Virus record (IMG/VR): IMGVR_UViG_3300041584_000032
Location: 1-62,896 of that record
Direction: 5' to 3' (one strand)
Origin: a virus
Lineage: Duplodnaviria > Caudoviricetes
DNA length: 62,896 nt
Part shown: positions 1 through 62,896 of the stretch, one piece after another
Numbering within the stretch: position 1 is the stretch's first letter
How the letters are laid out: each line of letters starts with the position of its first letter
Translations under genes and position numbers: made by a program
The notes under the pieces: model-generated
The model's database searches: none
What the model saw: only the letters and a program-made list of their open reading frames with translations
Told to the model about the DNA's origin: nothing

Positions 1-2
1 TA

Positions 3-524
3 GTTATTGATAACGACACGGAGCAGTCTGTATTTCACACACAGCAGGGCGCAAGGCAGGTGCTAGAAATGGTCGGTTATAAATATGGTGGTTATTATCC
101 TTACAGCATGAGAAGCCTTGACGTGGACCAGCGAATAGGCTTGATAAAATGGCAAATTAAAAACATAAAAAACATCGGGTTAATGTTTATTGACGGAATC
201 GCTGACCTAGTAAAAAACGTTAATGATATTGAGGAATGTAATGCGGTGGTACAACTACTTATGAGTTGGAGTAAAGAATACAAAATAGCAATCGGTACGG
301 TTTTGCACATGAATTACGGCACTTTAAAAGCCACAGGACATTTAGGAAGCAGCGTAACAAAGAAAGCGGAAACAGTTATAAGCGTTGTAACCGAAGATGA
401 TACAACTACGCTATCGGCTCAATATACACGGAACCGCGCTTTTTATGATATTGCGTTCAACTTAGATAATAATAGCCTGCCAATCCAAACCGAAGTAAAA
501 AATAAAAAAAATGGAAATTACTAA
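3..524 (+). CDS. RecA/DnaB-like AAA ATPase (helicase), C-terminal part, truncated by window edge
   Basis: Frame is open from base 3 (VIDNDTEQS). Walker B-like LMFIDGIADL, then VLH and GHLGS motifs typical of AAA_25-type helicases. Confidence 0.7.
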   Translation, partial: VIDNDTEQSVFHTQQGARQVLEMVGYKYGGYYPYSMRSLDVDQRIGLIKWQIKNIKNIGLMFIDGIADLVKNVNDIEECNAVVQLLMSWSKEYKIAIGTVLHMNYGTLKATGHLGSSVTKKAETVISVVTEDDTTTLSAQYTRNRAFYDIAFNLDNNSLPIQTEVKNKKNGNY

Positions 525-951
525 ATCAATTCACCGCATTGCCTGGAGATTTTCACAGGGTAAATCATTTGCGCCTAACGAAAATGATACGGACGCTTTA
601 AATGGCATAATAGCATTTTATAACCAGCAGCAGGAACAAATAAGTTTCTCTCAAGAACCGTTTGCAAAAATTTATCTTTACCTTTATCGCGAAATGATTT
701 TAAAGAAACAGTTTGAAGATGTTAACATACCTTTACGCAAAGCATTAGTAGACGCTTTAAGCGTTCCTATTGGTTTTCACATAGGTAATATTAAAAGCGA
801 AATGGAAACGGTAAGGATAGGCAACGCAGTCGCAAAGGAAAACTTAAAAACAGAAGATATTTTAGCGGCTCACATAGACCAAAGTAAATTAACCAAGTTT
901 TTGATTAATCAAATAAACCAAATTTTAACAGATTACGAACAAACGCAATAA
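511..951 (+). CDS. hypothetical protein
   Basis: 146-aa ORF overlapping the upstream stop, A-rich leader. Confidence 0.6.
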   Translation: MEITKSIHRIAWRFSQGKSFAPNENDTDALNGIIAFYNQQQEQISFSQEPFAKIYLYLYREMILKKQFEDVNIPLRKALVDALSVPIGFHIGNIKSEMETVRIGNAVAKENLKTEDILAAHIDQSKLTKFLINQINQILTDYEQTQ

Positions 952-960
952 CAAATAAAA

Positions 961-1566
961 ATGATTAAGCCAAAAGAAAAAGCGTGCAAGGGAACAGGAC
1001 AGGCAAAAGGTTACGGCTGCGGGAAGTTTACTTACCATCGCGTTTATGGCTTAGGCAAGATGTGTTGCTATTCAAATTGGCTACTAACAAGCGAAGCGGG
1101 TCGTATAAAGATGCATAAAGCTATTTTTAAAGCCGCTGCGCCACGTTTAGATATGCATAAGCAGATAGTAAGCGAGAAAAAAACAAAGGACTTAGAAACG
1201 CTTAAAAAGCAGGTTATGACGATTTGCCATAAGTACATAAGGCTGCGCGACAAAGGTTTGCCGTGCATTTCTTGCGGTGCTAAATGGAACGACCAATTCC
1301 AAGCAGGGCATTTTTTTAAAGCGGAGTTGTATAGTAATCTTAAATATCACGAGTTTAACATATTAGGGCAATGCCGAATATGTAATTTACACAAACAAGG
1401 GAACGAAAACGAGTACGCGCTGCGATTACCTAGTAGAATAGGTAAAGAAAATTTTGAAACCGTGCAAAAAATTGCAGCCGAAAGCAAACAAAGCGCGTTT
1501 AAATGGGATAGGCAAGAACTAAAAGCACTTTATATTTACTACCGCGATAAAATAAAAACGCTTTAA
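961..1566 (+). CDS. ninG: NinG/Rap-like recombination endonuclease (HNH-type)
   Basis: YIRLRDKGLPCISCG...QAGHF...NILGQCRICN matches the lambda NinG pattern. Confidence 0.85.
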   Translation: MIKPKEKACKGTGQAKGYGCGKFTYHRVYGLGKMCCYSNWLLTSEAGRIKMHKAIFKAAAPRLDMHKQIVSEKKTKDLETLKKQVMTICHKYIRLRDKGLPCISCGAKWNDQFQAGHFFKAELYSNLKYHEFNILGQCRICNLHKQGNENEYALRLPSRIGKENFETVQKIAAESKQSAFKWDRQELKALYIYYRDKIKTL

Positions 1567-1569
1567 TAG

Positions 1570-1599
1570 TTGCGTAACTAATATAATAGTGTATATTTG
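1570..1599 (+). promoter_or_regulatory. Bacteroidota sigma-A-type promoter
   Basis: TTG at 1570 and TATATTTG (TAnnTTTG, -7 box) at 1592-1599, upstream of ATG 1631. Confidence 0.65.
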
Positions 1600-1630
1600 C
1601 ACCATACAATAACAAACAAAACAAAACACA

Positions 1631-1960
1631 ATGAGCAATTTGCCAGCAGGTGCAGAACACGACCCACGCGCACCGTGGAACTACAACCACGTAACACCAG
1701 ACCCAGCAAATTGCCTTTGCTGCCAGCAAGATTTTCAGGACGATGATTGGGAGTATTTAGAACTATGCGGTTTTGACTGCGCGGATAGTTACATAGCGCA
1801 AAAGTTTAACGAGTTAGACCTGACAAGCCCCGCAGATTTAAAGATAGCAAACGGGTTATTTGTAACGGCTACCGAAATACAAGCAGATTGTTTGCAAGAA
1901 ATTACCAATAAACTAAAATTTAAATATGACACCAAAAGAAAAAGCAGAGCAATTGTATAA
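1631..1960 (+). CDS. hypothetical protein with Cys cluster
   Basis: NLPAGAEHDPRAPWN N-terminus and CLCC...CGFDC. Confidence 0.65.
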   Translation: MSNLPAGAEHDPRAPWNYNHVTPDPANCLCCQQDFQDDDWEYLELCGFDCADSYIAQKFNELDLTSPADLKIANGLFVTATEIQADCLQEITNKLKFKYDTKRKSRAIV

Positions 1961-2129
1961 TATTTTTGATATGATTATATACTCTGACCAAGACGAACAC
2001 GACCAATGTAAAAGATGTGCGATAAGATGCGTTGAGCAAATTATACTATCTCACGACAATTGGGCAACAGAACAAGATGAATATTTAGACTATTACAATA
2101 AAGTAAAGCACGAAATTAGCTTATTGTAG
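1926..2129 (+). CDS. hypothetical phage protein
   Basis: MTPKEKAEQL...KRCAIRCVEQII, a small phage-type ORF. Confidence 0.65.
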   Translation: MTPKEKAEQLYNIFDMIIYSDQDEHDQCKRCAIRCVEQIILSHDNWATEQDEYLDYYNKVKHEISLL

Positions 2130-2130
2130 T

Positions 2131-2257
2131 TAACGAATAAGAATATGAATAGTAAGGCGACTTTTACAGAGGTTAGGCTTGGAGTAATGGGAGGCTACAT
2201 ACACGCTGTGACGTGGCAAATAGTAGATACTCGCCAAGTTGCCTTATTATTTATATT
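2131..2257 (+). repeat. 127-bp exact direct repeat, copy 1
   Basis: Identical to 62770-62896, the window end. Confidence 0.95.
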
Positions 2258-2343
2258 TATTGTTGTATGTCTTTTTTAATTGCATACAACGGTCGAGTGT
2301 ATGATTAGTGGCGTAAATATTAACAGAATTAAATAAATAAGCG

Positions 2344-2634
2344 ATGAACAAAAAGCAGATAATTGACAAAATAGTAAATGACCTACCAATGAGTGATATG
2401 CTTGGTAAAATGACTAAAGAAGAATGGCACGGATGGTTTGAAGAATGCTGGTATAAAGCCATTAATTATACACATTGTTGTGAACAGTTGACGGTTAAAG
2501 AATGGGAAATTGATTTTGGTGGCGATGTGCTTGCAGGGTTAGAAGTAACTAATAACGAACCTAAAATAATAGGCGCAATGAATGGTTGGGGAAAGGGTAT
2601 TGATAAAGAAGCAATAACGATTACACAAAAGTAG
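2344..2634 (+). CDS. hypothetical protein spanning a cassette junction
   Basis: Starts inside hairpin site 2 and reads through its right arm (KAINYTHCC). Confidence 0.6.
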   Translation: MNKKQIIDKIVNDLPMSDMLGKMTKEEWHGWFEECWYKAINYTHCCEQLTVKEWEIDFGGDVLAGLEVTNNEPKIIGAMNGWGKGIDKEAITITQK

Positions 2635-2679
2635 TCTATTGTTTACAAATTAGAATATGAATAGTAAAAATTACGGCTT

Positions 2680-2823
2680 ATGGATCAATTACCTTTAGAC
2701 TTTAACTTGGTTATGTTATTATATGACCTTGATGAATTATTGACATTATTAGAAACCGATACTAAAAAATGGCAATGGTTAATAGATGAACTGAACAAAC
2801 AATTAAAAGAACAGATTGAGTAA
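2680..2823 (+). CDS. small hypothetical protein (47 aa) inside hairpin site 3
   Basis: MDQLPLDFNLVMLLYDLDELL...KEQIE*, read by eye and not in the ORF track. Confidence 0.45.
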   Translation: MDQLPLDFNLVMLLYDLDELLTLLETDTKKWQWLIDELNKQLKEQIE

Positions 2824-3044
2824 TTTTTATTATTTATATTCTGTGTTGTGTGCTTTTTTAATTGCATCATAACGGTACTCGTGTATGGCATCGGTTGCCC
2901 TCTTCACAAACTTGCTTGGCAACTGGGCTATACACGGTGTTAAGTATCTGTAAAAAATAAATTTTTAAGCGGTGGCAATTATTCATCGTAGCAAAGGGTT
3001 GCATTTTTCTTGCAACTGTTTGCGGTAACAAGAAACAAAGAATT

Positions 3045-4649
3045 ATGATAACAATAGGAAGTGATTTTAGTGGTGTAGGTGCATTTAACCAGGCATTAAT
3101 GAGATTGAATATTGACTTTAAAGAAATATTTGCTTGTGATATGGATAAATTTGCTAGAGAAACGTACATAGAAAATTATGGAGAACCTAGTTATTACCCA
3201 GAAAATGTTTATGATCGTGAAATTCCAAAAGAAAGTTTAGATATTTATATGACTTCGCCTCCTTGCCAAAGTTTTAGTTTAGCCGGTAAGAGAAAAGGAG
3301 AAGATTCTGCAAATGGTGTATTGTTTTATAATAGCCATGAATTTATTGTAAAAAACAATCCAAGATATTTTATTTTTGAAAATGTAAAAGGTCTTTTAAG
3401 CGATGCTAAGGGAAGAACTTTTCAAATTTGGCTAGATATGTTAGGTGGTAAAAGTGTAAACGGAAACCCCGTTATATTCCCTAGAGAAGATGCAACACCT
3501 TACCACATTTACCACCAAGTTTTAAACGCAAAACATTACGGAGTGCCACAAAATAGAGAGCGTGTTTTTATAGTTGGTATTCGTGATGATGCAGATAATA
3601 ACTTTCATTGGCCAAAGCCTTTTCATTTAGTAAAAAGATTAAAAGACGTTTTAGAAAAAAATGTAGATAAAAAGTTTTATTTAAGTGATAAATTAATTAA
3701 AGGATTTATTTCTCATAAAGATAGGCACGAAGAAAAAGGAACTGGTTTTAAATGGCAGCCAAAAAATGAAAATGATGTAGCAAACGCTTTGAGAGCAAAT
3801 GGTGCTTTATGCCCTACGGATAACTCTATTAAAGTTGGTTATATTAACCAAGACACACAAGCAAGTAAAGTTTTTTCAGAGGAAGGCACATCTCCTACGT
3901 TATCCGCAGGAACTTATGGATATGCACAAGGTTATGTTAAAGTAAAATCTGCAACCAAAAAAGGCTATGAAATTGCAACGGAAAACGATAGTATAAACTT
4001 ATCGCAACCAAATTCTGAAACAAGAAGAGGGCGAGTTGGTAAAGAAGTTGCGCAAACTTTAGATACAGCTTGTAATCAGGCGGTAATAATAAATAAAGCA
4101 GAGATACAAGTAATAGGAAATTTAAAAGGCGATAAAGGTCATAATGTACAAAACTATTATAGTATTGACGGAATTTCTCCAACGGTTATGGAAAATCATG
4201 GAAATGTCACTAAAGTAATGATTGGTGCTATTAGAGGTAGGAACCCAGAAAACCCATTAAGTAGAGAAGTTGGTTTACCAACGGAACAAAGATTAGAGTT
4301 AAATACAAACGGAACATCAAATGCTTTAACCACTGTACAAAAAGATAATGTGGTTGTTTATGGTAATTTAAAAGGTGGTAAATGGGATAAAACTCACGAA
4401 CAAAGTGGACGAGTTTATGATGTAAACGGAATTGGGGCAACTGTTCATACAATGGGAGGTGGTAATCAAGAACCTAAAATTTATCAAGATTATAATATAA
4501 GAAGATTAACCCCAAGAGAGTGCTTCCGTTTAATGGACTTCCCAGATACATTCACATGGCCCGTTAGTAATAGTCAAGCCTATAAGCAAGCTGGAAACAG
4601 TATTGTAGTAAATGTGTTGTCGGAAATACTTAAAAAAATGAATTTATAA
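3045..4649 (+). CDS. dcm: DNA cytosine-C5 methyltransferase
   Basis: Motif I DFSGVG, catalytic SPPCQSFS, ENVKGL, PQNRERVF, RRLTPRECFRLM, QAGNSI; long variable region. Confidence 0.95.
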   Translation: MITIGSDFSGVGAFNQALMRLNIDFKEIFACDMDKFARETYIENYGEPSYYPENVYDREIPKESLDIYMTSPPCQSFSLAGKRKGEDSANGVLFYNSHEFIVKNNPRYFIFENVKGLLSDAKGRTFQIWLDMLGGKSVNGNPVIFPREDATPYHIYHQVLNAKHYGVPQNRERVFIVGIRDDADNNFHWPKPFHLVKRLKDVLEKNVDKKFYLSDKLIKGFISHKDRHEEKGTGFKWQPKNENDVANALRANGALCPTDNSIKVGYINQDTQASKVFSEEGTSPTLSAGTYGYAQGYVKVKSATKKGYEIATENDSINLSQPNSETRRGRVGKEVAQTLDTACNQAVIINKAEIQVIGNLKGDKGHNVQNYYSIDGISPTVMENHGNVTKVMIGAIRGRNPENPLSREVGLPTEQRLELNTNGTSNALTTVQKDNVVVYGNLKGGKWDKTHEQSGRVYDVNGIGATVHTMGGGNQEPKIYQDYNIRRLTPRECFRLMDFPDTFTWPVSNSQAYKQAGNSIVVNVLSEILKKMNL

Positions 4650-4810
4650 CTAACCTTAGTAAAGCGGTAGGCGGACAAAAGGCAATGTGCTGTTTTTCTC
4701 AGCTCTTTGACTGTGCGGTTGCAAAAAGCGTTGGCATTTATTTTTTATTGTACTTAACGTAATTGTATATGGTTTGTTGCGAGTAAATAAGCCTAAATTT
4801 TGATTAATAA

Positions 4811-5734
4811 ATGACTTTAATAAACAGTAAATTACCTTTGAATATGGCACAAAATAGCAATAAATTATATACGGTGTTACCCAATGTAAAAAAGGGCGTG
4901 GCTGACGATAGTAAGACAAATTTAATGGTTACTGTTTCTGGTGGTCGTAGTTCTGCAATGGTAGCAAGGCATATACAAATGTCTAAAAAATATAAAAATT
5001 TTAATAAGATTTATGTTTTTGCTAATACAGGTCAAGAGAGAATTGAAACAATAGAATTTCTTAAAAATATGGTTAAACATTGGGGTCTGGAATTGAATAT
5101 TGTTGAAGGTGTTTATTCAAATATAATGGGTGTAGGTGTTAAATATAAACTTGTGGATTTTGAAACTCTATCAATGAATAGTGAGCCATTTTCTGGTGCG
5201 ATTATGCACAAAAATAAAGGAACTTTTGACGGTGTACCTAACCAAGAAGCACCTTATTGTAGTGAAAGTATGAAAACCATTCCTTGCAAAAAGTTTTGTG
5301 ATGATATTTTTGGTGTAAATAATTACATAAAATCAATAGGTTTTAGAAAAGAAGATATGCCTAAACGAATAACATTTACAGAAGTTAAAGAAGATAAAAA
5401 AAGAATATTTCCTTTATTAACAGATTTTGATAATGTAATTGGAAATATTGAATTAAATAGATGGTGGAAAAAACAACCTTTTAAATTAGAAATACACGGT
5501 GATTTAGGTAATTGCGAATTATGTTGGAAAAAATCTGACAAAACGCTTCTCAAAAATATAAGACACGGAACGAGGTCTATTAATTGGTGGAAAAAAATGG
5601 AAGAAAAATACGAAAATACAGCGTTTAGAGGTAGAAAATCAATAGATGATTTAGTGAAAATGGCTGAATTACCATATACACACGAATTTAATTTTCCAAA
5701 ACAAGAAGAAGATAATTGTGTATGCTCCTTTTAG
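4811..5734 (+). CDS. PAPS-reductase/PP-loop family protein
   Basis: VSGGRSSA PP-loop, FANTGQE, PYCSESMK, GNCELCWKK, C-terminal CVC. Start codon uncertain. Confidence 0.85.
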   Translation: MTLINSKLPLNMAQNSNKLYTVLPNVKKGVADDSKTNLMVTVSGGRSSAMVARHIQMSKKYKNFNKIYVFANTGQERIETIEFLKNMVKHWGLELNIVEGVYSNIMGVGVKYKLVDFETLSMNSEPFSGAIMHKNKGTFDGVPNQEAPYCSESMKTIPCKKFCDDIFGVNNYIKSIGFRKEDMPKRITFTEVKEDKKRIFPLLTDFDNVIGNIELNRWWKKQPFKLEIHGDLGNCELCWKKSDKTLLKNIRHGTRSINWWKKMEEKYENTAFRGRKSIDDLVKMAELPYTHEFNFPKQEEDNCVCSF

Positions 5735-5848
5735 CACCTCCAACCGCAATATTGGTCGCCCTTTTTTATTTTGGGTAACATCTGATATGTGAAACTTTAA
5801 AAGGGAAGGGGAAAACTCAGAGTACCCATAAAAATAAATATAATTATA

Positions 5849-6145
5849 ATGGCACAAGAAGAGAAAATTTTTGCAGACGGATTCATTTTTAAGAGGAACG
5901 ATAAAGCTCCTGAGTTCGTAATTGGTAGATTGTCAATGAAAGTTGATGAAGCGATTGAATTTATTAAGAGCAACCAAAAGAATGGTTGGGTAAACCTTGG
6001 CATTAAACAAGCTAGAAGTGGTAACTACTATGTTGAGTTGGATACCTTTGAAGCCAACAAAGCAAATTCAGAGGTTAAACAAGCCGTAAATACACCTATT
6101 CCGGAGGGGATTGTTGGCGAAGGGGATGATTTCGATTTATTTTAA
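5849..6145 (+). CDS. probable single-stranded DNA-binding protein
   Basis: Small beta-rich protein with acidic, aromatic-ending tail (GDDFDLF), upstream of the primase. Confidence 0.6.
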   Translation: MAQEEKIFADGFIFKRNDKAPEFVIGRLSMKVDEAIEFIKSNQKNGWVNLGIKQARSGNYYVELDTFEANKANSEVKQAVNTPIPEGIVGEGDDFDLF

Positions 6146-6155
6146 CCTACAAAAC

Positions 6156-6186
6156 AAAGGGGAGCATGATAGTTCCCCTTTTATTT
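6156..6186 (+). terminator. intrinsic terminator
   Basis: AAAGGGGAGC...GTTCCCCTTT hairpin plus T-run after the SSB gene. Confidence 0.75.
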
Positions 6187-6204
6187 CCATTACTTTGTAC
6201 CGAA

Positions 6205-6366
6205 AATGACAAAAAAAAATCACTATACTAACACTATACAAATATATATATATATATTTTTTTTAAATTTCATTTTAATAAAATAATTGACATAAAAGAC
6301 ATTATAACTGAATGTCAATAAGTTATAAAAACAAAAACGACATAAAAACGACATAAAAATGACACG
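6205..6366. other. origin-like AT-rich region with GACA(T) iterons
   Basis: (TA)n and T-runs, tandem AAAAACGACAT at 6333-6354 and further GACA copies, directly upstream of the primase-helicase. Confidence 0.45.
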
Positions 6367-8782
6367 AAACGTAACAATCTTCCAAAACATTAGGGATACA
6401 GACACTCCCTTCTATCGTGATGTAAACGTTATCCTAGACAGGATACGAGAAGGGGCAGGGGCTACCAAGGACATAGTCAAGAGAATTAGACTTGAGAAAA
6501 ACAAATCAGAACGTAACGAAATTAAGAAGCTATTGCCTGCTATATGCTTTAGCGGTACTTTCAAAAAACGATTAGATTCAGCACTCGAATTACACTCAGG
6601 ACTTATATGTTTGGATTTTGATGGGTTCGAGAAACAAAAAGAACTTCTTCAAAACAAAGAGACAATATCTAAGAACAAGTATGTATTTGCAGTTTTCATA
6701 AGCCCATCAGGTAATGGACTAAAAGTGTTAGTCAAGATACCCGCAGACCTTGAGAACCATGCGAACTACTTTAATAGCCTAGAAAAGCATTTTAACAGCC
6801 CCTATTTCGATAAAACAAGTAAAAACATTAGTAGGGTATGTTACGAGAGTTACGACCCCTTAATACACGTTAATATCAATTCTAGCATTTGGGATGTTAT
6901 CGAGGAGCCGGAATATACGGAGATAAGTAAAGTAAGAGACCAAGCGACCATAGCAATCACAGATGAAAATAAGATTGTAGACATACTTGTGAGATGGTGG
7001 AATAAGAAATACCCCATGCAGGAAGGGCAGCGAAATCAAAACGCTTACATACTTGCAATGGCTTTTAATGACTTTGGAATAAACAAGAGCTTAGCAGCTT
7101 ATGTGCTTAATCATTACGCTACATCAGAATTTACGCTTTCAGAGATTGCAACAACAATCGACTCGGCATACAGGCACGTTGCGAACTTCGGAACCAAGTA
7201 CTATGAGGATGATGAAAGAGTCAACAACATAAAGGCAAAGCTTAGACGGGGTGTTTCAAAAAAAGAAGTAAAACTTCAACTTAAAGACTCAGGACTAGAT
7301 GAAGAGACCATTGATTCCGTGCTTAACAAAGTTGAGGATGAGAATTTAAAGATGTCATTTTGGACTAAAAACGATAAAGGTGCTATCAAAATTGAGCATA
7401 TACTTTTTAAGCTTTTCTTAGAGGACTCAGGATTCTATAAGTTCTGTCCGGAAGGCAGTAGGAACTACGTTTTTGTAAAGGTTACCAATAATCTTATTGA
7501 CCATACAACAGAGAAAGAAATCAAGGATTATGTTTTAAACCACTTACTAGAGCTAGATGACTACAGTATCTATAACTACTTTGCAGATCAAACCCGATTC
7601 TTTAAAGATGATTTTCTTACGTTGCTTTCGACTATAGAGATTTACTTTATTGCAGACAGCAAGGACTCAGCTTACTTGTATTACAAAAACTGTGCGGTTA
7701 AGATTACTAAGGATGCTATTAAAACAATAGATTATTTGGACTTAGGAGGTTACGTTTGGAAAGACCACGTGATTGATAGAAACTTTAATATTTGCGAGAT
7801 CACAGGAGAATGTGATTTTAAAAGGTTTGTAAGCAATATAAACGGTGGCGATGCTAACAGGGTAAAGACCATGGAGAGTACATTAGGATTCTTACAGCAC
7901 GGATACAAGAACCTATCTTTCTGTCCTGCAGTTATACTTAACGATGAAGTGATAAGCGATAACCCTGAGGGAGGGACAGGAAAGGGATTGATTATGAACG
8001 CCCTTAGCAACATGAAGAAGCTAGTGGTTATAGATGGTAAGTCCTTTAACTTTGAGAAGTCATTCCCGTATCAGTTGGTTTCAGCAGACACACAAATCCT
8101 TTGCTTCGATGACGTGAAAAAGCATTTTGATTTCGAGAGACTTTTCTCTGTGATTACAGAAGGATTAACCCTTGAGAAGAAGAATAAAGATGCAATTAAG
8201 ATTCCTTTTCCAAAGTCGCCTAAGGTTACATTGACAACAAACTATGCCATAAAAGGTGCAGGAAATTCTTTTGCAAGAAGAAAATGGGAACTCGAACTAC
8301 ATCAGTATTATAGCATGAGTTTTACTCCAAGAGATGACTTTGGTAGAATGATGTTTGGGGATTGGAATGATGAAGAGTGGTGCGAGTTTGATAACTACAT
8401 GATTGGATGCTTAAAGTACTACCTTAATGCCGGATTGGTAAAGTCTAAGTTTGTTAATCTAAAAATCAGACAGCTATCAGCAGAGACTTGCCACGAATTT
8501 ATAGAATGGTGTGGATTGGTAGACAGTAATGATAGAAGTGATATGTTGCCACCAAATGTAAGGCTCTATAAAAATGACCTGTATAGCAATTTCATTGAGG
8601 AGCATCCTGACTACGGAGCAAGGGGTAAGATGACTATTAGTAGAACTAAGTTCTATAAGTGGTTAGTTGCCTACGCTATATTTAAAGAAGGAATAATGCC
8701 CGATGAAGACCGAGACCATATTGGCCGGTGGATAATAATAAAGAAGAGAGCAGACAACGATACACAAATTCAATTAAACTAA
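6359..8782 (+). CDS. primase-helicase (BT4734/VirE-N primase domain, PriCT-like domain, P-loop helicase)
   Basis: LPAICFSG, SGLICLDFD, FISPSGNGLK, RVCYESYDP; EGQRN; Walker A GGTGKG; Walker B LCFDD. Confidence 0.9.
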   Translation: MTRNVTIFQNIRDTDTPFYRDVNVILDRIREGAGATKDIVKRIRLEKNKSERNEIKKLLPAICFSGTFKKRLDSALELHSGLICLDFDGFEKQKELLQNKETISKNKYVFAVFISPSGNGLKVLVKIPADLENHANYFNSLEKHFNSPYFDKTSKNISRVCYESYDPLIHVNINSSIWDVIEEPEYTEISKVRDQATIAITDENKIVDILVRWWNKKYPMQEGQRNQNAYILAMAFNDFGINKSLAAYVLNHYATSEFTLSEIATTIDSAYRHVANFGTKYYEDDERVNNIKAKLRRGVSKKEVKLQLKDSGLDEETIDSVLNKVEDENLKMSFWTKNDKGAIKIEHILFKLFLEDSGFYKFCPEGSRNYVFVKVTNNLIDHTTEKEIKDYVLNHLLELDDYSIYNYFADQTRFFKDDFLTLLSTIEIYFIADSKDSAYLYYKNCAVKITKDAIKTIDYLDLGGYVWKDHVIDRNFNICEITGECDFKRFVSNINGGDANRVKTMESTLGFLQHGYKNLSFCPAVILNDEVISDNPEGGTGKGLIMNALSNMKKLVVIDGKSFNFEKSFPYQLVSADTQILCFDDVKKHFDFERLFSVITEGLTLEKKNKDAIKIPFPKSPKVTLTTNYAIKGAGNSFARRKWELELHQYYSMSFTPRDDFGRMMFGDWNDEEWCEFDNYMIGCLKYYLNAGLVKSKFVNLKIRQLSAETCHEFIEWCGLVDSNDRSDMLPPNVRLYKNDLYSNFIEEHPDYGARGKMTISRTKFYKWLVAYAIFKEGIMPDEDRDHIGRWIIIKKRADNDTQIQLN

Positions 8783-8788
8783 ATAGAC

Positions 8789-9124
8789 ATGACGGAAGGA
8801 CAATTAGTACACCTTGGAATGGTTAATTCATACAATGTGTTAGTAGGTAACGCCACCTTAGAGGAAATTATATCAGCAAAAATAGGCGTTTTCTCTCACT
8901 CCCTAGAAGAGTCAGATGCTAAGAAAAGCATAGAGCTAATGATTTTCTATTTTAAAGAAATAGAGATGTATGAATACTGCGCAGGACTACAGGATTATAT
9001 TGAAGATGTTTTTGATAATGAAGGACTTTATAAAAATAACTATTGTGTTTGCACCTATCCTCAGATAGAAAAGTACGTTAATAGAATTAAATGCAAAAAA
9101 TGCGGGATGAAAATAGAACTGTAG
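8789..9124 (+). CDS. hypothetical protein with C-terminal zinc ribbon
   Basis: CVC...CKKCG. Confidence 0.65.
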   Translation: MTEGQLVHLGMVNSYNVLVGNATLEEIISAKIGVFSHSLEESDAKKSIELMIFYFKEIEMYEYCAGLQDYIEDVFDNEGLYKNNYCVCTYPQIEKYVNRIKCKKCGMKIEL

Positions 9125-10599
9125 ACATAATTAAGGAAACCTTTGGATACAACAACTATGAAATGTGGCAAAAAATGGAGCGCCTTAAGTTTGTTGTGCT
9201 ATCTAAAACAGATATTAATGTTGGCAGAGGAAAGAATGCGACAATAGAAAAACAATTCAAATACAACACCTCCAAGGATGTTATAGATAGAATTTTGAAT
9301 AGCTGCGATTACTATAAAAAACTTTATGACGAAGATATGAAAGTACAAGAGGCGCTGTTAAGCGGAAATATTCAGTTTAGAGATTATCAAAGAGATATAA
9401 TAATTAAAGGATCTAAGGTTGTTAAAGACCATGGATTTATATATCTCGCCATGGAAGTTCGCACGGGTAAAACACTTACAAGCCTAGGAATAGCATCATT
9501 GATTGGAGCAAAGAATGTATTGTTTCTCACAAAGCTAAAGGCAATATCAAGCATCCAAAGAGACTACTATGCATTGGCCCCTAGCTATGAGTTGGTGGTA
9601 ATGAACTACGAGAGCATACACAAGCTTCCTGACACTAATTGGGATTTAATAGTGTGCGATGAAGCACACACCATGGGCGCGTTCCCTAAGCCAAGTAAAA
9701 GAGCTATTCAAGTCAATGGATTAATTAAGTCAACCAAAGCCAAAGTAATACTTCTTTCAGGGACTCCTACTCCTGAGTCTTATTCTCAGATGTATCATCA
9801 GGTTTATGGAATCCCAAACAACCCGTTTAATCAGTTCAAAAACTTTTATAGATTTTGTGATAACTTTGTAAATGTTACTTCTAAGATTATTAACGGGTTT
9901 GCGATAAAGGATTACTCAAAAGGATTGGAGTCAATAATAAACAAGATGGCTCCTTATACCGTAAACTATACTCAAGAAGAAGCAGGGTTTATTGCTAAGA
10001 CAACAGAAGAAGTGTTTGAGGTAGAGATGAAGGAGTCCACGTATAAGCTCATAAAAAAGCTTAAAAAGGATTTGTTGGTGCAAGGTAAAGAAGAGCTAAT
10101 CATGGGAGACACGCCTGTAAAATTAATGAGTAAGGTACATCAGATGTTTTCAGGTACAGTTAAATTTGAAAGTGGTAAGTCCATGGTGCTTGACACAACC
10201 AAAGCAGAGTTTATTAAAGAGCAATGGGAAGGATGTCAGATAGGAATCTTCTACAAGTTTAAAGAAGAATTGGTAGCACTGCAGCAGGTTTTTGGAGATA
10301 ATCTGACAACAGAACTTAGTGTCTTTGAAGACACTTACAAGAACATTGCTTTGCAGATTGTTGCGGGAAGGGAAGGTATCTCTTTAAAAAAGGCTGAGTA
10401 TCTTGTGTATTACAACATAGACTTTAGTGCCACGAGTTATTGGCAGTCAAAGGACAGGATGACTACCAAGGAAAGATTAGAGAATAAAGTTTTTTGGATA
10501 TTCTCAAAAGGAGGTATCGAGCACGAGATTTACAAGGCAGTTACAAAAAAGAAGGACTATACATTAGCTCACTTCAAGAAAGATTTTTACATAAAATAA
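9091..10599 (+). CDS. SF2 (SNF2-like/DEAH) helicase
   Basis: FRDYQ, EVRTGKT, CDEAH, LSGTP, GREGISL, QSKDR. Start uncertain. Confidence 0.9.
   Translation: MQKMRDENRTVDIIKETFGYNNYEMWQKMERLKFVVLSKTDINVGRGKNATIEKQFKYNTSKDVIDRILNSCDYYKKLYDEDMKVQEALLSGNIQFRDYQRDIIIKGSKVVKDHGFIYLAMEVRTGKTLTSLGIASLIGAKNVLFLTKLKAISSIQRDYYALAPSYELVVMNYESIHKLPDTNWDLIVCDEAHTMGAFPKPSKRAIQVNGLIKSTKAKVILLSGTPTPESYSQMYHQVYGIPNNPFNQFKNFYRFCDNFVNVTSKIINGFAIKDYSKGLESIINKMAPYTVNYTQEEAGFIAKTTEEVFEVEMKESTYKLIKKLKKDLLVQGKEELIMGDTPVKLMSKVHQMFSGTVKFESGKSMVLDTTKAEFIKEQWEGCQIGIFYKFKEELVALQQVFGDNLTTELSVFEDTYKNIALQIVAGREGISLKKAEYLVYYNIDFSATSYWQSKDRMTTKERLENKVFWIFSKGGIEHEIYKAVTKKKDYTLAHFKKDFYIK
10319..10334. repeat. 16-bp palindrome GTGTCTTTGAAGACAC, copy 1
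   Basis: Exact copy inside the helicase CDS. Confidence 0.95.
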
Positions 10600-10618
10600 T
10601 AAACTTAAATTAAAAATT

Positions 10619-10819
10619 ATGATACAATATGAATGCGATGCAACAAGCTTTTTCACTTCTATATATGAAGAAAAAGACAAGGTTATTTTTTCATTTGCTG
10701 AGAAATCTTTGATTATCAATTTTTGTGATTCCGAGGAAAAGGTACTAGAGCAATCAGAAATATGCAAATCCGATGCCATAAGAATAGCCAAACTAATACT
10801 CTACTGCTATGAGGTATAA
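10619..10819 (+). CDS. hypothetical protein
   Basis: 66-aa ORF with A-rich leader, in operon context. Confidence 0.55.
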   Translation: MIQYECDATSFFTSIYEEKDKVIFSFAEKSLIINFCDSEEKVLEQSEICKSDAIRIAKLILYCYEV

Positions 10820-11023
10820 AATAATAAGCAAAGCATTTTGGGTGCTGACTGTAGTACTTCTTGCTTTATCACTAACATTAATTTCAAAAGGATTTTAAAC
10901 ATGAATTGGGAACAAGAAAAAGACGAAAGAGACAATAACTGTAAATATTGTGAAGAAATTTGTGAAAATAGTTTTTGCAATAGCAGATGTAAAAAAGCAT
11001 ACGAATCAGAAAATTAAAAAAAA

Positions 11024-11311
11024 ATGAAAAGCAAAAGAAACAAGTTGGCCGGAACTCATCCTTCTTACGATAAGTTAGGTATGTCGGAAGAAAGAAAGAA
11101 AAAGAAGTTAGCTTATGACACTAAATACCAAGCGACTGAAAAGAGAAAGACCTACAGGGCAGAGCTGAACAAAGCTAACCGAGATGCAGGGACTTACGGA
11201 AATGGCGATGGTAAAGATATGAGCCATACACAAGCAGGAAAACTTGTAAAAGAAAACATGAAATCAAACAGAGCAAGGAACGGCAGCAACGGTAAGTCTA
11301 CTAAAAAATGA
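11024..11311 (+). CDS. basic protein, degenerate HNH-like
   Basis: GDGKDMSH...NRARN resembles small phage HNH-like proteins. Confidence 0.55.
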   Translation: MKSKRNKLAGTHPSYDKLGMSEERKKKKLAYDTKYQATEKRKTYRAELNKANRDAGTYGNGDGKDMSHTQAGKLVKENMKSNRARNGSNGKSTKK

Positions 11312-11610
11312 TAATGTGTTTGTGCGTTAATGACGAAAACAAACCTCCGGGAATCCCCGATGACAAATGGGTAGAGAAAGGACAAGAGTACACAATCTCT
11401 TTTACAATGACTGTTTCGCCTCAAAAGAAGTTAGCATTTCAACTAGTCGAAATTGAGCTAGATGATAGTTGTGCTCCATACAGTTGGTTCTTGTCGGAAA
11501 GGTTTGCTGTTAAAAACGAAGACCTAGAAAACCTTATCAGTTTTATAGAAGAATGCAATAAGATTACCTATTCAGTAAAAGAATTAATGAATCAAATCAA
11601 CAACAAATGA
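11308..11610 (+). CDS. hypothetical protein
   Basis: ATGA-coupled to its neighbours. Confidence 0.7.
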   Translation: MIMCLCVNDENKPPGIPDDKWVEKGQEYTISFTMTVSPQKKLAFQLVEIELDDSCAPYSWFLSERFAVKNEDLENLISFIEECNKITYSVKELMNQINNK

Positions 11611-12248
11611 AATTAAACGCAAACATCCCAAGTTTCAAAGGCTTTGTTAGAAAGTCCTATTTTACAAAACTAGAAGCAGATTACACAGAATTTTATAACG
11701 TTTATGTTTTTGGAATACAATCATGTTCCGGAAAGATACTTACGTTTCACGTAATGACGGACAGTGGAATGCTAAGAAGCAGAGTTCCTTTATCCGAAAT
11801 ATACGCAAAGGAGCCAACAAGTGATATACCCTTTAACTACAAACAGCTATGGGATTGCTTTAGCGAAAACGTTGCTATAGTAGAATATGAGTTTTTAGCT
11901 TTTCACAGGGCAGAGATAGTGCTCAGAGACAGCACGAAGGTTTGGGGTACTTACATCTTCACAGTAGATTGGTTTAACAATCCATACAGTGATGAGCCAT
12001 CTGACTATAAATGTGGCCATGTATTTGAGGCAGATGAAGGTTACTTATTGTGTATGCCAAATAACAGGATATTTTGGAGAGATAGCAATTGGGTTACAAA
12101 AAACCTTCCTGACAACCTAAAACAGTTTAAGGTGGACACAGAGCTTCTTTCAGTAGAAAACCAATCAGACAAGTGGGTAACAGAGGATAGTAATTCATTT
12201 TATTACGATATACATGAAAGAAAGCAAGATACAGGCGAAGAAAATTAA
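11607..12248 (+). CDS. hypothetical phage protein
   Basis: 213 aa; QLWDCFS, YIFTVDW, KCGH, PNNRIFW. Confidence 0.75.
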   Translation: MKLNANIPSFKGFVRKSYFTKLEADYTEFYNVYVFGIQSCSGKILTFHVMTDSGMLRSRVPLSEIYAKEPTSDIPFNYKQLWDCFSENVAIVEYEFLAFHRAEIVLRDSTKVWGTYIFTVDWFNNPYSDEPSDYKCGHVFEADEGYLLCMPNNRIFWRDSNWVTKNLPDNLKQFKVDTELLSVENQSDKWVTEDSNSFYYDIHERKQDTGEEN

Positions 12249-12456
12249 GGAGCTAGAGGCTGAGGGGTACTACGTGATTAAATTGATAAGCACAAATAAA
12301 AATGGTATCCCTGACTTAATAGCAATACCTAAAGACTCAGACGTCTTGTTTGTTGAGGTAAAAGGCCCCAAAGGGGTTCTTTCGCCTTTGCAAGAGCACA
12401 GGATAAAAGAGTTAAAAGGTCAAGGCATAAAAGTTGAAGTTTATAAACCACTATGA
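12214..12456 (+). CDS. VRR-NUC nuclease
   Basis: ESKIQ...GIPDL...FVEVK...LSPLQ. Confidence 0.9.
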   Translation: MKESKIQAKKIKELEAEGYYVIKLISTNKNGIPDLIAIPKDSDVLFVEVKGPKGVLSPLQEHRIKELKGQGIKVEVYKPL

Positions 12457-12953
12457 TGAATGTAAATCAAAAAGAAATCGAAAAACTAAAAAGCATAGTT
12501 AACTATAGTTTTTCAGTAAACCTATCTGCTAATAATAAGAAGAAAGAGGTCATTATTGCTAGGTCAATATATTCAAAAATAATGAGAGAAAAAGGTTATA
12601 CCTTTGACTACATTGGAAAGTCTTTAGGAAAATCTCATGGTGCAATTTGTCATTACATTAATACCGTAGACTTATTATTGTCAGAGAATACAAAGCTTAG
12701 AGATAAGTATTTTTTTTGTAAAGACAGTTTTTTAAATACTAGAGAACCATTTAAAGTTCTTTCAGACAAAGACCTAGAACAATATATGTTTATTATGAAC
12801 CTGCAGAACGAATTAGAAGAAGCTATTAATTCAAAAACAAAGTTGTTATATCATTTTGTAGATTATATGGAAGGTTATCAAACAAAGAAAGGTATTATGC
12901 CAAGTATAGAACAATGCAGAAACTATATTATACCGTTATTTAAAAACCAATGA
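12453..12953 (+). CDS. DnaA domain IV-like DNA-binding protein
   Basis: KKKEVIIARSI...TFDYIGKSLGKSHGAICHY resembles the DnaA C-terminal HTH. Confidence 0.65.
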   Translation: MMNVNQKEIEKLKSIVNYSFSVNLSANNKKKEVIIARSIYSKIMREKGYTFDYIGKSLGKSHGAICHYINTVDLLLSENTKLRDKYFFCKDSFLNTREPFKVLSDKDLEQYMFIMNLQNELEEAINSKTKLLYHFVDYMEGYQTKKGIMPSIEQCRNYIIPLFKNQ

Positions 12954-12957
12954 CAAA

Positions 12958-13152
12958 ATGAATCAGGATAAAAAAGCAGAAAACAGAAGAGCTTCTAGGA
13001 TTTGTAATAGAATAATTCAACATCATATTTTGTTAGACAACATTTATGAGCTATTGGTTGACCGTAACTTTATCACTGTAAAAAAAGATATTGATGTCTT
13101 AATATTAGAATTAAGAGGTCTAATAAAATCAAGCGTAGACGATGACTTTTGA
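12958..13152 (+). CDS. hypothetical protein
   Basis: 64-aa ORF in operon context. Confidence 0.6.
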   Translation: MNQDKKAENRRASRICNRIIQHHILLDNIYELLVDRNFITVKKDIDVLILELRGLIKSSVDDDF

Positions 13153-13555
13153 AACAGAGCAAGACATATTTAGAGAAAACAAAGCAATCTCCGTATTTGT
13201 AAATACATTTGGAGGTTCTTTTAAAAAACTAGACCCAAAAGACATTGACTTTAAAGTATTTGACAAAGATGGTGTCTTGATAGCTTATGTAGAGGTCAAG
13301 GGAAGGATTAAGCCAATGATAAACGCATATCCCCTGCCTGTATCCGCAAAAAAAATACTAAAACTTGTTGACAAGAGATTAAACCCCGTGGTAATATGGT
13401 GTTGTGAAGACGGCATAATATACGGTCAAGTAAAAAAACTGAAAGGAGAAATCACGTGGGGTGGTCGCACATCACGTGAAGGCTCTTTCAATGACACTGA
13501 ACTTATGGTTTTCTACGAAAAACAAAAGGGACTAAAATACATTAGGTTTTTGTAA
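13142..13555 (+). CDS. PD-(D/E)XK-family nuclease-like protein
   Basis: DIDF...YVEVKGR. Confidence 0.65.
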   Translation: MTFETEQDIFRENKAISVFVNTFGGSFKKLDPKDIDFKVFDKDGVLIAYVEVKGRIKPMINAYPLPVSAKKILKLVDKRLNPVVIWCCEDGIIYGQVKKLKGEITWGGRTSREGSFNDTELMVFYEKQKGLKYIRFL

Positions 13556-13581
13556 CCTATATTTAAACCAACCATTTGTTT

Positions 13582-16500
13582 TTACTTATCTTTATTAAAG
13601 TTGCTTGGCCCTGCAAACGTTTTTCTTTTAAAAACTCTTTGTCCTCCAATTTTTTTAGTCTTTTTATCGGCACTATAATCAAAATCCTCATCTCTAAAGT
13701 CTTGCTTCTTCCTTTCAAGTTCTCTTAATATTAATTTTTCTTCATTAAAAGTATTAAACCAATCTGAATTTTCTCCAAAAGATTCTTCCCAAGATGCTCT
13801 GTCGTACCTTTTCATCTCTGTGTCGTTTTGGTATTCTCCAAGAAGCTGAAGTTTCTGTTCTTTTATCTCGCTTGATTTTTCAAGTCTTTCTTCTTTCTCC
13901 TCAGGAGTTTCGCTATCTATTCTGTCTATTCTTTGTTGAATAATTGCCTCTACATCAGAATCTCTCGTATTTTCCATCATTTCTCTTAGGATTTCAATAT
14001 CACGATTGTCATCTATCTCGGACTGCGCGGCTTTTTCTTCTTTTCGTGCAGCTTCATCATAATCGACAGGTTTCTTTTTAGCAGTTTTCACAGCGCCTCT
14101 AACTAAACCTGCAAACTCGGCAGTACCTAAACCAAGGTTTGTTATTATAGCAGGCCCTATCAATAGCTGTAAAGCCTCTTGGTCATCTTCTGATATTTGC
14201 TTTTCGTTACCAAAATCATCTTCGTACACACCTGTTACAGATAAAGAGATTAAATCATGGAGCTGAGAAGCCCTGTCAAGAGCTATTCCATACATACCTA
14301 GATTTTTAACAAAGTCTTGCTTTCTAGTACCATAAATAGATAGCCTCTCCTCTTCGCTAACGCCCATTGCATCGTTTACTGTATTAAGTAGCCCGGAAGC
14401 TCCTGTTTGAACAAACATATCAAGCATAGGCACAGGAGAGAAAAAGTCTATAACACCACCTGTAACTTGCCCTTTAATAATATTGTTTATTCTCTTCTCC
14501 TCTTCCTCTTCGCTTTCAGTTCGTCCCATTACCTCTAGTACTACGTATCCCATTGATATTGAAATACCTGCTGATATTGTTCTAAAGGTAAAAACCTCAG
14601 CCGCAAACCCTGCAAGAGACCTTGCAGCGATTACCTTATCTTCTCTTGTAGAAACATTCCAATATCCTAGTGTTGAAAGGTCTGCGCCTACTCTTGATGA
14701 TTGGTTCATTCTAAAACTAGCAAAAGGCATAAGAAGCTTGACGATTGCCTCTTTACCTGTTTCTCTTGAAGAGAACAAAGCACCGGAAAGCGCTATATCC
14801 GAAACGTTTTGCTGTCTGTCTACCATTCTCTGAGCATAGTTTGCTGCTTTCTCATTGGGGATGTGAGTAGAATAATTTAATCTCTTCACATCAATGCCTT
14901 GCTTCTTTAATGATTGCTCGTAATACGCTGCCCAAGATGCTCTTGCAATTGCTACATCAGGATTTACTAACAATAATTGTAACATCTTTTTGTTGGCATT
15001 TTCTATGAGTTTCATTGCTTCGCCTAATTTTGAATCGGCTGCCTGTTCAATAAGTGAGTTTATAGAATTTATATCTGCTGTAGATTCAACACCTCTATTG
15101 GAAATACTATATCCCAAATTGTTAAGCCATATATTAAAAGCAGGGTCATAAGCCTTACCTAAATTTAAACTGCCTGCATTTATAAGAGTGTTTACGGCTG
15201 CAGGGATTACTTGTTTTATAGGCTGAGTAACACCTGCTAATGCCTGTCCAACTCCAAGAGTAGCCACCTTGTTTAAGCCTCTCATAAAATTAGAAAGCTC
15301 ATCGTTTGAGTAAGGGCTTTTGTTTCTTATGTTTCTAATGTATAATTCTATTCTACCTTTTAGTAAATTAGCATCTGCTGTATTTGGTATTATTTTAGAG
15401 AAACTATTAGAATTTAGAAAAGCTTGTACCTGTCTTAAAGGCCCTGCAGTTTCAATATCTACAAGCGCATCATATAAGGAGCTCGCATTGTTCTTATCAA
15501 AAGATAAATCTATATAGGACAAAACCTTTTTATTGCTGTTTTGAGGAAGATTAGCTGTCTCTGTAACATCTTCTAGTCGCCCTGTGTTCTTATTGTACAA
15601 AACACCATTTGTATTAAAAATAAAAGCCGATTCAGTTTCCTCTAAATCTACTTCCTTTGGAGCGCTTCTCATCCGTGTATATTTGTCAGGAGAACTATAG
15701 TTTACCCCTTTCTTTAATACTTTATTGTACACATTTAATGCAACATCAGCTAATCTATCAAACTTGCTTTCCCATATTTTACTCCAAGCATCAATTGCCT
15801 CTAAGTTTATAGGGTCTGTGTTGTCCTTGATGTCCTGAATGTTTGTTGAGTTAACAAGGATTTTGGCGTAAAGCTTCTGATAAAGAAGACCTTTTTCAAC
15901 TTCTTGAGCATCTCCCTTAGCCAATGCTTCTATTGATTGCTCAATTAATCCCTTACGTCTATTAAATTCGGTTTGCATTTGCTCTACGTCTCCAATTATG
16001 TTCCTCATCATAAATGAGGACATCTCTCTTTCCGTGTCATTGTAGGCAGTGTTAAACTTTTGTCCGTTAGGCTTTATATTGTTTTTATAAAACCTACTGA
16101 CATAATCTTTTATTATGCTATTGGCATTATTTTCTGCAAAAGCTTTCTTGTTTATTAGCTTTGTTAAGCCCATTGAGTCTTGAACATCTCCTCCTCTTGT
16201 GAATCCTTTAAATAGCTTTTCAAATACTAGAGATAAGTTAGTTGTTTGTTCCGCAAGAACTCTTCCAACTCCTTCTGAGAAATACTTTTTTAATGTGATA
16301 GCAAAAATACCGTCTGCTGCTACTTCTTGAGCGTTAATCTCTCCCATATAAGAGAAATATACCGCAGACATCCCCGCAGTAGAATTGTTTACTAAGAAGT
16401 TGAGAAGGCTATCAACGGCTCCTATAGAAACCTTTGAGCTCATCTTGTCAGTGTCCATTTCTAAGAATTGTAATATAACCTTCTTTTCAGTAGCTGAATA

Positions 16501-19500
16501 TGTAACTTTAGCTCCTGTCATAGGATCAATACCGTTTTCTATTGCCGATAGAATCCTCTTTTTATATACCTCAAACGCTTCCTTTATAGCTTCTTTTACA
16601 ATTTCATCATTCTTATCGGACATTGGCTCGTCCTTAGTTAATAATGCAGTCATTTCCGCTTCACTAAAAGAGGAGGCATTAATCCCATAAAGGCTTTCAA
16701 TCTCAGCAATTTTTTCGTCCTTTAAAATCTTTTCTTGTCTTTTAATCTCTGCTGAAACATATTTGTTGGCATCCTTTATATTTACCGTATCGACAAAAGC
16801 AACCTTTGGATTTTTAATTGAGGAGCCTTGTATGGCTGTTTTAATCTCTTGAGCCATTTTGTTGTACGCCTCAATATCTTCTACAAGCAAAGGGTTTATT
16901 GCTGCAAATGCAGCCCCTAAATCTCTTAGGTTTGCATTTTTCTTATCATTTTTTGATAGTTTTTTAATTGAAGCCCTCGTTTTTTTAGCAATAGCAACAT
17001 TACTAGCGTAGTCTGCATCTTTAAAAACCTTGGTCATGTAGTCTGTGAATCTTTGAACAGAAGTTTCGCTGAAAACATTGACCTTGCTAAAGGCTCTAAG
17101 AACGTTGGCCGCCTGCGTAGAAGTAATTTTGCCTGTCTTTTTAAGTTCTTTTATTTCTTTTGAAAGCTGATTGCTTGCTAACCTAAATGCACGAACCGCA
17201 TCTTTCGCACCTCTAGCCAAATCTTTAATTTGCTTTTTTAATGCGGTCTTCTCGGTCATTGTTATTTTGGTAACATTTTTAATTGTACCAAGTATTCTGC
17301 CAACTGAAGGAGCAGACCTCTCTTTTAATCCAAAGTCTTTTCTTATTTTACGAACCAATGCCTCTCTCTGCACGTCTGTGGCGTTTTCGTAGACTTTCGA
17401 GCCCATAACATAGCTCATAACATTATCGACCATCTTTTGAGCGCTAACTCTTCTGCTCTTAGATTTTTTAACAATACCATCGACCTCAACTATCATCCTG
17501 TCGAATCCGGGGAGCTCAGCTTCAGAAAGACCCTGTGTCCCTGAAGGTGCTACTAAAGGCGCAGGTGGTGCTACTAAAGGCGCAGGTGGGGCAGATGGTA
17601 TTGTTGCTTGTGTCTTTGAAGACACTTCTTCTTGTATATTTGAATCGCCATCGTCTTGCATATCATCAGCTCTTCCTTCTGTCCAAGTTGCCTCAGGCAT
17701 TAGTCCTGTCTTTTGGTCTGCAAAAACCGTGTCGTCTGCATTTGCATTTCTGTTGGCTTCTCCAAATGGGCCGAAGTTTACCCAAGAGTTTTGACCTCTT
17801 GTTTCACTAGTCATAGCAGCAATAGCACTTCCCGTATATAATCTAACGTGAGCTTGCCAAGCATTTTCTTCTCCCCTTGCTCTAAATCCTGCTCCCTCTA
17901 GCCCGTGTCCAAAAGCATCGTGAACCGCACGAAATAAATCGTTAGCCAATACGGGTCTCATTTCCCCATCTAGTCCTCCAAGGGGCCACATAATCCCCGT
18001 AAATTCTAATAAAGGATTACTACTTACATCAAGCTCGCTTGTGCCAAAACCAGACGTGGTAGGAAAAACTCCCATTTGTTTGTTTGCTCTTAAATCCCTT
18101 GAAGCATTGTATGGGCTTGACGCGTACTCTAAGTTGCTTGGGATATTTAAGTCCATAAACCAAAACTTATACCCCGCATCGACTAATGCTTGATATTGAG
18201 CCATTGTTTGTTTAATTAGATTTTGGTATGCTTCCTTGACTGTAGGGTCTTGAGCATTATCTTCCATTTGGATATAAGCCTCGGCTATTTTTTTAGCTCT
18301 TGCCTCGTCTACTTCAACGTATTCCCCTTGTCTTTTAAGTTCGATTCCGTTTGCTTCTGCATATGCTTCGGCAACGGCAACAAGCTGTGTGTCCGGCCCG
18401 TTAACGCCTTGTACTGATGGCGCACCTTCAAGAGGCGTAGCTCCCCTGCTCTTATCCCGTCTTCCTCCGTCTCTTGTTCCTTCGGGTCGTAACTGCTTTG
18501 TTGTTTCATTTTGTGTGTTTGTTATAGGTTGTGTATTTTCTGTTTGAATTGTTTCTAAAAGAGGAGTAATTAGCTTGTCATATTTTTCATAAATCTCGTC
18601 AAACTTAGCCTTATCTTCTACGTTAGTTATTTTGCTCTCGTCAACTTTTTCGTCTACAAGGTATTCTTCAAAGTTAGGGAAAGCTTCTCTAAGTTCAAGT
18701 TGTTCAGCTGCCCTTAAAGCCTCAATTTCATTTTCTATTTGTTTATCGAATAAGGACTCTACGGCTCTAGTTATGTCTGTTTCTATACCTGCTGCTTTGT
18801 CTGCATGGTAGGCTTCTGAAATTATATCATTTAACCCATTTCCGTCTATGTTTAATTCAGAAAATTGTTTATCAGGAATTAATGAGGCAAATACTATTTC
18901 GCCTGTACTTTCTCCAATTTCCCGTAACTTTTTAACAGTACTTTCTACATCTTGTAATGCAGGGTTTTTTTGTTTAGTAGGGCTAACCTGTTCTGCGCTT
19001 AGTGCTTGTAATTCAGCAACGGCATCCTCTCTACTCAAGGTGGTTTCCCCAATAGTTACGGTGCCCTTTGAGTTTGCAGGTTGGGCAATAGCCTCCTCTA
19101 ACTCTGCTTTTCTTACTGACTGCTCTTCTGTTATCGAGCTTTGAGTTTGCTCATTATTGTCAGTTTCTCTTAATTGAATAGCATATAATTCAGCCGCTTT
19201 TTTTGATATTGTTGCATCGTCAAATGAAAAAGTAGTTTCTCCATTTCTTTCAGCTTCCTCTATAAGTATTCTTCCCGCTTCGTCTTTCAGTTTGGTCTTT
19301 ATTGGTGCAGAAAGTTTGTCAAAATTTCCGTATATATAACTACCTTCAATTATATTGTTCTTTCTGTCCATTAAATCCATGGCTTGTTGAACTATTTCAG
19401 CAAACAAAGATCTTTTAGTATCTTCTGATAAATTTGGATCATCTTGTACTTCGAGCGCTTTAATCTTTAAATCATCAATGATACTGTTTATTTCAACTAA

Positions 19501-20967
19501 TTCGTTTCTCACTGTAGTTGGTAAACTCGTAATCCTTTCTAATCCATCTCCAATTATTTTTTTATTTTCAGTAATTAATCGGTCAATCCTGCTTGATAAT
19601 AGTCTCTTGTCTGAATCCGTTAAATTTGGATTTGACAATTCAACAGAAAGTTTGTCTATTTGACTATTTATGGATTTTGCTTTTTTGTAGTCAGAAGCTT
19701 TTACAAATCCTTTGGCTCCATAAACAGCAACGGTATTTACTCCCCCCATTCCTACTGAGGAAATTCCCGCATTAACTACTGACCTAAAATCAAGTTCATC
19801 TCTTATACCTGAAGCCATGTCGGTTACTTGGTTCCCAAATTCAACAACACTTTCTTCTAAAATTTCTCCAAAAAGAGCAGTTATTGGGTTTTTTTCAATA
19901 GTTTTTTCAATAGAACTTCTAAAAGACTTGCTAATAATTTTTGAACCTTCTTTTGCGCCCTTATCCGCAATTATTCTTTTAACTACAGCTCCTGAAGCGC
20001 CAGTTAGTAATTGACCTGTATATGCTTCTATTGCTCCTGTAAAAGCTGCGTTTACAGTACGTGTACTAACATCCATTTCCGGATTGCTTTCTTTTAATTC
20101 AGCTGCTTTTGTTGAAGCAGTAGACAATCCAATGACAGCTAGACCACTTGCTGAACCTCCTGATAGAAATGCAGCAGCCATAATAGGTAGTGATTGAATT
20201 GTTGTCCCTGTAATTAATTTTGCAGCATTAATATAATTACCTTTTTCAATCGCTGTTAATGCATCGCCATCAATTGTATTATTATAAGCTTCTATTTCTT
20301 TATTGTTTTTGTCAATTTTTTCTTTTAGGATTTCTGAAGGAATATTTCTTAAGCCAAAAGTTTCAGCAAATCGTTCAGAACTATTTGGTTCAGCACCAAA
20401 CACTTCTATAAATGGATTTGTTAGAACCGCACTAACGTCATAAGCTAATGCCGGTAAATCATAAATAGACTTACTAACTGTTGTAATAGCTGTATCTAAA
20501 CCACCTCTAAGTGAATCATAAAATGTGTAATCCTCGCCTTTTTTCTTTGGTTGAATTTCCCAAGGTTTTATTTTATTTTTTTTGACTGCTTCTACAGGAG
20601 GTTTTACTGATTTATTAACAACATCAATGTTTTCTTTTATGGGCTTTCTAGCTGTACGTTGAGTATCCGAAAAACCATCTCCCGAAGATAATCCCGTAGG
20701 AACTGCTTCTTTCTGTTGAGGCAATTCTGAGTCCAATGAAAACTTTTTTTTTTGAACAGGTGTTGATATTCTTACGTCATTTACAAATTGACCAACAGGT
20801 TTTTTATTGGTAGCTTCATCTTTACCTGAAAGCCAAGTGTGCATTTTAGTTGCATACTCCTTCTCTTGAATTTTTGCTTTGAATTGGTCATAAGAAAATT
20901 CTACCCCGTAAGAGGAGTCATTTTCTTTTATCAAAGCATACAGGTTTTTTAAATATTTCTCGTCCAT
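13582..20967 (-). CDS. giant internal virion/ejection protein (2461 aa) with inserted zincin-like domain
   Basis: Last and largest of three genes after the tail module; NDLFRAVHDAFGHG...GEENAW motif. Confidence 0.7.
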   Translation of the reverse strand: MDEKYLKNLYALIKENDSSYGVEFSYDQFKAKIQEKEYATKMHTWLSGKDEATNKKPVGQFVNDVRISTPVQKKKFSLDSELPQQKEAVPTGLSSGDGFSDTQRTARKPIKENIDVVNKSVKPPVEAVKKNKIKPWEIQPKKKGEDYTFYDSLRGGLDTAITTVSKSIYDLPALAYDVSAVLTNPFIEVFGAEPNSSERFAETFGLRNIPSEILKEKIDKNNKEIEAYNNTIDGDALTAIEKGNYINAAKLITGTTIQSLPIMAAAFLSGGSASGLAVIGLSTASTKAAELKESNPEMDVSTRTVNAAFTGAIEAYTGQLLTGASGAVVKRIIADKGAKEGSKIISKSFRSSIEKTIEKNPITALFGEILEESVVEFGNQVTDMASGIRDELDFRSVVNAGISSVGMGGVNTVAVYGAKGFVKASDYKKAKSINSQIDKLSVELSNPNLTDSDKRLLSSRIDRLITENKKIIGDGLERITSLPTTVRNELVEINSIIDDLKIKALEVQDDPNLSEDTKRSLFAEIVQQAMDLMDRKNNIIEGSYIYGNFDKLSAPIKTKLKDEAGRILIEEAERNGETTFSFDDATISKKAAELYAIQLRETDNNEQTQSSITEEQSVRKAELEEAIAQPANSKGTVTIGETTLSREDAVAELQALSAEQVSPTKQKNPALQDVESTVKKLREIGESTGEIVFASLIPDKQFSELNIDGNGLNDIISEAYHADKAAGIETDITRAVESLFDKQIENEIEALRAAEQLELREAFPNFEEYLVDEKVDESKITNVEDKAKFDEIYEKYDKLITPLLETIQTENTQPITNTQNETTKQLRPEGTRDGGRRDKSRGATPLEGAPSVQGVNGPDTQLVAVAEAYAEANGIELKRQGEYVEVDEARAKKIAEAYIQMEDNAQDPTVKEAYQNLIKQTMAQYQALVDAGYKFWFMDLNIPSNLEYASSPYNASRDLRANKQMGVFPTTSGFGTSELDVSSNPLLEFTGIMWPLGGLDGEMRPVLANDLFRAVHDAFGHGLEGAGFRARGEENAWQAHVRLYTGSAIAAMTSETRGQNSWVNFGPFGEANRNANADDTVFADQKTGLMPEATWTEGRADDMQDDGDSNIQEEVSSKTQATIPSAPPAPLVAPPAPLVAPSGTQGLSEAELPGFDRMIVEVDGIVKKSKSRRVSAQKMVDNVMSYVMGSKVYENATDVQREALVRKIRKDFGLKERSAPSVGRILGTIKNVTKITMTEKTALKKQIKDLARGAKDAVRAFRLASNQLSKEIKELKKTGKITSTQAANVLRAFSKVNVFSETSVQRFTDYMTKVFKDADYASNVAIAKKTRASIKKLSKNDKKNANLRDLGAAFAAINPLLVEDIEAYNKMAQEIKTAIQGSSIKNPKVAFVDTVNIKDANKYVSAEIKRQEKILKDEKIAEIESLYGINASSFSEAEMTALLTKDEPMSDKNDEIVKEAIKEAFEVYKKRILSAIENGIDPMTGAKVTYSATEKKVILQFLEMDTDKMSSKVSIGAVDSLLNFLVNNSTAGMSAVYFSYMGEINAQEVAADGIFAITLKKYFSEGVGRVLAEQTTNLSLVFEKLFKGFTRGGDVQDSMGLTKLINKKAFAENNANSIIKDYVSRFYKNNIKPNGQKFNTAYNDTEREMSSFMMRNIIGDVEQMQTEFNRRKGLIEQSIEALAKGDAQEVEKGLLYQKLYAKILVNSTNIQDIKDNTDPINLEAIDAWSKIWESKFDRLADVALNVYNKVLKKGVNYSSPDKYTRMRSAPKEVDLEETESAFIFNTNGVLYNKNTGRLEDVTETANLPQNSNKKVLSYIDLSFDKNNASSLYDALVDIETAGPLRQVQAFLNSNSFSKIIPNTADANLLKGRIELYIRNIRNKSPYSNDELSNFMRGLNKVATLGVGQALAGVTQPIKQVIPAAVNTLINAGSLNLGKAYDPAFNIWLNNLGYSISNRGVESTADINSINSLIEQAADSKLGEAMKLIENANKKMLQLLLVNPDVAIARASWAAYYEQSLKKQGIDVKRLNYSTHIPNEKAANYAQRMVDRQQNVSDIALSGALFSSRETGKEAIVKLLMPFASFRMNQSSRVGADLSTLGYWNVSTREDKVIAARSLAGFAAEVFTFRTISAGISISMGYVVLEVMGRTESEEEEEKRINNIIKGQVTGGVIDFFSPVPMLDMFVQTGASGLLNTVNDAMGVSEEERLSIYGTRKQDFVKNLGMYGIALDRASQLHDLISLSVTGVYEDDFGNEKQISEDDQEALQLLIGPAIITNLGLGTAEFAGLVRGAVKTAKKKPVDYDEAARKEEKAAQSEIDDNRDIEILREMMENTRDSDVEAIIQQRIDRIDSETPEEKEERLEKSSEIKEQKLQLLGEYQNDTEMKRYDRASWEESFGENSDWFNTFNEEKLILRELERKKQDFRDEDFDYSADKKTKKIGGQRVFKRKTFAGPSNFNKDK
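17610..17625. repeat. 16-bp palindrome, copy 2
   Basis: Exact copy inside the 2461-aa CDS. Confidence 0.95.
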
Positions 20968-20979
20968 TTTTAGTGTGTT

Positions 20980-22746
20980 TTATCTAGGGGCTTGGTTTCT
21001 GTTTTCTTTTATAAAAGCAATAGCCCCCTTCTTTTGAATTGCCGCTTGTTCTTTACTTGCATCAGAGCTATAGGCGTAAGAATTTCCGTTTGGCGCATAT
21101 AGTACAACCTCGTCATAATATCCCCCCTTAGCAAAAGCTGACCATGACCCTTCCACTTTCTTATCTTCTTTAGAAACCTTTAATCCTGCATTTTCAAGTT
21201 TTTGTATTATAAATTTTGCTGACGGGACTTGGTCTGATCCACGAAACAAATCATCTGTTATGTCAACCTCAGTTTGTTTAGGCTTCTGTTCTGCTTCGTT
21301 TGTATAATTTTGTGTTGTATTTATGTTGAGTAAACCGTCTCCACCGTAATTTTTAGCTCGATTTACATTTACATCGCCTAAAAGTTGCACCATTGATCTT
21401 TCAATAAATTGTTTTTCACTTAATAGTGTGTTGTCATCTGCACGAAAGCTTATTGTTTTTGGCACTTTCTTGCCGTCTACTTCCTCAAAGTACTCTATAC
21501 CGTTTGGCGTTCTTTTTCCTCCCGTTATATCAGGGTTTAAGGCCATTATAGACTGAAAAGCAGCAGCGATTTCTGCAGGGTTTCCGCTATAAATTTTGCC
21601 AAGTCTCTGAATGTTTGCATCATCTTCTTTATTCTTATTGTCGGCATCTACTTTCGCTTGAGGTGGGTCATTTCTACTAAGCTGTCCTGTGCTAGTAATA
21701 TCAACCTTTCTGTCGTACTTAGCTCTTAATTGGTTACGAATAAATTCTTTTGCATTTTGTTTTTGATCATCTGAAGGTAAATAAACCTCTTGCCCGTTTG
21801 GCCCAATGCCTTTTAAAATAAGACTAGAGTCTTTTTTCGCTGCTGCAGGGTCATAGGTAAGAGAATAAGCCTTACCCTCTTTATTAGTAACAACTCTGTC
21901 AACAAGAATACTTGAAATACGAATATCCGAACCTCCAATAATTGAGTCTATAATACCATTTTCTGCGTTAAGAAATGAAAACAATACACCTCTTTCTTTT
22001 TCAGTATAGTTTCTTGTTGTTATGTCATCTATCGTGGTTACATTGCCCTGTGAGAACAAACCACTTTTTCTTATAATCCCCGACTGCTCTATTCCTAAAT
22101 TGTCTACAAAAGATTGCATAGGAGTGTTTATGTCTACCTTTTTTGTTCTGCCGTAAATTGCTGTATTAAGATTGTCAGCACTTTTTAAGTCCCCCGGGTT
22201 ATCACTCATGGTATAGACTCTTTTGCCGTCAACTATTTTCATTTCTTTTTTAGCCGACATTACTGTCCCGTTTGGTGTAATATACATTCCTGCCGTATTC
22301 CAATTTCCAAAGGACTCAACCTCTGCAAAATTCATTCTAACTAATTCAGATAATGTATCGTCATTCATTACTTCGGTAAACATTTCTTGGTACGCTTTGT
22401 TGGCGTTGAAAGCTAAGTTGGTTCCATCGTTTATGTTTTGCCTACGAATAGTGTATTCTTGTAAGCTTAATTCGCCTGATTTTAAAAGTCTGTCGTCAAT
22501 CTTTATTCTTTCTGATGCAGCAGCCGCATATCTTAATATTTCAGTTCTTGCGCCAATATTCTCTCCTTGAGGAGCTTGTGATAACTGCATTAAGGAATCA
22601 CGGGTAGCTTGGTCTATTGCTGACTTTTTCTCTTGACGAACCTTATTTGTTTCTGCGAGCATATCGCTCATATCCTGTCCAACTGATGCCCAATTTACTA
22701 GGGAATCAGCATCTCTTTCCGCGTAACCAAAGAATGTGCTTGCCAT
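20980..22746 (-). CDS. internal virion/ejection protein
   Basis: 588 aa, middle gene of a podovirus-style ejection trio. Confidence 0.6.
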   Translation of the reverse strand: MASTFFGYAERDADSLVNWASVGQDMSDMLAETNKVRQEKKSAIDQATRDSLMQLSQAPQGENIGARTEILRYAAAASERIKIDDRLLKSGELSLQEYTIRRQNINDGTNLAFNANKAYQEMFTEVMNDDTLSELVRMNFAEVESFGNWNTAGMYITPNGTVMSAKKEMKIVDGKRVYTMSDNPGDLKSADNLNTAIYGRTKKVDINTPMQSFVDNLGIEQSGIIRKSGLFSQGNVTTIDDITTRNYTEKERGVLFSFLNAENGIIDSIIGGSDIRISSILVDRVVTNKEGKAYSLTYDPAAAKKDSSLILKGIGPNGQEVYLPSDDQKQNAKEFIRNQLRAKYDRKVDITSTGQLSRNDPPQAKVDADNKNKEDDANIQRLGKIYSGNPAEIAAAFQSIMALNPDITGGKRTPNGIEYFEEVDGKKVPKTISFRADDNTLLSEKQFIERSMVQLLGDVNVNRAKNYGGDGLLNINTTQNYTNEAEQKPKQTEVDITDDLFRGSDQVPSAKFIIQKLENAGLKVSKEDKKVEGSWSAFAKGGYYDEVVLYAPNGNSYAYSSDASKEQAAIQKKGAIAFIKENRNQAPR

Positions 22747-22749
22747 TTT

Positions 22750-23532
22750 TTATCTTTTAGACTTTAAAATATTAAGCATAGACTCTCTCTGCTCAGCAGG
22801 TAATCCTGCTATAAATTCATCAAAAGCTTTAGGGCTCATATTTTGAACAGTCTCTAGGTCAAGATTAGTAAATCCTAAAGCAGCATCAGCACCCATGCTC
22901 CCTCCTCTTACGTTACCTATTTTTTGAAATTCGTCAGGAGTAAGACTTGAGCCTCCTAATTCACTTTGAGTTATACCTTTACCCATAAATAATGGAACCA
23001 TGTTTAATCCCTGTTGAGCAGTACTTACAACTGATTGGAAACCTTGATTGGTAGATGCAGTAGCAGCCTCCTGAAAGTCCCTAGCTGCAAGCTGTGCGCC
23101 TTCTGCCTCTCCAAGGTCTAATTGCACACCTATGTCCCTTAAACGTGAGTCTTCGGCTATCTGCTTGGCTTGTATGTCAAGTAGCTCTTGTCCCATTGCT
23201 GTTCTAATACCTGCTTGCGATTCGTTTTGAGCCATCTGAACCCTACCTGCCACAGCAGCAGCTCCTCTTTCACTTTCAACACCTGCATCAATAGCCTGTG
23301 CGCCTGCAGACAACATAGCATCTCTTTGTAACTCGAAAGGCTCTTTCATTATAGATAATTCATCTGTGAAATTTATCTCTAACTTTTTTTTAGCTTCAGC
23401 CAATGCCATTACAGCACTTGCTTCAGCTTCTCTTTGCTTTCTTCTTTGAGCACCTGCTTGCGTAAAGGACATTACTGATGACCCTGCTGATATGGCTAAG
23501 CCACCTATAGCTATTGCTGTTGCTACTCCCAT
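22750..23532 (-). CDS. small internal virion/ejection protein
   Basis: Ala/Gly-rich hydrophobic N-terminus, Gln/Ala helical body, T7 gp14-like position. Confidence 0.65.
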   Translation of the reverse strand: MGVATAIAIGGLAISAGSSVMSFTQAGAQRRKQREAEASAVMALAEAKKKLEINFTDELSIMKEPFELQRDAMLSAGAQAIDAGVESERGAAAVAGRVQMAQNESQAGIRTAMGQELLDIQAKQIAEDSRLRDIGVQLDLGEAEGAQLAARDFQEAATASTNQGFQSVVSTAQQGLNMVPLFMGKGITQSELGGSSLTPDEFQKIGNVRGGSMGADAALGFTNLDLETVQNMSPKAFDEFIAGLPAEQRESMLNILKSKR

Positions 23533-23533
23533 T

Positions 23534-23944
23534 TTATAGTAATTTTATCATTTCCTTAGTGTAAGATTCTCCTTCATTGTATCCAAGAGTTTTATATACT
23601 TCAATTAAACTTGCGTTTTTTATTAAAGCGTAAGCATATTTACTGCCTGAATTTTTACTTATATTAGTCAAAGATTCAATTAACATCTGAATTGCTTCTT
23701 TTCTTTTTCCTTTTACTCTGTATTCTTTGCTTGATACAATCCAATCGACCCAAGCAACTTTTGAATTTGTCATATAGATAAACCCTGCACATATCGGTAA
23801 AGATTTATCGTAAACTATTAAGCCTCCCTTACCATCGTCAGGAAGGAAATCTTTTTTAGGGGCTTCCCAACCCCAAGACTTCCACCAATCTAAAAGTATG
23901 TCTTGATAATCATTGTCGCAAAGTGGTCTAATAGTTAAGCTCAT
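23534..23944 (-). CDS. GNAT-fold acetyltransferase-like virion assembly protein
   Basis: IRPL...WIVSSKEYR...YKTLGY; T7 gp13-like position. Confidence 0.65.
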   Translation of the reverse strand: MSLTIRPLCDNDYQDILLDWWKSWGWEAPKKDFLPDDGKGGLIVYDKSLPICAGFIYMTNSKVAWVDWIVSSKEYRVKGKRKEAIQMLIESLTNISKNSGSKYAYALIKNASLIEVYKTLGYNEGESYTKEMIKLL

Positions 23945-23951
23945 GTAGATA

Positions 23952-23959
23952 CAAAGATA
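23952..23959 (-). promoter_or_regulatory. TAnnTTTG -7 promoter box
   Basis: TATCTTTG on the minus strand, 7 nt before ATG 23944. Confidence 0.5.
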
Positions 23960-23965
23960 TTGAAT

Positions 23966-24781
23966 TTAAGGGAAACTTTTCATTACATTAGTTTCAATTG
24001 TAAATAGCTCTATTTTACTGTTTAAACTGTTCTGAAGATTTATCACACAGTAGTGTCCTAAAACTCCATGAGATTCAGCAACCGAGTTCTTTATGAAGAA
24101 GAAAAAGTTTATATCGTCCGGTATCGGAGTAGTTTGAGGGATTATGATGTTATTATTTACCACCAACCTATTTATACCATTTGGATAGTCAACTATTATG
24201 TCTAAAACAATTCCTCCAAAGTTTGATTGGGAGTTGCCAAAATAAACGTAATCTCCTATGCTTAGTATTGAGCCAAGAGAAACTAAAGGGCTAATGCTAA
24301 AGTTTATTTCAGCAGCACTTGTGCCTGCGCCTGTTACACTTAAGCTGTTGCCTATCCCGTTTGCGCTTCTTAATGATAGTTCGCCTATGGAATTGTTTCT
24401 TATAAACGCAAAAAATGTAGCTTCTTTTTTCTCAAACCAATCATTATCTATAAATCCTGACACCTGTATGTCTGTCTCTAATTGTACAGACCATGGTGCA
24501 TCTCCCTTTATTAAAATCGTCTTAAATAATTTGTTCTCAAGAACTGCCTCGTTGAACACAGTTTGCAATGTAGTTGGTTGAAACGCCTGTAGTGGCTCTC
24601 CGACTTTAACCCACCATGGTTTGTAAAAAGTGTTTCTTTCTTCGCTTGTGTTGTGGCGATATAAATCCCCACCTTTGAATGTGTAGAAGTAATTGTTCAT
24701 TCCAATCATCCAATCAGGAAGATAAGAGTAGAATGAAACCCATCCTTTTACACCTTCGCTATATGATAAAGTATATTCCAT
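23966..24781 (-). CDS. tail structural protein
   Basis: TLSYSEGVKGWVSFYSYLPDWM resembles C-terminal parts of tail stabilisation proteins. Start chosen at MEYTL. Confidence 0.6.
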   Translation of the reverse strand: MEYTLSYSEGVKGWVSFYSYLPDWMIGMNNYFYTFKGGDLYRHNTSEERNTFYKPWWVKVGEPLQAFQPTTLQTVFNEAVLENKLFKTILIKGDAPWSVQLETDIQVSGFIDNDWFEKKEATFFAFIRNNSIGELSLRSANGIGNSLSVTGAGTSAAEINFSISPLVSLGSILSIGDYVYFGNSQSNFGGIVLDIIVDYPNGINRLVVNNNIIIPQTTPIPDDINFFFFIKNSVAESHGVLGHYCVINLQNSLNSKIELFTIETNVMKSFP

Positions 24782-24783
24782 AA

Positions 24784-25725
24784 TTAAATACAATCAGTTA
24801 TTGATACTACTATTCCGTTTAAAACTTCCAACGTTTTGTTTGGAGAGGCTACATTGTCTGTTAGATAATATCCATCAGCTAATGAAAACTGCCCATAAGC
24901 ATCAGCAAACACATAGTCGTATAACCCCACAAAGGTATCTGAAGCTAAATGGACTTTCGCAAAATAAAACGTCTGATTTATATCTTTCATGCAACCTATA
25001 TTGGGATTAGCTTGCATCTGAGAAGATGAAAATGAAGGTAGCAATGCAGGGCAGGATATATTAATATCCCATCCCGTGCTACTACAAGGCCCTAAAACTT
25101 GAATATTTATTATGTTTGGAGTGCCATTTAGCTTTGGTATTACCATAATTGAATCTCCCGGTGGATCTCCTAATGAAAGATCATTAGAGTCTATTGCTAT
25201 CGTTTGAGAGTTTCCTGTAAGATTAAAAGAAGTACCGTCATACAAATATTCATCTACAATTACTGAGCCTCCTGATGGATACCAAGATGCGCTACAACCT
25301 GATGTAGCATTTACGTTCCCTATAATTGTAAAGTTACCGGGAGTAGCGCTTTGATGCACGCCATCTACAGGAGAGCTTAATTTATTGTAAACTACAGAAT
25401 CATATATTGCACGGATACCGTCAGGCACACTTGAAGGGTCGAATCTTATTATTACTGCGCCCACATCTGATGAAGTGGAGCCTAAGCCTATTTCTAGTAA
25501 ATAAATACCTTCCCCACCTGAAACAGAGATTACTCCTCCACAAGGAGGTAGGCATTCTTCACAAATAGTGGCTTCTAATAGCACTCCTGATGATTGTTGC
25601 CTTACTATTGTTGAATCTGAATAAAACCCGTCAGGAGCTAAGTTAACAAGATTAAAATCTAAATATACAGATACAGCAGAAGCTAAGTCTGCTGCATCTA
25701 AATAGAATGTTAAATTTATTGCCAT
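24784..25725 (-). CDS. virion structural protein, Cys-rich
   Basis: Shares the APDGFYSD/SSNGFYSE-type module with the C-terminus of the 1625-aa protein. Confidence 0.6.
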   Translation of the reverse strand: MAINLTFYLDAADLASAVSVYLDFNLVNLAPDGFYSDSTIVRQQSSGVLLEATICEECLPPCGGVISVSGGEGIYLLEIGLGSTSSDVGAVIIRFDPSSVPDGIRAIYDSVVYNKLSSPVDGVHQSATPGNFTIIGNVNATSGCSASWYPSGGSVIVDEYLYDGTSFNLTGNSQTIAIDSNDLSLGDPPGDSIMVIPKLNGTPNIINIQVLGPCSSTGWDINISCPALLPSFSSSQMQANPNIGCMKDINQTFYFAKVHLASDTFVGLYDYVFADAYGQFSLADGYYLTDNVASPNKTLEVLNGIVVSITDCI

Positions 25726-25738
25726 AGTTATTTACTGA

Positions 25739-28700
25739 TTAAGGAGTTATGCATCCACAAGATACAAATAATATTATCACTTCTTCATTTGAAGATGTTG
25801 GTGCTCCAACACTGCAAATGTCTTGTGATTGATTAGAGCCTATTGATATTTCATTGTATATTCCATTTTCATCATAAAAACCTACGACTTGTGTGTTTGC
25901 TGAGTTATTACTTATTGAATAAGTATTGTAAGAGCTAATGCATTGCTCATCACAAGCGCAACAAACATCAACGCTAGTTGTACCAAAACACAAAGATACT
26001 TCAACGCTACAAGGTTGACAAGGTTGTTGAGGCAGCAGTATTCCGTCTATCAGCTCTCGTACTATTCCATTTTCAGAATAGAACCCATTTGATGATACTT
26101 GAGTCAAATTATTGTCATCAAATATACTTGTAGCTGTTGTAAATGAAGAGTTTAAGTAATAATCTCCAATCTGACAATTACAACAAGTGTCTATTCGTGT
26201 ATCTCCAAAACAAAGGCTTGTTAATACAGAATCTCTTAAATCCCAAATTAAATAAAGGAACTCGCCATCTGCATTTGGAGGCACTATAAAATCTGCATAG
26301 TAAGAAGGAGCCAAACCTAGATTAGGCGATGCTTGCAAGGAAACAAGCAGTAAAGCTTGAATGTCAAGGTCTGTATTATTAAACAGAGTTGTTCCCCTAA
26401 AATACCTGAACTTGTCTACAAGAGGGTCAAACACAAAGTTATCAGGGGATATTAGGTTTGTTGACAACCTCATTGTGCTTGACTCAGGAGGGAAGCCACC
26501 TGATCCAACAAATCCTGATACAGTATTATACCTCGATACAAGAGGTATTGTAACGCCTGTCTCAAAAAGAACTAGATTAGAGAATAAAGGCCCTACGAAA
26601 GCTCCGTCATTGTATCTATATTGAGTGTGTATTGTTTCTCCTGCTTGGTAGTTATTTGTTAAAACAACCTCTACTATAGTCATAGGAGGAGAGTCCACAC
26701 ACCCCACAACAATAGAGATTTCCATGTCTCCACTATACTGTATAGTTATTGCAGCAAAATCAATAGACACGTTGTCTTTATCAAAAGACAAATTACCACC
26801 CAAGCCTGTAAAGCCTGAATCTGTGTTTACGCCATTGTATAGAACAGAAATGTTAACTTCTGCTCCGGGTTCTAAAGATAAAAACATCCAATTTATACCT
26901 GTCAGACCTACTACAGCACCAAGGTTTACGCAATACGTAAATGACTTTAAATCTTCGTTATTTGTAGAAAGTGTAAATGTTTGAGATATTCCGCAATTTA
27001 TACACTGAGAGTTGTCAGGTAAAGACTCTTTGTTTATAGACAAAACATACTCATTCATGTAAGGGTCAAAGCCACCTAGTTTTTGAGAGTTTATAGTTTC
27101 ATTGAATGAATCTCTAAAGAACGTTCTCATATTTGGCTGAGAGATTACCTGCAATTCTTGGTTTCCTGTTTCTCCACCTTTTAGTTGAATCACAACGCCA
27201 CGCTTTGCATCTGTAAAAAATCGGTCTGAACCCCATTGAACATAGCTCTCAGGATTAAAGCTAATACCATACTTCTCAGGACGAGCTATTTGTGTTCCCA
27301 AAACTTCAGGAGTAGCTGTTATTACACCTCCTGCACTTGAATCAGATAGTAAATTTTTACCTGACAAAACATAAGATATTTTGTCCTCTTGAAGAACAAG
27401 GATGTCTGTGCTTCTTCCATCTAATAAGGATATAGGGCCAAAAGATATTTCGCAATGCTTAAAGTTCAATAAACCTGAGTTAAATTGGTTTAGCCTATTT
27501 ATGTTAGACTCGCCATTGTATATACCACTATATGTGATGTCAGAGAACCTGTGCGCTTCTTTATAGTCTTGTTCAGCAACAGCAGTTACCCTTTCTCCAA
27601 AAGTAAATGACCTACCAACAATTGAGTCTCTTATTTTATAGCTCTCTACTCCATTACCAAATGAGTAGCAGTTAAAAAATCCTGTATCTACTATGGCAGG
27701 CTCTCCATTTATTATATCTTGGTTTTGGACATTACCTCCATGATTCCCCTCGCTGTCTATAGGAAAAGATAGTTCATTTTCAAAAAACACATCAGGCAAA
27801 GCATCTAATGGTTCCGTCTCAAGAACAACTAAGCTATCTGCTCTAAAAACAGTAATAGTCGCAGTTACGTAAATGCTTCTTGAGTATTTAAAGTTACCTC
27901 CTGTACAACTGTTTGTGGTTGTAAGTCTAAGTGAGAGTGCGTTTGTGTTTAAATCCCTGAAAAAACTAAAATAAATATTACTAGGCTCAGGAGCAGGAGT
28001 AGCATCAAGTCCGGGGACAAACACATTTACCTGATTACCACCTTTATCTATACCTGTATTTATAGTTAGTTTAATATTGTCTCCTACAAACCAATCATAC
28101 ATATTTTCATATTCGGCAGTAGATATATAAGTTTTTTCTAGTAAATACCCTCTTTTTTCACAAAATTTCTTGCCTGTTCCTGCTCTGTTCCAATCAATAC
28201 TTAGCTGTATTCTGCTTCCTGCAGGCACAGTATAATCTATAAACATCCCGGGGTCTAATGGGTCAGGAACATTCATAGGGTAAAATAATATAGTAGACTG
28301 CCCCCTTGACCCAACTCTTCTTCTTTGACCGGGAGCTATAATAGAGTTTTCTTCTCTTGTTAAATTAAAATTGTTTGGGTTTAATTTTATGTATAGTCCT
28401 GCAGGTATATCTAAATAAGTAGTCGGAGCTCCCTCTAGTGGTATTTCAATAAAGTTTGACGGCTGAGATACTTTTTCAAGAACTGTAGTTCGTACACAAT
28501 TTAAAGTAGGGCCTTGACTATCTGATTTTACAATTAGTCTATCGCCTTCTTCAACTTTCCTCATGTTCTCTCCTTCAAGAAAAAGCCAAGCCTCGTTTGT
28601 TTCAGGATTTATAAAAAATAAATTGCTGTAAATGGTTTCGTATCGCTCTTCGTCAGGTTTTATTACAAATCGGTATCTTTTTGCCCATCTTGGAGCTCTT

Positions 28701-30616
28701 TGAGTAACAGGTATATTGACCCTTATACTGTTCTTATTTACAGAATAACCGCAAGGCACATACTCTGCGTTATATGCGCTTACAAGAGCTGTGGTCGCCC
28801 TGTTAAAGCCGTCCATGTACACAATACCTACTTCGTAACCTCTATTGCTATGTAAACTTCTTGGATTTGCGATTTCTTGAAATAAGGCACTTACGAAAAT
28901 TGCTTCGTAGTATTCATAAGCAATTTTTGTTGGTAAAGCTATGTCGTCAACATAAGCCATTGCTAGTAGTTGAAACCCTAAAACACTACTTGATGGAGTT
29001 GTTATTATTTTTATAGGCTGTAAGTTTGTATTTAAGCCACTTATGCCGCTTTCGTATTTTGTAAAATTATTTGGGGAACCACCTAGAGTATTAGGTAACT
29101 GACAATTAAACGAATCTGTAAATGTGTTCCCATTACAAGATGTGTCCTGACCTAAAACTGTCGTAGAGACAGGCAGTATATTTGAAGGTGTTCCAATTGC
29201 ATTTATAAACTGAGGACTTGTTGCCATTTCATAGACAGAAGAATAGCTCGTGGTTAGTAAAAAACTAAATGACAAATTAATATCTTCTGATACTTCATCA
29301 GGAGAAGGAGTGTATCCTGTCCACTGCTTATGAGATATCTGTAAGTCTATTGATATTAAAGAACCTTCATTTAGTTCTATTCCTGTAAAATCAACTGTAA
29401 AAACAGAATCAGACACGCTAAGCCCAATCGCAGTAGGGTCTATATTGTAGATACCATTTTGAGTAGTGTCAGTAAGAACATTGTTGCCAATATCTTGTGC
29501 AATTAAAGATGTTTCGTATTCAATTTTTACAGGATTTCCTAATTTGTCAATTAAATCATATCCCTCAACGTAATTCCCATACATAAGCCTGTTTCCCATA
29601 ATGGTTTGGGCTTGAGCAAGCAATGGAACATTGTCAAACAATCTTAATATTTCAGCATCATTTAAAACGGTAAATATCTTACTATTGTTAAAAGTAAATT
29701 CATATAGTGCGTTATTTGCAAGTCCTAAATCTGTTTTATCTAATTTTTCAATTACCTTAATGATGTTGTTTTCGCTTTGCTTAAAAAGCAAGTCAATACC
29801 AACGACAAGATGCCCGCCTGAATTGTACTCAACTATTACAGAATTAGTAAAATTAGTCATGCCTTCATTTAGCATACTTGTTGGGCTAAACTCAAAAGGA
29901 TTTGGAACAAATGCAGGAGCAGACCACTGTGAAGTAGCAGAGTACTCTCCATCGGCATACCTGTATCTGTAGGCAAAACATATAAACCTTGTTTCTAAAA
30001 AATTCTCTTGACCACTTGTTGTTATTGGACGTATGGTTGGAGACTCTATTGGAGGTCTTTTTATTACTAAAATTGACTCAGGATCTAACTCGTCTACATT
30101 TAAAACAGGGTTAGGGTAGTTTGAGTTTATATTTATAAATCTTGGCTCATTGTAATTGTCTGTAAAAAACAATAAGTCTTGAATTATATTAACCCCTGTA
30201 ATTAAGTATTTAGGGTTAAAGTTTAATGTAGTATTTATATTCCCTCCATCATTTATAGATATAATATGGTAGGTTAGAATCGTGGTTAAAACGTTGAATG
30301 AAGCTATTAAATCAAGCTTATTAGTTACGCCAACAGAGAAAGTAGGGTCGTGAACAAACCAATATAGGGTTTCGTTTGCACTATCTTCAATGGCTCCTAT
30401 ACATCTTGCATTTGGGCTCAAAGGAGTTCCGTCTATGTAAGCCAAGCTTGTAAGGGGTGTGTTACCTTTTGTGTTTTCAATAACCCCAACTTCTGCATTT
30501 TCCGTTGAGCCCATTCTGACATTCATAGCATCAACGTACTCTCCGTCAGGAAGTACTCGTTCATCTATGACTTTATTCATACGCCCCATTAGGAAATTCC
30601 TGCTGATATTTGCCAT
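25739..30616 (-). CDS. tail stabilisation/nozzle protein (P22 gp10-like)
   Basis: GRMNKVIDERVLPDGEYVDAMN, FAYRYRYADGEYS, GNRLMYGNY, YGISFNPES; 1625 aa. Confidence 0.75.
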   Translation of the reverse strand: MANISRNFLMGRMNKVIDERVLPDGEYVDAMNVRMGSTENAEVGVIENTKGNTPLTSLAYIDGTPLSPNARCIGAIEDSANETLYWFVHDPTFSVGVTNKLDLIASFNVLTTILTYHIISINDGGNINTTLNFNPKYLITGVNIIQDLLFFTDNYNEPRFININSNYPNPVLNVDELDPESILVIKRPPIESPTIRPITTSGQENFLETRFICFAYRYRYADGEYSATSQWSAPAFVPNPFEFSPTSMLNEGMTNFTNSVIVEYNSGGHLVVGIDLLFKQSENNIIKVIEKLDKTDLGLANNALYEFTFNNSKIFTVLNDAEILRLFDNVPLLAQAQTIMGNRLMYGNYVEGYDLIDKLGNPVKIEYETSLIAQDIGNNVLTDTTQNGIYNIDPTAIGLSVSDSVFTVDFTGIELNEGSLISIDLQISHKQWTGYTPSPDEVSEDINLSFSFLLTTSYSSVYEMATSPQFINAIGTPSNILPVSTTVLGQDTSCNGNTFTDSFNCQLPNTLGGSPNNFTKYESGISGLNTNLQPIKIITTPSSSVLGFQLLAMAYVDDIALPTKIAYEYYEAIFVSALFQEIANPRSLHSNRGYEVGIVYMDGFNRATTALVSAYNAEYVPCGYSVNKNSIRVNIPVTQRAPRWAKRYRFVIKPDEERYETIYSNLFFINPETNEAWLFLEGENMRKVEEGDRLIVKSDSQGPTLNCVRTTVLEKVSQPSNFIEIPLEGAPTTYLDIPAGLYIKLNPNNFNLTREENSIIAPGQRRRVGSRGQSTILFYPMNVPDPLDPGMFIDYTVPAGSRIQLSIDWNRAGTGKKFCEKRGYLLEKTYISTAEYENMYDWFVGDNIKLTINTGIDKGGNQVNVFVPGLDATPAPEPSNIYFSFFRDLNTNALSLRLTTTNSCTGGNFKYSRSIYVTATITVFRADSLVVLETEPLDALPDVFFENELSFPIDSEGNHGGNVQNQDIINGEPAIVDTGFFNCYSFGNGVESYKIRDSIVGRSFTFGERVTAVAEQDYKEAHRFSDITYSGIYNGESNINRLNQFNSGLLNFKHCEISFGPISLLDGRSTDILVLQEDKISYVLSGKNLLSDSSAGGVITATPEVLGTQIARPEKYGISFNPESYVQWGSDRFFTDAKRGVVIQLKGGETGNQELQVISQPNMRTFFRDSFNETINSQKLGGFDPYMNEYVLSINKESLPDNSQCINCGISQTFTLSTNNEDLKSFTYCVNLGAVVGLTGINWMFLSLEPGAEVNISVLYNGVNTDSGFTGLGGNLSFDKDNVSIDFAAITIQYSGDMEISIVVGCVDSPPMTIVEVVLTNNYQAGETIHTQYRYNDGAFVGPLFSNLVLFETGVTIPLVSRYNTVSGFVGSGGFPPESSTMRLSTNLISPDNFVFDPLVDKFRYFRGTTLFNNTDLDIQALLLVSLQASPNLGLAPSYYADFIVPPNADGEFLYLIWDLRDSVLTSLCFGDTRIDTCCNCQIGDYYLNSSFTTATSIFDDNNLTQVSSNGFYSENGIVRELIDGILLPQQPCQPCSVEVSLCFGTTSVDVCCACDEQCISSYNTYSISNNSANTQVVGFYDENGIYNEISIGSNQSQDICSVGAPTSSNEEVIILFVSCGCITP

Positions 30617-30617
30617 A

Positions 30618-31541
30618 CTATTTTATTATTTTATCCATACCTCTTAGATTCATTAAGAGTCTTCCCGGATGTATGTTGCTTATTCGTATTTTTGCGTTTG
30701 CTAACAAGGCTCTTCTATCTTTTTTAGCCCTAGTAACAATGTATTCTTGAACTCCAAGTTTTGCGTTTAATATCTCATACTTTATAGCTGAATAAATGTA
30801 TTGTTCAAACAATTTATTTACAGTTATACGTGAGTTATCTCCTCCCTCCATTCCGTCAGAAATATACTCAACTATGCACATTTCTCCTGACATACTTGAG
30901 TCAAAATTTATAACACCTGCTTTATTGTCTATTTTAAAAGTAGGGTTGAAATTTGCAGTCTCTGTATTTAGCCCAAATGCAGTGCCTATATGATAATCAA
31001 AATACCACATCCCTTCAAAATTGTAACCTTCAGACCCATGAAATTGATTTGATTGGTTTAAATAGATACTTTTTTTTGTCTTAGTAAGTCTTTCAAAATC
31101 AATGTCTGAATACTCCGGACGAAGTACATTGCCTGATTGGTCAAACAATATGTTTCCAACGTTGTCTTGCAGATAGGCATTAGATGAGATAATTTGAATA
31201 TTCTCAGTCAAAGGTCTTAAAAAACCATCTTTGTATAATGATATTCTAACCCAATTCACATAGTCAGAAGGAAGCACAAATCGCAATGAATCAGAGACGT
31301 TTAGCTCCAATACCTTAACTTCCTTAAACGCATCGTAATTAAGCTCTTGTATCGCTCTCTTTGCGTGAAATAAAACCTTGTATTTTTCCTCATTGTTTAT
31401 TAATGAGTGATTGCCCGAATACATGAGCAAAAAGTTAGTTACAACGTCTTCTAAGCTAACATATTGGTATGACCCCCACATTTCATCTTGCGGTTGGTTT
31501 CCGTTATTTTCATAATACTGATATTGGGATATATAAGCCAT
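30618..31541 (-). CDS. tail tubular/adaptor ring protein
   Basis: Position before the nozzle gene; LPSDYVNWVRIS. Confidence 0.65.
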   Translation of the reverse strand: MAYISQYQYYENNGNQPQDEMWGSYQYVSLEDVVTNFLLMYSGNHSLINNEEKYKVLFHAKRAIQELNYDAFKEVKVLELNVSDSLRFVLPSDYVNWVRISLYKDGFLRPLTENIQIISSNAYLQDNVGNILFDQSGNVLRPEYSDIDFERLTKTKKSIYLNQSNQFHGSEGYNFEGMWYFDYHIGTAFGLNTETANFNPTFKIDNKAGVINFDSSMSGEMCIVEYISDGMEGGDNSRITVNKLFEQYIYSAIKYEILNAKLGVQEYIVTRAKKDRRALLANAKIRISNIHPGRLLMNLRGMDKIIK

Positions 31542-31555
31542 TTAATACGTTTTTA

Positions 31556-32506
31556 TTATTGTTGGATGCTAAATGTAGGTTGTTCTCTTTGCTGTTGGGC
31601 TAGACCAAAATTAGTAACCTCAGGCTCCCTAATGCTTATACCACAATACTCAAGTATCTTTGTGACTAACTTATAGCCATCCTCCTTAGGGAGCTCAAAG
31701 TCCTGATAATCAGCTTGTGATTGGTCGAACATAGGCTCTCCCGTAATTAAATCAACGTAAGTCCATTTAGGAGATTTAGGATGCCTAAAATACACAGCCT
31801 GAACTTGTCCTTTGTTATTTATAGTAGACGGAGAAATCTTTATTTTTTCGCCTTCCAAGGTATATGCAGGATAAATATTAGATGGTCTAGTAAGAAGTGA
31901 GTTGTTTAACAGTGTTATTCTTCCCACACTGACTTTTTCAGCTTCTTTTACTACTGAAGAAAATACCTTGTAATTTTGAGGAGAAACAGTGAATATGTCA
32001 GAGTCTAATGTTATCTGAGTGTTTGATATCACATTTATGACATTTGCTACGGCTCCTGTCGTAATATTGGTAACAATGTCGTCTTGTTTTATGCCGTCTG
32101 ATATAAATGATGCACTAGAATCGACTAGCAAAGAAGGGGTTGTTCCGGTAGAAACTCCTGAAGCTAGTATGTTAGGATAACATAATAATTTAAGCAAATA
32201 ATAAGAATCATTGCCCACGGTTATTAATGTAGGTATAGAAAAAGAACGAGCATCTATTTTCGCCAAGTAATCAGTAACCAAAAACGTTTCTAGTGTTTCA
32301 GCAATTGGGCTTTCAATATCAGCATAATCAGTGCCTGATATTCTTGAATTTTCAAAATTTATTACTTTATTGTAACTGCTATAGTACTCCTCATATATTT
32401 CCATTTGTGCATTTGATGCAAACAAATTAAAATCTGATGGAGAAATATATCCGTAATTGTTTTTATTTAATATAGATAGAACCGCATTTCTGACCTCGTT
32501 TATCAT
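31556..32506 (-). CDS. tail tubular/adaptor ring protein
   Basis: ILNKNNYGYISPSDFNLFA...YFRHPKSPKW; position after the capsid genes. Confidence 0.6.
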   Translation of the reverse strand: MINEVRNAVLSILNKNNYGYISPSDFNLFASNAQMEIYEEYYSSYNKVINFENSRISGTDYADIESPIAETLETFLVTDYLAKIDARSFSIPTLITVGNDSYYLLKLLCYPNILASGVSTGTTPSLLVDSSASFISDGIKQDDIVTNITTGAVANVINVISNTQITLDSDIFTVSPQNYKVFSSVVKEAEKVSVGRITLLNNSLLTRPSNIYPAYTLEGEKIKISPSTINNKGQVQAVYFRHPKSPKWTYVDLITGEPMFDQSQADYQDFELPKEDGYKLVTKILEYCGISIREPEVTNFGLAQQQREQPTFSIQQ

Positions 32507-32520
32507 TTTAGATATTTTTA

Positions 32521-32562
32521 CAAATATAATAAAAAAAGCACAGATTAATTCCGTGCTTTTTT
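32521..32562 (-). terminator. intrinsic terminator abutting a TATATTTG promoter box
   Basis: AAAAAAGCAC...GTGCTTTTTT hairpin at 32532-32562; CAAATATA at 32521-32528. Confidence 0.65.
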
Positions 32563-32590
32563 GTAGTAACTATATCGAATAAAGTTTAAT

Positions 32591-33343
32591 TTATTCAAGA
32601 AGATTAGACTCTAACATCTTTAAAGAGTCAATCCCGTCATCGCTTGAAAGATAACCTCCTGCTATATCGTAAGGGTTTTCTCCGAAGGGTACTGAAACCA
32701 TCTTCTTTTTGTTAGTAGCGGTATTGAACCAAATCTCTTTGTTGTTATTTCTAAGGGATAATAAGCCCTCTTCAAATAACCTTTTTATTTTATCTTGAAA
32801 CTGAAGCTCAGGGTCATTTAAAATATTAAGAAATCCTTTAGGGTCGTTTTTAGCGAACACTAATATATCTCTTCTTAATTCTGAAGTAGATGTTGTTGAT
32901 GGGTCTTTCCCAAACATTACTCTAGTAAGGGTTTCAATCTGTTCTACAGAAAGTTTTCGTGCTTCAATTAAAGCATCAATCTCCATATCTAAGTCAGCGA
33001 CTTGTACATGAGCTTCTTTTTCTCTGTCTATTTCTGAAAATATGTTTCCGTTTAAAGGATGGTAATGCAGAAAAGCTTGTAAAGAAGGGTTTGTTCTAGG
33101 AACAGTTAAAAAACCATCTTCAAAAATGATTGGCTCAAGAATGGCATTGCCGTCTTGCTCATCTTCAAATGGGGATTTTTGATTTATCGCATATCTAAGT
33201 GCGCGATTTTCATTCTTTTTTTCATCATACCACATCAAAGGGAACTTTGGATGGTTTCTTGATGATAATGTGTAAGAAAGTGGACTACCTATAAGTAGCT
33301 TGTAGACTTTACTTGTGGCCGTAGCGGTTTTTGTTGTTGACAT
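32591..33343 (-). CDS. hypothetical protein of the head module
   Basis: 250-aa ORF directly after the capsid gene. Confidence 0.75.
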   Translation of the reverse strand: MSTTKTATATSKVYKLLIGSPLSYTLSSRNHPKFPLMWYDEKKNENRALRYAINQKSPFEDEQDGNAILEPIIFEDGFLTVPRTNPSLQAFLHYHPLNGNIFSEIDREKEAHVQVADLDMEIDALIEARKLSVEQIETLTRVMFGKDPSTTSTSELRRDILVFAKNDPKGFLNILNDPELQFQDKIKRLFEEGLLSLRNNNKEIWFNTATNKKKMVSVPFGENPYDIAGGYLSSDDGIDSLKMLESNLLE

Positions 33344-33383
33344 TTTATAATAATTTAATTTGATTCAATTCGTTAAAAAATAA

Positions 33384-33409
33384 AAAGAGTGTCTTTGAAG
33401 ACACTCTTT
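33384..33409 (-). terminator. terminator hairpin built on the 16-bp palindrome (copy 3, 33389-33404)
   Basis: AAAGAGTGTCTTTGAAGACACTCTTT followed on the minus strand by T-runs, just after the capsid stop. Confidence 0.75.
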
Positions 33410-33425
33410 CCATTCTTATTAAATA

Positions 33426-34844
33426 CTATCCAAAACGGAATAATACAAAGTTGTTTGCACCTAGAGTACACACACAACGCTCAGACAAGAAGTTTACCTC
33501 CATTGCATCTAAGTCAGAAGTTTGAGCTCCACCGGCAGAACCTGTAATCCACGTTTTGTATCTACGGTCTTCAGCTTCTGAAGCACGGTATCTTACGTGT
33601 AAGAAAGGTCTCTTTGCATTTTTACCCATGATTTGATCGTAAACAGATGTAGAACCTGCAGGAACTAAAAGACCTGTGATTGTACCTGCAGCAGTTGCAG
33701 CAGTTTGGTTTAGACCACCACGCATTGTTGGGTCGTTTAGGTATTTCCAATCAGACTTGTAGAAGTCATAACCTCTACGGAATCCTGTAAATCCTAAGTT
33801 AAGAGCCATGTCAACATCGTTGTCAAACAAACCGAAAGATGCAGACTGAGCCACACCACCTGAAGTGTATCCGTTTAATGTTGCTAACATATTGTCGATG
33901 TCAAAAGACAATCCACGGTTAACAAAAATAACGTTCTCCTCAATAGCGCCTTGCTTGTCCAAACGAGAAACGATAGAGTCCCACTCGGTTAGAGATGTTG
34001 GTGTACCACCTCCCCAAACGTTTCCTCTGTCATTCACAACATAAAAGATTCCTTCAGAACCCATCATGCCTGCTGTTTTTGCGCCTGAGCCTGTAGCAGC
34101 AGGAACCGCTTCAATCATTGAGGTCTCTAGGTAGTCCTCAAATCTTAAACGAGTCTCGTGCTCTGACTTTAAGTACCAAAGGTATCCTGTAGCACCGTTT
34201 TCAGTAGTTACTTCAACCCAACCTATTTGAGCCATGTCAGAACCGTTTACAGCGTACTTGTCCTTGATGATAATAGGATTGTTAGAGTAGAAGTCATCTT
34301 CAGCCTCTAAAGAACCAACCATTCCGTTTGTTCCTTTTTTAAATTCAGAACCGTATATAAATACGGTACATACAGCAGCAGCAGCAAAAGTCTGACCGCC
34401 TGCCTCGTAGTAAGCTACTGTGAAAGTAGTTGCCGAAGGAACTGCAGTAACAATAGCCTTGTTAAAGACTCCTGATGCATTGTTCTGAATCATAACAGTC
34501 TGACCTACTCTGATAGCAATGTAAGTAACACCACTGTCAGCTACAGCAATTGTAGCAGTGTTTGCTCCTAACACACCTGCCGAGGTACAAGCTGTATATT
34601 TAATGTGTAATCTTCCTTGCTCTGCCCATTTGATTTGGTCAGAATTAGAAGGCATTTCAGCACCTACCATTCTCAAGAAGGAAGCTACTGTACGATTACC
34701 GTATCGCTCAAATTCTTTCTCGTAAGTATCAGGAAGATACTGATTTAAGAAGTTGAAGTCGGTAATGTAGTTTGTTTGTAACGCTACTTGCTCCGCTGCC
34801 GGTTGTAATGCAAAAGTAGGCGTTGTTTGAATTGAACCTGCCAT
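33426..34844 (-). CDS. major capsid protein
   Basis: 472 aa, follows portal and scaffold, terminator downstream; QYLPDTYEKEFERYGNRT, WAEQGRLH. Confidence 0.85.
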   Translation of the reverse strand: MAGSIQTTPTFALQPAAEQVALQTNYITDFNFLNQYLPDTYEKEFERYGNRTVASFLRMVGAEMPSNSDQIKWAEQGRLHIKYTACTSAGVLGANTATIAVADSGVTYIAIRVGQTVMIQNNASGVFNKAIVTAVPSATTFTVAYYEAGGQTFAAAAVCTVFIYGSEFKKGTNGMVGSLEAEDDFYSNNPIIIKDKYAVNGSDMAQIGWVEVTTENGATGYLWYLKSEHETRLRFEDYLETSMIEAVPAATGSGAKTAGMMGSEGIFYVVNDRGNVWGGGTPTSLTEWDSIVSRLDKQGAIEENVIFVNRGLSFDIDNMLATLNGYTSGGVAQSASFGLFDNDVDMALNLGFTGFRRGYDFYKSDWKYLNDPTMRGGLNQTAATAAGTITGLLVPAGSTSVYDQIMGKNAKRPFLHVRYRASEAEDRRYKTWITGSAGGAQTSDLDAMEVNFLSERCVCTLGANNFVLFRFG

Positions 34845-34864
34845 TTTTTAATTTTTAGTTGTTT

Positions 34865-35950
34865 TTAAATACGTTTTATACTTCGGATTTTTAAGCTTTT
34901 ACCTGAATCAGGGTTAACCGATTTTACCTGTATTCCATCCATTGATTTTGTAATTTGAGGAACTCTGCGGTCAGACATATTTATGTTTTTTATCGCTCGC
35001 ATCGTCCCCTCCGTTGCATCTGATTGACCTTGTTCGTAAAAGAACTTGGCAAACTTCTCAGGATTCATAGCTATAGCCAATGACCTATGATAACCTGCTG
35101 CATCATTCACAAGACCGTCCGAATCCAAAAACTTATTTATAAAGTTTGCAGGAGTCGATTGCATCTTTTTGAGCTCAACAGCATCTCCGGGATTGAAAGT
35201 AATTTTTTTGTCATTAACGTTGAACTCAAAACCTTTAAATTCATTATCAAAAACCTCATCGGACTTTTTATTAAACCAACTCCTTTTTCTTTCATTCTCC
35301 TCATCAACAGTTTTTGACTGCTTAGTATATCGCTTGTAGCTTTCATAGTCTTCTTTTTCATCATCAGAAACAAGTGCAGTGCTTGACTCAAGCGGCACTT
35401 GGTATTTTTCTTTCTCAGAATTAAAAAACTTTCTTGCTTCAGCAACAGCTTTTTTTGTTTCTAACTTTATTCTTCTAATCGCTGACTCATCATCCATGTC
35501 CTCATCATACTTATAGGCTTCCATTAATGTGTCAATATCATCAGAATCTAACCCTTCTTGGGTTGCAGTCAAATAATTTACAAGTAAACTTTCGGGGTTC
35601 ATTGATTCGTAATCTTTTTTAAGACTCACATAATCATCAAAACCTCTCCCTGTTTCTTTTTTATACTTCATAAAAGCAGCAACATCCTCAGGGATTGGCT
35701 CTGCTTCTTTACGTTCTGCCATTAACTCATCAAATGAATCAATACGCTTATTATATCTTTTTTCAAAATAAGAAAGAACTTTTTCTTCTGACAATTCATC
35801 CTCTTGTATAATCACATCAGGAACTACGACAGGATCTATTTGAAGTCCTGCTGAATTTTCTCTCTCATGTTTTTCAAGAAGTTCTTGCTCTAATTGTGCA
35901 GTCCCCTTTTGGTCTCCGTCATCTAGCACTCTTACTTTAATATTTTCCAT
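34865..35950 (-). CDS. capsid scaffolding protein
   Basis: Acidic, helical, between portal and capsid genes. Confidence 0.7.
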   Translation of the reverse strand: MENIKVRVLDDGDQKGTAQLEQELLEKHERENSAGLQIDPVVVPDVIIQEDELSEEKVLSYFEKRYNKRIDSFDELMAERKEAEPIPEDVAAFMKYKKETGRGFDDYVSLKKDYESMNPESLLVNYLTATQEGLDSDDIDTLMEAYKYDEDMDDESAIRRIKLETKKAVAEARKFFNSEKEKYQVPLESSTALVSDDEKEDYESYKRYTKQSKTVDEENERKRSWFNKKSDEVFDNEFKGFEFNVNDKKITFNPGDAVELKKMQSTPANFINKFLDSDGLVNDAAGYHRSLAIAMNPEKFAKFFYEQGQSDATEGTMRAIKNINMSDRRVPQITKSMDGIQVKSVNPDSGKSLKIRSIKRI

Positions 35951-35970
35951 TTGATTTAATTTAATTTTTA

Positions 35971-35978
35971 CAAATCTA
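35971..35978 (-). promoter_or_regulatory. TAnnTTTG -7 promoter box
   Basis: TAGATTTG about 20 nt before the scaffold ATG. Confidence 0.5.
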
Positions 35979-35995
35979 TAACTTTTTTTCTAATT

Positions 35996-38431
35996 TTATC
36001 TTGGGTCAAATTCTGAGAAATCAAATCCATCTAAGCTATCCTCATTAGACTCAAACTTTAATGGCGCTAGATTGTTTTTACGTTGATTTATCAATTTTGA
36101 TTGTTGAGTGTTTTGCAAGCTTATTCTTTCATCTTTTGACTTCTCTCTGTTTTTCTCTCTTTGATTTATCATCTCTGTTTGCATACCATTCATTTGTTGT
36201 GTATATCCAAACTCTTCTGCCATTAAATGAGACTTTAGTTCTGCTTCTACTTGCAATGTTTTAACATTAAACTTGGCATCAACTACTTTTAATTGCATTT
36301 TTATTTGAAATTCCTGCTGAGCCTTTTGCATAGCCATTTTACCTGCCATTTCTTGAGATTGCATTTGTTGCTGAGAAACCATGGCTTGTTGTTGCATCTT
36401 CATTTTCTCTTCTCTTTCTTCCTTGCGTTTTCTTTTTTGCTTAAGCAGTTGATTAGCAAGCTTTAAGTTTTTAATTTCACGAATGTCAATGGCATCTTCA
36501 AGATTAATATCTCCTTTAGAAAGAGCTATTTGGACATTGCTTTCAAGTTGTGCTCTTTGCTCTTCGTCAGGGGCTACCTCAATAAATATAGCAAAATCAT
36601 ATATATAAAGGTCTGCAATATCTCGTAATATAGAGACATTGTACTTGCCTATTTTATTTATAAAGTCTTCCTTGAAGTCAGAGTACTCTAATATATCAGC
36701 TATTCTATAGGTTATTGCTTCGGCTAATGTTTTGTAGATGTATAGACCACCTTGAAGAATATGTCTTGTGGCTGTGTTTGAATTTAATGCCGCTAGTTTT
36801 TGCAATCCAACTAAAGAGTTAGGGTCAGGCATAGAGCCATCTCTAGCTTCGTTTAATCCCGTAACCGTCCTAATCATATCCATGTAATGATTATAGTTTG
36901 CAATGAGCATTTGTGTCTTTCCGGTTCCTGAGCCTGAGCTTAACTGAGTAATTGGAACCCTTGCATTATTAAAGTCTCCGTCTTGAGTGTAGCTTCTACC
37001 TACTACCGAACCTGTTTGAAAGTACAGTCTTAACGCATCCTCAGGATTATAAGCCGCACCATTACCTAGGTCAACTTCGTTTAAACCATCAGCATCTATA
37101 AACACACCATCAGGTACTAACCTATTTATTACTTGTTGTAGTTTTAAATGGGTTATTTGTATAAGGTCAGCAAAAGGTATCATTCTTCTTACTGTAGACT
37201 CTATTGCCCCTTTGTACATACGTGGAGCACAAGCTACATAGTTAGGGATAGCGTGTTGTGAAGATGATTTTGGTCTTACCATGTTTTCAGATAACTCCCA
37301 TTTTAAAAGAATGTTCGTTCCCATAACCATGATCCCCTCATACCAAACGTCAATAGTCTTTTCTATTTTTTCAAACTTACCTTCCTCCATCATTTCGACA
37401 GGCGGGTTAAAACTATCATCTTTCTGAATCATCCTAGAACCTCCGCTATCAAGCGATTTCTTTTTGTAAACTACCTTCTTTGTTGTTTTGTAGTTAAAGT
37501 ACATTAAAGTACATACGTCTCTTGAAAATACGCTGTTCTCATAGAACTGAGCAACATTAAAATAATCATACCAACTTTGACTGTATTGGGTAATTTCCTG
37601 TAACTCTTCTTTGCTTAATGTTTGGTCAATTTTCATTAACTCAGTTATAGCAAGTGTCTTTATTTCTCCCCAATAAAAGCAGTCTTTAAAATATGGGTCT
37701 TCTGTGTAACTATAAACCACGTTTGCAGGGTCAACATAAGATATAACAACTCCTGCTCCTTGAAGGAACTCGTGCTTAGCGATAGAAAGACCTATAACAG
37801 TTGCATCGTAGTCAAGGCGCTTTCGTAATTCATCGTAATGATTTTCATCAAAAATTGTATTTATAGCTGTCTCTTCTGCTATTTCAATTGAAGGCTTGTA
37901 ATTAAGCTGCATATACAATGATAACTCATCATCATCTCCGGGGAGTTCTTCAGGGTTCATCATAAAAGGGTCAACCCCTGACAACTCTTGTATTTGACTA
38001 AGTATCTCTTTTCCTGCTATTTGAGTCTCCATCATGTCTTGATACTTGTTCCTCTTAGATTGAGACATAGCATCTTGAGAATAGGCTTTTGGCTTAAACA
38101 TTCTGTCAGCCATTCCATTTACAATTATATCAACGAACTTTGGGATTATAGGTACAGGAGTCCAATCTAAATTCAAATAAGATAAATCTCCGTTTATAGA
38201 CATTTCATTTTTGTATTTTGCAACAGACTGCTCCCCTCTTGCGTAGAGCCTTAACCTATGAAACTCTCTCCATTGGCTATAGTACCTGCAATTGCTTCCA
38301 TCTTTTCTAAACCACTCGTACTGAATAGATTGTCCTACTTGTAAACCAAACTGCTCAGAAGCCTTTTCTGCATCAGTTGCGAGCTGACTTGGAAATGCTG
38401 AAGATGTAATATCTATAGTTACGTTTTTCAT
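35996..38431 (-). CDS. portal protein
   Basis: 811 aa after the terminase; PVPIIPKFVDI, TVTGLNEARDG, Gln-rich barrel-like C-terminus. Confidence 0.85.
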   Translation of the reverse strand: MKNVTIDITSSAFPSQLATDAEKASEQFGLQVGQSIQYEWFRKDGSNCRYYSQWREFHRLRLYARGEQSVAKYKNEMSINGDLSYLNLDWTPVPIIPKFVDIIVNGMADRMFKPKAYSQDAMSQSKRNKYQDMMETQIAGKEILSQIQELSGVDPFMMNPEELPGDDDELSLYMQLNYKPSIEIAEETAINTIFDENHYDELRKRLDYDATVIGLSIAKHEFLQGAGVVISYVDPANVVYSYTEDPYFKDCFYWGEIKTLAITELMKIDQTLSKEELQEITQYSQSWYDYFNVAQFYENSVFSRDVCTLMYFNYKTTKKVVYKKKSLDSGGSRMIQKDDSFNPPVEMMEEGKFEKIEKTIDVWYEGIMVMGTNILLKWELSENMVRPKSSSQHAIPNYVACAPRMYKGAIESTVRRMIPFADLIQITHLKLQQVINRLVPDGVFIDADGLNEVDLGNGAAYNPEDALRLYFQTGSVVGRSYTQDGDFNNARVPITQLSSGSGTGKTQMLIANYNHYMDMIRTVTGLNEARDGSMPDPNSLVGLQKLAALNSNTATRHILQGGLYIYKTLAEAITYRIADILEYSDFKEDFINKIGKYNVSILRDIADLYIYDFAIFIEVAPDEEQRAQLESNVQIALSKGDINLEDAIDIREIKNLKLANQLLKQKRKRKEEREEKMKMQQQAMVSQQQMQSQEMAGKMAMQKAQQEFQIKMQLKVVDAKFNVKTLQVEAELKSHLMAEEFGYTQQMNGMQTEMINQREKNREKSKDERISLQNTQQSKLINQRKNNLAPLKFESNEDSLDGFDFSEFDPR

Positions 38432-40674
38432 CTTAATAATTGACTGTTTGTTCCATCGTTTGAATACCTTGCGAAGTTAATAATAATTTTTGATTCTTTT
38501 TTTTCAGGTATATACAAGTGCTTTTGGTTTGCCATAATAGCAAGACCTGTGCTTATAGAAGCATCAAACTTTGTTCTATTGTTAATGTCAAATTTTGCCC
38601 AATCTTCTAAAGTTCTTGTAAAAGGCATGGTTCCCATTTCTCCAACGTCCCTATAATCTCCCGCAAAGTCTACTCCTATGTACTTCTCTATGTAAGATTC
38701 AATGGCAGATGCGTGAGATTGTTTTACGTCCTCGGAGCTGTTTGGTATCCCTCCTAGCTCTCTTTCTGTTCCTGATAATTTACTGTATTGCTTGTCGGGT
38801 CTATTTACAGAATAACCTCTATACCCTCTGTTCTTAAAATGATACAATAGACGTGGCTTGTTGTTTTCAATAAGGATTGGCATTCCGTAAAATATGCAGG
38901 CCATTAACACCTCTTCAAAGAAAATCTCTGCAGTTTGTGGTCTTGCTATATACTCAAGGAAAAATTCATTACTAGGGGCTTCGTCCATGTGGAACTTAGT
39001 TAAACCATGGAGCGAGCCGTTTGAGCCCCTGCCCCCAACCACTGCTGATATATCGTAAGGGTCGCAACCAAAGGTTCCTATGTGTTCGTTTCCGGGGAAC
39101 TTCATTCCGTTTTTTAAATGAACATTGTTCTGTAGGTGCTTAGCAGGAGTCCAACTAACCAAGAACCTTCCTCTTTTATCAGGTGTAAAAATTACCTTTG
39201 TATCTTTAACACCATCTTGCCAATAAAAAGCACCTCTTGTTAGAAACCTTTCTTTTATCAAACTATCGTTGTAGTCTATCTGCTGATATATTTTTGTCAA
39301 GTTAAATAACGCCTGTACGCTCTCATCTCTAAAAGCATGGGATTCTGTTCTAGGGAATTGTCTGTAAAATTCGTTTAAAGCATCTGCATCATTTTTTAAA
39401 GAATCAACCTCAGCTTTCCAATAGTCTAACGCACCATTTTTAATGTATCGTCCGTCAACTCCCATAACAGGCTTTTCAGGCTTTTCAAAAACAGGCATAC
39501 CATACCTGTCTATAAAACCCTCCATGTTCCATTCCATTGGAATAAATAAAGAGTACATTCCGCTTTTTGTTTGACCGTTTGCGTTACGAACATTCACACG
39601 TGAGTCCTCGTATAGGTCTTTATAGTTTTGACCACCTTTAGATAGCGCATTTGAAGTAGACCCCATCATGCACTTGCCTATTATTCTACTACCTAATCTC
39701 AAACAAGTTTTAGTAACTCTCCAATTGTTTAGGATGTTGTTTGGCTTAGTCCATTTTGCAGATTCATCGTGAGCTAGAAACAGTAATTTTTCTCCATCAT
39801 AAGAGTTCTCTTCTGTGTTTTTCCAATCTATAGAAGTGTCTAGTCCCTCAATACTGTCTTCATCTAAGTCATACATATTTTTTTTAGTAATCTTTGATGC
39901 GGGTATTCTAAAAGACAACTCTGTTTTAGGCTTATCCATACCATCCATAATAGGTTTAAAGAAAAATGGAAGTCTGCTATTTATAGGAACCACTTTGTCC
40001 GTAAACATTTTTTTTGCATCTGAACCTGTTTTTGATAAAATACCTACTCTTGAATTACGAGCAAGAGTTCCTATGGTAACACATTCTGATGATGCCATAA
40101 ATGAATATCCTGAACGTCTTATCTTTAAGTATATCATTCCAAAACATCTTTCGTCTGCTTTACAAGCTTCCCAAAAAATCCAAAATAAACGATTAGCCTC
40201 TCTAAAGTCGGGATATCCAACGTCTATTGTAGACCATTGAAGATACATATAATGAGAACCTGTTATGTAAGTAGGCACGCCATTATTTGTAAACCAATAC
40301 CCTTGTTCTCTATAGTCAAACTCCTTTTCGATGTAACCTACCCATCTATTTTTAAATTCAGCAGGCATTTCGTTCCAATGAAAAACTGACTGTATCCTTG
40401 AGAGCTGACTAGGTGTGTTCTCTCTTTCCCAATATTGCTCTGCTTTCAAAGAGTGTCTTTGAAGACACTTTTTAGGAGTTTTAGGAAGCGCTATATGAAG
40501 ACCTGAAATATTTATGATATCTCCAATCTCTCCTGTTTTTGATATTACAATCAATTCGTATTTCTCATTATAACCGTACAGCCAACTCTTGTTACTATTT
40601 TTTTTAGTAAGAGCTATCGAAGGAATGTAGTCCTTGACTAGAGTGTATATGTTATTTTGAGTTTCTTTCTGCAA
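38428..40674 (-). CDS. terL: terminase large subunit
   Basis: LKIRRSGYS (Walker A variant), AHDESAK (Walker B), GST, nuclease GCDPYD, IENN, FDASIS. Confidence 0.9.
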   Translation of the reverse strand: MQKETQNNIYTLVKDYIPSIALTKKNSNKSWLYGYNEKYELIVISKTGEIGDIINISGLHIALPKTPKKCLQRHSLKAEQYWERENTPSQLSRIQSVFHWNEMPAEFKNRWVGYIEKEFDYREQGYWFTNNGVPTYITGSHYMYLQWSTIDVGYPDFREANRLFWIFWEACKADERCFGMIYLKIRRSGYSFMASSECVTIGTLARNSRVGILSKTGSDAKKMFTDKVVPINSRLPFFFKPIMDGMDKPKTELSFRIPASKITKKNMYDLDEDSIEGLDTSIDWKNTEENSYDGEKLLFLAHDESAKWTKPNNILNNWRVTKTCLRLGSRIIGKCMMGSTSNALSKGGQNYKDLYEDSRVNVRNANGQTKSGMYSLFIPMEWNMEGFIDRYGMPVFEKPEKPVMGVDGRYIKNGALDYWKAEVDSLKNDADALNEFYRQFPRTESHAFRDESVQALFNLTKIYQQIDYNDSLIKERFLTRGAFYWQDGVKDTKVIFTPDKRGRFLVSWTPAKHLQNNVHLKNGMKFPGNEHIGTFGCDPYDISAVVGGRGSNGSLHGLTKFHMDEAPSNEFFLEYIARPQTAEIFFEEVLMACIFYGMPILIENNKPRLLYHFKNRGYRGYSVNRPDKQYSKLSGTERELGGIPNSSEDVKQSHASAIESYIEKYIGVDFAGDYRDVGEMGTMPFTRTLEDWAKFDINNRTKFDASISTGLAIMANQKHLYIPEKKESKIIINFARYSNDGTNSQLLR
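40453..40468. repeat. 16-bp palindrome, copy 4
   Basis: Exact copy inside terL. Confidence 0.95.
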
Positions 40675-40936
40675 ATCCTTGTCTTGTGTTTACGTTGTTA
40701 GCTCCCTGTTCTGACAGTGTAAGCATTTCTTTTTCAGAATCTATTCTGTTTAGTATTTCAAAAGCATCAAATATAGCTAGTTTCTTAGTCGCTGCTGCGT
40801 TCTTTAGCTTATCGGCAGCTAAGTCTCCACCTTCATCGTTTCCGTTCAGTATAGACTCCTCAGCGACCTTTATAAGTTCCAAAACAGCTTTATGCCCTGC
40901 CGCAATTATTTTTAGCTTTACTTCTTTACTTGTCAT
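40652..40936 (-). CDS. possible terminase small subunit
   Basis: 94-aa helical protein overlapping the terL start; positional inference only. Confidence 0.45.
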   Translation of the reverse strand: MTSKEVKLKIIAAGHKAVLELIKVAEESILNGNDEGGDLAADKLKNAAATKKLAIFDAFEILNRIDSEKEMLTLSEQGANNVNTRQGFAERNSK

Positions 40937-41496
40937 AGCTTCAGTGTTATTTGATGGTCATACATTCTAAAGAGCTTTTCCCCATCGACAATGAACTCAT
41001 ATTCGCTATCAGGAGTAAAAGATACTTTATCTCCGGAACTAATACCTTTGCTTTTTAAATATTCGTTAGGATAAATCATTAAACCCATTAGTGGCTCTTC
41101 GCTAAATGGTTTTTTAATGTAAGACTGTGTAGCCGGGATTGGCTTTACAAAACAATATTTATCATAAGCATTCCAAGACTCTCCTTTTTTGTACATAAAA
41201 AATTGGTCTGTTTCTATAAAGAAGAGGTCGTCTTTAAAGAAGCTTTTACCGCTTTTTTGCCGCCCCCTCATGTCGTTGTAATATTTAAAAACATTGTGAT
41301 GAACAAGTAAAGTATCGCCTATGGAAATAGGGCCGTTGTAACCAATTGGTAATTCGACAACCTCTGCATATCTGTTTGAAAACTTATGGTCTTCTTCTGA
41401 AGTACTAACAATAAAGTCAATACCTCCTATGTCTTTTGTGTTATCGTATCTCTTACCGTTTACAGGTCTTGCTATGAAGTAAAAAGGAGACTTCAT
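40933..41496 (-). CDS. tandem GroES-like co-chaperonin
   Basis: Two halves, each with a P-x-x-(x)-FV(K/R)P strand and an (I)xxGDxV motif (ISIGDTLLV, ISSGDKVSF). Confidence 0.55.
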   Translation of the reverse strand: MKSPFYFIARPVNGKRYDNTKDIGGIDFIVSTSEEDHKFSNRYAEVVELPIGYNGPISIGDTLLVHHNVFKYYNDMRGRQKSGKSFFKDDLFFIETDQFFMYKKGESWNAYDKYCFVKPIPATQSYIKKPFSEEPLMGLMIYPNEYLKSKGISSGDKVSFTPDSEYEFIVDGEKLFRMYDHQITLKL

Positions 41497-41723
41497 TAAA
41501 AGTTGATGTTGTATTCAATTGAAACAGGTATTGTTGAGTTAAACTCTTTCCACAAAACCACTTCCTCTTTTAAGTTTATAATATAAATCTTGAAAGATTG
41601 TTTATTTTCATCAAACGTTATTAGATGTATCTCATTAGAATCCCCAAGTATCTTCTGACCAACAATATAATGCATCGCATTACTTTTGTAATCAGAGCCT
41701 ATTGATATTTTTCTAATAGCCAT
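41496..41723 (-). CDS. hypothetical protein
   Basis: IRKISIGSDYK; translationally coupled. Confidence 0.7.
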   Translation of the reverse strand: MAIRKISIGSDYKSNAMHYIVGQKILGDSNEIHLITFDENKQSFKIYIINLKEEVVLWKEFNSTIPVSIEYNINF

Positions 41724-41731
41724 GTATTCTG

Positions 41732-42130
41732 TTATTTTACTAAATAATCGTACAGAAAAGAAACTTGTGAATGATTTAAACCACGGGTATAGATAACGAA
41801 ATCATCCTCATCAATACGATTTAAGTATTCAACATTGTGAGGAATAAGTCTTAATTCTTCTAATGTATTGTTAATTTGCTCTATTTCTTTTTTGCTTTTT
41901 TCATCCCAATTGTAGACTTGATTGCCATCTACTTCTTTCTCTTTAACATCAAACTTGATAAATATTTCTTTCTGCTCGTCAAAATATTTTTTAACTGCCA
42001 AGTTGATAGACTTAGAAACTTTTATTCCTGAGATTATTGTGGAAGATTTTTTTAAGTTTCTGTCATTTGTACATTGGCCAAGCAATTCGGACAAAGTCAA
42101 TAACTCTGTTATGTTTAATTTTTTTTTCAT
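41732..42130 (-). CDS. hypothetical protein
   Basis: 132 aa, with a promoter box upstream. Confidence 0.65.
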   Translation of the reverse strand: MKKKLNITELLTLSELLGQCTNDRNLKKSSTIISGIKVSKSINLAVKKYFDEQKEIFIKFDVKEKEVDGNQVYNWDEKSKKEIEQINNTLEELRLIPHNVEYLNRIDEDDFVIYTRGLNHSQVSFLYDYLVK

Positions 42131-42150
42131 TTTATTAGATTTTATTTTTA

Positions 42151-42190
42151 CAAATATATAAAAAAGCGAGGTTATTATGCCTCGCTTTTT
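42151..42190 (-). terminator. intrinsic terminator abutting a TATATTTG promoter box
   Basis: AAAAAGCGAGG...CCTCGCTTTTT at 42161-42190; CAAATATA at 42151-42158. Confidence 0.75.
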
Positions 42191-42196
42191 TAAGTG

Positions 42197-42418
42197 TTAT
42201 TTGATTACCTCTTCAAGCTCTAATTTTTGAGCATTAGACAAAGCAGTTACGAACCAATCTTTTTCCAACATTATAGAAATGTGTTGTTTGTTTCTTTCAA
42301 TACTTTCTAAGTCTTCTGTAGTTACTTCATCTTTAGAAGAAAGTTGATGAATTAACGTAATAGAATCATAAGAAGCTAATACTGATTTTTCAATTTGTTC
42401 TGTAGTTAAATCTTTCAT
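42197..42418 (-). CDS. small protein after tail fibre, possible fibre chaperone
   Basis: 73 aa; positional inference. Confidence 0.55.
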   Translation of the reverse strand: MKDLTTEQIEKSVLASYDSITLIHQLSSKDEVTTEDLESIERNKQHISIMLEKDWFVTALSNAQKLELEEVIK

Positions 42419-42429
42419 TTTTTTTGTTT

Positions 42430-44646
42430 TTATGTTACTATATTAATTACTGTTCCGTTTATCCATAAGTCTCCTACATTTAAACCTGCTGAAGATGTAG
42501 CTAAGTTAGCTACATTAATAGTTCCTCTTAAAATTGTTTTCACAATGCTTGTATTCCCTAACGTTGCCGTGTTTGAACCTGCCCCGATTGCCGAGTATCC
42601 AATTACTATTTGGTTAGTTTCGTTATCTCCTAGTGCTTTAGTTTCAGCCCCTAAAAATACTGAATTGTTTGAAATGTTATTAGATGTTAAACCATCTGCT
42701 ATAAGACTTCCTGAATTATATCCAATTGCGGTGTTATTAGAACCCGTGGTATTAAACAGCAAAGCGCTTTCCCCATTTGCTGCGTTAAAAGATCCTGTGG
42801 TATTAAACATCAAAACACTTACTCCATTTGCTGTGTTAGAAGAACCTGTGGTATTAAACAGCAAAGAATTTCTTCCACCTGCTGTGTTATCATTTCCTGT
42901 GGTGTTTGAAAACAAAGCAGCCATTCCATTTGCTGTGTTGCTAAATCCTGTTGTGTTTGACTGCAAAGAAAAATATCCATTTGCGGTATTATAATCTCCT
43001 GTTGTGTTAAGTAGCAAAGCATCTACTCCATTTGCTGTGTTACCGGTTCCTGTAGTGTTATTTTGTAATGCTTGATATCCATTTGCTGTGTTGCTAAATC
43101 CCGTTGTGTTGTTTCGCAAAGCCTCTCTACCATTTGCTGTGTTAGAAGAACCTGTGGTGTTATTGTATAAAGCATTTATCCCACTTGCTGTGTTATCATT
43201 TCCTGTTGTGTTATTAAACAAAGCATTTGCTCCATTTGCTGTGTTACCAGCTCCTGTTGTGTTTGCTAACAAAGCATTTACCCCATTTGCTGTGTTAAAA
43301 CTTCCTGTTGTGTTGTTTTGCAAAGCACTTTGACCATTTGCTGTGTTAAAAGATGCTGTTGTGTTGTTTTGCAAAGCATTTACTCCGTTTGCAGTGTTAT
43401 TAGAACCTGTGGTGTTTGAAGACAAAGCACTTGCTCCACTTGCTGTGTTATCATTTCCCGTGGTGTTGTTTTGCAAAGAATATGCACCAAATGCAGTGTT
43501 AAGAGTTCCTGTGGTATTAAACAGCAAAGCACTTGCTCCACTTGCTGTGTTGAGAGATCCTGTGGTATTAAACAGCAAAGAACTTGCTCCACTCGCTGTG
43601 TTAGAAGAACCTGTGGTGTTTGAAGACAAAGCACTTGCTCCATTTGCTGTGTTGAGAGAACCTGTGGTATTAAACAGCAAAGCACTTACTCCATTTGCTG
43701 TGTTAGAAGAACCTGTGGTGTTTGAAGACAAAGCACTTGCTCCACTTGCTGTGTTGAAAAATCCTGTTGTGTTTGACTGCAAAGAAAAATATCCGTTTGC
43801 TGTGTTAGAAGTTCCAGTGGTGTTTGAGGACAAAGCACTTCTACCATTTGCTGTGTTATTAATCCCTGTTGTGTTTGCTAACAAAGCATTTACCCCATTT
43901 GCTGTGTTAAACTGTCCTGTGGTGTTATTTCTTAATGCTTGATATCCACTAGCTGTGTTAGAAGATCCCGTGGTGTTTGATTGCAAAGCACTTGCTCCAC
44001 TTGCTGTGTTGTCTAAACCCGTTGTGTTGTTTCCCAAAGAATATAATCCAATTGCAGTGTTATTCTCTCCTGTTGTGTTTTCAAGCAAAGATTCATATCC
44101 AAATGCAGTATTCCCTGTGCCTGTTGTGTTTGAAATTAAAACATTTACTCCTAATGCAGTGTTATCTATAATAGCACCCCCGCTACGACCTACTATTAGA
44201 GTTGAAATTAAAGCATCATTTATAACCTCTAAATCCGTAGCAAAAACACCACCATTTAGCAGAATATCTTGAGTAGCTGTATTGCCTGCATCAAGAACAT
44301 CTTGCAAGTTAGGTACTACAGGCTCAGGTAAGGTTTGCCAAAGCAATCCTGTTGATGAACTTGTTAAGACTTGACCCGGGAAACCAAACGTGTCATCCTC
44401 ATCTTGTATGTATGTGGGAGCAGCTACATTGCATACAATCAATCCATCTAGGACAATGCTCTGAGTAGCTGTATTGCCTGCATCAAGAACATCTTGCAAA
44501 GTTATATTCTCTTGAAACAGGGCTAAAAGACCTGCAAGAGAAAAATTAAATGTTGCATTAATAGGACTATCTCCAACTCTCGTTCCTATTAACTTATCTT
44601 CAAGTTTAGGCGTTGATGCAATAGCGTAATCATTTATTTTTCCCAT
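42430..44646 (-). CDS. tail fibre with 14-aa NTTGxxNTAxGxxAL beta-roll repeats
   Basis: Tens of tandem 42-bp repeats at about 42700-44170; two LQDVLDAGNTATQ motifs. Confidence 0.85.
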   Translation of the reverse strand: MGKINDYAIASTPKLEDKLIGTRVGDSPINATFNFSLAGLLALFQENITLQDVLDAGNTATQSIVLDGLIVCNVAAPTYIQDEDDTFGFPGQVLTSSSTGLLWQTLPEPVVPNLQDVLDAGNTATQDILLNGGVFATDLEVINDALISTLIVGRSGGAIIDNTALGVNVLISNTTGTGNTAFGYESLLENTTGENNTAIGLYSLGNNTTGLDNTASGASALQSNTTGSSNTASGYQALRNNTTGQFNTANGVNALLANTTGINNTANGRSALSSNTTGTSNTANGYFSLQSNTTGFFNTASGASALSSNTTGSSNTANGVSALLFNTTGSLNTANGASALSSNTTGSSNTASGASSLLFNTTGSLNTASGASALLFNTTGTLNTAFGAYSLQNNTTGNDNTASGASALSSNTTGSNNTANGVNALQNNTTASFNTANGQSALQNNTTGSFNTANGVNALLANTTGAGNTANGANALFNNTTGNDNTASGINALYNNTTGSSNTANGREALRNNTTGFSNTANGYQALQNNTTGTGNTANGVDALLLNTTGDYNTANGYFSLQSNTTGFSNTANGMAALFSNTTGNDNTAGGRNSLLFNTTGSSNTANGVSVLMFNTTGSFNAANGESALLFNTTGSNNTAIGYNSGSLIADGLTSNNISNNSVFLGAETKALGDNETNQIVIGYSAIGAGSNTATLGNTSIVKTILRGTINVANLATSSAGLNVGDLWINGTVINIVT

Positions 44647-44659
44647 GACACTGTTTTTT

Positions 44660-44893
44660 TTATGTTATCTCTCCTGTTTGAGTATTAATAACAACATCGC
44701 TTCCGTATTTTTTAATTAACACTTGTTCGTGAGCTGTAAACTTTAGTTTTAATTGCTCAATATGTCGCATAATGTTGTGTTTTTGCAATTCAATATCTCC
44801 AATAGCCATCTTGGCTTTATTAAACTCTGCATTCATTTCCTGAATTGCACTTAGTTCTTCTTGAGTTGCTAACTTAGTTTCTTTTGTTTTCAT
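44660..44893 (-). CDS. small coiled-coil protein
   Basis: Start at MKTKETKL after an A-rich leader; ends YGSDVVINTQTGEIT. Confidence 0.65.
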   Translation of the reverse strand: MKTKETKLATQEELSAIQEMNAEFNKAKMAIGDIELQKHNIMRHIEQLKLKFTAHEQVLIKKYGSDVVINTQTGEIT

Positions 44894-44940
44894 TTTATTT
44901 GATTTTATTTCGGTAAAGATAGTATTTTTAAGATAAATTT

Positions 44941-45411
44941 TTAATTGCTTTTTTTGTACATCCAAAGCGCTAATGCAAGAATTAGCACAATTAATAACAG
45001 CCATATTAAAGAACTATAACTTGCTTTTTTGTCTACAAGCTTTCCTTTAACTTTTACGGCTGTAGTCTTACTCAAAACAACCTCTTCTAAGCACTTTTCA
45101 GACACTTTTATTTTTGTGTTGTCTATTGATAGCTTTTTTGTCCTTTTAACTCTAAGGACTGCATTACTATACCTCTTGCCGTCTACTACAATGTCTTTTG
45201 ATGAATCTATTGGAGCTATCTCAATTTCTTCTGAATCCTCAGTAATAACAATGTTATTATCTTGAGTAGATACCACTTCTTTAATAGAAATAGAAGTGCT
45301 ATCTATTACAATGGATTTTTCTTCGAGTGATTTGTTTACTTTCCGTGCAGCGCAAGATGTAATAAGAAAAAAAGCAATAGAGTAAAGTAATATTTTTTTT
45401 AACAATTCCAT
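44941..45411 (-). CDS. lipoprotein with C-terminal TM helix, unimolecular-spanin-like
   Basis: Signal peptide with lipobox LITSC, beta-rich middle, C-terminal hydrophobic helix, near the endolysin. Confidence 0.7.
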   Translation of the reverse strand: MELLKKILLYSIAFFLITSCAARKVNKSLEEKSIVIDSTSISIKEVVSTQDNNIVITEDSEEIEIAPIDSSKDIVVDGKRYSNAVLRVKRTKKLSIDNTKIKVSEKCLEEVVLSKTTAVKVKGKLVDKKASYSSLIWLLLIVLILALALWMYKKSN

Positions 45412-45656
45412 TTTCTAAGGCTTTTATTTATTCGACTGTCAGGGTCGTTTGCTGTTTTTGCAGAAGTAAGCTTTTTCTTCATTCCTTGCATACGAGCACA
45501 AAATGAGTTTTTCCTTTTACCACCCCCGGGTTGCGGAGCTTTTAAACCCGGTTTATTTGGGTTTTCTTTATTATAAGAGGCTCTGCCTTTTGCATTTAAA
45601 CCTCCTGAAGGAGACTTGCCTTCCTTACGAGTCCAAGCAGCGGTCTTATTTGCCAT
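45399..45656 (-). CDS. small basic phage protein
   Basis: AWTRKEGKSPSGGLNAKGRASYN...SFCARM...LRKWNC. Confidence 0.75.
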   Translation of the reverse strand: MANKTAAWTRKEGKSPSGGLNAKGRASYNKENPNKPGLKAPQPGGGKRKNSFCARMQGMKKKLTSAKTANDPDSRINKSLRKWNC

Positions 45657-45798
45657 TGTTTATTTTCTTCTCTTGCTTTAGCATTTGAGCAGTTGGTTTT
45701 TTACCGCTGCCTTTGTTGGCCCGGATATTATCCCAAAGCCCTCTTTTAGAGTAGGAGCCGTCTTTTCTTTTTATAAGCGTGTTTGATTTCTTTGGCAT
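45646..45798 (-). CDS. small basic protein (50 aa)
   Basis: MPKKSNTLIKRKDGSYSKRGLWDNIRANKGSGKKPT..., read by eye. Confidence 0.6.
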   Translation of the reverse strand: MPKKSNTLIKRKDGSYSKRGLWDNIRANKGSGKKPTAQMLKQEKKINNGK

Positions 45799-45814
45799 AA
45801 TTTTTTTTTATGTA

Positions 45815-46279
45815 TTAGCTACCTACCTCAAAGTGCATCCAATCAAAATTCTTTTCTCTTCCTAGACTAATGAATCCATGCTTGTAAAAAATGTCAATCA
45901 TAGCTTTGTATTCAGGTCTTGCAAACCTTGCAGTCCTTGATGTTTCTCTTAAAAGGTTTCTATCAGGGTCTAAGTCAATTGCTAATCCCCAAGAATGCAT
46001 TGATGGTCTTGAACCACCTCGCATAAGTCTAAAATTAAAACAACCACCAAAATCATCAAGTTGTAGTTCTTTTATTTTATCAAGACCGTAGGTCTCTAAT
46101 ATTTCTGCAAATATTTTCTTAAAATTTTCAGCCACCAATCTATGACAACGCATACGATTTACATATACGTCTGTTTGCCAATTTAAAAACATAGGATAAG
46201 GCAAGTCTATTGTTACTAAATAACCTTCTCCTGTTTTGTTTGGAATGCCGTATTTAGCTTCTATCTTCTTTGTCTTCAT
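45815..46279 (-). CDS. endolysin, M15-family zinc peptidase
   Basis: GCFNFR...[11 protein letters not shown]...DWMHFE. Confidence 0.9.
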
Positions 46280-46430
46280 ACCTTTGTTTTAAAAGATTAG
46301 TTAGTTTTATAATTGTGTAAACTATTGACACTACTAACAGTATTATTTTTAAAAAAGACTCAATATTAGTAAAGCTTACTAAAAAGACCCAAAGGTTAAA
46401 AAAGTATAATTTCATGTCTTCAGTTTGCAT
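46254..46430 (-). CDS. putative holin
   Basis: Small hydrophobic protein overlapping the endolysin start. Confidence 0.55.
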
Positions 46431-46623
46431 TATTTTGCTTGCTATAAATACGTTCAACTATACTCGTTACTCCTTGCAGTGATATGTAAGCAGTAGCCAC
46501 TATTACCCAATCAGAGCTATCAATGCTTCCGCTAAATAAAGCAAAAGAAGCAACAATAAACACCATTAATTTTCTGCTTATCCATTTTGACAAAAAAATG
46601 TCTAATTTTTCTCTCCTGCTCAT
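46420..46623 (-). CDS. putative holin, two TM helices
   Basis: SRKLMVFIVASFALF...WVIVATAYISLQG. Confidence 0.6.
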   Translation of the reverse strand: MSRREKLDIFLSKWISRKLMVFIVASFALFSGSIDSSDWVIVATAYISLQGVTSIVERIYSKQNNAN

Positions 46624-46640
46624 TTTAAAAATATTATTAG

Positions 46641-46994
46641 TTACATTTCTACTGCATCGTCTTGCGGTGCTTCTTTTTCTGTTGCTGAATCTTGAAGTTC
46701 TGCTATTTCTTTGTCCTTAGTTTCTACTTCCGACTTTAAAGCTGTGTTATCACTTTGCAAGGTTTCAATTAAAAGCAATGCATCTATTAATACTTGCTCT
46801 AAGACATCGCTTAATGGAAAGCCCTCTTGCAGTCCTAGCGCAACGCTCTGAACGTTGTTTTGCTTTTGCGTTAGTACTTGACCATCTTTTAAAACGGTGT
46901 CTAAAAAGCCTACGTGAGCGCCTGAAATGGTGCTGTCTTGATTCCAACGTACTAAAAATTCGTATGGTGTTCTGGTTTCTTTAAATTTTGACAT
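46641..46994 (-). CDS. hypothetical protein after second fibre, possible chaperone
   Basis: PYEFLVRW...GAHVGF plus coiled coil. Confidence 0.6.
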   Translation of the reverse strand: MSKFKETRTPYEFLVRWNQDSTISGAHVGFLDTVLKDGQVLTQKQNNVQSVALGLQEGFPLSDVLEQVLIDALLLIETLQSDNTALKSEVETKDKEIAELQDSATEKEAPQDDAVEM

Positions 46995-47011
46995 AATTTT
47001 TATTTTATTTA

Positions 47012-48412
47012 TTAACTTGATGTTACTGTTTCGTAAGCGGTTGCCCCGCCTATTCTCATTTTATCTAATGTAGTATTAAAAAACTGAGCGCCTTTAACGT
47101 AGGCTGGTTCGGTTGCGGTTGTAAATTGTCCGCACGATACCGTGCCGCTGAACTTACCGTTGCCTACAACGTCAAGCTTTTCTGTTGGGTTGGATTGGTT
47201 TATACCAACGTTGGCAACAATTCCAGCGTTCAATATAATGTTTCCGTTTGGATTGACTAAAATATTACGTAAATCAAAACTGCTGTTACTATGTCCGAAA
47301 GAAAGACTATTATCGCTAGTTTGCCAACGAAAACCACCGTAATCTCCTAATCCTGAAGTATCTCCAATTAACAACCGCCTGTTTGACCCACTAAAAACAA
47401 AAACATCTCTGTTTGCTAACTGAAAACCTGCGACTGGGAGGGCAATTCCTACACCTACGTTTCCATTGGCTAATTCAGTAATTACACTATTACCAACCGC
47501 GCCACTTGCCGTGAATTTTGCTAGTTGGTTTGTTGTTCCTGAACCAGAAATTTTAGCATCTACTTCATCACTAAACGCAACAGCCTTAAACGCGCTGCCG
47601 TCGTGAATATTCATACGCGCGTTTTCATCTAGCATTACAGAGCCTTTAACAGCGTTTGTAATAGTGCTTAATGCAGCCGTAAAGAACTTTTGCATACCGT
47701 TTTTAAACAGCGTGTACGCGTCTGAACGGTTGTTTGTGTCTACTCCGTTGCCGTAGTTTACAAGTCTGTCTATAAGATTAAATACTGTTGCTGATTGTGG
47801 CGTGTAGTCTGTTCCGTTTACACCTCCAGAATGTTCTGCAAGTGAACGCGCAAACGTGCTACTTCCTTCTGCGTGCGATGAACTACCGCTTGCTGTTGTG
47901 CTAACTCCCTCTGCGTGCGATGCAAAACCACTTGCTGTTGTTTCATTTCCTTGTGCGTGTGATGCTTGACCACTTGCTATTGTGCCAATGCCCTCCGCGT
48001 GTGCTGATTCCTCACTTGCGGTTGTAGTGTCACCCTCTGCATGTGATGCGTAACCGCTTGCTTCTGTGCTGTTTCCTTCTGCGTGCGATGCAAATCCGCT
48101 TGCACCTGTGCTTAATCCTGATGCGTGTGAATAATCGCCTATCGCACCTTTTGTTGTGCTTGCGCTTTGTGAAATACTTAAATCTACCGCATCATCTCCT
48201 ATGTTGCCATAGTTTGCAGGGTCTGCATCTTTAAGCCTGTAACCTGTTTTACCGTTTTCTGTTACTTTTACAAGTTGACCAGCGCCAATAGAACCTGCGT
48301 TTATTTGCGTAGGCTCGCCTGTACCGTCTTGAATTAAAACTTTTGCATTTACAGGCAAAACGGTGTCCGTTACTTTTTCGTTAAAATAATCCTTAAATAG
48401 TTTAGTTGCCAT
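47012..48412 (-). CDS. second tail fibre/adhesin with YadA-head-like repeats
   Basis: 14-aa ASGxASHAEGxxT repeats; GNVGVG and NVGINQSNPTEKLDVVG fibre motifs. Confidence 0.8.
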   Translation of the reverse strand: MATKLFKDYFNEKVTDTVLPVNAKVLIQDGTGEPTQINAGSIGAGQLVKVTENGKTGYRLKDADPANYGNIGDDAVDLSISQSASTTKGAIGDYSHASGLSTGASGFASHAEGNSTEASGYASHAEGDTTTASEESAHAEGIGTIASGQASHAQGNETTASGFASHAEGVSTTASGSSSHAEGSSTFARSLAEHSGGVNGTDYTPQSATVFNLIDRLVNYGNGVDTNNRSDAYTLFKNGMQKFFTAALSTITNAVKGSVMLDENARMNIHDGSAFKAVAFSDEVDAKISGSGTTNQLAKFTASGAVGNSVITELANGNVGVGIALPVAGFQLANRDVFVFSGSNRRLLIGDTSGLGDYGGFRWQTSDNSLSFGHSNSSFDLRNILVNPNGNIILNAGIVANVGINQSNPTEKLDVVGNGKFSGTVSCGQFTTATEPAYVKGAQFFNTTLDKMRIGGATAYETVTSS

Positions 48413-48435
48413 TTTTTTTTTATTAATAGTTTGTT

Positions 48436-48567
48436 TTATTCAGTAATCAACCTATAACCATCTGCACCCGAAATCAGGAAATCTCCTTCTTCAGATATTA
48501 AGTAAATATTCAAATCAGCTTTTGATTGCCCAATTACATTCGTTATAGATATTTGTAGTCCTGTCAT
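48436..48567 (-). CDS. small hypothetical protein (43 aa)
   Basis: MTGLQISITNVIG...YLISEEGDFLIS..., read by eye. Confidence 0.55.
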   Translation of the reverse strand: MTGLQISITNVIGQSKADLNIYLISEEGDFLISGADGYRLITE

Positions 48568-48577
48568 CTTGTTTGTT

Positions 48578-49060
48578 TTACCAAAGAGCAATTATGTCTG
48601 ATGCTGTCGTTCCTGTTGAAAATATTTTCAAAACGTTTACAGGAAAAAAAGTTCCCGGTGCAAGGTTTTTAAACTCTAATATGTCATTACCTGAAGTAGT
48701 TACCGACAATGAACCTCCTGAGCCAATGTACAATACACATCCTTGATTACCAAGACCTGTTTGAGGAGATGCTTGAAATATCTTGTATTGGTCTCCTACC
48801 TCAAAAAGACCTCCTGTTAACGTTATTTCACTAGATTCAGTAACACTTAAAACTGTTGAAGCGTTTTGTCTTGTGATATTGTAAACAATATCCCCTGTTT
48901 TTATGTTGTTAGCTATAAAGTTTGCTAAACTATCTATTAAAATCTCAGAACTTGAGTCTGTTGAAGTTCCTTTAGAAATTAATGCAGGAAATGGTATGTC
49001 TGCATCATTAGATACTATTACCTCTAATGCTCTTGATGCTTGTAACTTTTGAGTTGCCAT
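48578..49060 (-). CDS. virion structural protein
   Basis: LYIGSGGSL...GTFFPVNV...TGTTASDIIALW; shares an IKxDDIV/IKTGDIV module with 31556-32506. Confidence 0.6.
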   Translation of the reverse strand: MATQKLQASRALEVIVSNDADIPFPALISKGTSTDSSSEILIDSLANFIANNIKTGDIVYNITRQNASTVLSVTESSEITLTGGLFEVGDQYKIFQASPQTGLGNQGCVLYIGSGGSLSVTTSGNDILEFKNLAPGTFFPVNVLKIFSTGTTASDIIALW

Positions 49061-49061
49061 G

Positions 49062-49244
49062 TTATTTGTTTTTGGTGTTGTAAAACGTTCTGTTAATTAG
49101 TAATTCAGGATTATTCATAGAAGCTTTCCTTGCCTTACAGCCACAGTCTTTTCCAATTGCTTTTGAAACTGATTCTACAACATATTTTATTCCTGTTGAT
49201 TCAGTAATCTTTTCTATTGTATCCCCAAACCCTTTTGATTTCAT
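49062..49244 (-). CDS. small protein with DCGC motif
   Basis: KGFGDTIEKITESTGIK...KDCGCKARK. Confidence 0.7.
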   Translation of the reverse strand: MKSKGFGDTIEKITESTGIKYVVESVSKAIGKDCGCKARKASMNNPELLINRTFYNTKNK

Positions 49245-49434
49245 TTTGTAAAGATATTAATTTTTTTGCAAAAAAAAAGAAGTGCTATTTGCACCTCTTT
49301 AATTTTATTTCCTATAATCCCTGTCCTTGGTTCCCGGTTGAGACTTGTCTTCTTTTACAATCTGTTTAAGCACTTCTGCAGATAAATCTACGTTAGTCTC
49401 TTCAACATTTTTTTTTGGTTTTTTAATTGCCATG

Positions 49435-49662
49435 TTATTTCTTTTTGGTTTTTTTGTTTTCTCTTTCCTCTATGTTTATAGAGCGATTCTCAAGTCTTGC
49501 AGCTTTTTTTAATAACCGCTGCTCTCTTTTTAGCCTGCCCTCATCTGTAGCTTTGTTTGCACGGTTAAGAGCCTTCTCAGATTTTTCACGAACTTTTTCA
49601 GACCTTTTAACTTTCTCGTTAAACTCCGTAGGAGCTAATGGTATAGATGTTCTAGTTATCAT
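49435..49662 (-). CDS. small basic protein
   Basis: K/R/E-rich, 75 aa. Confidence 0.6.
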   Translation of the reverse strand: MITRTSIPLAPTEFNEKVKRSEKVREKSEKALNRANKATDEGRLKREQRLLKKAARLENRSINIEERENKKTKKK

Positions 49663-49779
49663 TTTTTTCTTTTTTTAGTTGGAGTATATCCTACGTTGCC
49701 TTTTAGAAAGCTCATCTTTCCATCTAATGATTTTTTTGACTCGTATTCAGAGGCTTTCTTTTTTACCTTTTTCAAATCG

Positions 49780-49965
49780 TTAGTATGAACTAGTCGATTT
49801 CATGCCTTTCTTTGAAGCCATTGCCATTACTCGCTTTGTATCGCCACCTCCTCCTGAGAGTTTGCTTGAACCTTTTGTCATAGTGGTAGCACTACCTCCT
49901 CCTGTACTAGGCATTTGCATACGAGATGAACCCGGTAGGTTTGGAGTGTCTTTCATTTTGTTCAT
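49780..49965 (-). CDS. small low-complexity basic protein
   Basis: PNLPGSSRMQMP motif, shared with the next ORF. Confidence 0.6.
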   Translation of the reverse strand: MNKMKDTPNLPGSSRMQMPSTGGGSATTMTKGSSKLSGGGGDTKRVMAMASKKGMKSTSSY

Positions 49966-50105
49966 TATTTCTTCTTTATTGTGGCCTTAACCGATTTTGC
50001 TCCCGCTGCTTTAGGGGATGCTTTCATTCCTTTTTTTATAGCAGGTTTTGCTGCCGCCATGGGCATCTTCATTTTTGATGATGCAGGTAAATTTGGTTTT
50101 TTCAT
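49965..50105 (-). CDS. small Lys/Ala-rich protein (46 aa)
   Basis: MKKPNLPASSKMKMPMAAAKPAIKKGMKASPKAAGAKSVKATIKRK*, read by eye. Confidence 0.6.
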   Translation of the reverse strand: MKKPNLPASSKMKMPMAAAKPAIKKGMKASPKAAGAKSVKATIKKK

Positions 50106-50123
50106 TTTTTTAGTATTTAGTGT

Positions 50124-50393
50124 TTATTTCCCGTAATCCCCAAGACCTTTAAGTCCTGATATTTTGATTAATGATTGGCTACTCTTTTTCTTAGCTCTGT
50201 TTGTTTCTTTAGATTTTCTAACCTTTTCATTAGAATCACTTAAAAATTTCTTACGCTCCGAAGCTCTTTTGTTGATGTCATTTAAGGCTGTGCCAATGTC
50301 CGTAACAAGAACAACATCCTCTTTTATATCTTTGTCTTTAGATGCTGCCATTTGCTTCAGATGTTTGCTCATTTGGCATAGTGCCTTCAGCAT
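50124..50393 (-). CDS. small basic protein
   Basis: Likely starts at MAASKDK, overlapping the upstream stop. Confidence 0.55.
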   Translation of the reverse strand: MLKALCQMSKHLKQMAASKDKDIKEDVVLVTDIGTALNDINKRASERKKFLSDSNEKVRKSKETNRAKKKSSQSLIKISGLKGLGDYGK

Positions 50394-50532
50394 TGTTCAT
50401 GTTAGCCATCACGTTTATTTGGTTAATAGCCGCATCTGCTGTTGCTTGATACTTGCTTGCTTGCTGATTAACCGTAAAAGGGATTGGCTCAGGGGTCATT
50501 GCTAATGGAGTGTCGGGGCGTTTTTGATTCAT
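50338..50532 (-). CDS. small hypothetical protein
   Basis: RPDTPLAMTPEP N-terminus; promoter box upstream. Confidence 0.55.
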   Translation of the reverse strand: MNQKRPDTPLAMTPEPIPFTVNQQASKYQATADAAINQINVMANMNNAEGTMPNEQTSEANGSI

Positions 50533-50555
50533 TTTTCTAAGTTCTTTTTAATTAA

Positions 50556-50574
50556 TAACTTTGTAGCAAATGTA
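50556..50574. promoter_or_regulatory. opposed, overlapping TAnnTTTG promoter boxes
   Basis: TAACTTTG on + (50556-50563) and TACATTTG on - (50567-50574), between divergent genes. Confidence 0.6.
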
Positions 50575-50588
50575 ATAAAAAAAATCTA

Positions 50589-51032
50589 ATGAAATCAAAT
50601 GCACATGATTACCTCAAATATTGGAAAGTAATCCGTCAGTATGTAAAAGTAAAATACGGACTAACTCAGTCTGACTTAGATATGCTTTTATTCTTGTACT
50701 CGGAGAAGTATTTTAATAAGGCAAAGTTTGATGAGTTTGATGCTTTGCTTAGTTGGGATAAGTGCCGATTTGAAAGCTTAAGAGAAAAGGGATGGATTGT
50801 TGCTTTTAGAACAAGAGCAGTTGGTAATAAGGCAATATATCAGTTAACGGTAAAGTCCGACTACATGATTAAGTCAATCTACCGAAAACTTAGCGGAGAA
50901 GAAATCCCGGTTAGCCCATCACAGAATAAAATGTTTGCAAAAAACGTATCATATCTTGACAAAGTTTACCAAGATATGATTAAAAGAATGAATGCTGTTA
51001 TAAAACAACAACGACATCTCTCTCAGAAATAA
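50589..51032 (+). CDS. winged-helix (MarR-like) DNA-binding protein
   Basis: YGLTQSDLDMLLFLY...LREKGWI...IYQLT; the only credible plus-strand gene in the late arm. Confidence 0.65.
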   Translation: MKSNAHDYLKYWKVIRQYVKVKYGLTQSDLDMLLFLYSEKYFNKAKFDEFDALLSWDKCRFESLREKGWIVAFRTRAVGNKAIYQLTVKSDYMIKSIYRKLSGEEIPVSPSQNKMFAKNVSYLDKVYQDMIKRMNAVIKQQRHLSQK

Positions 51033-51258
51033 TCGTAAATTGTTTGTCCTCGATTAGCATTGTAAAACCCTGAGCTTTGTCATAGTAGATTTGGTCATCT
51101 TTTTTAATGGCCGGATTTACATCTGTACCTGTCTCGATAATCAAACCACGTTTGTATCTCATTTGATTTACGTCATCTCCTGATAAGATTATCCCTGACT
51201 CTGTTTTTATTTGCTCGTCAATATTTTTTATTGCGATGTACTTTCCGATTGGTTTCAT
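50998..51258 (-). CDS. groES: co-chaperonin GroES
   Basis: MKPIGKYI...KTESGIIL...IETG...ISERDVVVVL; in frame with an upstream hydrophobic segment reaching 51477. Confidence 0.85.
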   Translation of the reverse strand: MKPIGKYIAIKNIDEQIKTESGIILSGDDVNQMRYKRGLIIETGTDVNPAIKKDDQIYYDKAQGFTMLIEDKQFTIISERDVVVVL

Positions 51259-51451
51259 ATTGTAATTTTGTTTAGATTCGTCTTTCCAATTTAACCAAAA
51301 ACCTAAGGCCACAATTATATTCATTCCTAGAGATGAAAGAACCATGGCTAGGTCTTGGTAAATGTTTAAGGTTAAGTGAACGTGCCCTACCACCCAAAAT
51401 GGTATTGATAGATTACACGCTACCCAAATTATTGTAAATCTTAAGAATCTT

Positions 51452-53077
51452 TTAATTTGATTCAGATGATTCTCCATAGCTACGTGCCATTGTTATTGTG
51501 GCATTTGTGCTTAGTATAGATACCGCAACACTAACAGCGTTTTGCAAAGCACTCCGGGTTACTTTCAACGGGTCAATAATTCCCATCTTTACTAAGTCTC
51601 CCATCTGTCCGTTTTTGAGATTGTATCCATGCCCCTGCTCAAGAGGTATATCCCCGTAAATGTCCTTTGCCTTTAGACCTGCGTTTGCAAGTATCTGAAG
51701 GAATGGAGCCATTAAAGCTTCCTTTACAATCATGCTCGCAACGTTTTTCTCTACGGAATGACCTGCTGTTGTGCTTATTACAGCGCTTTCCTCAAGTAAT
51801 GATTTACCTGCTCCCGGAAGTATGCCCTCCTCAAGTGCAGAACGAACCGAACACACAGCATCGTCAACTCTGTCAAATAGCTCCTTTTGGGCTAGGTCTG
51901 TTTGACCTCCAACAAATATCACTCCAATACCCCCTGTTAAAGATGCTATGCGCTCTAGTATGAAGTCTTTCTCGTTTTTCTTGTTTGCGTTCTTATGTGC
52001 CTCCCAAAGCTGAACAACTCTATCAGCAATTACATCTTGATCTGCTTTTAATGCCGACTTAATGATAATGGTTTGGTCTTTGCTCACAATTACTTTTGCT
52101 GCATGGCCTAAATCGTCAAAGTTAATAATGCTGAGGTCATCTCCTGTTTTCTCACTGAAGTATGTCGCCCCAACGCTTATTGCAATGTCGTGCATTAGCT
52201 CATGCTGCTTGTAACCAAATCCCGGAGGTGGTACAATACATATCTTAGCATTTCCCTTCATTACGTTTGCAGCAAAGGTGTTTACAACATTTGAGTTACA
52301 AGGGGATATTATTAATAGCTTTTTCCCCTCGCTAATTACAGGCTTTAATACGTTCTCAATCTGAAGGATATTACTTATCTCCATGTCAGCAACCAATACC
52401 ATCACGTCCTCAAAAACACACTCGTCTCTTTTTTGGTCATTAACAAACATTGGGCTCATGTACCCTCTGTCAAACTTAAGCCCCATGGTGGTCTCCGAAT
52501 AGGTCTCATCTGTTTGGCTCCTCTCCACTGTTACAATACCTGTCTTGCCAACATCTTTATAAACGTCAGCAATTATGCGACCTATCTCTCTATCGTTGTT
52601 TGCAGATATGCTGGCCACCTCAATAAGCATAGAACTTGTAACTTTTTTAGCTCTTCGTTTAAGCCTATCTACAACAGCATTGCTTACATCAACCATAGCA
52701 CGTAAAACCTCTGTTCGATTGTGTTCTTCTTTTATTCTCTCAAGACCTCCCAATACTAATGCCTCTGTAAGTACAATTGCCGTAGTTGTTCCGTCCCCCG
52801 CTGAAGTAGCAGTGCGCTCAGCAGCTTCCTTCATCATCTTAACTGCTAAGTTCTCTAATGGGTCTAGCAACTCAATAGCCTTTGCAACAGTAACACCGTC
52901 TTTTGTTACAGTAATCCCATGTGTGTGATTCGGAGACTCTATCAGAACAGTATTACCTCCCGGCCCTAAAGTGCTTTTTACTGCTTTCGATAGTTTTACT
53001 ACGCCATTTACTAATTTTTTCCTCCCACTATCCCCAAAATGTAAATCCTTTGGGGAATATCCTTGATTTTCTAACAT
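51452..53077 (-). CDS. groEL: chaperonin GroEL
   Basis: STLGPGG, TKDGVTVAK, AGDGTTTA, FDRGY, EEGILPGAG, GIIDPLKVTRSALQNA. Confidence 0.97.
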   Translation of the reverse strand: MLENQGYSPKDLHFGDSGRKKLVNGVVKLSKAVKSTLGPGGNTVLIESPNHTHGITVTKDGVTVAKAIELLDPLENLAVKMMKEAAERTATSAGDGTTTAIVLTEALVLGGLERIKEEHNRTEVLRAMVDVSNAVVDRLKRRAKKVTSSMLIEVASISANNDREIGRIIADVYKDVGKTGIVTVERSQTDETYSETTMGLKFDRGYMSPMFVNDQKRDECVFEDVMVLVADMEISNILQIENVLKPVISEGKKLLIISPCNSNVVNTFAANVMKGNAKICIVPPPGFGYKQHELMHDIAISVGATYFSEKTGDDLSIINFDDLGHAAKVIVSKDQTIIIKSALKADQDVIADRVVQLWEAHKNANKKNEKDFILERIASLTGGIGVIFVGGQTDLAQKELFDRVDDAVCSVRSALEEGILPGAGKSLLEESAVISTTAGHSVEKNVASMIVKEALMAPFLQILANAGLKAKDIYGDIPLEQGHGYNLKNGQMGDLVKMGIIDPLKVTRSALQNAVSVAVSILSTNATITMARSYGESSESN

Positions 53078-53103
53078 TTGATTTGATTTTTATTAGTTAT
53101 CTG

Positions 53104-53111
53104 CAAATATA
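53104..53111 (-). promoter_or_regulatory. TAnnTTTG -7 promoter box for groEL
   Basis: TATATTTG 26 nt before the groEL ATG. Confidence 0.55.
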
Positions 53112-53182
53112 GTATATGTTCTAGTACTTATCCACCACAAAAAGTAATTACCCGTAAGGGTGCTCCACAGAGCTGTGCGCTA

Positions 53183-53365
53183 AATGTCGTTTTTTTTTCC
53201 CTATAGTAGTATATATATATTTACCTTTTATTATTATTTTTTTTAATCTTCTTTCTATTCTTTATTGACATTTTCGACATTAAAAGAATAAATAGTTAGT
53301 AATCAAATAGTTAGAAAAATTAAGTCGTCGCAAAAACGACATAGAATATAACTGAATATGTCGAA
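53183..53365. other. second origin-like AT-rich region with GACAT/ATGTC repeats and an IHF-type box
   Basis: Shares AAAAACGACATA and TATAACTGAAT with 6205-6366; AATCAA-ATAG-TTA at 53301-53313. Confidence 0.45.
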
Positions 53366-53431
53366 TCAATACAAAAAAATAGGGAAACTCCCGAATCCCT
53401 ACTTTTAATCATGCATGACTAATGACGATTT

Positions 53432-53668
53432 CTACATATCGCAACTGCCACTGCCGCCAATCAAACCTCCGCCAATAGCAAAAGCAGTAGACATTGTGTC
53501 GATTTTATCCGCACGATTCATGCTACTCTTAATCCTCGACATTAAAGCAATTCCCGTCTCCCCATCAGGACGATTGTTGATTAACATACCTCCACTAACA
53601 GTTAATCCCGAACGACTCAATGAACCCTTCTCCTGATAAATACTGTTTCCTAAATCTAATCTTCTCAT
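53432..53668 (-). CDS. hypothetical protein, first gene of the minus arm
   Basis: Start at MRRLDLG; TATCTTTG box at 53693-53700. Confidence 0.6.
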   Translation of the reverse strand: MRRLDLGNSIYQEKGSLSRSGLTVSGGMLINNRPDGETGIALMSRIKSSMNRADKIDTMSTAFAIGGGLIGGSGSCDM

Positions 53669-53851
53669 TTTTTTCCCATTTAAAGTGAACAACAAAGATA
53701 GTTTTTTTGATAGATAAGTGTAGTAGTTGGGTATTATGACGTTTTGAGCGCGCGCGGCTACAAAGGAAATCGCTTTTTAAAACAAGGGGTGGGGTACTGC
53801 TTTTGTTTTTTTCGGCTGTTTTTTTTGGCTTTTTACATGGTAACATGGGGG

Positions 53852-53998
53852 CGTGGACGCCCGTGGACGCCCGTGGACGATCATTTTACGTAGGGCCTAC
53901 AGGTACACGCACGCATACACGTACATACGCACAAGCATACACAACATCGCGCTAAACTAGCTTAGATAATATGCACATACTGCGCACATACTGCGCAC
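53852..53998. repeat. short GC-rich tandem repeats at the strand switch
   Basis: CGTGGACG(CC) x3 at 53852-53879; GCACATACTGC x2 at 53973-53994. Confidence 0.8.
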
Positions 53999-54052
53999 AA
54001 TAAATACAACAGGTAACAACAACACCGCGCCCCAATAATATGCGCGTAAATA

Positions 54053-54068
54053 ATGTCTTTGAAGATAC
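54053..54068. repeat. 16-bp palindrome, degenerate copy
   Basis: ATGTCTTTGAAGATAC, 14/16 match. Confidence 0.7.
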
Positions 54069-54325
54069 TTTTTAAACGATGAATAAACATTTACAACTTG
54101 CTTTGAACCACCTTTAAAAAAAACCTTTGTACAAATCGCATAAATTTTACCTCTTGAAACCCTTGTAAACGCTAGAAAAATGAACTTTTAATAAAAAATA
54201 TCAAAAAAAAGTATTGAATTACTTTAGTATTAAACTAAATTTACACTATGAATAAACGAGTAAAACACTAGAAAATAACCTTAACACGCTGATAATCAGC
54301 AATTTAACCCTTAAAACCTTACATT

Positions 54326-54943
54326 ATGAGTAATTTACTAGCTATTGAAACCGCATTCTTAAGGGATGCAAACATAGAAACCGCTTTGGATCTAAGATCC
54401 ATACAAGGACTGCAACGGACGTTAAACAACGGGCAAAAAAAGAAATTCAGTCAAACGCTCGAGCTAGCTAAAAAGGTAGTTTTGGCTGTAGATTGGTTTA
54501 AGAGCGATGCGGGCAAAGCAGCTATGACCGATGCAGGCATTTATTGGACGACTGAACATGTAGGGAATAAAGTTTTCGGATGGCAAAAAAGCTATTTATA
54601 CAAAGTGATAAAGGCAGGAAATTTACCGGACGAAAAAGTAGACAAATTTAACGAGTTATGCGATGAGTGCACGGCAAGCGGTAACGAGCCCAACAGAACT
54701 CTGGAGGGCCTGCTTAAATTCGCAAAAAGCGGTGGAGATGAGGCAAGCGAAGACGGTGGAAATGAGGATAGTGAAGAGGCTCAAATTGAGGTTAGAACTG
54801 CGACTATTTTTACCTTGACATATAAGCGTGATACCGGTAATGTAGCTGTAAGGGTGGACGAAAATAACAAATTAACCACTACGAACACTGACGAAGAAAT
54901 ATTTGAGGCAATCCGATTTTTATCTAATTTAATTGAGCTATAA
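54326..54943 (+). CDS. HTH protein with ParB/Spo0J-like DNA-binding motif
   Basis: WTTEHVGNKVFGWQKSYLYKVIKAGNLP parallels the ParB T-x-E...G-x-S...L-LP pattern. No ParB CTPase motif seen. Confidence 0.5.
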   Translation: MSNLLAIETAFLRDANIETALDLRSIQGLQRTLNNGQKKKFSQTLELAKKVVLAVDWFKSDAGKAAMTDAGIYWTTEHVGNKVFGWQKSYLYKVIKAGNLPDEKVDKFNELCDECTASGNEPNRTLEGLLKFAKSGGDEASEDGGNEDSEEAQIEVRTATIFTLTYKRDTGNVAVRVDENNKLTTTNTDEEIFEAIRFLSNLIEL

Positions 54944-54953
54944 AAAACACAAC

Positions 54954-55868
54954 ATGAATAATACAGGCATAACATATAATATTACAGGCGAAGCAAGCAG
55001 GGGTCGCGTATCTCGATACCACCAAAAGCCGAACGCAAACTTTTTAAATAAATCTAGGCATAAAGTAGACATTTCGGGACTCAAAAAAATCGAGCAAAAA
55101 AACACAATTTTGTTCGATGGTAATGAGTACGAAAGCAAATTTACTGTAGGTTTTGAGGTGGAGAAAAGTCAACTTAGCCGCGGTGCGGTACGTGAATATG
55201 AATTGTTTTGCGGTTTTGAGACCGATAGTAGCTGCGGGTATGAGGCGGTAACTCACGTGTTACCTTTGTTACCTCAGGGCCAGTGGCGAACTAAAGTCTA
55301 CGATATGATGCATAAAGCCGAGCGTATAATCGATGACAGACATAGTCCGAGCGATAAAAAATGCGGTGGACATATCACTGTTGCAGCCGGTGGACTAGGA
55401 GGCATGGAGCTTAATGAATTACTGCGCAAAAATTGCGGTATAATTCACGCTTTGTTTAGACACCGACTAAAAAATATTTATTGTGGATCAAACAGACGTA
55501 TGCAAAATAGGGCTGATGATAATTTCAATAGTGCAACAGGTGGTTGTTACCGGTCTACAGAATGTCATTGGAAATATCAAACGGTGTTAGTCAAAGGTAA
55601 CTGCGTAGAGTTTAGAGTCCCGTCCAAATTTGAGAGCGTTAAACAGATGATGAGACGGTACGAGCTGTTTTATGAGCTTATTAATTTTAGCGTAAACAAA
55701 CCGAACGGGACGTTCAAGAGTTTCTTAAAAATCATTAAGCCGATTGTGATTTCTATGTACAACGGGGACGAGGACAAAGCAAATGATATTTTAGCGCTCG
55801 CGGCAAGTTTTCAAGTTTTCATTAATACCGGTACTATCGCTGATGACATAGAGAAATTTCTAAACTAA
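54954..55868 (+). CDS. putative amidoligase (COOH-NH2 ligase, glutamine-synthetase fold)
   Basis: TVGFEVE, TDSSCGYEAVT, CGGHITV, VEFR. Confidence 0.85.
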   Translation: MNNTGITYNITGEASRGRVSRYHQKPNANFLNKSRHKVDISGLKKIEQKNTILFDGNEYESKFTVGFEVEKSQLSRGAVREYELFCGFETDSSCGYEAVTHVLPLLPQGQWRTKVYDMMHKAERIIDDRHSPSDKKCGGHITVAAGGLGGMELNELLRKNCGIIHALFRHRLKNIYCGSNRRMQNRADDNFNSATGGCYRSTECHWKYQTVLVKGNCVEFRVPSKFESVKQMMRRYELFYELINFSVNKPNGTFKSFLKIIKPIVISMYNGDEDKANDILALAASFQVFINTGTIADDIEKFLN

Positions 55869-55891
55869 AAAAAGCGCCCAACTCGGGCGCT

Positions 55892-55940
55892 CCGTCTCAA
55901 GGTATTCGCCTTGACTGATGAGTCCATAAGGACGAAACGG
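55892..55940 (+). ncRNA. type III hammerhead ribozyme 1
   Basis: CCGTC^TCAAGG-TATTCG-CCTTGA CTGATGA GTCC-ATAA-GGAC GAAA CGG; predicted cut after 55896. Confidence 0.95.
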
Positions 55941-55959
55941 TAACATTAAATTTTTTACT

Positions 55960-56049
55960 ATGAGCACGATTAAAAAAATGAGTTTCTATTACAAGTTCTG
56001 CATAGTGTTTTTGCTTTACTTTTTTCTACAGGTAATTTTTAGATCTTAA
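55960..56049 (+). CDS. 29-aa single-TM peptide
   Basis: MSTIKKMSFYYKFCIVFLLYFFLQVIFRS*; same leader as the 57819 ORF. Confidence 0.6.
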   Translation: MSTIKKMSFYYKFCIVFLLYFFLQVIFRS

Positions 56050-56271
56050 GGCTATGAGGTTCTTTTCAATTTTTTTCAAGGTAGTATTCGGTTTTTCTAC
56101 TTTGTTTTTCCTTTGGTTTTGTTGTCTAATTGGATGACATTGGATACGTGGCAAATAGGTTTTGTCATAGGTGTAAGCCTGACAAGTTTATACGGTTTTT
56201 CTTTACTACTTTATTTTGACATAGAGGATGATAGTAGGGACGACTAAATTTCGAGAAGGGCGAGAGCCCTT

Positions 56272-56320
56272 CCGTCTCAGGGTATTTGCCCTGACTGATG
56301 AGTCTATGAGGACGAAACGG
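56272..56320 (+). ncRNA. type III hammerhead ribozyme 2
   Basis: CCGTC^TCAGGG-TATTTG-CCCTGA CTGATGA GTCT-ATGA-GGAC GAAA CGG; compensatory change in stem I; cut after 56276. Confidence 0.95.
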
Positions 56321-56342
56321 TAACCGAAATAAAATCTACAAC

Positions 56343-56513
56343 ATGAGCAACACGACAAACAAAGTGTCTTTGAAGACACAAACCACAGAGGCTTACAGGT
56401 TCCACGTATGGATGGAGCGCATTAACAGTTTACATTTAGCCGATATTCAGGCGATGGACAGAGCGTTTTTAAAAGTAGAGGATGACTATATAGCTTTTTC
56501 AAACCGCTTGTAA
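56343..56513 (+). CDS. small hypothetical protein (56 aa)
   Basis: MSNTTNKVSLKTQTTEAYRFHVWMERIN...; read by eye. Confidence 0.6.
   Translation: MSNTTNKVSLKTQTTEAYRFHVWMERINSLHLADIQAMDRAFLKVEDDYIAFSNRL
56364..56379. repeat. 16-bp palindrome, copy 5
   Basis: Exact copy inside the 56-aa ORF. Confidence 0.95.
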
Positions 56514-56531
56514 CGCCCGTGAACACAGGGA

Positions 56532-56588
56532 AAGTAAAAATAAGTGAAAATAAATTAGGCAGTGTCGATTACTCGTTCTATATTTGTC
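56532..56588 (+). promoter_or_regulatory. early promoter, copy 1 of a 57-bp duplicated element
   Basis: AAGTAAAAATAAGTG...TAAATTAGG...TATATTTG (56579-56586); colinear with 58108-58164. Confidence 0.75.
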
Positions 56589-56627
56589 TAATCTAAGTCT
56601 AATAATAACAATCTAAAACAAAACACA

Positions 56628-57071
56628 ATGAGAAGATTTGAAAACGCAGCAGTAAAATTGTACAACGCCTTTAACAATGGTACACTAGACCAAAATAAAT
56701 GCACGGCTTGCGCAGTCGGCAATTTGTTGGGTCATGCCTTTTGGACAGGCAGTGCAAACATAACAACAGAATTAATTGAAGGAGTAAGAACGGTACAACC
56801 ACTTACGAGGAATTTAATAAGAATGCATAAAGACCATAGCATTAAAGAACTAGTCGAGAACACGAGCGAGTACACTATTGAGGAACTAAGCAAAATCGAG
56901 CAGACTTTTTTGGATAGTTTTGTCGGGCTGAACTACAACGAAGAGAAAAGCAAAGACAACCAATACAATGCACTAATGGCAGTGCTAGAATACCTAGCGG
57001 AACTAGACAACATTGAAGTGCCGGAGGTAACAGTAAATGAATTTCAAAGAGTATTACAAAATAACAATTAA
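56628..57071 (+). CDS. hypothetical protein
   Basis: RFENAAVKLYNAF...CTACAVGNLL. Confidence 0.75.
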   Translation: MRRFENAAVKLYNAFNNGTLDQNKCTACAVGNLLGHAFWTGSANITTELIEGVRTVQPLTRNLIRMHKDHSIKELVENTSEYTIEELSKIEQTFLDSFVGLNYNEEKSKDNQYNALMAVLEYLAELDNIEVPEVTVNEFQRVLQNNN

Positions 57072-57082
57072 AATCAAAAGAC

Positions 57083-57718
57083 ATGAGCAATTTAATCACA
57101 ACACAAATTTGTAGAGCCTTTGAGGCGGGAGAAGTATTTAAAAAGTCAAACGATAGCACAGACGGTGTTACAATGTTCTTATATGGAAATGCGATAGCAG
57201 CACACAGGAGTAATGGGATGTGGATAACGAACGCAGGATGGGCAACGGTAACGACAAAAGCACGTCTCAATGGACTTACAGGTGTAAGCATATCACAGCG
57301 TAAAGGGGTTTGGTATTTAAACGGAGCAGAATGGGACGGGGATTGGGTTTTCGTTTCAGAATGGAATGAGTCAATACAACAGGCAGTTGCGGTGGAGCAA
57401 TACGACACCACAATAGAGTGGATAAGCACAGGTGGCTACAGAGGCTACGACAGACCCGTGTATGCGGTGTGTGGAGCGAATGATACGGGTATGTGGGCAG
57501 ATAGTCCTTGCAGGTCAGATGTGGCGACAAAAGAGCTTAATGGAGTTTCTAAGGACTTAAAAGAGATGCAGGTTCCCCATAAAGAGATGCAGACACACAG
57601 CTCAAATGTATTTTGCGAGCATAGGTACTTAATCGTACCGCCTGAATTTTTTGAGACCGCAAAGGGGATTGTCAATCACTACATAAGTATGAACGAAACA
57701 AGACTCTTGTACAACTAG
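57083..57718 (+). CDS. hypothetical early protein
   Basis: LYGNAIA...AGWATVTTKARLNGL, then WISTGGYRGY domain. Confidence 0.75.
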   Translation: MSNLITTQICRAFEAGEVFKKSNDSTDGVTMFLYGNAIAAHRSNGMWITNAGWATVTTKARLNGLTGVSISQRKGVWYLNGAEWDGDWVFVSEWNESIQQAVAVEQYDTTIEWISTGGYRGYDRPVYAVCGANDTGMWADSPCRSDVATKELNGVSKDLKEMQVPHKEMQTHSSNVFCEHRYLIVPPEFFETAKGIVNHYISMNETRLLYN

Positions 57719-57729
57719 AAAAACGGGGA

Positions 57730-57745
57730 GTGTCTTCAAAGACAC
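57730..57745. repeat. 16-bp palindrome, copy 6 (reverse orientation), core of the hairpin before hammerhead 3
   Basis: GTGTCTTCAAAGACAC. Confidence 0.95.
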
Positions 57746-57750
57746 TTCCT

Positions 57751-57799
57751 CCGTCTCAAGGTGTTTGCCTTGACTGATGAGTCCATGAGGACGAAACGG
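57751..57799 (+). ncRNA. type III hammerhead ribozyme 3
   Basis: CCGTC^TCAAGG-TGTTTG-CCTTGA CTGATGA GTCC-ATGA-GGAC GAAA CGG; cut after 57755. Confidence 0.95.
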
Positions 57800-57818
57800 T
57801 AACATTAAATTTTTTACT

Positions 57819-58037
57819 ATGAGCACGATTAATTTACAGAAACACGTATGGGAAGGTTGGACAGTTTCAGACTTCATTGATGAGTTGGAGCCTAGCTTCA
57901 ATATGATAATGGGAGGACAGTCCTACATGAGTCCTTTTAAAAGCAACGATCAACTAAAAGAATGGTGCAAGGACAACCAACCGTACTACAAGAAACATAT
58001 ACCTGATGTGTTTAACTATTTTAAAAAGAAAATCTAA
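57819..58037 (+). CDS. hypothetical protein
   Basis: HVWEGWTVSDFIDEL...WCKDNQPYYKK. Confidence 0.75.
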   Translation: MSTINLQKHVWEGWTVSDFIDELEPSFNMIMGGQSYMSPFKSNDQLKEWCKDNQPYYKKHIPDVFNYFKKKI

Positions 58038-58107
58038 CAGGCTCCGGCTTATGTTCCGTGATATTTCGGCAAGCTTTAAGCCTAGCAACGGAAGACATAG
58101 TAAATTT

Positions 58108-58164
58108 AAGTAAAAATAAGTGCGATTAAATTAGGTAGTGTCTATTACTAGTACTATCTTTGTC
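58108..58164 (+). promoter_or_regulatory. early promoter, copy 2
   Basis: TATCTTTG at 58155-58162 with the same spacing as copy 1. Confidence 0.75.
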
Positions 58165-58226
58165 GAATATTAGTTTATTAATCAGGATTCTATGCTTTAT
58201 AGAGCATTATCCAAAAAAATCAAGTT

Positions 58227-59312
58227 ATGTGTATTATTATCATTAAACAGAAAGGGTTAAAAGTTTCAACCGCAACCCTAAAAAAATCAGCAAAAATAAA
58301 TCCTCACGGTTTAGGGATTATTTGGTTGGACACCTACAAAGTTGAGTACAAAGAGTCTTCAGAGTATTCTCATTTAGTTACAGACAGACCATACATTGCG
58401 CACTTCAGATATGCTACAGTGGGCGCTATAGGTCGTTCAAATATGCACCCTTTTGTGTGCGGTAAAAAGACAGATGAGTTGCTTATGATGAACGGCACAA
58501 TTGCAGGGATGGGAAACGAGAAAGTTTGCGATTCAAAGATATTAGCAGAAAGCTTGGGAGATTTACCTAGACAGTTTTGGACAAAATCACTAGAGAAACA
58601 CAACTGTAGATTCATTACAGCAAATATCAGAAACAGATCATTTCAAATTTACAACAAATTAGATTGGTTCCAACGTGCAGGGGTTTGGTTCAGCAAAGAG
58701 AATGTACTACAGGAAAACTATGTAGCGGTGTATGGTACTTTAAAATATGGTTATTCAAATTACTTCGCATACCTATCAACCTCATCGTTTTTAGGTTCAG
58801 GCAAGACAAAGGACAAGTACCCATTAGTAGTTGACAGGCTACCATATCTTATAGAGGATAAAGGGATAGGCTACCACGTCAATGTGGACGTATTTAAAGT
58901 TACAGGTTCAGTGTTCGACAACCTAGACATTTTAGAAGGACACCCGAATTGGTATCAACGAAAGCAGATACGTATAGACCTAAAAGGTAAAAGTGTTTTG
59001 TGTTGGGTTTACTTCAACATACGAGAAACTTCAAAGGGTAGACCTTATCAATCTACCTATGTACAGAAGCCAATTAAAAATACTCTTAAGCATTTTAAGT
59101 TAGACAAATACATTGCTCCTTCACAGGAGTACAATATTGATATATTTAACGAAAGATACCTACCGGAGCACGTCAATGAGTTCGATATAGAGAAAGAGAT
59201 TCCGATGTGCTTGTATTGCTACAACGATTTAGTGTTCGATGGGTTTAACAATTACTATTGTAGTTCATGCAATAATTGGTTTGCAGAGAAAGATGTTGTG
59301 AAAGATTTTTAA
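58227..59312 (+). CDS. class II glutamine amidotransferase fused to a gamma-glutamylcyclotransferase (AIG2-like) domain and zinc ribbon
   Basis: N-terminal MC, NPHGLG, HFRYATVG, HPF, NGTI; then VYGTLK and LDILEGHP; C-terminal CLYC...CSSC. Confidence 0.9.
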   Translation: MCIIIIKQKGLKVSTATLKKSAKINPHGLGIIWLDTYKVEYKESSEYSHLVTDRPYIAHFRYATVGAIGRSNMHPFVCGKKTDELLMMNGTIAGMGNEKVCDSKILAESLGDLPRQFWTKSLEKHNCRFITANIRNRSFQIYNKLDWFQRAGVWFSKENVLQENYVAVYGTLKYGYSNYFAYLSTSSFLGSGKTKDKYPLVVDRLPYLIEDKGIGYHVNVDVFKVTGSVFDNLDILEGHPNWYQRKQIRIDLKGKSVLCWVYFNIRETSKGRPYQSTYVQKPIKNTLKHFKLDKYIAPSQEYNIDIFNERYLPEHVNEFDIEKEIPMCLYCYNDLVFDGFNNYYCSSCNNWFAEKDVVKDF

Positions 59313-59325
59313 ATTTGCACGGGGA

Positions 59326-59341
59326 GTGTCTTCAAAGACAC
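59326..59341. repeat. 16-bp palindrome, copy 7 (reverse orientation), core of the hairpin before hammerhead 4
   Basis: GTGTCTTCAAAGACAC. Confidence 0.95.
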
Positions 59342-59347
59342 TTCCCA

Positions 59348-59394
59348 CGTCTAAGGATGATTGTCCTTACTGATGAGTTCATAAGAACGAAACG
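59348..59394 (+). ncRNA. type III hammerhead ribozyme 4
   Basis: CGTC^TAAGGA-TGATTG-TCCTTA CTGATGA GTTC-ATAA-GAAC GAAA CG; covarying stems I and II, 3-bp stem III; cut after 59351. Confidence 0.9.
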
Positions 59395-59415
59395 GAACCA
59401 CTTAAACATTTGACA

Positions 59416-59640
59416 ATGAGGATATTAGCGATTAGCGCAACAGAACACGATGAGGAAGACTTCTACCTCGTTACAGACCTAAGCGACAGCGACATAGTAA
59501 ACGTGCTTAGACCCATAGTAAAAAGAGAACGGGAAGGCCAACATGACTACGAGTTGGAGCATTTAATAACAGCTTTAAGAAAAGCGTTCCCTAAGAATAA
59601 AATAGACCTGTATGAGGATGTAGGCACGATAAGAATATAA
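59416..59640 (+). CDS. hypothetical protein
   Basis: ATG at 59416 (MRILAISAT...), 21 nt after hammerhead 4. Confidence 0.7.
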   Translation: MRILAISATEHDEEDFYLVTDLSDSDIVNVLRPIVKREREGQHDYELEHLITALRKAFPKNKIDLYEDVGTIRI

Positions 59641-59641
59641 A

Positions 59642-59790
59642 TAGGCGGCAATGGAAATCCTTGCTTGTCGGCAATGTAGGCCCTTACGATGCTAACGGTA
59701 AAATTAGTGGTCGCCTAAAAACCCTCTCGGGTTTACTCACAGAACTAAAATCGTAAGAAGACTGACAGCTTGGAAAGACAGGCATTTTTT
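59642..59790 (+). ncRNA. candidate pseudoknotted structured RNA
   Basis: Two crossing 8-bp helices plus further hairpins fill the intergenic gap. Confidence 0.45.
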
Positions 59791-59809
59791 TAATTAAAAT
59801 AGATTCAAA

Positions 59810-60130
59810 ATGAATGAGAATATAAACCGAAAGGATAAAATAGTAAAGGCAGTGATCGACAAGTATCAGGAGCGTTCTGAAATAGGACAAGAGAAATACG
59901 GAACTACCTTGGAGCGAAACGACTTACCGATGATAGCGTGGATGCAACACCTGCAAGAGGAGTTAATGGATGCTACGTTGTATTTAGAGAAATTAAAATC
60001 AGACCTAACTAGTCGGCAAGATTCAAATGATTCTTACGTAATTACAAAAGAGTCTTGGAGTAGTGCAAGCAAGATAACAAAAGGAGGATTCATTTATGTA
60101 AAGTTCTCAGACCTTAAAATTTTAAAATAA
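59810..60130 (+). CDS. MazG-like/all-alpha NTP pyrophosphohydrolase-type protein
   Basis: GQEKYGTTL...HLQEELMDATLY. Confidence 0.6.
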   Translation: MNENINRKDKIVKAVIDKYQERSEIGQEKYGTTLERNDLPMIAWMQHLQEELMDATLYLEKLKSDLTSRQDSNDSYVITKESWSSASKITKGGFIYVKFSDLKILK

Positions 60131-60144
60131 CAAAATATTTAATT

Positions 60145-60522
60145 ATGGGAACAATTAAAAAACACTACGATAAAGAGTTGCTAAAAGTAAAGCCAAACCT
60201 ATACTTATTAGCCAACCTTGAGAAGCTAATAGCTAGAAAGAGTATCACTTTGAATGAATGGAGAAACACCGGTAAGTTTACCCCGCGCCTCGCATATCTT
60301 AAGTACAACCCTGATGTTGTTTTATTAAAGTCATGCACAGAGGTAATTGAGTATGTAGGAATGACTTACATACAAGTTTTGACTACAGGAGTCTATAGAT
60401 ACACAAAGTCAATTAGAGGCAAAGTGTTAGATAATGTAGAGGATAGTGCTTGGAAACAGGTTGCGCAAGAATTATTTTGCACAGAATGCGATAATAATAG
60501 TAAAAAAATGAACGAAGTATAG
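60145..60522 (+). CDS. hypothetical protein
   Basis: 125-aa ORF with A/T-rich leader. Confidence 0.7.
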   Translation: MGTIKKHYDKELLKVKPNLYLLANLEKLIARKSITLNEWRNTGKFTPRLAYLKYNPDVVLLKSCTEVIEYVGMTYIQVLTTGVYRYTKSIRGKVLDNVEDSAWKQVAQELFCTECDNNSKKMNEV

Positions 60523-60532
60523 ACATATAGCC

Positions 60533-60540
60533 TATCTTTG
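60533..60540 (+). promoter_or_regulatory. TAnnTTTG -7 promoter box
   Basis: TATCTTTG 25 nt before ATG 60566. Confidence 0.6.
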
Positions 60541-60565
60541 TCAAATAAACTAAAATACAGTAAAG

Positions 60566-60868
60566 ATGAAATCAGATGTTTTTGACCAATATGTAGAGCG
60601 AGTAATAAACTTGTTCAGTATCACAAAGGAAGAGTTTTTCAGTAAGTCCAAAAAAAGAGAATTTGTAGATGCAAGGCATTTGGTATATTACCTATGCAAT
60701 ATGAGACCTATGCAGATAAGCTATATACAAAGGTATATGAACCAAAACGAGTACAAGATAGAGCACTCTTCAATTATACATGGTATAGCAAGTGTAAAGA
60801 AGAAAATAGAAGATGATGATGACTACCTCATTATAATAAAAGAGATGTACAAATCAGTATTTATATAA
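60566..60868 (+). CDS. stand-alone DnaA domain IV-like protein
   Basis: SKSKKREFVDARHLVYYLC...EHSSIIHGIASV. Confidence 0.8.
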   Translation: MKSDVFDQYVERVINLFSITKEEFFSKSKKREFVDARHLVYYLCNMRPMQISYIQRYMNQNEYKIEHSSIIHGIASVKKKIEDDDDYLIIIKEMYKSVFI

Positions 60869-60893
60869 TTAAAATCAACTTAAATTTAATCAA

Positions 60894-61580
60894 ATGAAAA
60901 TAGCAAAATATACTTTTGAAAAACTGTCAGCTATCAATGTGAACGCTCACGTTGAGAAGAAAAGCAACCTTACCTACCTATCTTGGGCTTGGGCTTGGAG
61001 CGAAACGAAGAAGGCTTGTCCGGATGCAACTTATAAGATTGGATCCACAGACTACGATGAGACACTAGGATTCATGTGCCATACCGAGGTTACTATTTCA
61101 GGAGAGACATTGGAGATGTGGTTGCCCGTTATGGATGGAGCCAACAAATCAATGCGAAAAGTACCTTACACCTACAAAGGGAACGCTTGGGAGTCAGGTA
61201 AGAAAGTAACTATTGACAAGACGGTAGAGGCAGCAACGACCTTTGATATAAATAAGACCATTATGAGATGCTTGGTTAAGAACTTAGCCATGTTTGGTTT
61301 GGGTATTTATATATATGCAGGCGAAGACCTACCGGAGACTATAGCAGAGGCGACACCTACGTCAGCCCCAAAGCGAGAGGATGTTGTTTCAGTTAAAAAA
61401 GAAGTTGAAGCGCCTACATTAGAGGCACTTGAAAAGGACACAGACAATTGGAGAAAAGTCGTTAAATATGTTACCGACAACAAGGTTCAAGGCATTGAGA
61501 AAATTGGAAAGCAACTGAGTCGAAAGTACAGTATGACACCTGAAATCAAAAAAATGATAATCAAATTAATAAGCGAATAG
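60894..61580 (+). CDS. sak: Sak (Rad52-like, DUF1071) single-strand annealing protein
   Basis: LTYLSWAWAW, MWLPVMD, INKTIMRCLVKNLAMFGLGIYIYAGEDLP. Confidence 0.9.
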   Translation: MKIAKYTFEKLSAINVNAHVEKKSNLTYLSWAWAWSETKKACPDATYKIGSTDYDETLGFMCHTEVTISGETLEMWLPVMDGANKSMRKVPYTYKGNAWESGKKVTIDKTVEAATTFDINKTIMRCLVKNLAMFGLGIYIYAGEDLPETIAEATPTSAPKREDVVSVKKEVEAPTLEALEKDTDNWRKVVKYVTDNKVQGIEKIGKQLSRKYSMTPEIKKMIIKLISE

Positions 61581-61582
61581 TC

Positions 61583-62326
61583 ATGGAAAATTTAAAAGAT
61601 GTTCTTGAGTTGTTGAAAGATGACACTCAATACTACACAGGGATTGGTAAAGAGTACCTATCTAATTCAGACATAGGCACGTTGCTCAGCAACCCACGTC
61701 TATATGGAAAAGAACGTGAAGACAGCAAGGCTTTCATGGAAGGGAGGTATTTTCATCAGTTGATTCTTGAGCCTAGCAAGGCAAAGGACTTAATGTTTGT
61801 GGACTGCAGCACCCGAACTACAAAGATATATAAGGAGTTTTGCGAAACGAACAGCCTTCCTTTTTGTATGCTACAGAAAGAGAAAGAAGATGTTGAAGAG
61901 TTGGTTTCTGTTATCAAGGCAAACATTACTTTTTACGAAGAGATCTTTAAAGAAGGCAATCAGTACGAGGTTCCTGCGGTTACGGAAATCCATGGGATGA
62001 TGTGGAAAGGAAAGGCCGATATAGTTACCAACGAGATTATAATAGACCTTAAGACCACCTCAGACATAGAGAAGTTCAAGTGGAACGCAAAGAAGTACAA
62101 CTACGATTCACAGTGCTATATTTATCAGATGCTTTTCGGAAAGCCGTTAGTGTTTTTTGTGATAGACAAAACGAGTCAGGTTCTAGGTATTTTCAGACCG
62201 ACACAAGAGTTTGTAGATGGTGGAGAGCAGAAAGTCATTAAAGCAATCGAGGCTTACAACCGATACTTTTCTGTCAATTCCAAAGAGGATATAGATAGCT
62301 ATTTTGTGGATGAATACTTATTTTAA
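61583..62326 (+). CDS. RecE/DUF3799-like PD-(D/E)XK exonuclease
   Basis: LSNSDI, GRYFH, KGKAD, DLKTT, YDSQCYIY. Confidence 0.85.
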   Translation: MENLKDVLELLKDDTQYYTGIGKEYLSNSDIGTLLSNPRLYGKEREDSKAFMEGRYFHQLILEPSKAKDLMFVDCSTRTTKIYKEFCETNSLPFCMLQKEKEDVEELVSVIKANITFYEEIFKEGNQYEVPAVTEIHGMMWKGKADIVTNEIIIDLKTTSDIEKFKWNAKKYNYDSQCYIYQMLFGKPLVFFVIDKTSQVLGIFRPTQEFVDGGEQKVIKAIEAYNRYFSVNSKEDIDSYFVDEYLF

Positions 62327-62336
62327 AATCAATCAA

Positions 62337-62612
62337 ATGAAAACAACAGAACAAGAGCAATTACCTGCAGAAGTACATCAAATGCTACAAATGGTTTCGA
62401 TGGATAAAAAAGATGAAATACAATCAGTCTTAAACAATGTTTTTAACTCAGTTTCAAACATGAAAGAGAGGTTAGAGTCAATTGTAGTTAAAGACGAGAA
62501 TGATAAGGTAAGCATGAAGCTTGCTAACACCATACGCTTGCACGTTCGTTGCGGGCTTCGCAAAAACCAACGTCAAAACCTGGCCCAAAAGCACAAGACC
62601 CAGGAGTGTTAA
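62337..62612 (+). CDS. hypothetical protein, possibly truncated
   Basis: Helical N-terminus, then composition changes after ...ANTIRL; a K/A-rich fragment follows in another frame up to about 62686. Confidence 0.45.
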   Translation: MKTTEQEQLPAEVHQMLQMVSMDKKDEIQSVLNNVFNSVSNMKERLESIVVKDENDKVSMKLANTIRLHVRCGLRKNQRQNLAQKHKTQEC

Positions 62613-62769
62613 AAGCGAAAGCAGACAAAGCACAAAGAGATGCTGTCGCTAAAGCCTATGCTACTAAAGCTAAGAGAAAGAAGTAGCAAATTGATTTAGT
62701 GTGCGGTAGGTCTTTTATTTTAAATTTCTAACTAAATTTTCAATCGAAGACCTACTGCCCTATTTCATA

Positions 62770-62896
62770 TAACGAATAAGAATATGAATAGTAAGGCGAC
62801 TTTTACAGAGGTTAGGCTTGGAGTAATGGGAGGCTACATACACGCTGTGACGTGGCAAATAGTAGATACTCGCCAAGTTGCCTTATTATTTATATT
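62770..62896 (+). repeat. 127-bp exact direct repeat, copy 2
   Basis: Identical to 2131-2257. Confidence 0.95.

What the first reader, a model, noticed from the sequence alone, without database searches (positions are those of the whole stretch)
2127..5790. Integron-like cassette array with non-canonical attC-type hairpin sites in a phage
Seen: five foldable sites with left arm YAAC-N6/7-GWRTATG (degenerate in site 3) and right arm TATAYWY-N3-GTTR (2131-2265, 2287-2480, 2646-2848, 2870-2942, 4755-4879). Arm mismatches are mostly G-T on the plus strand, so one strand folds better. Each segment between sites starts GTT and ends with its own complement. GTTAAGTA..TAAAAAATAAAT / ATTTATTTTTTA..TACTTAAC surrounds the methylase. 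GTTACCCAA..TAAAAAAGGGCG / CGCCCTTTTTTA..TTGGGTAAC surrounds the PAPS-reductase body. Two near-identical empty 29-bp units lie at 2262-2290 and 2845-2873. Known: integron cassettes show this GTTRRRY...RYYYAAC self-complementarity and recombine as folded single strands. Differences here: asymmetric 6-7 versus 3 nt spacers, about 20-bp cassette-end stems, no integrase in the window, and a final half-site at 5776-5790 with no right arm. Inference: a distinct single-strand cassette-shuffling system, mobilised in trans.
Basis: partly seen in the sequence, partly recalled or inferred. Interest (0 to 1): 0.85.

Follow-up and report, generated by a model that had tools for sequence, protein, structure and literature searches.

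The report
Integron-like gene cassettes in phage
This phage keeps a DNA methylase, a PAPS-reductase-like gene and some tiny genes as swappable cassettes separated by folded DNA joints that also build huge recombinase-headed gene arrays in Flavobacteriaceae chromosomes, so phage and host seem to share one gene-capture system.

Summary
A covariance model (R1) detects four of the five sites. One strand folds much better. Both large genes carry inverted repeats at GTT...AAC.

The sites are not a separate system. They belong to a ~125-nt hairpin family found in unrelated Flavobacteriaceae phages (Cellulophaga phi18:3, Polaribacter P12002S/L and Danklef, Tenacibaculum PTm1). The family also occurs in 55 of 61 sampled genomes of the family of G001, a Polaribacter. 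There it forms arrays of up to ~130 kb headed by a Xer-like tyrosine recombinase that lacks the IntI-specific domain.

Metagenome contigs carry versions of this phage locus that lack cassette blocks. Their junctions fall exactly on the (T)AAC core and always end at the terminal half-site. That half-site resembles the site just upstream of phage-encoded copies of the recombinase.

Best reading: an integrase-less, integron-like cassette array that a host or co-resident recombinase works in trans. Phage genes are inverted relative to host cassettes.

attC clusters in virulent phages, including Polaribacter phage P12002L, are published (Qi et al. 2023). Earlier follow-ups of this scan reached the same reading on other DNA. 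I found no paper describing the host arrays, the domain-less recombinase or the inverted orientation. No recombination was observed directly.

The parts
2131..2265 (+). Site 1: a 135-nt attC-like hairpin (TAAC...GTTG). An identical second copy lies at the contig end.
   Evidence: R1 34.8 bits. Folds at -40.7 kcal/mol on + versus -27.5 on -. Duplicate shown.
2262..2290 (+). Mini-cassette 1: a 29-nt GTTG...CAAC unit with no gene.
   Evidence: Direct repeat D1. Hairpin 2244-2303 folds at -15.6 kcal/mol, z -4.5. CAAC 2287-2290 is the left side of the 2287->5777 joint.
2287..2480 (+). Site 2: belongs to the ~190-nt length class. ORF 2344-2634 starts inside it and reads across GTTG.
   Evidence: R1 55.8 bits with default filters, but only 2287-2407 at 26.9 bits with filters off. 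Sites of 189-200 nt occur in P12002S, phi18:3, L006 and hosts.
2344..2634 (+). 96-aa ORF with no family. It starts in site 2. The segment after GTTG (2481-2642) has no complementary ends.
   Evidence: ORF list. No Pfam hit. Not related to ORFs placed alike in other phages. No Y/Y' partner.
2643..2848 (+). Site 3: a degenerate site (TTAC...GTTG) with 30-nt arms around the 47-aa ORF 2680-2823. It is a discrete mobile module.
   Evidence: Inverted repeat I2 and direct repeat D5 (arms paralogous to site 1). Not found by R1. 2645-2850 is 100% identical in an 8.2-kb contig of run X3 with unlike flanks.
2845..2873 (+). Mini-cassette 2: a 29-nt GTTG...TAAC unit.
   Evidence: D1. TAAC 2870-2873 is the left side of the 2869->5776 joint.
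2870..2942 (+). Site 4: a short (73-nt) attC-like hairpin.
   Evidence: R1 28.9 bits, E 0.0037. Folds at -29.5 kcal/mol, z -4.5.
2939..4758 (+). Cassette holding a C5 cytosine DNA methylase (ORF 3045-4649). It is bounded by GTTA-AGTA.../...TACT-TAAC with extended gapped inverted repeats 2929-2966 and 4737-4771.
   Evidence: PF00145 1.1e-69. Repeat read from the sequence. Y/Y' run of 4. Absent from variant contigs.
4755..4879 (+). Site 5: a 125-nt attC-like hairpin of the phage type. Its arms are identical to the host consensus and its interior is AT-rich. ATG 4845 lies inside it.
   Evidence: R1 113.4 bits. 91.6% identical to L016 2887-3051, with identity starting at AAC. Homologues in phi18:3, P12002S, PTm1 and Danklef.
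4876..5779 (+). Cassette holding a PAPS-reductase-like gene (ORF to 5734; start at 4845 or 4926). It is bounded by GTTA-CCCAA.../...TTGGG-TAAC.
   Evidence: PF01507 1.2e-05. Inverted repeat I1, 32 nt, 84%. The same frame holds a NUMOD4/HNH endonuclease gene in L016.
5776..5795 (+). Terminal half-site (TAAC, 6 nt, TATGTG, AAAC). It is attI-like and is the common right-hand junction of all array variants.
   Evidence: Joints 2287->5777 and 2869->5776. A similar YAAC-N2-6-TATAT-type motif lies 40-70 nt upstream of phage-encoded recombinase genes.
62770..62896 (+). Second copy of site 1, cut by the contig end. It follows a different gene.
   Evidence: 100% identical to 2131-2257. Its upstream flank appears as a loose end at 2131 in run X1.

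Best explanation
The stretch is an integrase-less, integron-like gene-cassette array carried by a phage of Flavobacteriaceae.

Shown:
- Each joint is an attC-type site, an imperfect hairpin that only one DNA strand (here the + strand) forms well.
- It has an AAC/GTT core (R boxes), an asymmetric bulge, a 16-bp stem with conserved G.T wobbles (L boxes) and a variable interior.
- Each unit runs from the C of one (T)AAC to the next: site, then GTTA, a short cassette-specific sequence Y, the gene, Y' and TAA.
- The same site family builds cassette arrays in Flavobacteriaceae chromosomes and in some phages. In 4 of the 5 main arrays of three complete host genomes, and in 7 of 18 phage loci tested, a Xer/IntI-like tyrosine recombinase gene lies next to the sites.
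- Natural variants of this locus differ by whole cassette blocks, with junctions on the AAC core.

Inferred:
- In a closed circular cassette, Y and Y' would lengthen the hairpin stem. This is the same signature that integron cassettes carry.
- That recombinase, supplied by the host or by a co-infecting element, cuts the folded + strand in the 5' TAA|C. It excises cassettes as circles and inserts them at the terminal attI-like half-site (5776-5795).
- The array therefore grew stepwise. The methylase and PAPS-reductase cassettes are the newest.

Unlike host cassettes, phage cassettes carry their gene on the folding strand, so the site lies upstream of its gene and is transcribed as its leader.
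For: (1) Structure. In 30 phage-side sites, 95.5% of pair cells are standard pairs versus 75.0% in shuffles (0 of 500 shuffles reach it). 16 of 20 pairs show changes on both sides. The covariation score is 0.533 versus 0.152. Slid controls give 29-49% paired. The + strand folds better at all 5 elements tested.

(2) Homology to host arrays. All the record titles shown were Flavobacteriales apart from one Labilibaculum MAG and one MAG labelled only Bacteroidetes. R1 gives 149 hits in 28 host loci, and in the rows I read every hit within a locus lies on one strand. It gives at least 147 hits in one Polaribacter genome, clustered at 1.900-2.032 Mb. 55 of 61 genomes drawn from that family have a hit.

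(3) Recombinase. A PF00589 gene sits at the end of 4 of the 5 main arrays seen in three complete genomes. In L223 it is followed by co-oriented cassette ORFs, each followed by a site.

(4) Cassette signature in hosts. Y/Y' are complementary for 4 nt or more in 68.4% of 291 cassettes, versus 5.9% in the control.

(5) Breakpoints. The window and L016 share site, frame start and frame end. The shared blocks begin and end at AAC. Contigs of three runs join 2287 to 5777 with 3 shared letters (AAC). One run joins 2869 to 5776 with 4 shared letters (TAAC). The 127-nt duplicate starts at TAAC.

(6) Phage-encoded relatives of the recombinase. 56 viral loci encode one. 7 of the 18 tested have R1 sites next to the gene. 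The last TAAC is followed by a half-site like the window's.

(7) Published. An attC of Polaribacter phage P12002L recombined with attI1 under IntI1 (PMC9892861; I read section 3.4 and further passages of the main text). R1 finds sites in the P12002L methylase region.
Against: - No recombination was observed, and no recombinase is in the record.
- The host-array recombinase lacks the IntI-specific domain. It scores below the curated cut-offs of both integron-integrase models. Its action on these sites is inferred from adjacency only.
- The joints come from Logan contigs, not reads. The shorter side is only 26-38 nt, which is where the tool warns of cross-matches. Two other joints (1911->5777 and 2135->5762) do not sit cleanly on AAC.
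- The folding strand is the mRNA-sense strand in phages, so an RNA role cannot be excluded.
- Site 3 is not found by R1. The segment after site 2 has no complementary ends.
- L016 and the window carry different genes inside the same frame. Gene replacement therefore also occurs at breakpoints inside the cassette (4921 and 5748). Site-specific recombination at AAC does not explain those.
- IntegronFinder and HattCI were not available, and R1 was trained on this family itself.
- I could not confirm that the attC tested by Qi et al. is one of the R1 sites.
Confidence: 0.78

Rival explanations
1. The hairpins act mainly as RNA. They would be intercistronic leaders or processing, stability or translation elements in the phage mRNA. 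Each gene's 5' and 3' flanks would pair, as the stems around rRNA do. Cassette-like variation would then be a by-product.
For: In phages the well-folding strand is the coding strand, with conserved G.U pairs. All genes of the array are co-oriented with it: 10 of 17 phage cassettes on the same strand, 0 opposite, 7 unclear. ORFs start inside the sites. Phage-type sites have an AT-rich interior unlike the host type.
Against: In hosts the same fold lies antisense to the cassette ORFs: 229 of 327 opposite, 15 same, 83 unclear. The family's conserved fold therefore cannot be an mRNA element there. Junctions of natural variants sit on the AAC core with only 3-4 shared letters. The sites co-occur with a tyrosine recombinase in hosts and phages. 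No Rfam family matches and no intrinsic terminators are predicted in the array. An added RNA role in phages is not excluded.
Confidence: 0.07
2. The joints are conserved linker sequences, like the promoter-stem-loop PeSL cassettes of T4-type phages. The phage's own single-strand-annealing recombination system would swap genes through them by short-homology recombination, with no site-specific enzyme.
For: The record encodes a Sak-type annealing protein and a PDDEXK nuclease, with NinG beside the array. NinG also lies next to arrays in L006, P12002S and P12002L. The site arms (about 25 nt each) are near-identical between unrelated phages. The window and L016 have different genes inside an identical frame, with breakpoints inside the cassette. 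The 'GGGCG' frame holds five different genes in five phages. PeSL papers: PMC2839356 and PMC4122927 (search listing and abstract starts only).
Against: The 2287->5777 and 2869->5776 joints share only AAC or TAAC, far too little for annealing-based exchange. Linkers need no hairpin, no covariation, no strand bias and no Y/Y' complementarity. Sigma-70-like promoters and terminators are not enriched: 14 versus 21.7 expected, and 1 terminator, which lies outside the array. That scan does not cover Bacteroidota promoters. This route probably adds to, rather than replaces, site-specific exchange.
Confidence: 0.1
3. The units are ends of single-strand transposons of the IS200/IS605 type (PATE-like), moved by an HUH/Y1 transposase that recognises subterminal hairpins and a short target such as TAAC.
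For: Strand-specific hairpins next to a conserved tetranucleotide. No enzyme is present, so trans action would be needed. What I know of that family is recalled, not taken from a call.
Against: No Y1 transposase is found in the record. In hosts and phages the sites sit next to tyrosine recombinases, not HUH enzymes. The units are arranged head to tail in arrays with one site per gene, not as left-end and right-end pairs.
Confidence: 0.02

Closest known systems
Clusters of attC sites lacking an integrase (CALINs) in virulent phages, notably Polaribacter phage P12002L (Qi et al. 2023, Front Microbiol, PMC9892861)
   Same: A virulent-type phage of a marine Flavobacteriaceae host, with no integrase. 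Small arrays whose cassettes include orphan DNA methyltransferases. Sites are AAC/GTT-cored hairpins. One P12002L site was recombined by IntI1, bottom strand only. R1 finds family members in the P12002L methylase region and at least 7 in its sister phage P12002S.
   Different: That paper reports two predicted sites in P12002L and calls their directions divergent. In the text I read it does not link them to host arrays, to a Xer-like recombinase, to a phage-wide site family or to an inverted gene orientation. Here the array has five sites plus an attI-like half-site, and natural variants join at the core. Site coordinates in that paper are in supplements I could not open.
Sedentary chromosomal integrons, such as the Vibrio superintegron with its ~125-bp repeats (size and name recalled; general features from PMC8618304 and PMC4889954, passages only)
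   Same: Very long one-directional arrays of short cassettes separated by homogeneous ~125-nt hairpin repeats, with a tyrosine recombinase at one end. The recombinogenic-type fold lies on the strand opposite the ORFs. The start of each cassette is complementary to the core of its own site.
   Different: The Flavobacteriaceae recombinase lacks the IntI-specific additional domain and is closest to XerA. It is co-oriented with the cassettes. The variable complementary extension is about 6 nt beyond GTTA. The sites carry conserved G.T wobbles and an asymmetric bulge. The phage copies have inverted genes.
PeSL mobile regulatory cassettes of T4-type phages (PMC2839356, PMC4122927; listing and abstract starts only)
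   Same: Repeated stem-loop-containing intergenic elements that flank small accessory genes in hypervariable regions and mark the junctions of insertions, deletions and replacements between related phages.
   Different: By their titles and abstracts, PeSLs are promoter-terminator motifs. That they are exchanged by homologous recombination is recalled, not read here. In this window the junctions share only 3-4 letters. The elements show covariation and strand bias, exist in host chromosomes, and co-occur with a tyrosine recombinase.

Membership tests
Integron / CALIN | Two or more attC sites within a few kb and no integron integrase nearby | tested here: met
   R1 detects four sites within 2131-4879. 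No PF00589 match in the whole record. Caveat: the sites were called with my own model of this family, not with IntegronFinder or HattCI, which were not available.
Integron / CALIN | attC architecture: an imperfect hairpin with outer AAC/GTT core boxes, inner paired boxes and a variable interior, conserved in structure more than in sequence | tested here: met
   AAC and GTT are invariant in 30 of 30 sites. 16 of 20 pairs covary. Lengths run from 47 to 200 nt, with classes near 125 and 190 nt.
Integron / CALIN | One strand (the bottom strand relative to cassette ORFs) is the folding, recombinogenic strand | tested here: inconclusive
   One strand folds better. In hosts it is opposite to the ORFs in 229 of 327 cassettes. 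In the phage it is the coding strand. Which strand recombines was not tested.
Integron / CALIN | Crossover inside the core triplet, so cassette boundaries lie at G|TT (equivalently AA|C) | tested here: met
   Joints at AAC and TAAC. Blocks shared with L016 start and end at AAC. The duplicate starts at TAAC. The resolution is the triplet, not the exact bond.
Integron / CALIN | Extrahelical bases in the stem that set strand choice | tested here: inconclusive
   An asymmetric bulge (6-8 nt versus 3-4 nt spacers) and conserved G.T pairs are present. They cannot be equated with the canonical extrahelical bases.
Integron / CALIN | Partner enzyme is an IntI integrase carrying the IntI-specific additional domain | tested here: not met
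   The recombinase next to host arrays aligns with IntI4 (2a3v) in two stretches. Only 23 residues stand where IntI4 has 66. It scores 192 bits against a cut-off of 265 for TIGR02249, and 207.5 against 220 for NF040815.
Integron / CALIN | Cassette ORF reads towards its own attC (site downstream of the gene) | tested here: not met
   In phage cassettes the ORF is on the same strand as the site model in 10 of 17, opposite in 0 and unclear in 7. In the window the site therefore lies upstream of its gene.
Integron / CALIN | An attI-type simple site at the recombinase-proximal end, where new cassettes enter | tested here: inconclusive
   The half-site 5776-5795 is the shared right junction of the two clean AAC-core joints and of 1911->5777; a fourth joint, 2135->5762, ends 14 nt upstream of it. 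It resembles the motif upstream of phage-encoded recombinase genes in 8 loci. Its function was not tested.
PeSL-type regulatory cassettes | Composite early promoter plus terminator stem-loop | tested here: inconclusive
   There is no excess of sigma-70-type promoters and no terminator within the array. The scan does not cover Bacteroidota promoters.
IS200/IS605-type single-strand transposons | A Y1/HUH transposase, in cis or co-occurring | tested here: not met
   PF01797 is absent from the record. Tyrosine recombinases, not HUH enzymes, flank the arrays.
Any curated RNA family (Rfam 15) | A match at the gathering score | tested here: not met
   0 matches in the whole window. Only chance-level hits at E up to 10 in 1500-6500.

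The most novel reading that the evidence does not exclude
Flavobacteriaceae and many unrelated phages that infect them share one integron-like gene-capture system. It is run by a small Xer-like recombinase that lacks the IntI hallmark domain, so standard integron surveys largely miss it. Phages carry a phage-adapted form in which the gene is inverted, so that the recombination site doubles as the gene's transcribed leader. Cassettes enter one by one at an attI-like half-site. The nested variants of this very locus in salt-lake metagenomes would then be snapshots of that process, which stocks phages with methylases and other counter-defence genes.
Probability: 0.5. Interest if true: 0.8.

Novelty: new variant of a known kind. 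Interest (0 to 1): 0.66.

Why it matters
If the reading holds, integron-type cassette capture is not limited to IntI-bearing bacteria. A near-ubiquitous system in a major marine bacterial family uses a simpler Xer-like enzyme, and phages of at least five unrelated lineages plug into it.

That would give phages a site-specific route to pick up, lose and trade small accessory genes. In this window those genes are an orphan cytosine methylase and a PAPS-reductase-like, possibly DNA-modifying, enzyme. In relatives they include other methylases and homing endonucleases. The exchange could run with each other and perhaps with the host's cassette store.

It would also explain a hypervariable region in this phage family. 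None of 80 relatives shares DNA upstream of position ~5830.

Finally, it offers a tractable pair (site plus small recombinase) for testing how single-strand site recognition works without the IntI domain.

Tried and rejected
- My first fixed-spacing motif searches gave chance-level counts because the spacing was wrong. A flexible regex replaced them.
- Megablast of the first 25 kb against named phages found nothing.
- I suspected that the many small high-coverage host contigs were rRNA operons. No Rfam family at all was found in six of them.
- I considered a conserved leader peptide ((K/E)LYTVLP..VKK), because the right arm is in frame with the downstream gene in the window, L016 and P12002S_0053. 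I rejected it as the primary signal. The same DNA is non-coding or in another frame elsewhere (phi18:3, L007, PTm1; read). The T-to-C changes involved are also neutral for the stem.
- ORFs that start inside ~190-nt sites are not one protein family.
- The phi18:3 integrase gp037, just downstream of that phage's array, is unrelated to the array recombinase.
- I looked by eye for a Bacteroidota-type promoter (TTTG...TAnnTTTG, recalled) in the site interiors. The spacing did not fit and I make no claim.
- An exact-run test of Y/Y' inside the window is not significant by itself.
- Window 1-2130 has no paralogue in the record and no homologue near the primase of relatives.
- No RNA holder was listed among the sequencing runs, so expression and RNA ends could not be examined.
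- Parts of the array without contig cover in runs X2-X4 are not used as evidence.
- Literature searches for the host arrays found no paper describing them: integron + attC + Flavobacteri, integron + Bacteroidota + gene cassette + sedentary chromosomal, and integron with four Flavobacteriaceae taxon names (the family and three genera) and 'cassette array'. A review lists Bacteroidota among phyla with integrons (PMC8618304, one passage). Supplements of Qi et al. were closed; they hold the P12002L site coordinates.

Full report
**What the record is.** The window is a whole IMG/VR virus record of 62,896 bp. It is classed 'linear', CheckV estimates it 100% complete, and its G+C is 36%. All genes in 1-9000 are on the + strand. 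Those with a family are:
- NinG, 961-1566;
- a C5 cytosine methylase, 3045-4649;
- a weak PAPS-reductase match, 4811-5734;
- a primase-helicase-type protein, 6359-8782.

A Sak-type annealing protein and a PDDEXK nuclease lie at 60894-62326.

**The observation.**
- The arm motifs cluster at 2131-4880 on the + strand, with one further copy at 62770.
- The best inverted repeat in 1800-6200 is the pair around the PAPS-reductase gene, 4867-4898 and 5757-5788 (32 nt, 84%). The second best is the pair that forms site 3.
- The methylase is flanked by a gapped pair, 2929-2966 and 4737-4771.
- The two 29-nt 'empty' units are direct repeats of each other.
- All five elements I folded are far more stable on the + strand than on the - strand.
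- The record has no tyrosine recombinase and no Y1 transposase.
- A 127-nt exact second copy of site 1 ends the contig. Its identity begins at TAAC.

**The sites are a family shared by unrelated phages.** A blastn hit to Cellulophaga phage phi18:3 began exactly at the GTT of the methylase cassette. In phi18:3 the same layout surrounds a different methylase and neighbouring small genes. Site 5 (4755-4879) has homologues of 123-126 nt in:
- phi18:3;
- Polaribacter phages P12002S and Danklef_1;
- Tenacibaculum phage PTm1;
- several IMG/VR contigs.

An alignment of 11 sites gives a 16-bp consensus stem in which 11 pairs show compensatory change, with an invariant G.U. I built the covariance model R1 from it. 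On 30 phage-side hits:
- 95.5% of pair cells are standard pairs, against 75.0% in shuffles;
- 16 of 20 pairs change on both sides;
- slid controls give 29-49% paired.

That alignment was fitted to the model, which favours the structure. In the window R1 finds four of the five sites and nothing else.

**The same family fills host chromosomes.** All the record titles shown were Flavobacteriales, apart from one Labilibaculum MAG and one MAG labelled only Bacteroidetes. None of six such loci holds any Rfam family.
- R1 gives 149 hits in 28 host loci. In the rows I read, every hit within a locus lies on one strand, and the listed hits lie mostly 0.5-1.5 kb apart.
- It gives at least 147 hits in a Polaribacter genome, mostly in one block at 1,900,206-2,032,411. 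Two other complete genomes hold comparable blocks.
- 55 of 61 genomes drawn evenly from that family have a hit at E<=1e-5.
- A PF00589 gene lies at the end of 4 of the 5 main blocks.
- In locus L223 the order is: recombinase (371 aa, +), then cassette ORFs on +, each followed by a site whose R1 orientation is -.

So the strand that folds is the bottom strand relative to host ORFs, as in integrons. Over 327 host cassettes the main ORF is opposite to the site model in 229, on the same strand in 15 and unclear in 83. In 291 host cassettes, the 6 nt after GTTA are complementary to the 6 nt before the next TAAC, with a run of 4 or more in 68.4% against 5.9% in a control.

**The recombinase is Xer-like, not a canonical IntI.**
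- It scores 207.5 bits on the XerA/integron-integrase model (cut-off 220) and 192 bits on the integron-integrase model (cut-off 265).
- Its best solved relative is XerA.
- Against Vibrio IntI4 it aligns in two stretches. Only 23 residues stand where IntI4 has 66, which is the region of the IntI-specific domain (the placement of that domain is recalled).

**Orientation and crossover point.** In phages the genes lie on the same strand as the site model: 10 of 17 cassettes, none opposite, 7 unclear. That is inverted relative to hosts. If the enzyme cuts where integron integrases do, the crossover in the phage + strand should be in the 5' TAA|C of each site. The unit would then be site, then gene. 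Three observations fit this.
- Window 4756-4921 equals L016 2887-3051 (91.6%), and window 5748-5779 equals L016 4251-4282 (96.9%). Both blocks are bounded by AAC.
- The duplicate of site 1 begins at TAAC.
- The contig joints described next fall on the same core.

**Natural variants.** Four salt-lake metagenome runs hold parts of 1-6400. They are kept as Logan contigs, from four studies.
- Contigs of X1, X2 and X3 join 2287 to 5777, skipping 3489 nt, with three letters (AAC) common to both sides.
- A contig of X4 joins 2869 to 5776, skipping 2906 nt, with four common letters (TAAC).
- The variants are nested: site 1 plus mini-cassette; then up to site 3 plus mini-cassette; then the full array.
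- All of them end at the half-site 5776-5795. This is the pattern expected if cassettes enter at that half-site.
- The module 2645-2850 occurs unchanged in an 8.2-kb contig with unlike flanks.
- Loose ends fall at 2131 and 4755 (before) and at 2290, 2850 and 4879 (behind).

Cautions: these are contigs, and the shorter sides are 26-38 nt. Two further joints (1911->5777 and 2135->5762) are not cleanly on the core.

In X1 the depth of 1-2130 (7-11) and of the 2287->5777 joint (7.1) is lower than that of 2261-6400 (21.7). The record may therefore join two variants through the repeated site 1.

**The half-site.** 56 viral loci encode relatives of the host-array recombinase. 7 of the 18 best have R1 sites beside the gene. 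In L235 five sites precede a 266-aa recombinase. The last cassette ends with Y'-TAAC, followed by a short TATAT-type box, and the gene starts about 50 nt later. The same YAAC-N2-6-TATAT-type motif precedes the gene in 8 loci and resembles window 5776-5795. I read the window's half-site as an attI-like entry site that has lost, or never had, its recombinase gene.

**Beyond the site-specific model.**
- L016 has a NUMOD4/HNH endonuclease gene where the window has the PAPS-reductase gene, inside the same site, Y, leader and tail.
- A 'GGGCG' frame holds five different genes in five phages.
- Genes are therefore also replaced inside cassettes, probably by short-homology recombination. The phage has the enzymes for that.
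- Phage cassettes have much longer end complementarity (20-32 nt) than host cassettes (about 6 nt). I cannot explain this.
- Of 80 relatives found through the primase, none shares DNA with the window upstream of ~5830. Only two carry R1 sites, three sites in all. The array is thus a lineage-specific acquisition in a hypervariable region.

**Comparison with what is known.**
- Qi et al. 2023 (PMC9892861) reported 17 attC clusters in phages. One is in virulent Polaribacter phage P12002L with two methyltransferases. One of its sites recombined with attI1 under IntI1, bottom strand only.
- The window is a further, richer example of that kind.
- In three searches I found no paper on the Flavobacteriaceae arrays, their domain-less recombinase or the inverted phage orientation. 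The taxon-specific attC models of Ghaly et al. 2021 include no Bacteroidota (PMC8352920, passages).
- Earlier follow-ups of this scan reached the same reading on other genomes. I looked them up after my own reading was formed. One of them prompted the search for phage-encoded recombinases.

**Verdict.** It is a new variant of a known kind. The mechanism is inferred from anatomy, homology, adjacency and natural variants, not observed.

Noticed in passing
window 62770-62896 and 1-2130: The contig ends in a 127-nt exact copy of site 1, and position 1 lies inside a gene with no upstream stop. In run X1, 1-2130 has about a third to half the depth of 2261-6400, matching the depth of the cassette-less joint. 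The record may therefore join two strain variants through the repeated site, or the genome may carry two copies of the site.
   Followed up: partly
L019-L098, about 60-130 nt upstream of the homologue of window gene 5849-6145 (for example L041 ~9430-9490): Most relatives carry a conserved ~60-nt element with two interleaved complementary pairs (pseudoknot-like) just upstream of the 98-aa gene. It is often preceded by tRNA genes or a 16-bp palindrome. The window lacks it at this place. Rfam finds tRNAs in two of the four loci scanned (L041, L052) and no family for the element.
   Followed up: partly
window, whole record: Rfam at gathering score finds nothing in the 62.9-kb record.
   Followed up: no
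window 4845-4925; L016 2976-3060; L099 6087-6160: An ATG inside the site opens a frame that runs through the right arm and the cassette start into the downstream gene. It gives unrelated proteins (PAPS reductase, HNH endonuclease, adenine methyltransferase) a similar N-terminal peptide (..LYTVLP.VKK..).
   Followed up: partly
window 961-1566; L006; L099 7757-8419; L222 924-1586: A NinG (Rap-type) gene lies next to the cassette array in four different phages.
   Followed up: no
R1 hits: Site lengths fall into discrete classes (about 47-73, 123-129 and 189-200 nt) in both phages and hosts. The ~190-nt class regularly contains the start of an ORF in phages.
   Followed up: partly
L052 8578-8685 and 9291-9415: The tRNA matches in a relative are 108 and 125 nt long against a 71-position model, which suggests inserts or introns in phage tRNA genes.
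   Followed up: no

What the first reader, a model, noticed from the sequence alone, without database searches (positions are those of the whole stretch)
55874..59418. Four hammerhead ribozymes punctuate the phage early operon: a self-processing mRNA system
Seen: four sense-strand type III hammerheads (55892, 56272, 57751, 59348) with intact CUGAUGA and GAAA cores and GUC cleavage sites. Stems covary: stem I TCAAGG/CCTTGA, TCAGGG/CCCTGA, TAAGGA/TCCTTA; stem II GTCC/GGAC versus GTTC/GAAC. All keep a 6-nt loop I starting with U and a 4-nt loop II ending in A. Context is the same each time: stop codon, GC-rich hairpin with no U-tract, ribozyme, 19-22-nt leader, ATG. Known: the loop I U / loop II A contact is typical of fast natural hammerheads, cleavage leaves a 2',3'-cyclic phosphate and a 5'-OH, and T7 splits its early mRNA with RNase III. 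Inference: this phage splits its early transcript without protein, leaving each piece a 3' hairpin and a 5'-OH stem-loop end, like natural RiboJ insulators. Phage hammerheads are known individually. I do not know of this repeated operon-punctuating layout being described, but cannot check.
Basis: partly seen in the sequence, partly recalled or inferred. Interest (0 to 1): 0.92.

Follow-up and report, generated by a model that had tools for sequence, protein, structure and literature searches.

The report
Four hammerhead ribozymes between phage genes
Four genuine self-cutting hammerhead RNAs sit between genes of a 63-kb environmental phage, each just after a stable hairpin and about 20 bases before the next gene, but this layout has been known in phages since 2011 and is common.

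Summary
Four same-strand type III hammerheads lie at 55892-55940, 56272-56320, 57751-57799 and 59348-59395. All have intact cores and GUC cut sites, and stems I and II covary. Rfam scores are 36.5-44.7 bits, all below the 48.5 cut-off. A model built from them found 101 matches (84 distinct sequences) in 45 sources, 98.5% paired.

The stop, hairpin, ribozyme, 19-22-nt leader, ATG layout is real. It recurs across a group of related viral contigs, many 50-65 kb.

The layout is not new. Perreault et al. 2011 (PMC3088659) described clustered hammerheads flanking phage genes, proposed transcript processing and showed cleavage. In my sample, 38 of 120 hammerhead-bearing viral loci carry two to seven copies. 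This scan has also noted such arrays on other DNA.

I found two points in no paper I searched. An abutting upstream hairpin goes with type III (28 of 37) and not type I (10 of 137) hammerheads. The conserved hairpin also punctuates genes without any ribozyme.

No RNA data exist, so cleavage is inferred.

The parts
55873..55891 (+). Hairpin 1 (7 bp, loop AACUC). It lies 4 nt after the TAA stop at 55866-55868, abuts stem III of hammerhead 1, and has no U-tract after it on the + strand.
   Evidence: MFE -13.5 kcal/mol, gap 0
55892..55940 (+). Hammerhead 1, type III. Stem III CCGU/ACGG, C17 at 55896 (predicted cut between 55896 and 55897), stem I UCAAGG/CCUUGA, loop I UAUUCG, core CUGAUGA, stem II GUCC/GGAC, loop II AUAA, GAAA.
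   Evidence: (44.7 bits)
55941..56049 (+). 19-nt A/U-rich leader and a 29-aa hydrophobic ORF (ATG at 55960). The ORF is conserved in L009 and L012.
56255..56272 (+). Hairpin 2 (GAAGGGC/GCCCUUC, loop GAGA), after the TAA stop at 56245-56247. Its last pair shares one base with stem III.
   Evidence: MFE -10.4
56272..56320 (+). Hammerhead 2, type III. Predicted cut after 56276. Stem I UCAGGG/CCCUGA. Stem II GUCU/GGAC has a U-G pair, which is C-G in other strains.
   Evidence: 44.0 bits; 56305 T>C
56321..56513 (+). 22-nt leader and a 56-aa ORF (ATG at 56343). The ORF contains a copy of the 16-bp palindrome at 56364-56379.
56532..56606 (+). 75-nt repeat, copy 1, with a TAnnTTTG box. It is promoter-like, and that role is unverified.
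   Evidence: D10, 83% identity between copies
57725..57750 (+). Hairpin 3 (11 bp around GUGUCUUCAAAGACAC), after the TAG stop at 57716-57718. It abuts stem III. The same hairpin core is used, with a U-tract, at the terminator-like site near 33389.
   Evidence: weak MicX-model match showing the hairpin plus U-run; MFE -15.7
57751..57799 (+). Hammerhead 3, type III. Predicted cut after 57755. Together with its leader and first five codons it is 96% identical to hammerhead 1 over 84 nt.
   Evidence: 44.0 bits; D4
57800..58037 (+). 19-nt leader and a 72-aa ORF (ATG at 57819).
58108..58182 (+). 75-nt repeat, copy 2 (promoter-like, unverified). It lies ahead of the 361-aa amidotransferase-like/gamma-glutamyl cyclotransferase fusion gene at 58227-59312.
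59321..59346 (+). Hairpin 4 (11 bp, same GUGUCUUCAAAGACAC core), after the TAA stop at 59310-59312. It ends 1 nt before stem III.
   Evidence: (MFE -18.6)
59348..59395 (+). Hammerhead 4, type III. Predicted cut after 59351. Stem III is only 3 bp (CGU/ACG). Stem I UAAGGA/UCCUUA and stem II GUUC/GAAC carry four compensatory changes relative to copy 1.
   Evidence: (36.5 bits)
59396..59640 (+). 20-nt leader and a 74-aa ORF (ATG at 59416).
59768..59790 (+). Terminator-like hairpin followed by a run of seven T. It is a possible end of the transcription unit that holds hammerhead 4.

Best explanation
The four elements are active type III hammerhead ribozymes, transcribed as part of the phage's + strand early/recombination gene block. 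Each most likely cuts the nascent message between two genes. This part is inferred.

Proposed steps:
- The upstream hairpin forms first. It has no U-tract, so transcription runs on.
- The ribozyme then folds, with its short 3-4-bp stem III directly abutting the hairpin.
- It cleaves after C17.
- The upstream mRNA is left ending in the hairpin plus 4-5 nt and a 2',3'-cyclic phosphate.
- The short stem III lets the two products separate.
- The downstream mRNA starts with a 5'-OH and two ribozyme hairpins, followed by a 19-22-nt unstructured A/U-rich leader and the ATG.

The likely result is that neighbouring genes get separate stabilities and separate translation.

What is shown and what is inferred:
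- Shown: the sequence anatomy, selection on the fold, and conservation of the layout.
- Inferred: transcription, cleavage in vivo, and the effect on stability or translation.
For: Ribozyme identity:
- All invariant core positions and the GUC sites are intact in 4 of 4 copies.
- Rfam Hammerhead_3 gives E 1.6e-6 to 3.3e-4.
- Among the four paralogues, 4 pairs show compensatory changes and 98.2% of cells are paired.

Selection across relatives:
- The model found 101 matches (84 distinct sequences) in 45 sources.
- 98.5% of cells are paired, 12 of 14 pairs change on both sides, and 0 of 500 shuffles reach the observed score. Slid controls give 36-46% paired.
- This alignment was fitted to the model, which favours the structure.
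- H17 is C in 73, A in 19 and U in 3 of 95 unique contexts, and never G. The core is CUGAUGA in 90 of 95 and CUGACGA in 5 of 95.
- Loop I starts with U in 84 of 84, and loop II ends in A in 83 of 84.

Layout:
- All copies in a source lie on one strand, in 45 of 45 sources.
- 86 of 95 contexts have a hairpin of -8 kcal/mol or better ending within 3 nt of the ribozyme. The leader length peaks at 20-25 nt.
- True terminator-like copies of the same hairpin in this window carry a U-run (near 33389). The four pre-ribozyme hairpins do not.

Type contrast, in a sample of 120 viral loci:
- 28 of 37 type III hammerheads have an abutting hairpin.
- 10 of 137 type I have one, as do 140 of 1200 random positions.
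- After clustering, the counts are 17 of 26 against 9 of 108, Fisher p = 3e-9.
- This fits a need for a 3' hairpin that type I supplies itself.

Precedent:
- Three tandem phage or prophage hammerhead arrays cleaved in vitro, and one cleaved in E. coli (PMC3088659, passages read).
Against: - No RNA evidence exists. None of the 8 public runs that hold the stretch is RNA.
- All four copies score below Rfam's gathering cut-off.
- Stem III is 4 bp, and 3 bp in copy 4.
- Nearest-neighbour folding does not recover stem III. In copies 1, 2 and 4 the MFE pairs CGUC with part of the core. In copy 3 the hairpin extends over CCG of stem III. Misfolding or regulated folding is therefore possible.
- The nearest GenBank relative, MW202828.1 (74% identical primase, syntenic early region), has no hammerhead in 18.5 kb searched with filters off and with Rfam. 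The ribozymes are therefore dispensable for this genome type.
- Promoter-like repeats and a terminator-like site inside the stretch argue against one long operon.
- The canonical Bacteroidota promoter pattern is not enriched: 6 matches against 5.14 expected. Transcript structure is therefore unknown.
- Tight abutment of hairpin and stem III fits coaxial stacking as well as it fits 3'-end protection. The two readings are not separated here.
Confidence: 0.72

Rival explanations
1. The hairpin is mainly a structural clamp for the ribozyme. By stacking coaxially on the very short, open stem III and shielding it from upstream coding sequence, it makes a 3-4-bp stem III workable. Protection of the 3' end would be incidental.
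For: - The gap between hairpin and ribozyme is 0 nt in 49 and 1 nt in 34 of the 88 contexts with a stable hairpin, out of 95 contexts examined.
- Stem III is 3-4 bp here.
- Type I hammerheads, whose open helix is stem I, lack such hairpins: 10 of 137 have one.
Against: - The same hairpin occurs without any ribozyme at many junctions: 142 of 217 in the related loci, and 14 copies in MW202828.1. It therefore has a role of its own.
- 9 of 37 surveyed type III hammerheads manage without a hairpin.
- Some relatives with 5-7-bp stems III still have one (L009, L006).
Confidence: 0.3
2. The hammerhead modules are chiefly repeats that mark the joints of exchangeable gene cassettes. Recombination between near-identical ribozyme and leader repeats would shuffle small genes. 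Alternatively, the RNA between two ribozymes is excised and circularised or spliced. Cutting of mRNA would be secondary.
For: - Hammerheads 1 and 3 are 96% identical over 84 nt, including the leader and the first five codons of unrelated ORFs.
- Units of 219-408 nt flanked by two hammerheads carry unrelated small genes in different phages.
- Stem III is the same in all copies within a genome, while stems I and II covary.
- Contigs of other phages begin to match, or stop matching, at 59348, 57819-57831 and the 75-nt repeats (loose ends).
- MW202828.1 lacks the ribozymes.
Against: - Strong purifying selection on the catalytic core and on loop positions is not needed for a recombination repeat.
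- No integrase or reverse transcriptase lies nearby.
- Perreault et al. looked for spliced or circular products and found none.
- The loose ends in metagenome contigs are weak evidence.
Confidence: 0.2
3. The motifs are inactive relics or chance matches. Alternatively, the hairpins terminate transcription so the ribozymes are rarely made.
For: - Scores are below Rfam's gathering cut-off.
- Stems III are short.
- The MFE folds do not show stem III.
- Hairpins 3 and 4 share their core with terminator-like sites.
Against: - 0 of 100 shuffles give as many core matches.
- Covariation is far above the controls.
- H17 is never G in 95 contexts.
- No U-tract follows the four hairpins.
- Among the unique GTGTC-N6-GACAC hairpins examined in the related loci, 0 of 66 that are followed by a hammerhead have a U-tract.
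Confidence: 0.05

Closest known systems
Clustered hammerhead ribozymes flanking genes in prophages and phages (Perreault et al. 2011, PLoS Comput Biol, PMC3088659; passages read; supplements and figures not seen)
   Same: Several same-strand hammerheads sit in intergenic positions and flank single genes or short blocks of non-constant identity in a phage. The proposed role is processing of long transcripts into gene-length mRNAs. One phage hammerhead is reported 13 nt before a start codon.
   Different: The text I read does not mention an abutting upstream hairpin ('terminator' occurs 0 times). All four copies here are type III, in an uncultured, probably lytic 63-kb phage. No bacterial or archaeal genome among 185,579 species held the hairpin-hammerhead pattern.
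Rfam Hammerhead_3 (RF00008)
   Same: The core, the three helices and the type III topology match over the full length of the model, positions 1-54.
   Different: Scores are 36.5-44.7 bits, under the 48.5 cut-off, because stem III is 3-4 bp and loop II is 4 nt. Standard annotation would miss them.
RNase III processing of phage T7 early mRNA (recalled from general knowledge, not checked in a paper here)
   Same: A polycistronic phage early transcript is cut between genes, and the pieces end in a 3' hairpin.
   Different: In T7 the cut is made by a host protein in long double-stranded stems. Here the cut would be made by the RNA itself, just 3' of a 6-11-bp hairpin, leaving a cyclic phosphate and a 5'-OH.
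RiboJ-type synthetic ribozyme insulators (recalled, not checked here)
   Same: A hammerhead upstream of a gene removes the variable 5' context and leaves a defined 5'-OH end.
   Different: RiboJ carries an added 3' hairpin. These ribozymes are followed by an unstructured 19-22-nt leader and preceded by a hairpin instead.
Intrinsic (Rho-independent) terminators
   Same: A G+C-rich hairpin lies right after a stop codon. Hairpins 3 and 4 share the core of terminator-like sites in the same genome.
   Different: No U-tract follows on the + strand.

Membership tests
Hammerhead ribozyme, type III (RF00008) | Conserved core C3-U4-G5-A6-N7-G8-A9 and G12-A13-A14 | tested here: met
   CUGAUGA and GAAA are present in 4 of 4 copies. 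Among relatives, 90 of 95 have CUGAUGA, 5 of 95 have CUGACGA, and 94 of 95 have GAAA; the remaining copy is cut off at the contig end.
Hammerhead ribozyme, type III (RF00008) | A15.1-U16.1 pair and a cleavage-site nucleotide H17 that is not G | tested here: met
   GUC is present in 4 of 4 copies. H17 is C in 73, A in 19, U in 3 and G in 0 of 95 contexts.
Hammerhead ribozyme, type III (RF00008) | Three helices supported by covariation, with stems I and II closed and stem III open | tested here: met
   Among the four copies, 98.2% of cells are paired and 4 pairs are compensatory. Among 84 distinct relatives, 98.5% are paired, 12 of 14 pairs are compensatory and 0 of 500 shuffles reach the score.
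Hammerhead ribozyme, type III (RF00008) | Score at or above Rfam's gathering cut-off (48.5 bits) | tested here: not met
   Scores are 44.7, 44.0, 44.0 and 36.5 bits. There are no matches at the gathering threshold.
Hammerhead ribozyme, type III (RF00008) | Loop I-loop II tertiary contact needed for fast cleavage at low Mg2+ | tested here: inconclusive
   The loop positions are conserved: U first in loop I in 84 of 84, A last in loop II in 83 of 84.
Hammerhead ribozyme, type III (RF00008) | Site-specific self-cleavage | not testable with these tools
   No RNA run holds the stretch. This needs in vitro transcription.
Clustered phage hammerheads that process polycistronic RNA (Perreault 2011) | Two or more co-oriented hammerheads flanking single genes or short gene blocks in a phage or prophage | tested here: met
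   Four copies lie in 3.5 kb on the + strand, flanking units of one to two genes. The record is a virus genome rated 100% complete.
Clustered phage hammerheads that process polycistronic RNA (Perreault 2011) | The ribozymes are co-transcribed with the flanking genes | not testable with these tools
   No RNA data exist. Promoter-like repeats and a terminator-like site lie within the stretch.
Intrinsic terminator | Hairpin followed by a U-tract | tested here: not met
   None of the four hairpins is listed as a + strand terminator-like site. Hairpin 1 and the hairpin 3 core appear only on the - strand. The sequence after each hairpin is CCGUC or ACGUC.

The most novel reading that the evidence does not exclude
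The basic punctuation mark of this phage group is the conserved, strand-specific hairpin, GUGUCUU-CA-AAGACAC or its variants. The type III hammerhead is an add-on that supplies protein-free cleavage 4-5 nt past that hairpin.

The pair would then act as one composite signal that forms a 3' end without terminating transcription. Type III hammerheads in phages would generally depend on such a hairpin, because unlike type I they leave no hairpin of their own on the upstream product. At junctions that have the hairpin alone, a sequence-specific protein would do the cutting or binding.

Evidence that does not exclude this reading:
- 142 of 217 such hairpins in the related loci have no ribozyme. After removing duplicate contexts, 101 of the ribozyme-free ones are sense or symmetric in orientation and lack a U-tract.
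- 14 identical palindromes punctuate the ribozyme-free relative MW202828.1, several in a stop, hairpin, leader, ATG frame.
- On the sense strand the hairpin centre is UUCAAA 133 times and UUUGAA 25 times.
- An abutting hairpin accompanies 76% of type III hammerheads and 7% of type I.
Probability: 0.3. Interest if true: 0.55.

Novelty: new member of a known kind. Interest (0 to 1): 0.3.

Why it matters
The biological role of bacterial and phage hammerheads is still called 'largely elusive' (2019 review, PMC6765202). This phage adds no new principle.

It does belong to a well-populated group in the viral collection: 42 stretches carry the exact hairpin-hammerhead pattern, and 101 ribozyme matches were found across 45 sources. 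Within that group the same junction occurs with and without the ribozyme. That gives natural controls for testing whether self-cleavage sets mRNA stability or translation.

The link between type III hammerheads and an abutting hairpin is a simple, testable rule. It could improve annotation, since these copies fall under Rfam's cut-off. It could also inform the design of ribozyme insulators.

Tried and rejected
RNA evidence: the look-up of sequencing runs listed 8 holders, none on record as RNA, so expression could not be examined. Read laying on four DNA contig sets gave strain variants only. These include 56305 T>C, which turns a U-G pair into C-G, and an extra T at 56116. It also gave loose ends at module borders. 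There is no evidence on cleavage.

First viral scan: my pattern had one N too many between the cut site and the core. Its zero result means nothing.

Nearest cultured or deposited relatives: blastn of the region against 50,697 phage records found only short gene matches. MW202828.1 was found through the primase and has no hammerhead.

Host: the hairpin-hammerhead pattern was found in 0 bacterial or archaeal genomes. Protein neighbours are phages of Flavobacteriia. The host is therefore only inferred as Bacteroidota.

Promoters: the sigma-70 scan showed no enrichment, 35 found against 38.5 expected. The recalled Bacteroidota pattern TTTG-N16-22-TAnnTTTG also showed none, 6 against 5.14. The 75-nt repeats remain 'promoter-like' only.

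Translation-gated or hairpin-switch idea: only copy 3 has an upstream ACGG that can extend the hairpin over stem III. Copies 1, 2 and 4 do not, so I rejected it as a general mechanism.

Loop-loop pseudoknot: no register held in all copies when inspected by eye. Left open.

Spacer 59638-59812: the fold z-score is -1.28 and Rfam has no match there. I did not pursue it.

Literature for the hairpin-ribozyme pairing:
- Searches found no description of it.
- Perreault 2011 has 0 occurrences of 'terminator'.
- The three 16-nt motifs occur in 0 papers.
- Supplements (Perreault Figures S1-S7, Dataset S1) are closed and may show such hairpins.

Survey limits:
- Hammerheads were called by my own regular-expression detector, not Infernal. 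Type II was not sought.
- 4 of 120 loci gave no call.
- The hairpin criterion (-8 kcal/mol or better, within 3 nt) is arbitrary.

Full report
WHAT IS THERE. The window is a complete virus record of 62,896 bp (CheckV 100%). Reading 55700-59600 shows four near-identical 49-nt elements on the + strand. Each has the order stem III 5' strand, GUC, stem I hairpin, CUGAUGA, stem II hairpin, GAAA, stem III 3' strand, which is the type III hammerhead topology.

Rfam finds nothing at gathering thresholds. At E-value thresholds it lists Hammerhead_3 four times. These are 55889-55943 (44.7 bits), 56269-56323 (44.0), 57748-57802 (44.0) and 59344-59398 (36.5), all full-length and all under the 48.5-bit cut-off. 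The core pattern occurs 6 times in the window against 1.27 expected, and 0 of 100 shuffles reach 6. A covariance model of the four copies (R1), run with filters off over both strands, finds no fifth copy; the next hit scores 12.3 bits.

Among the four copies, 98.2% of pair cells are standard pairs and 4 of 14 pairs change on both sides. Slid controls give 30-50% paired. Stem III never varies, and in copy 4 it is reduced to 3 bp by an A/G mismatch.

THE FRAME AROUND EACH COPY.
- Stop codons: 55866, 56245, 57716 and 59310.
- Hairpins: 55873-55891, 56255-56272, 57725-57750 and 59321-59346. Their MFEs are -10.4 to -18.6 kcal/mol, and each ends 0-1 nt before the ribozyme.
- The ribozyme follows.
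- Leaders: 19, 22, 19 and 20 nt, A/U-rich.
- ATGs: 55960, 56343, 57819 and 59416.

None of the four hairpins is followed by a U-run on the + strand. Hairpins 3 and 4 share the 16-nt core GUGUCUUCAAAGACAC with a terminator-like site of the late genes near 33389, which does carry a U-run.

GENOMIC SETTING. The + strand block holds recombination and replication genes:
- a Sak-type annealing protein at 60894-61580;
- an exonuclease at 61583-62326;
- NinG/Rap, a methyltransferase, and primase/helicase genes.

It diverges from a - strand block that starts with a GroEL-like gene. The genes next to the ribozymes are mostly of unknown function. The exception is a 361-aa amidotransferase-like/gamma-glutamyl cyclotransferase fusion before copy 4.

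Two 75-nt repeats with a TAnnTTTG box lie at 56532-56606 and 58108-58182. They follow the single small genes behind copies 2 and 3. A hairpin with a T-run at 59768-59790 follows the small gene behind copy 4. The stretch may therefore be several transcription units, in each of which the ribozyme separates the last small gene from the genes before it. This is inference. Neither promoter scan was enriched.

RELATIVES. A 98%-identical partial contig has copies 1-3 in the same places. A pattern for this stem II type found more distant viral contigs. L009 has two copies that are syntenic with copies 1 and 2 but have stem I GCAAAG/CUUUGC and a 7-bp stem III. L006 has three copies, each behind an identical but different hairpin.

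A pattern joining the GTGTCTT..AAGACAC hairpin to a hammerhead core found 42 stretches in the viral collection. Many of the contigs are 50-65 kb, and up to four exact copies occur in one stretch. The same pattern found none in one genome each of 185,579 bacterial and archaeal species.

Model R1 then found 101 hammerheads in 45 sources. Their features are:
- 84 distinct sequences, 98.5% paired, 12 of 14 pairs compensatory, 0 of 500 shuffles as high (this alignment was fitted to the model);
- H17 never G, and the core CUGAUGA in 90 of 95 unique contexts;
- all copies in a source on one strand, in 45 of 45 sources;
- 86 of 95 contexts with an abutting hairpin;
- leaders mostly 20-25 nt;
- loop I starting with U in 84 of 84, and loop II ending in A in 83 of 84.

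The fold and the layout are therefore under selection in a whole phage group. This is the strongest available argument that the ribozymes work.

NOT ESSENTIAL. The closest GenBank genome is MW202828.1, with a 74% identical primase. Its early region has the same GroEL-like gene, cyclotransferase fusion and exonuclease. It has no hammerhead in 18.5 kb. Instead a perfect 16-bp palindrome, GTGTCGTTAACGACAC, occurs 14 times there. Several copies sit in a stop, hairpin, roughly 17-20-nt leader, ATG frame, for example after the cyclotransferase gene.

In the hammerhead-bearing loci, 217 GTGTC-N6-GACAC hairpins were counted on the sense strand. Of these, 75 are followed by a hammerhead and 142 are not. 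After removing duplicate contexts, 101 of the ribozyme-free copies are sense or symmetric in orientation and lack a U-tract. The hairpin centre reads UUCAAA 133 times and UUUGAA 25 times on the sense strand, so the signal is strand-specific. The hairpin is thus the more general punctuation mark, and the ribozyme sits behind it at a subset of junctions.

HOW COMMON IS THE LAYOUT?
- 38 loci hold two to seven hammerheads, always on one strand.
- 78 loci hold one, and 4 hold none.
- Both type I and type III copies sit close to a following ORF. An ATG-led ORF starts within 40 nt for 30 of 37 type III and 91 of 138 type I copies, against 302 of 1200 random positions.
- Units flanked by two hammerheads carry unrelated small genes in different phages.

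A four-copy array is therefore ordinary among hammerhead-bearing phages.

A RULE I DID NOT FIND IN PRINT. An upstream hairpin of -8 kcal/mol or better, ending within 3 nt of the ribozyme, accompanies:
- 28 of 37 type III copies;
- 10 of 137 type I copies;
- 140 of 1200 random positions;
- 21 of 173 positions placed 60 nt upstream of a hammerhead.

After clustering at 80% identity the counts are 17 of 26 against 9 of 108, Fisher p = 3e-9.

A simple reading follows. A type I hammerhead cuts just after its own stem III hairpin, so the upstream product already ends in a hairpin. A type III hammerhead cuts before stems I and II, so the upstream product needs a hairpin supplied from outside. The tight 0-1-nt spacing fits coaxial stacking on the short stem III equally well. 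I cannot separate the two readings.

LITERATURE.
- Perreault et al. 2011 (PMC3088659; passages read). [quoted passage not shown] Three tandem arrangements cleaved in vitro, and the A. tumefaciens array cleaved in E. coli. Spliced or circular products were sought and not found.
- The 2019 review (PMC6765202; passages read). It calls the bacterial roles 'largely elusive' and repeats the polycistronic-processing suggestion.
- A 2026 paper on RNA viruses (PMC13725137; passages read). It notes DNA-encoded hammerheads in bacteria and phages, with roles that remain elusive.

This scan has also noted hammerhead punctuation of phage operons many times on other DNA: 834 notes hold the search words, and one follow-up describes hairpins before hammerheads in unrelated phages.

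WEAK POINTS.
- No RNA data exist.
- The Rfam scores are below threshold.
- Stem III is short.
- The MFE folds prefer other pairings of the cut-site strand.
- The transcript structure is unknown.
- My survey used an ad hoc detector and one seed pattern.
- Supplements of the 2011 paper could not be opened.

VERDICT. The mechanism is plausible and supported by strong comparative evidence. The kind is already known, so this is a new member of it. There is a modest new angle in the hairpin-type III pairing and in the hairpin-only junctions of relatives.

Noticed in passing
window 10319, 17610, 33389, 40453, 56364, 57730, 59326 (16 nt each); an imperfect copy within 54048-54073: The 16-bp near-palindrome GTGTCTT(CA/TG)AAGACAC occurs seven times exactly. 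Four copies lie inside ORFs. Relatives carry it in large numbers, and MW202828.1 has 14 copies of a perfect palindromic variant in 18.5 kb (L023). Such strong sequence conservation suggests a protein recognises it.
   Followed up: partly
window 56110-56120 (T-run near 56116): The second small membrane ORF between hammerheads 1 and 2 is split into 27 aa and 37 aa pieces here. It is a single 64-aa ORF in L012. Contigs of three other runs carry one extra T at 56116. This is either a real frameshift or a homopolymer assembly error.
   Followed up: partly
window 55890-55973 and 57749-57832: Hammerheads 1 and 3 are 96% identical over 84 nt, including the leader and the first five codons (MSTI-) of otherwise unrelated ORFs. 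This points to gene conversion or module duplication. Assembly contigs of the likely source run break at these repeats.
   Followed up: partly
window 2122-2257 and 62761-62896: A 136-nt direct repeat (97% identity) joins the record's last bases to a site 2.1 kb from its start. Further short repeats lie at 2129-2876. I did not examine them.
   Followed up: no
window 42670-44165 and 47823-48172, - strand genes: Long tandem arrays with periods of 51 nt (24 copies) and 42 nt (7 copies) lie inside large - strand ORFs. They are probably repeat-domain structural proteins.
   Followed up: no
window 59638-59812: This is a 170-nt gene-free spacer after the ORF that follows hammerhead 4. Its fold is not better than shuffles (z = -1.28), and Rfam has no match. 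It ends in a terminator-like hairpin with a T-run.
   Followed up: partly
L057 (7 copies) and L106 (5 copies in 1.7 kb): Other viral contigs carry much denser arrays of type I hammerheads, spaced 250-960 nt apart, than the window does.
   Followed up: no
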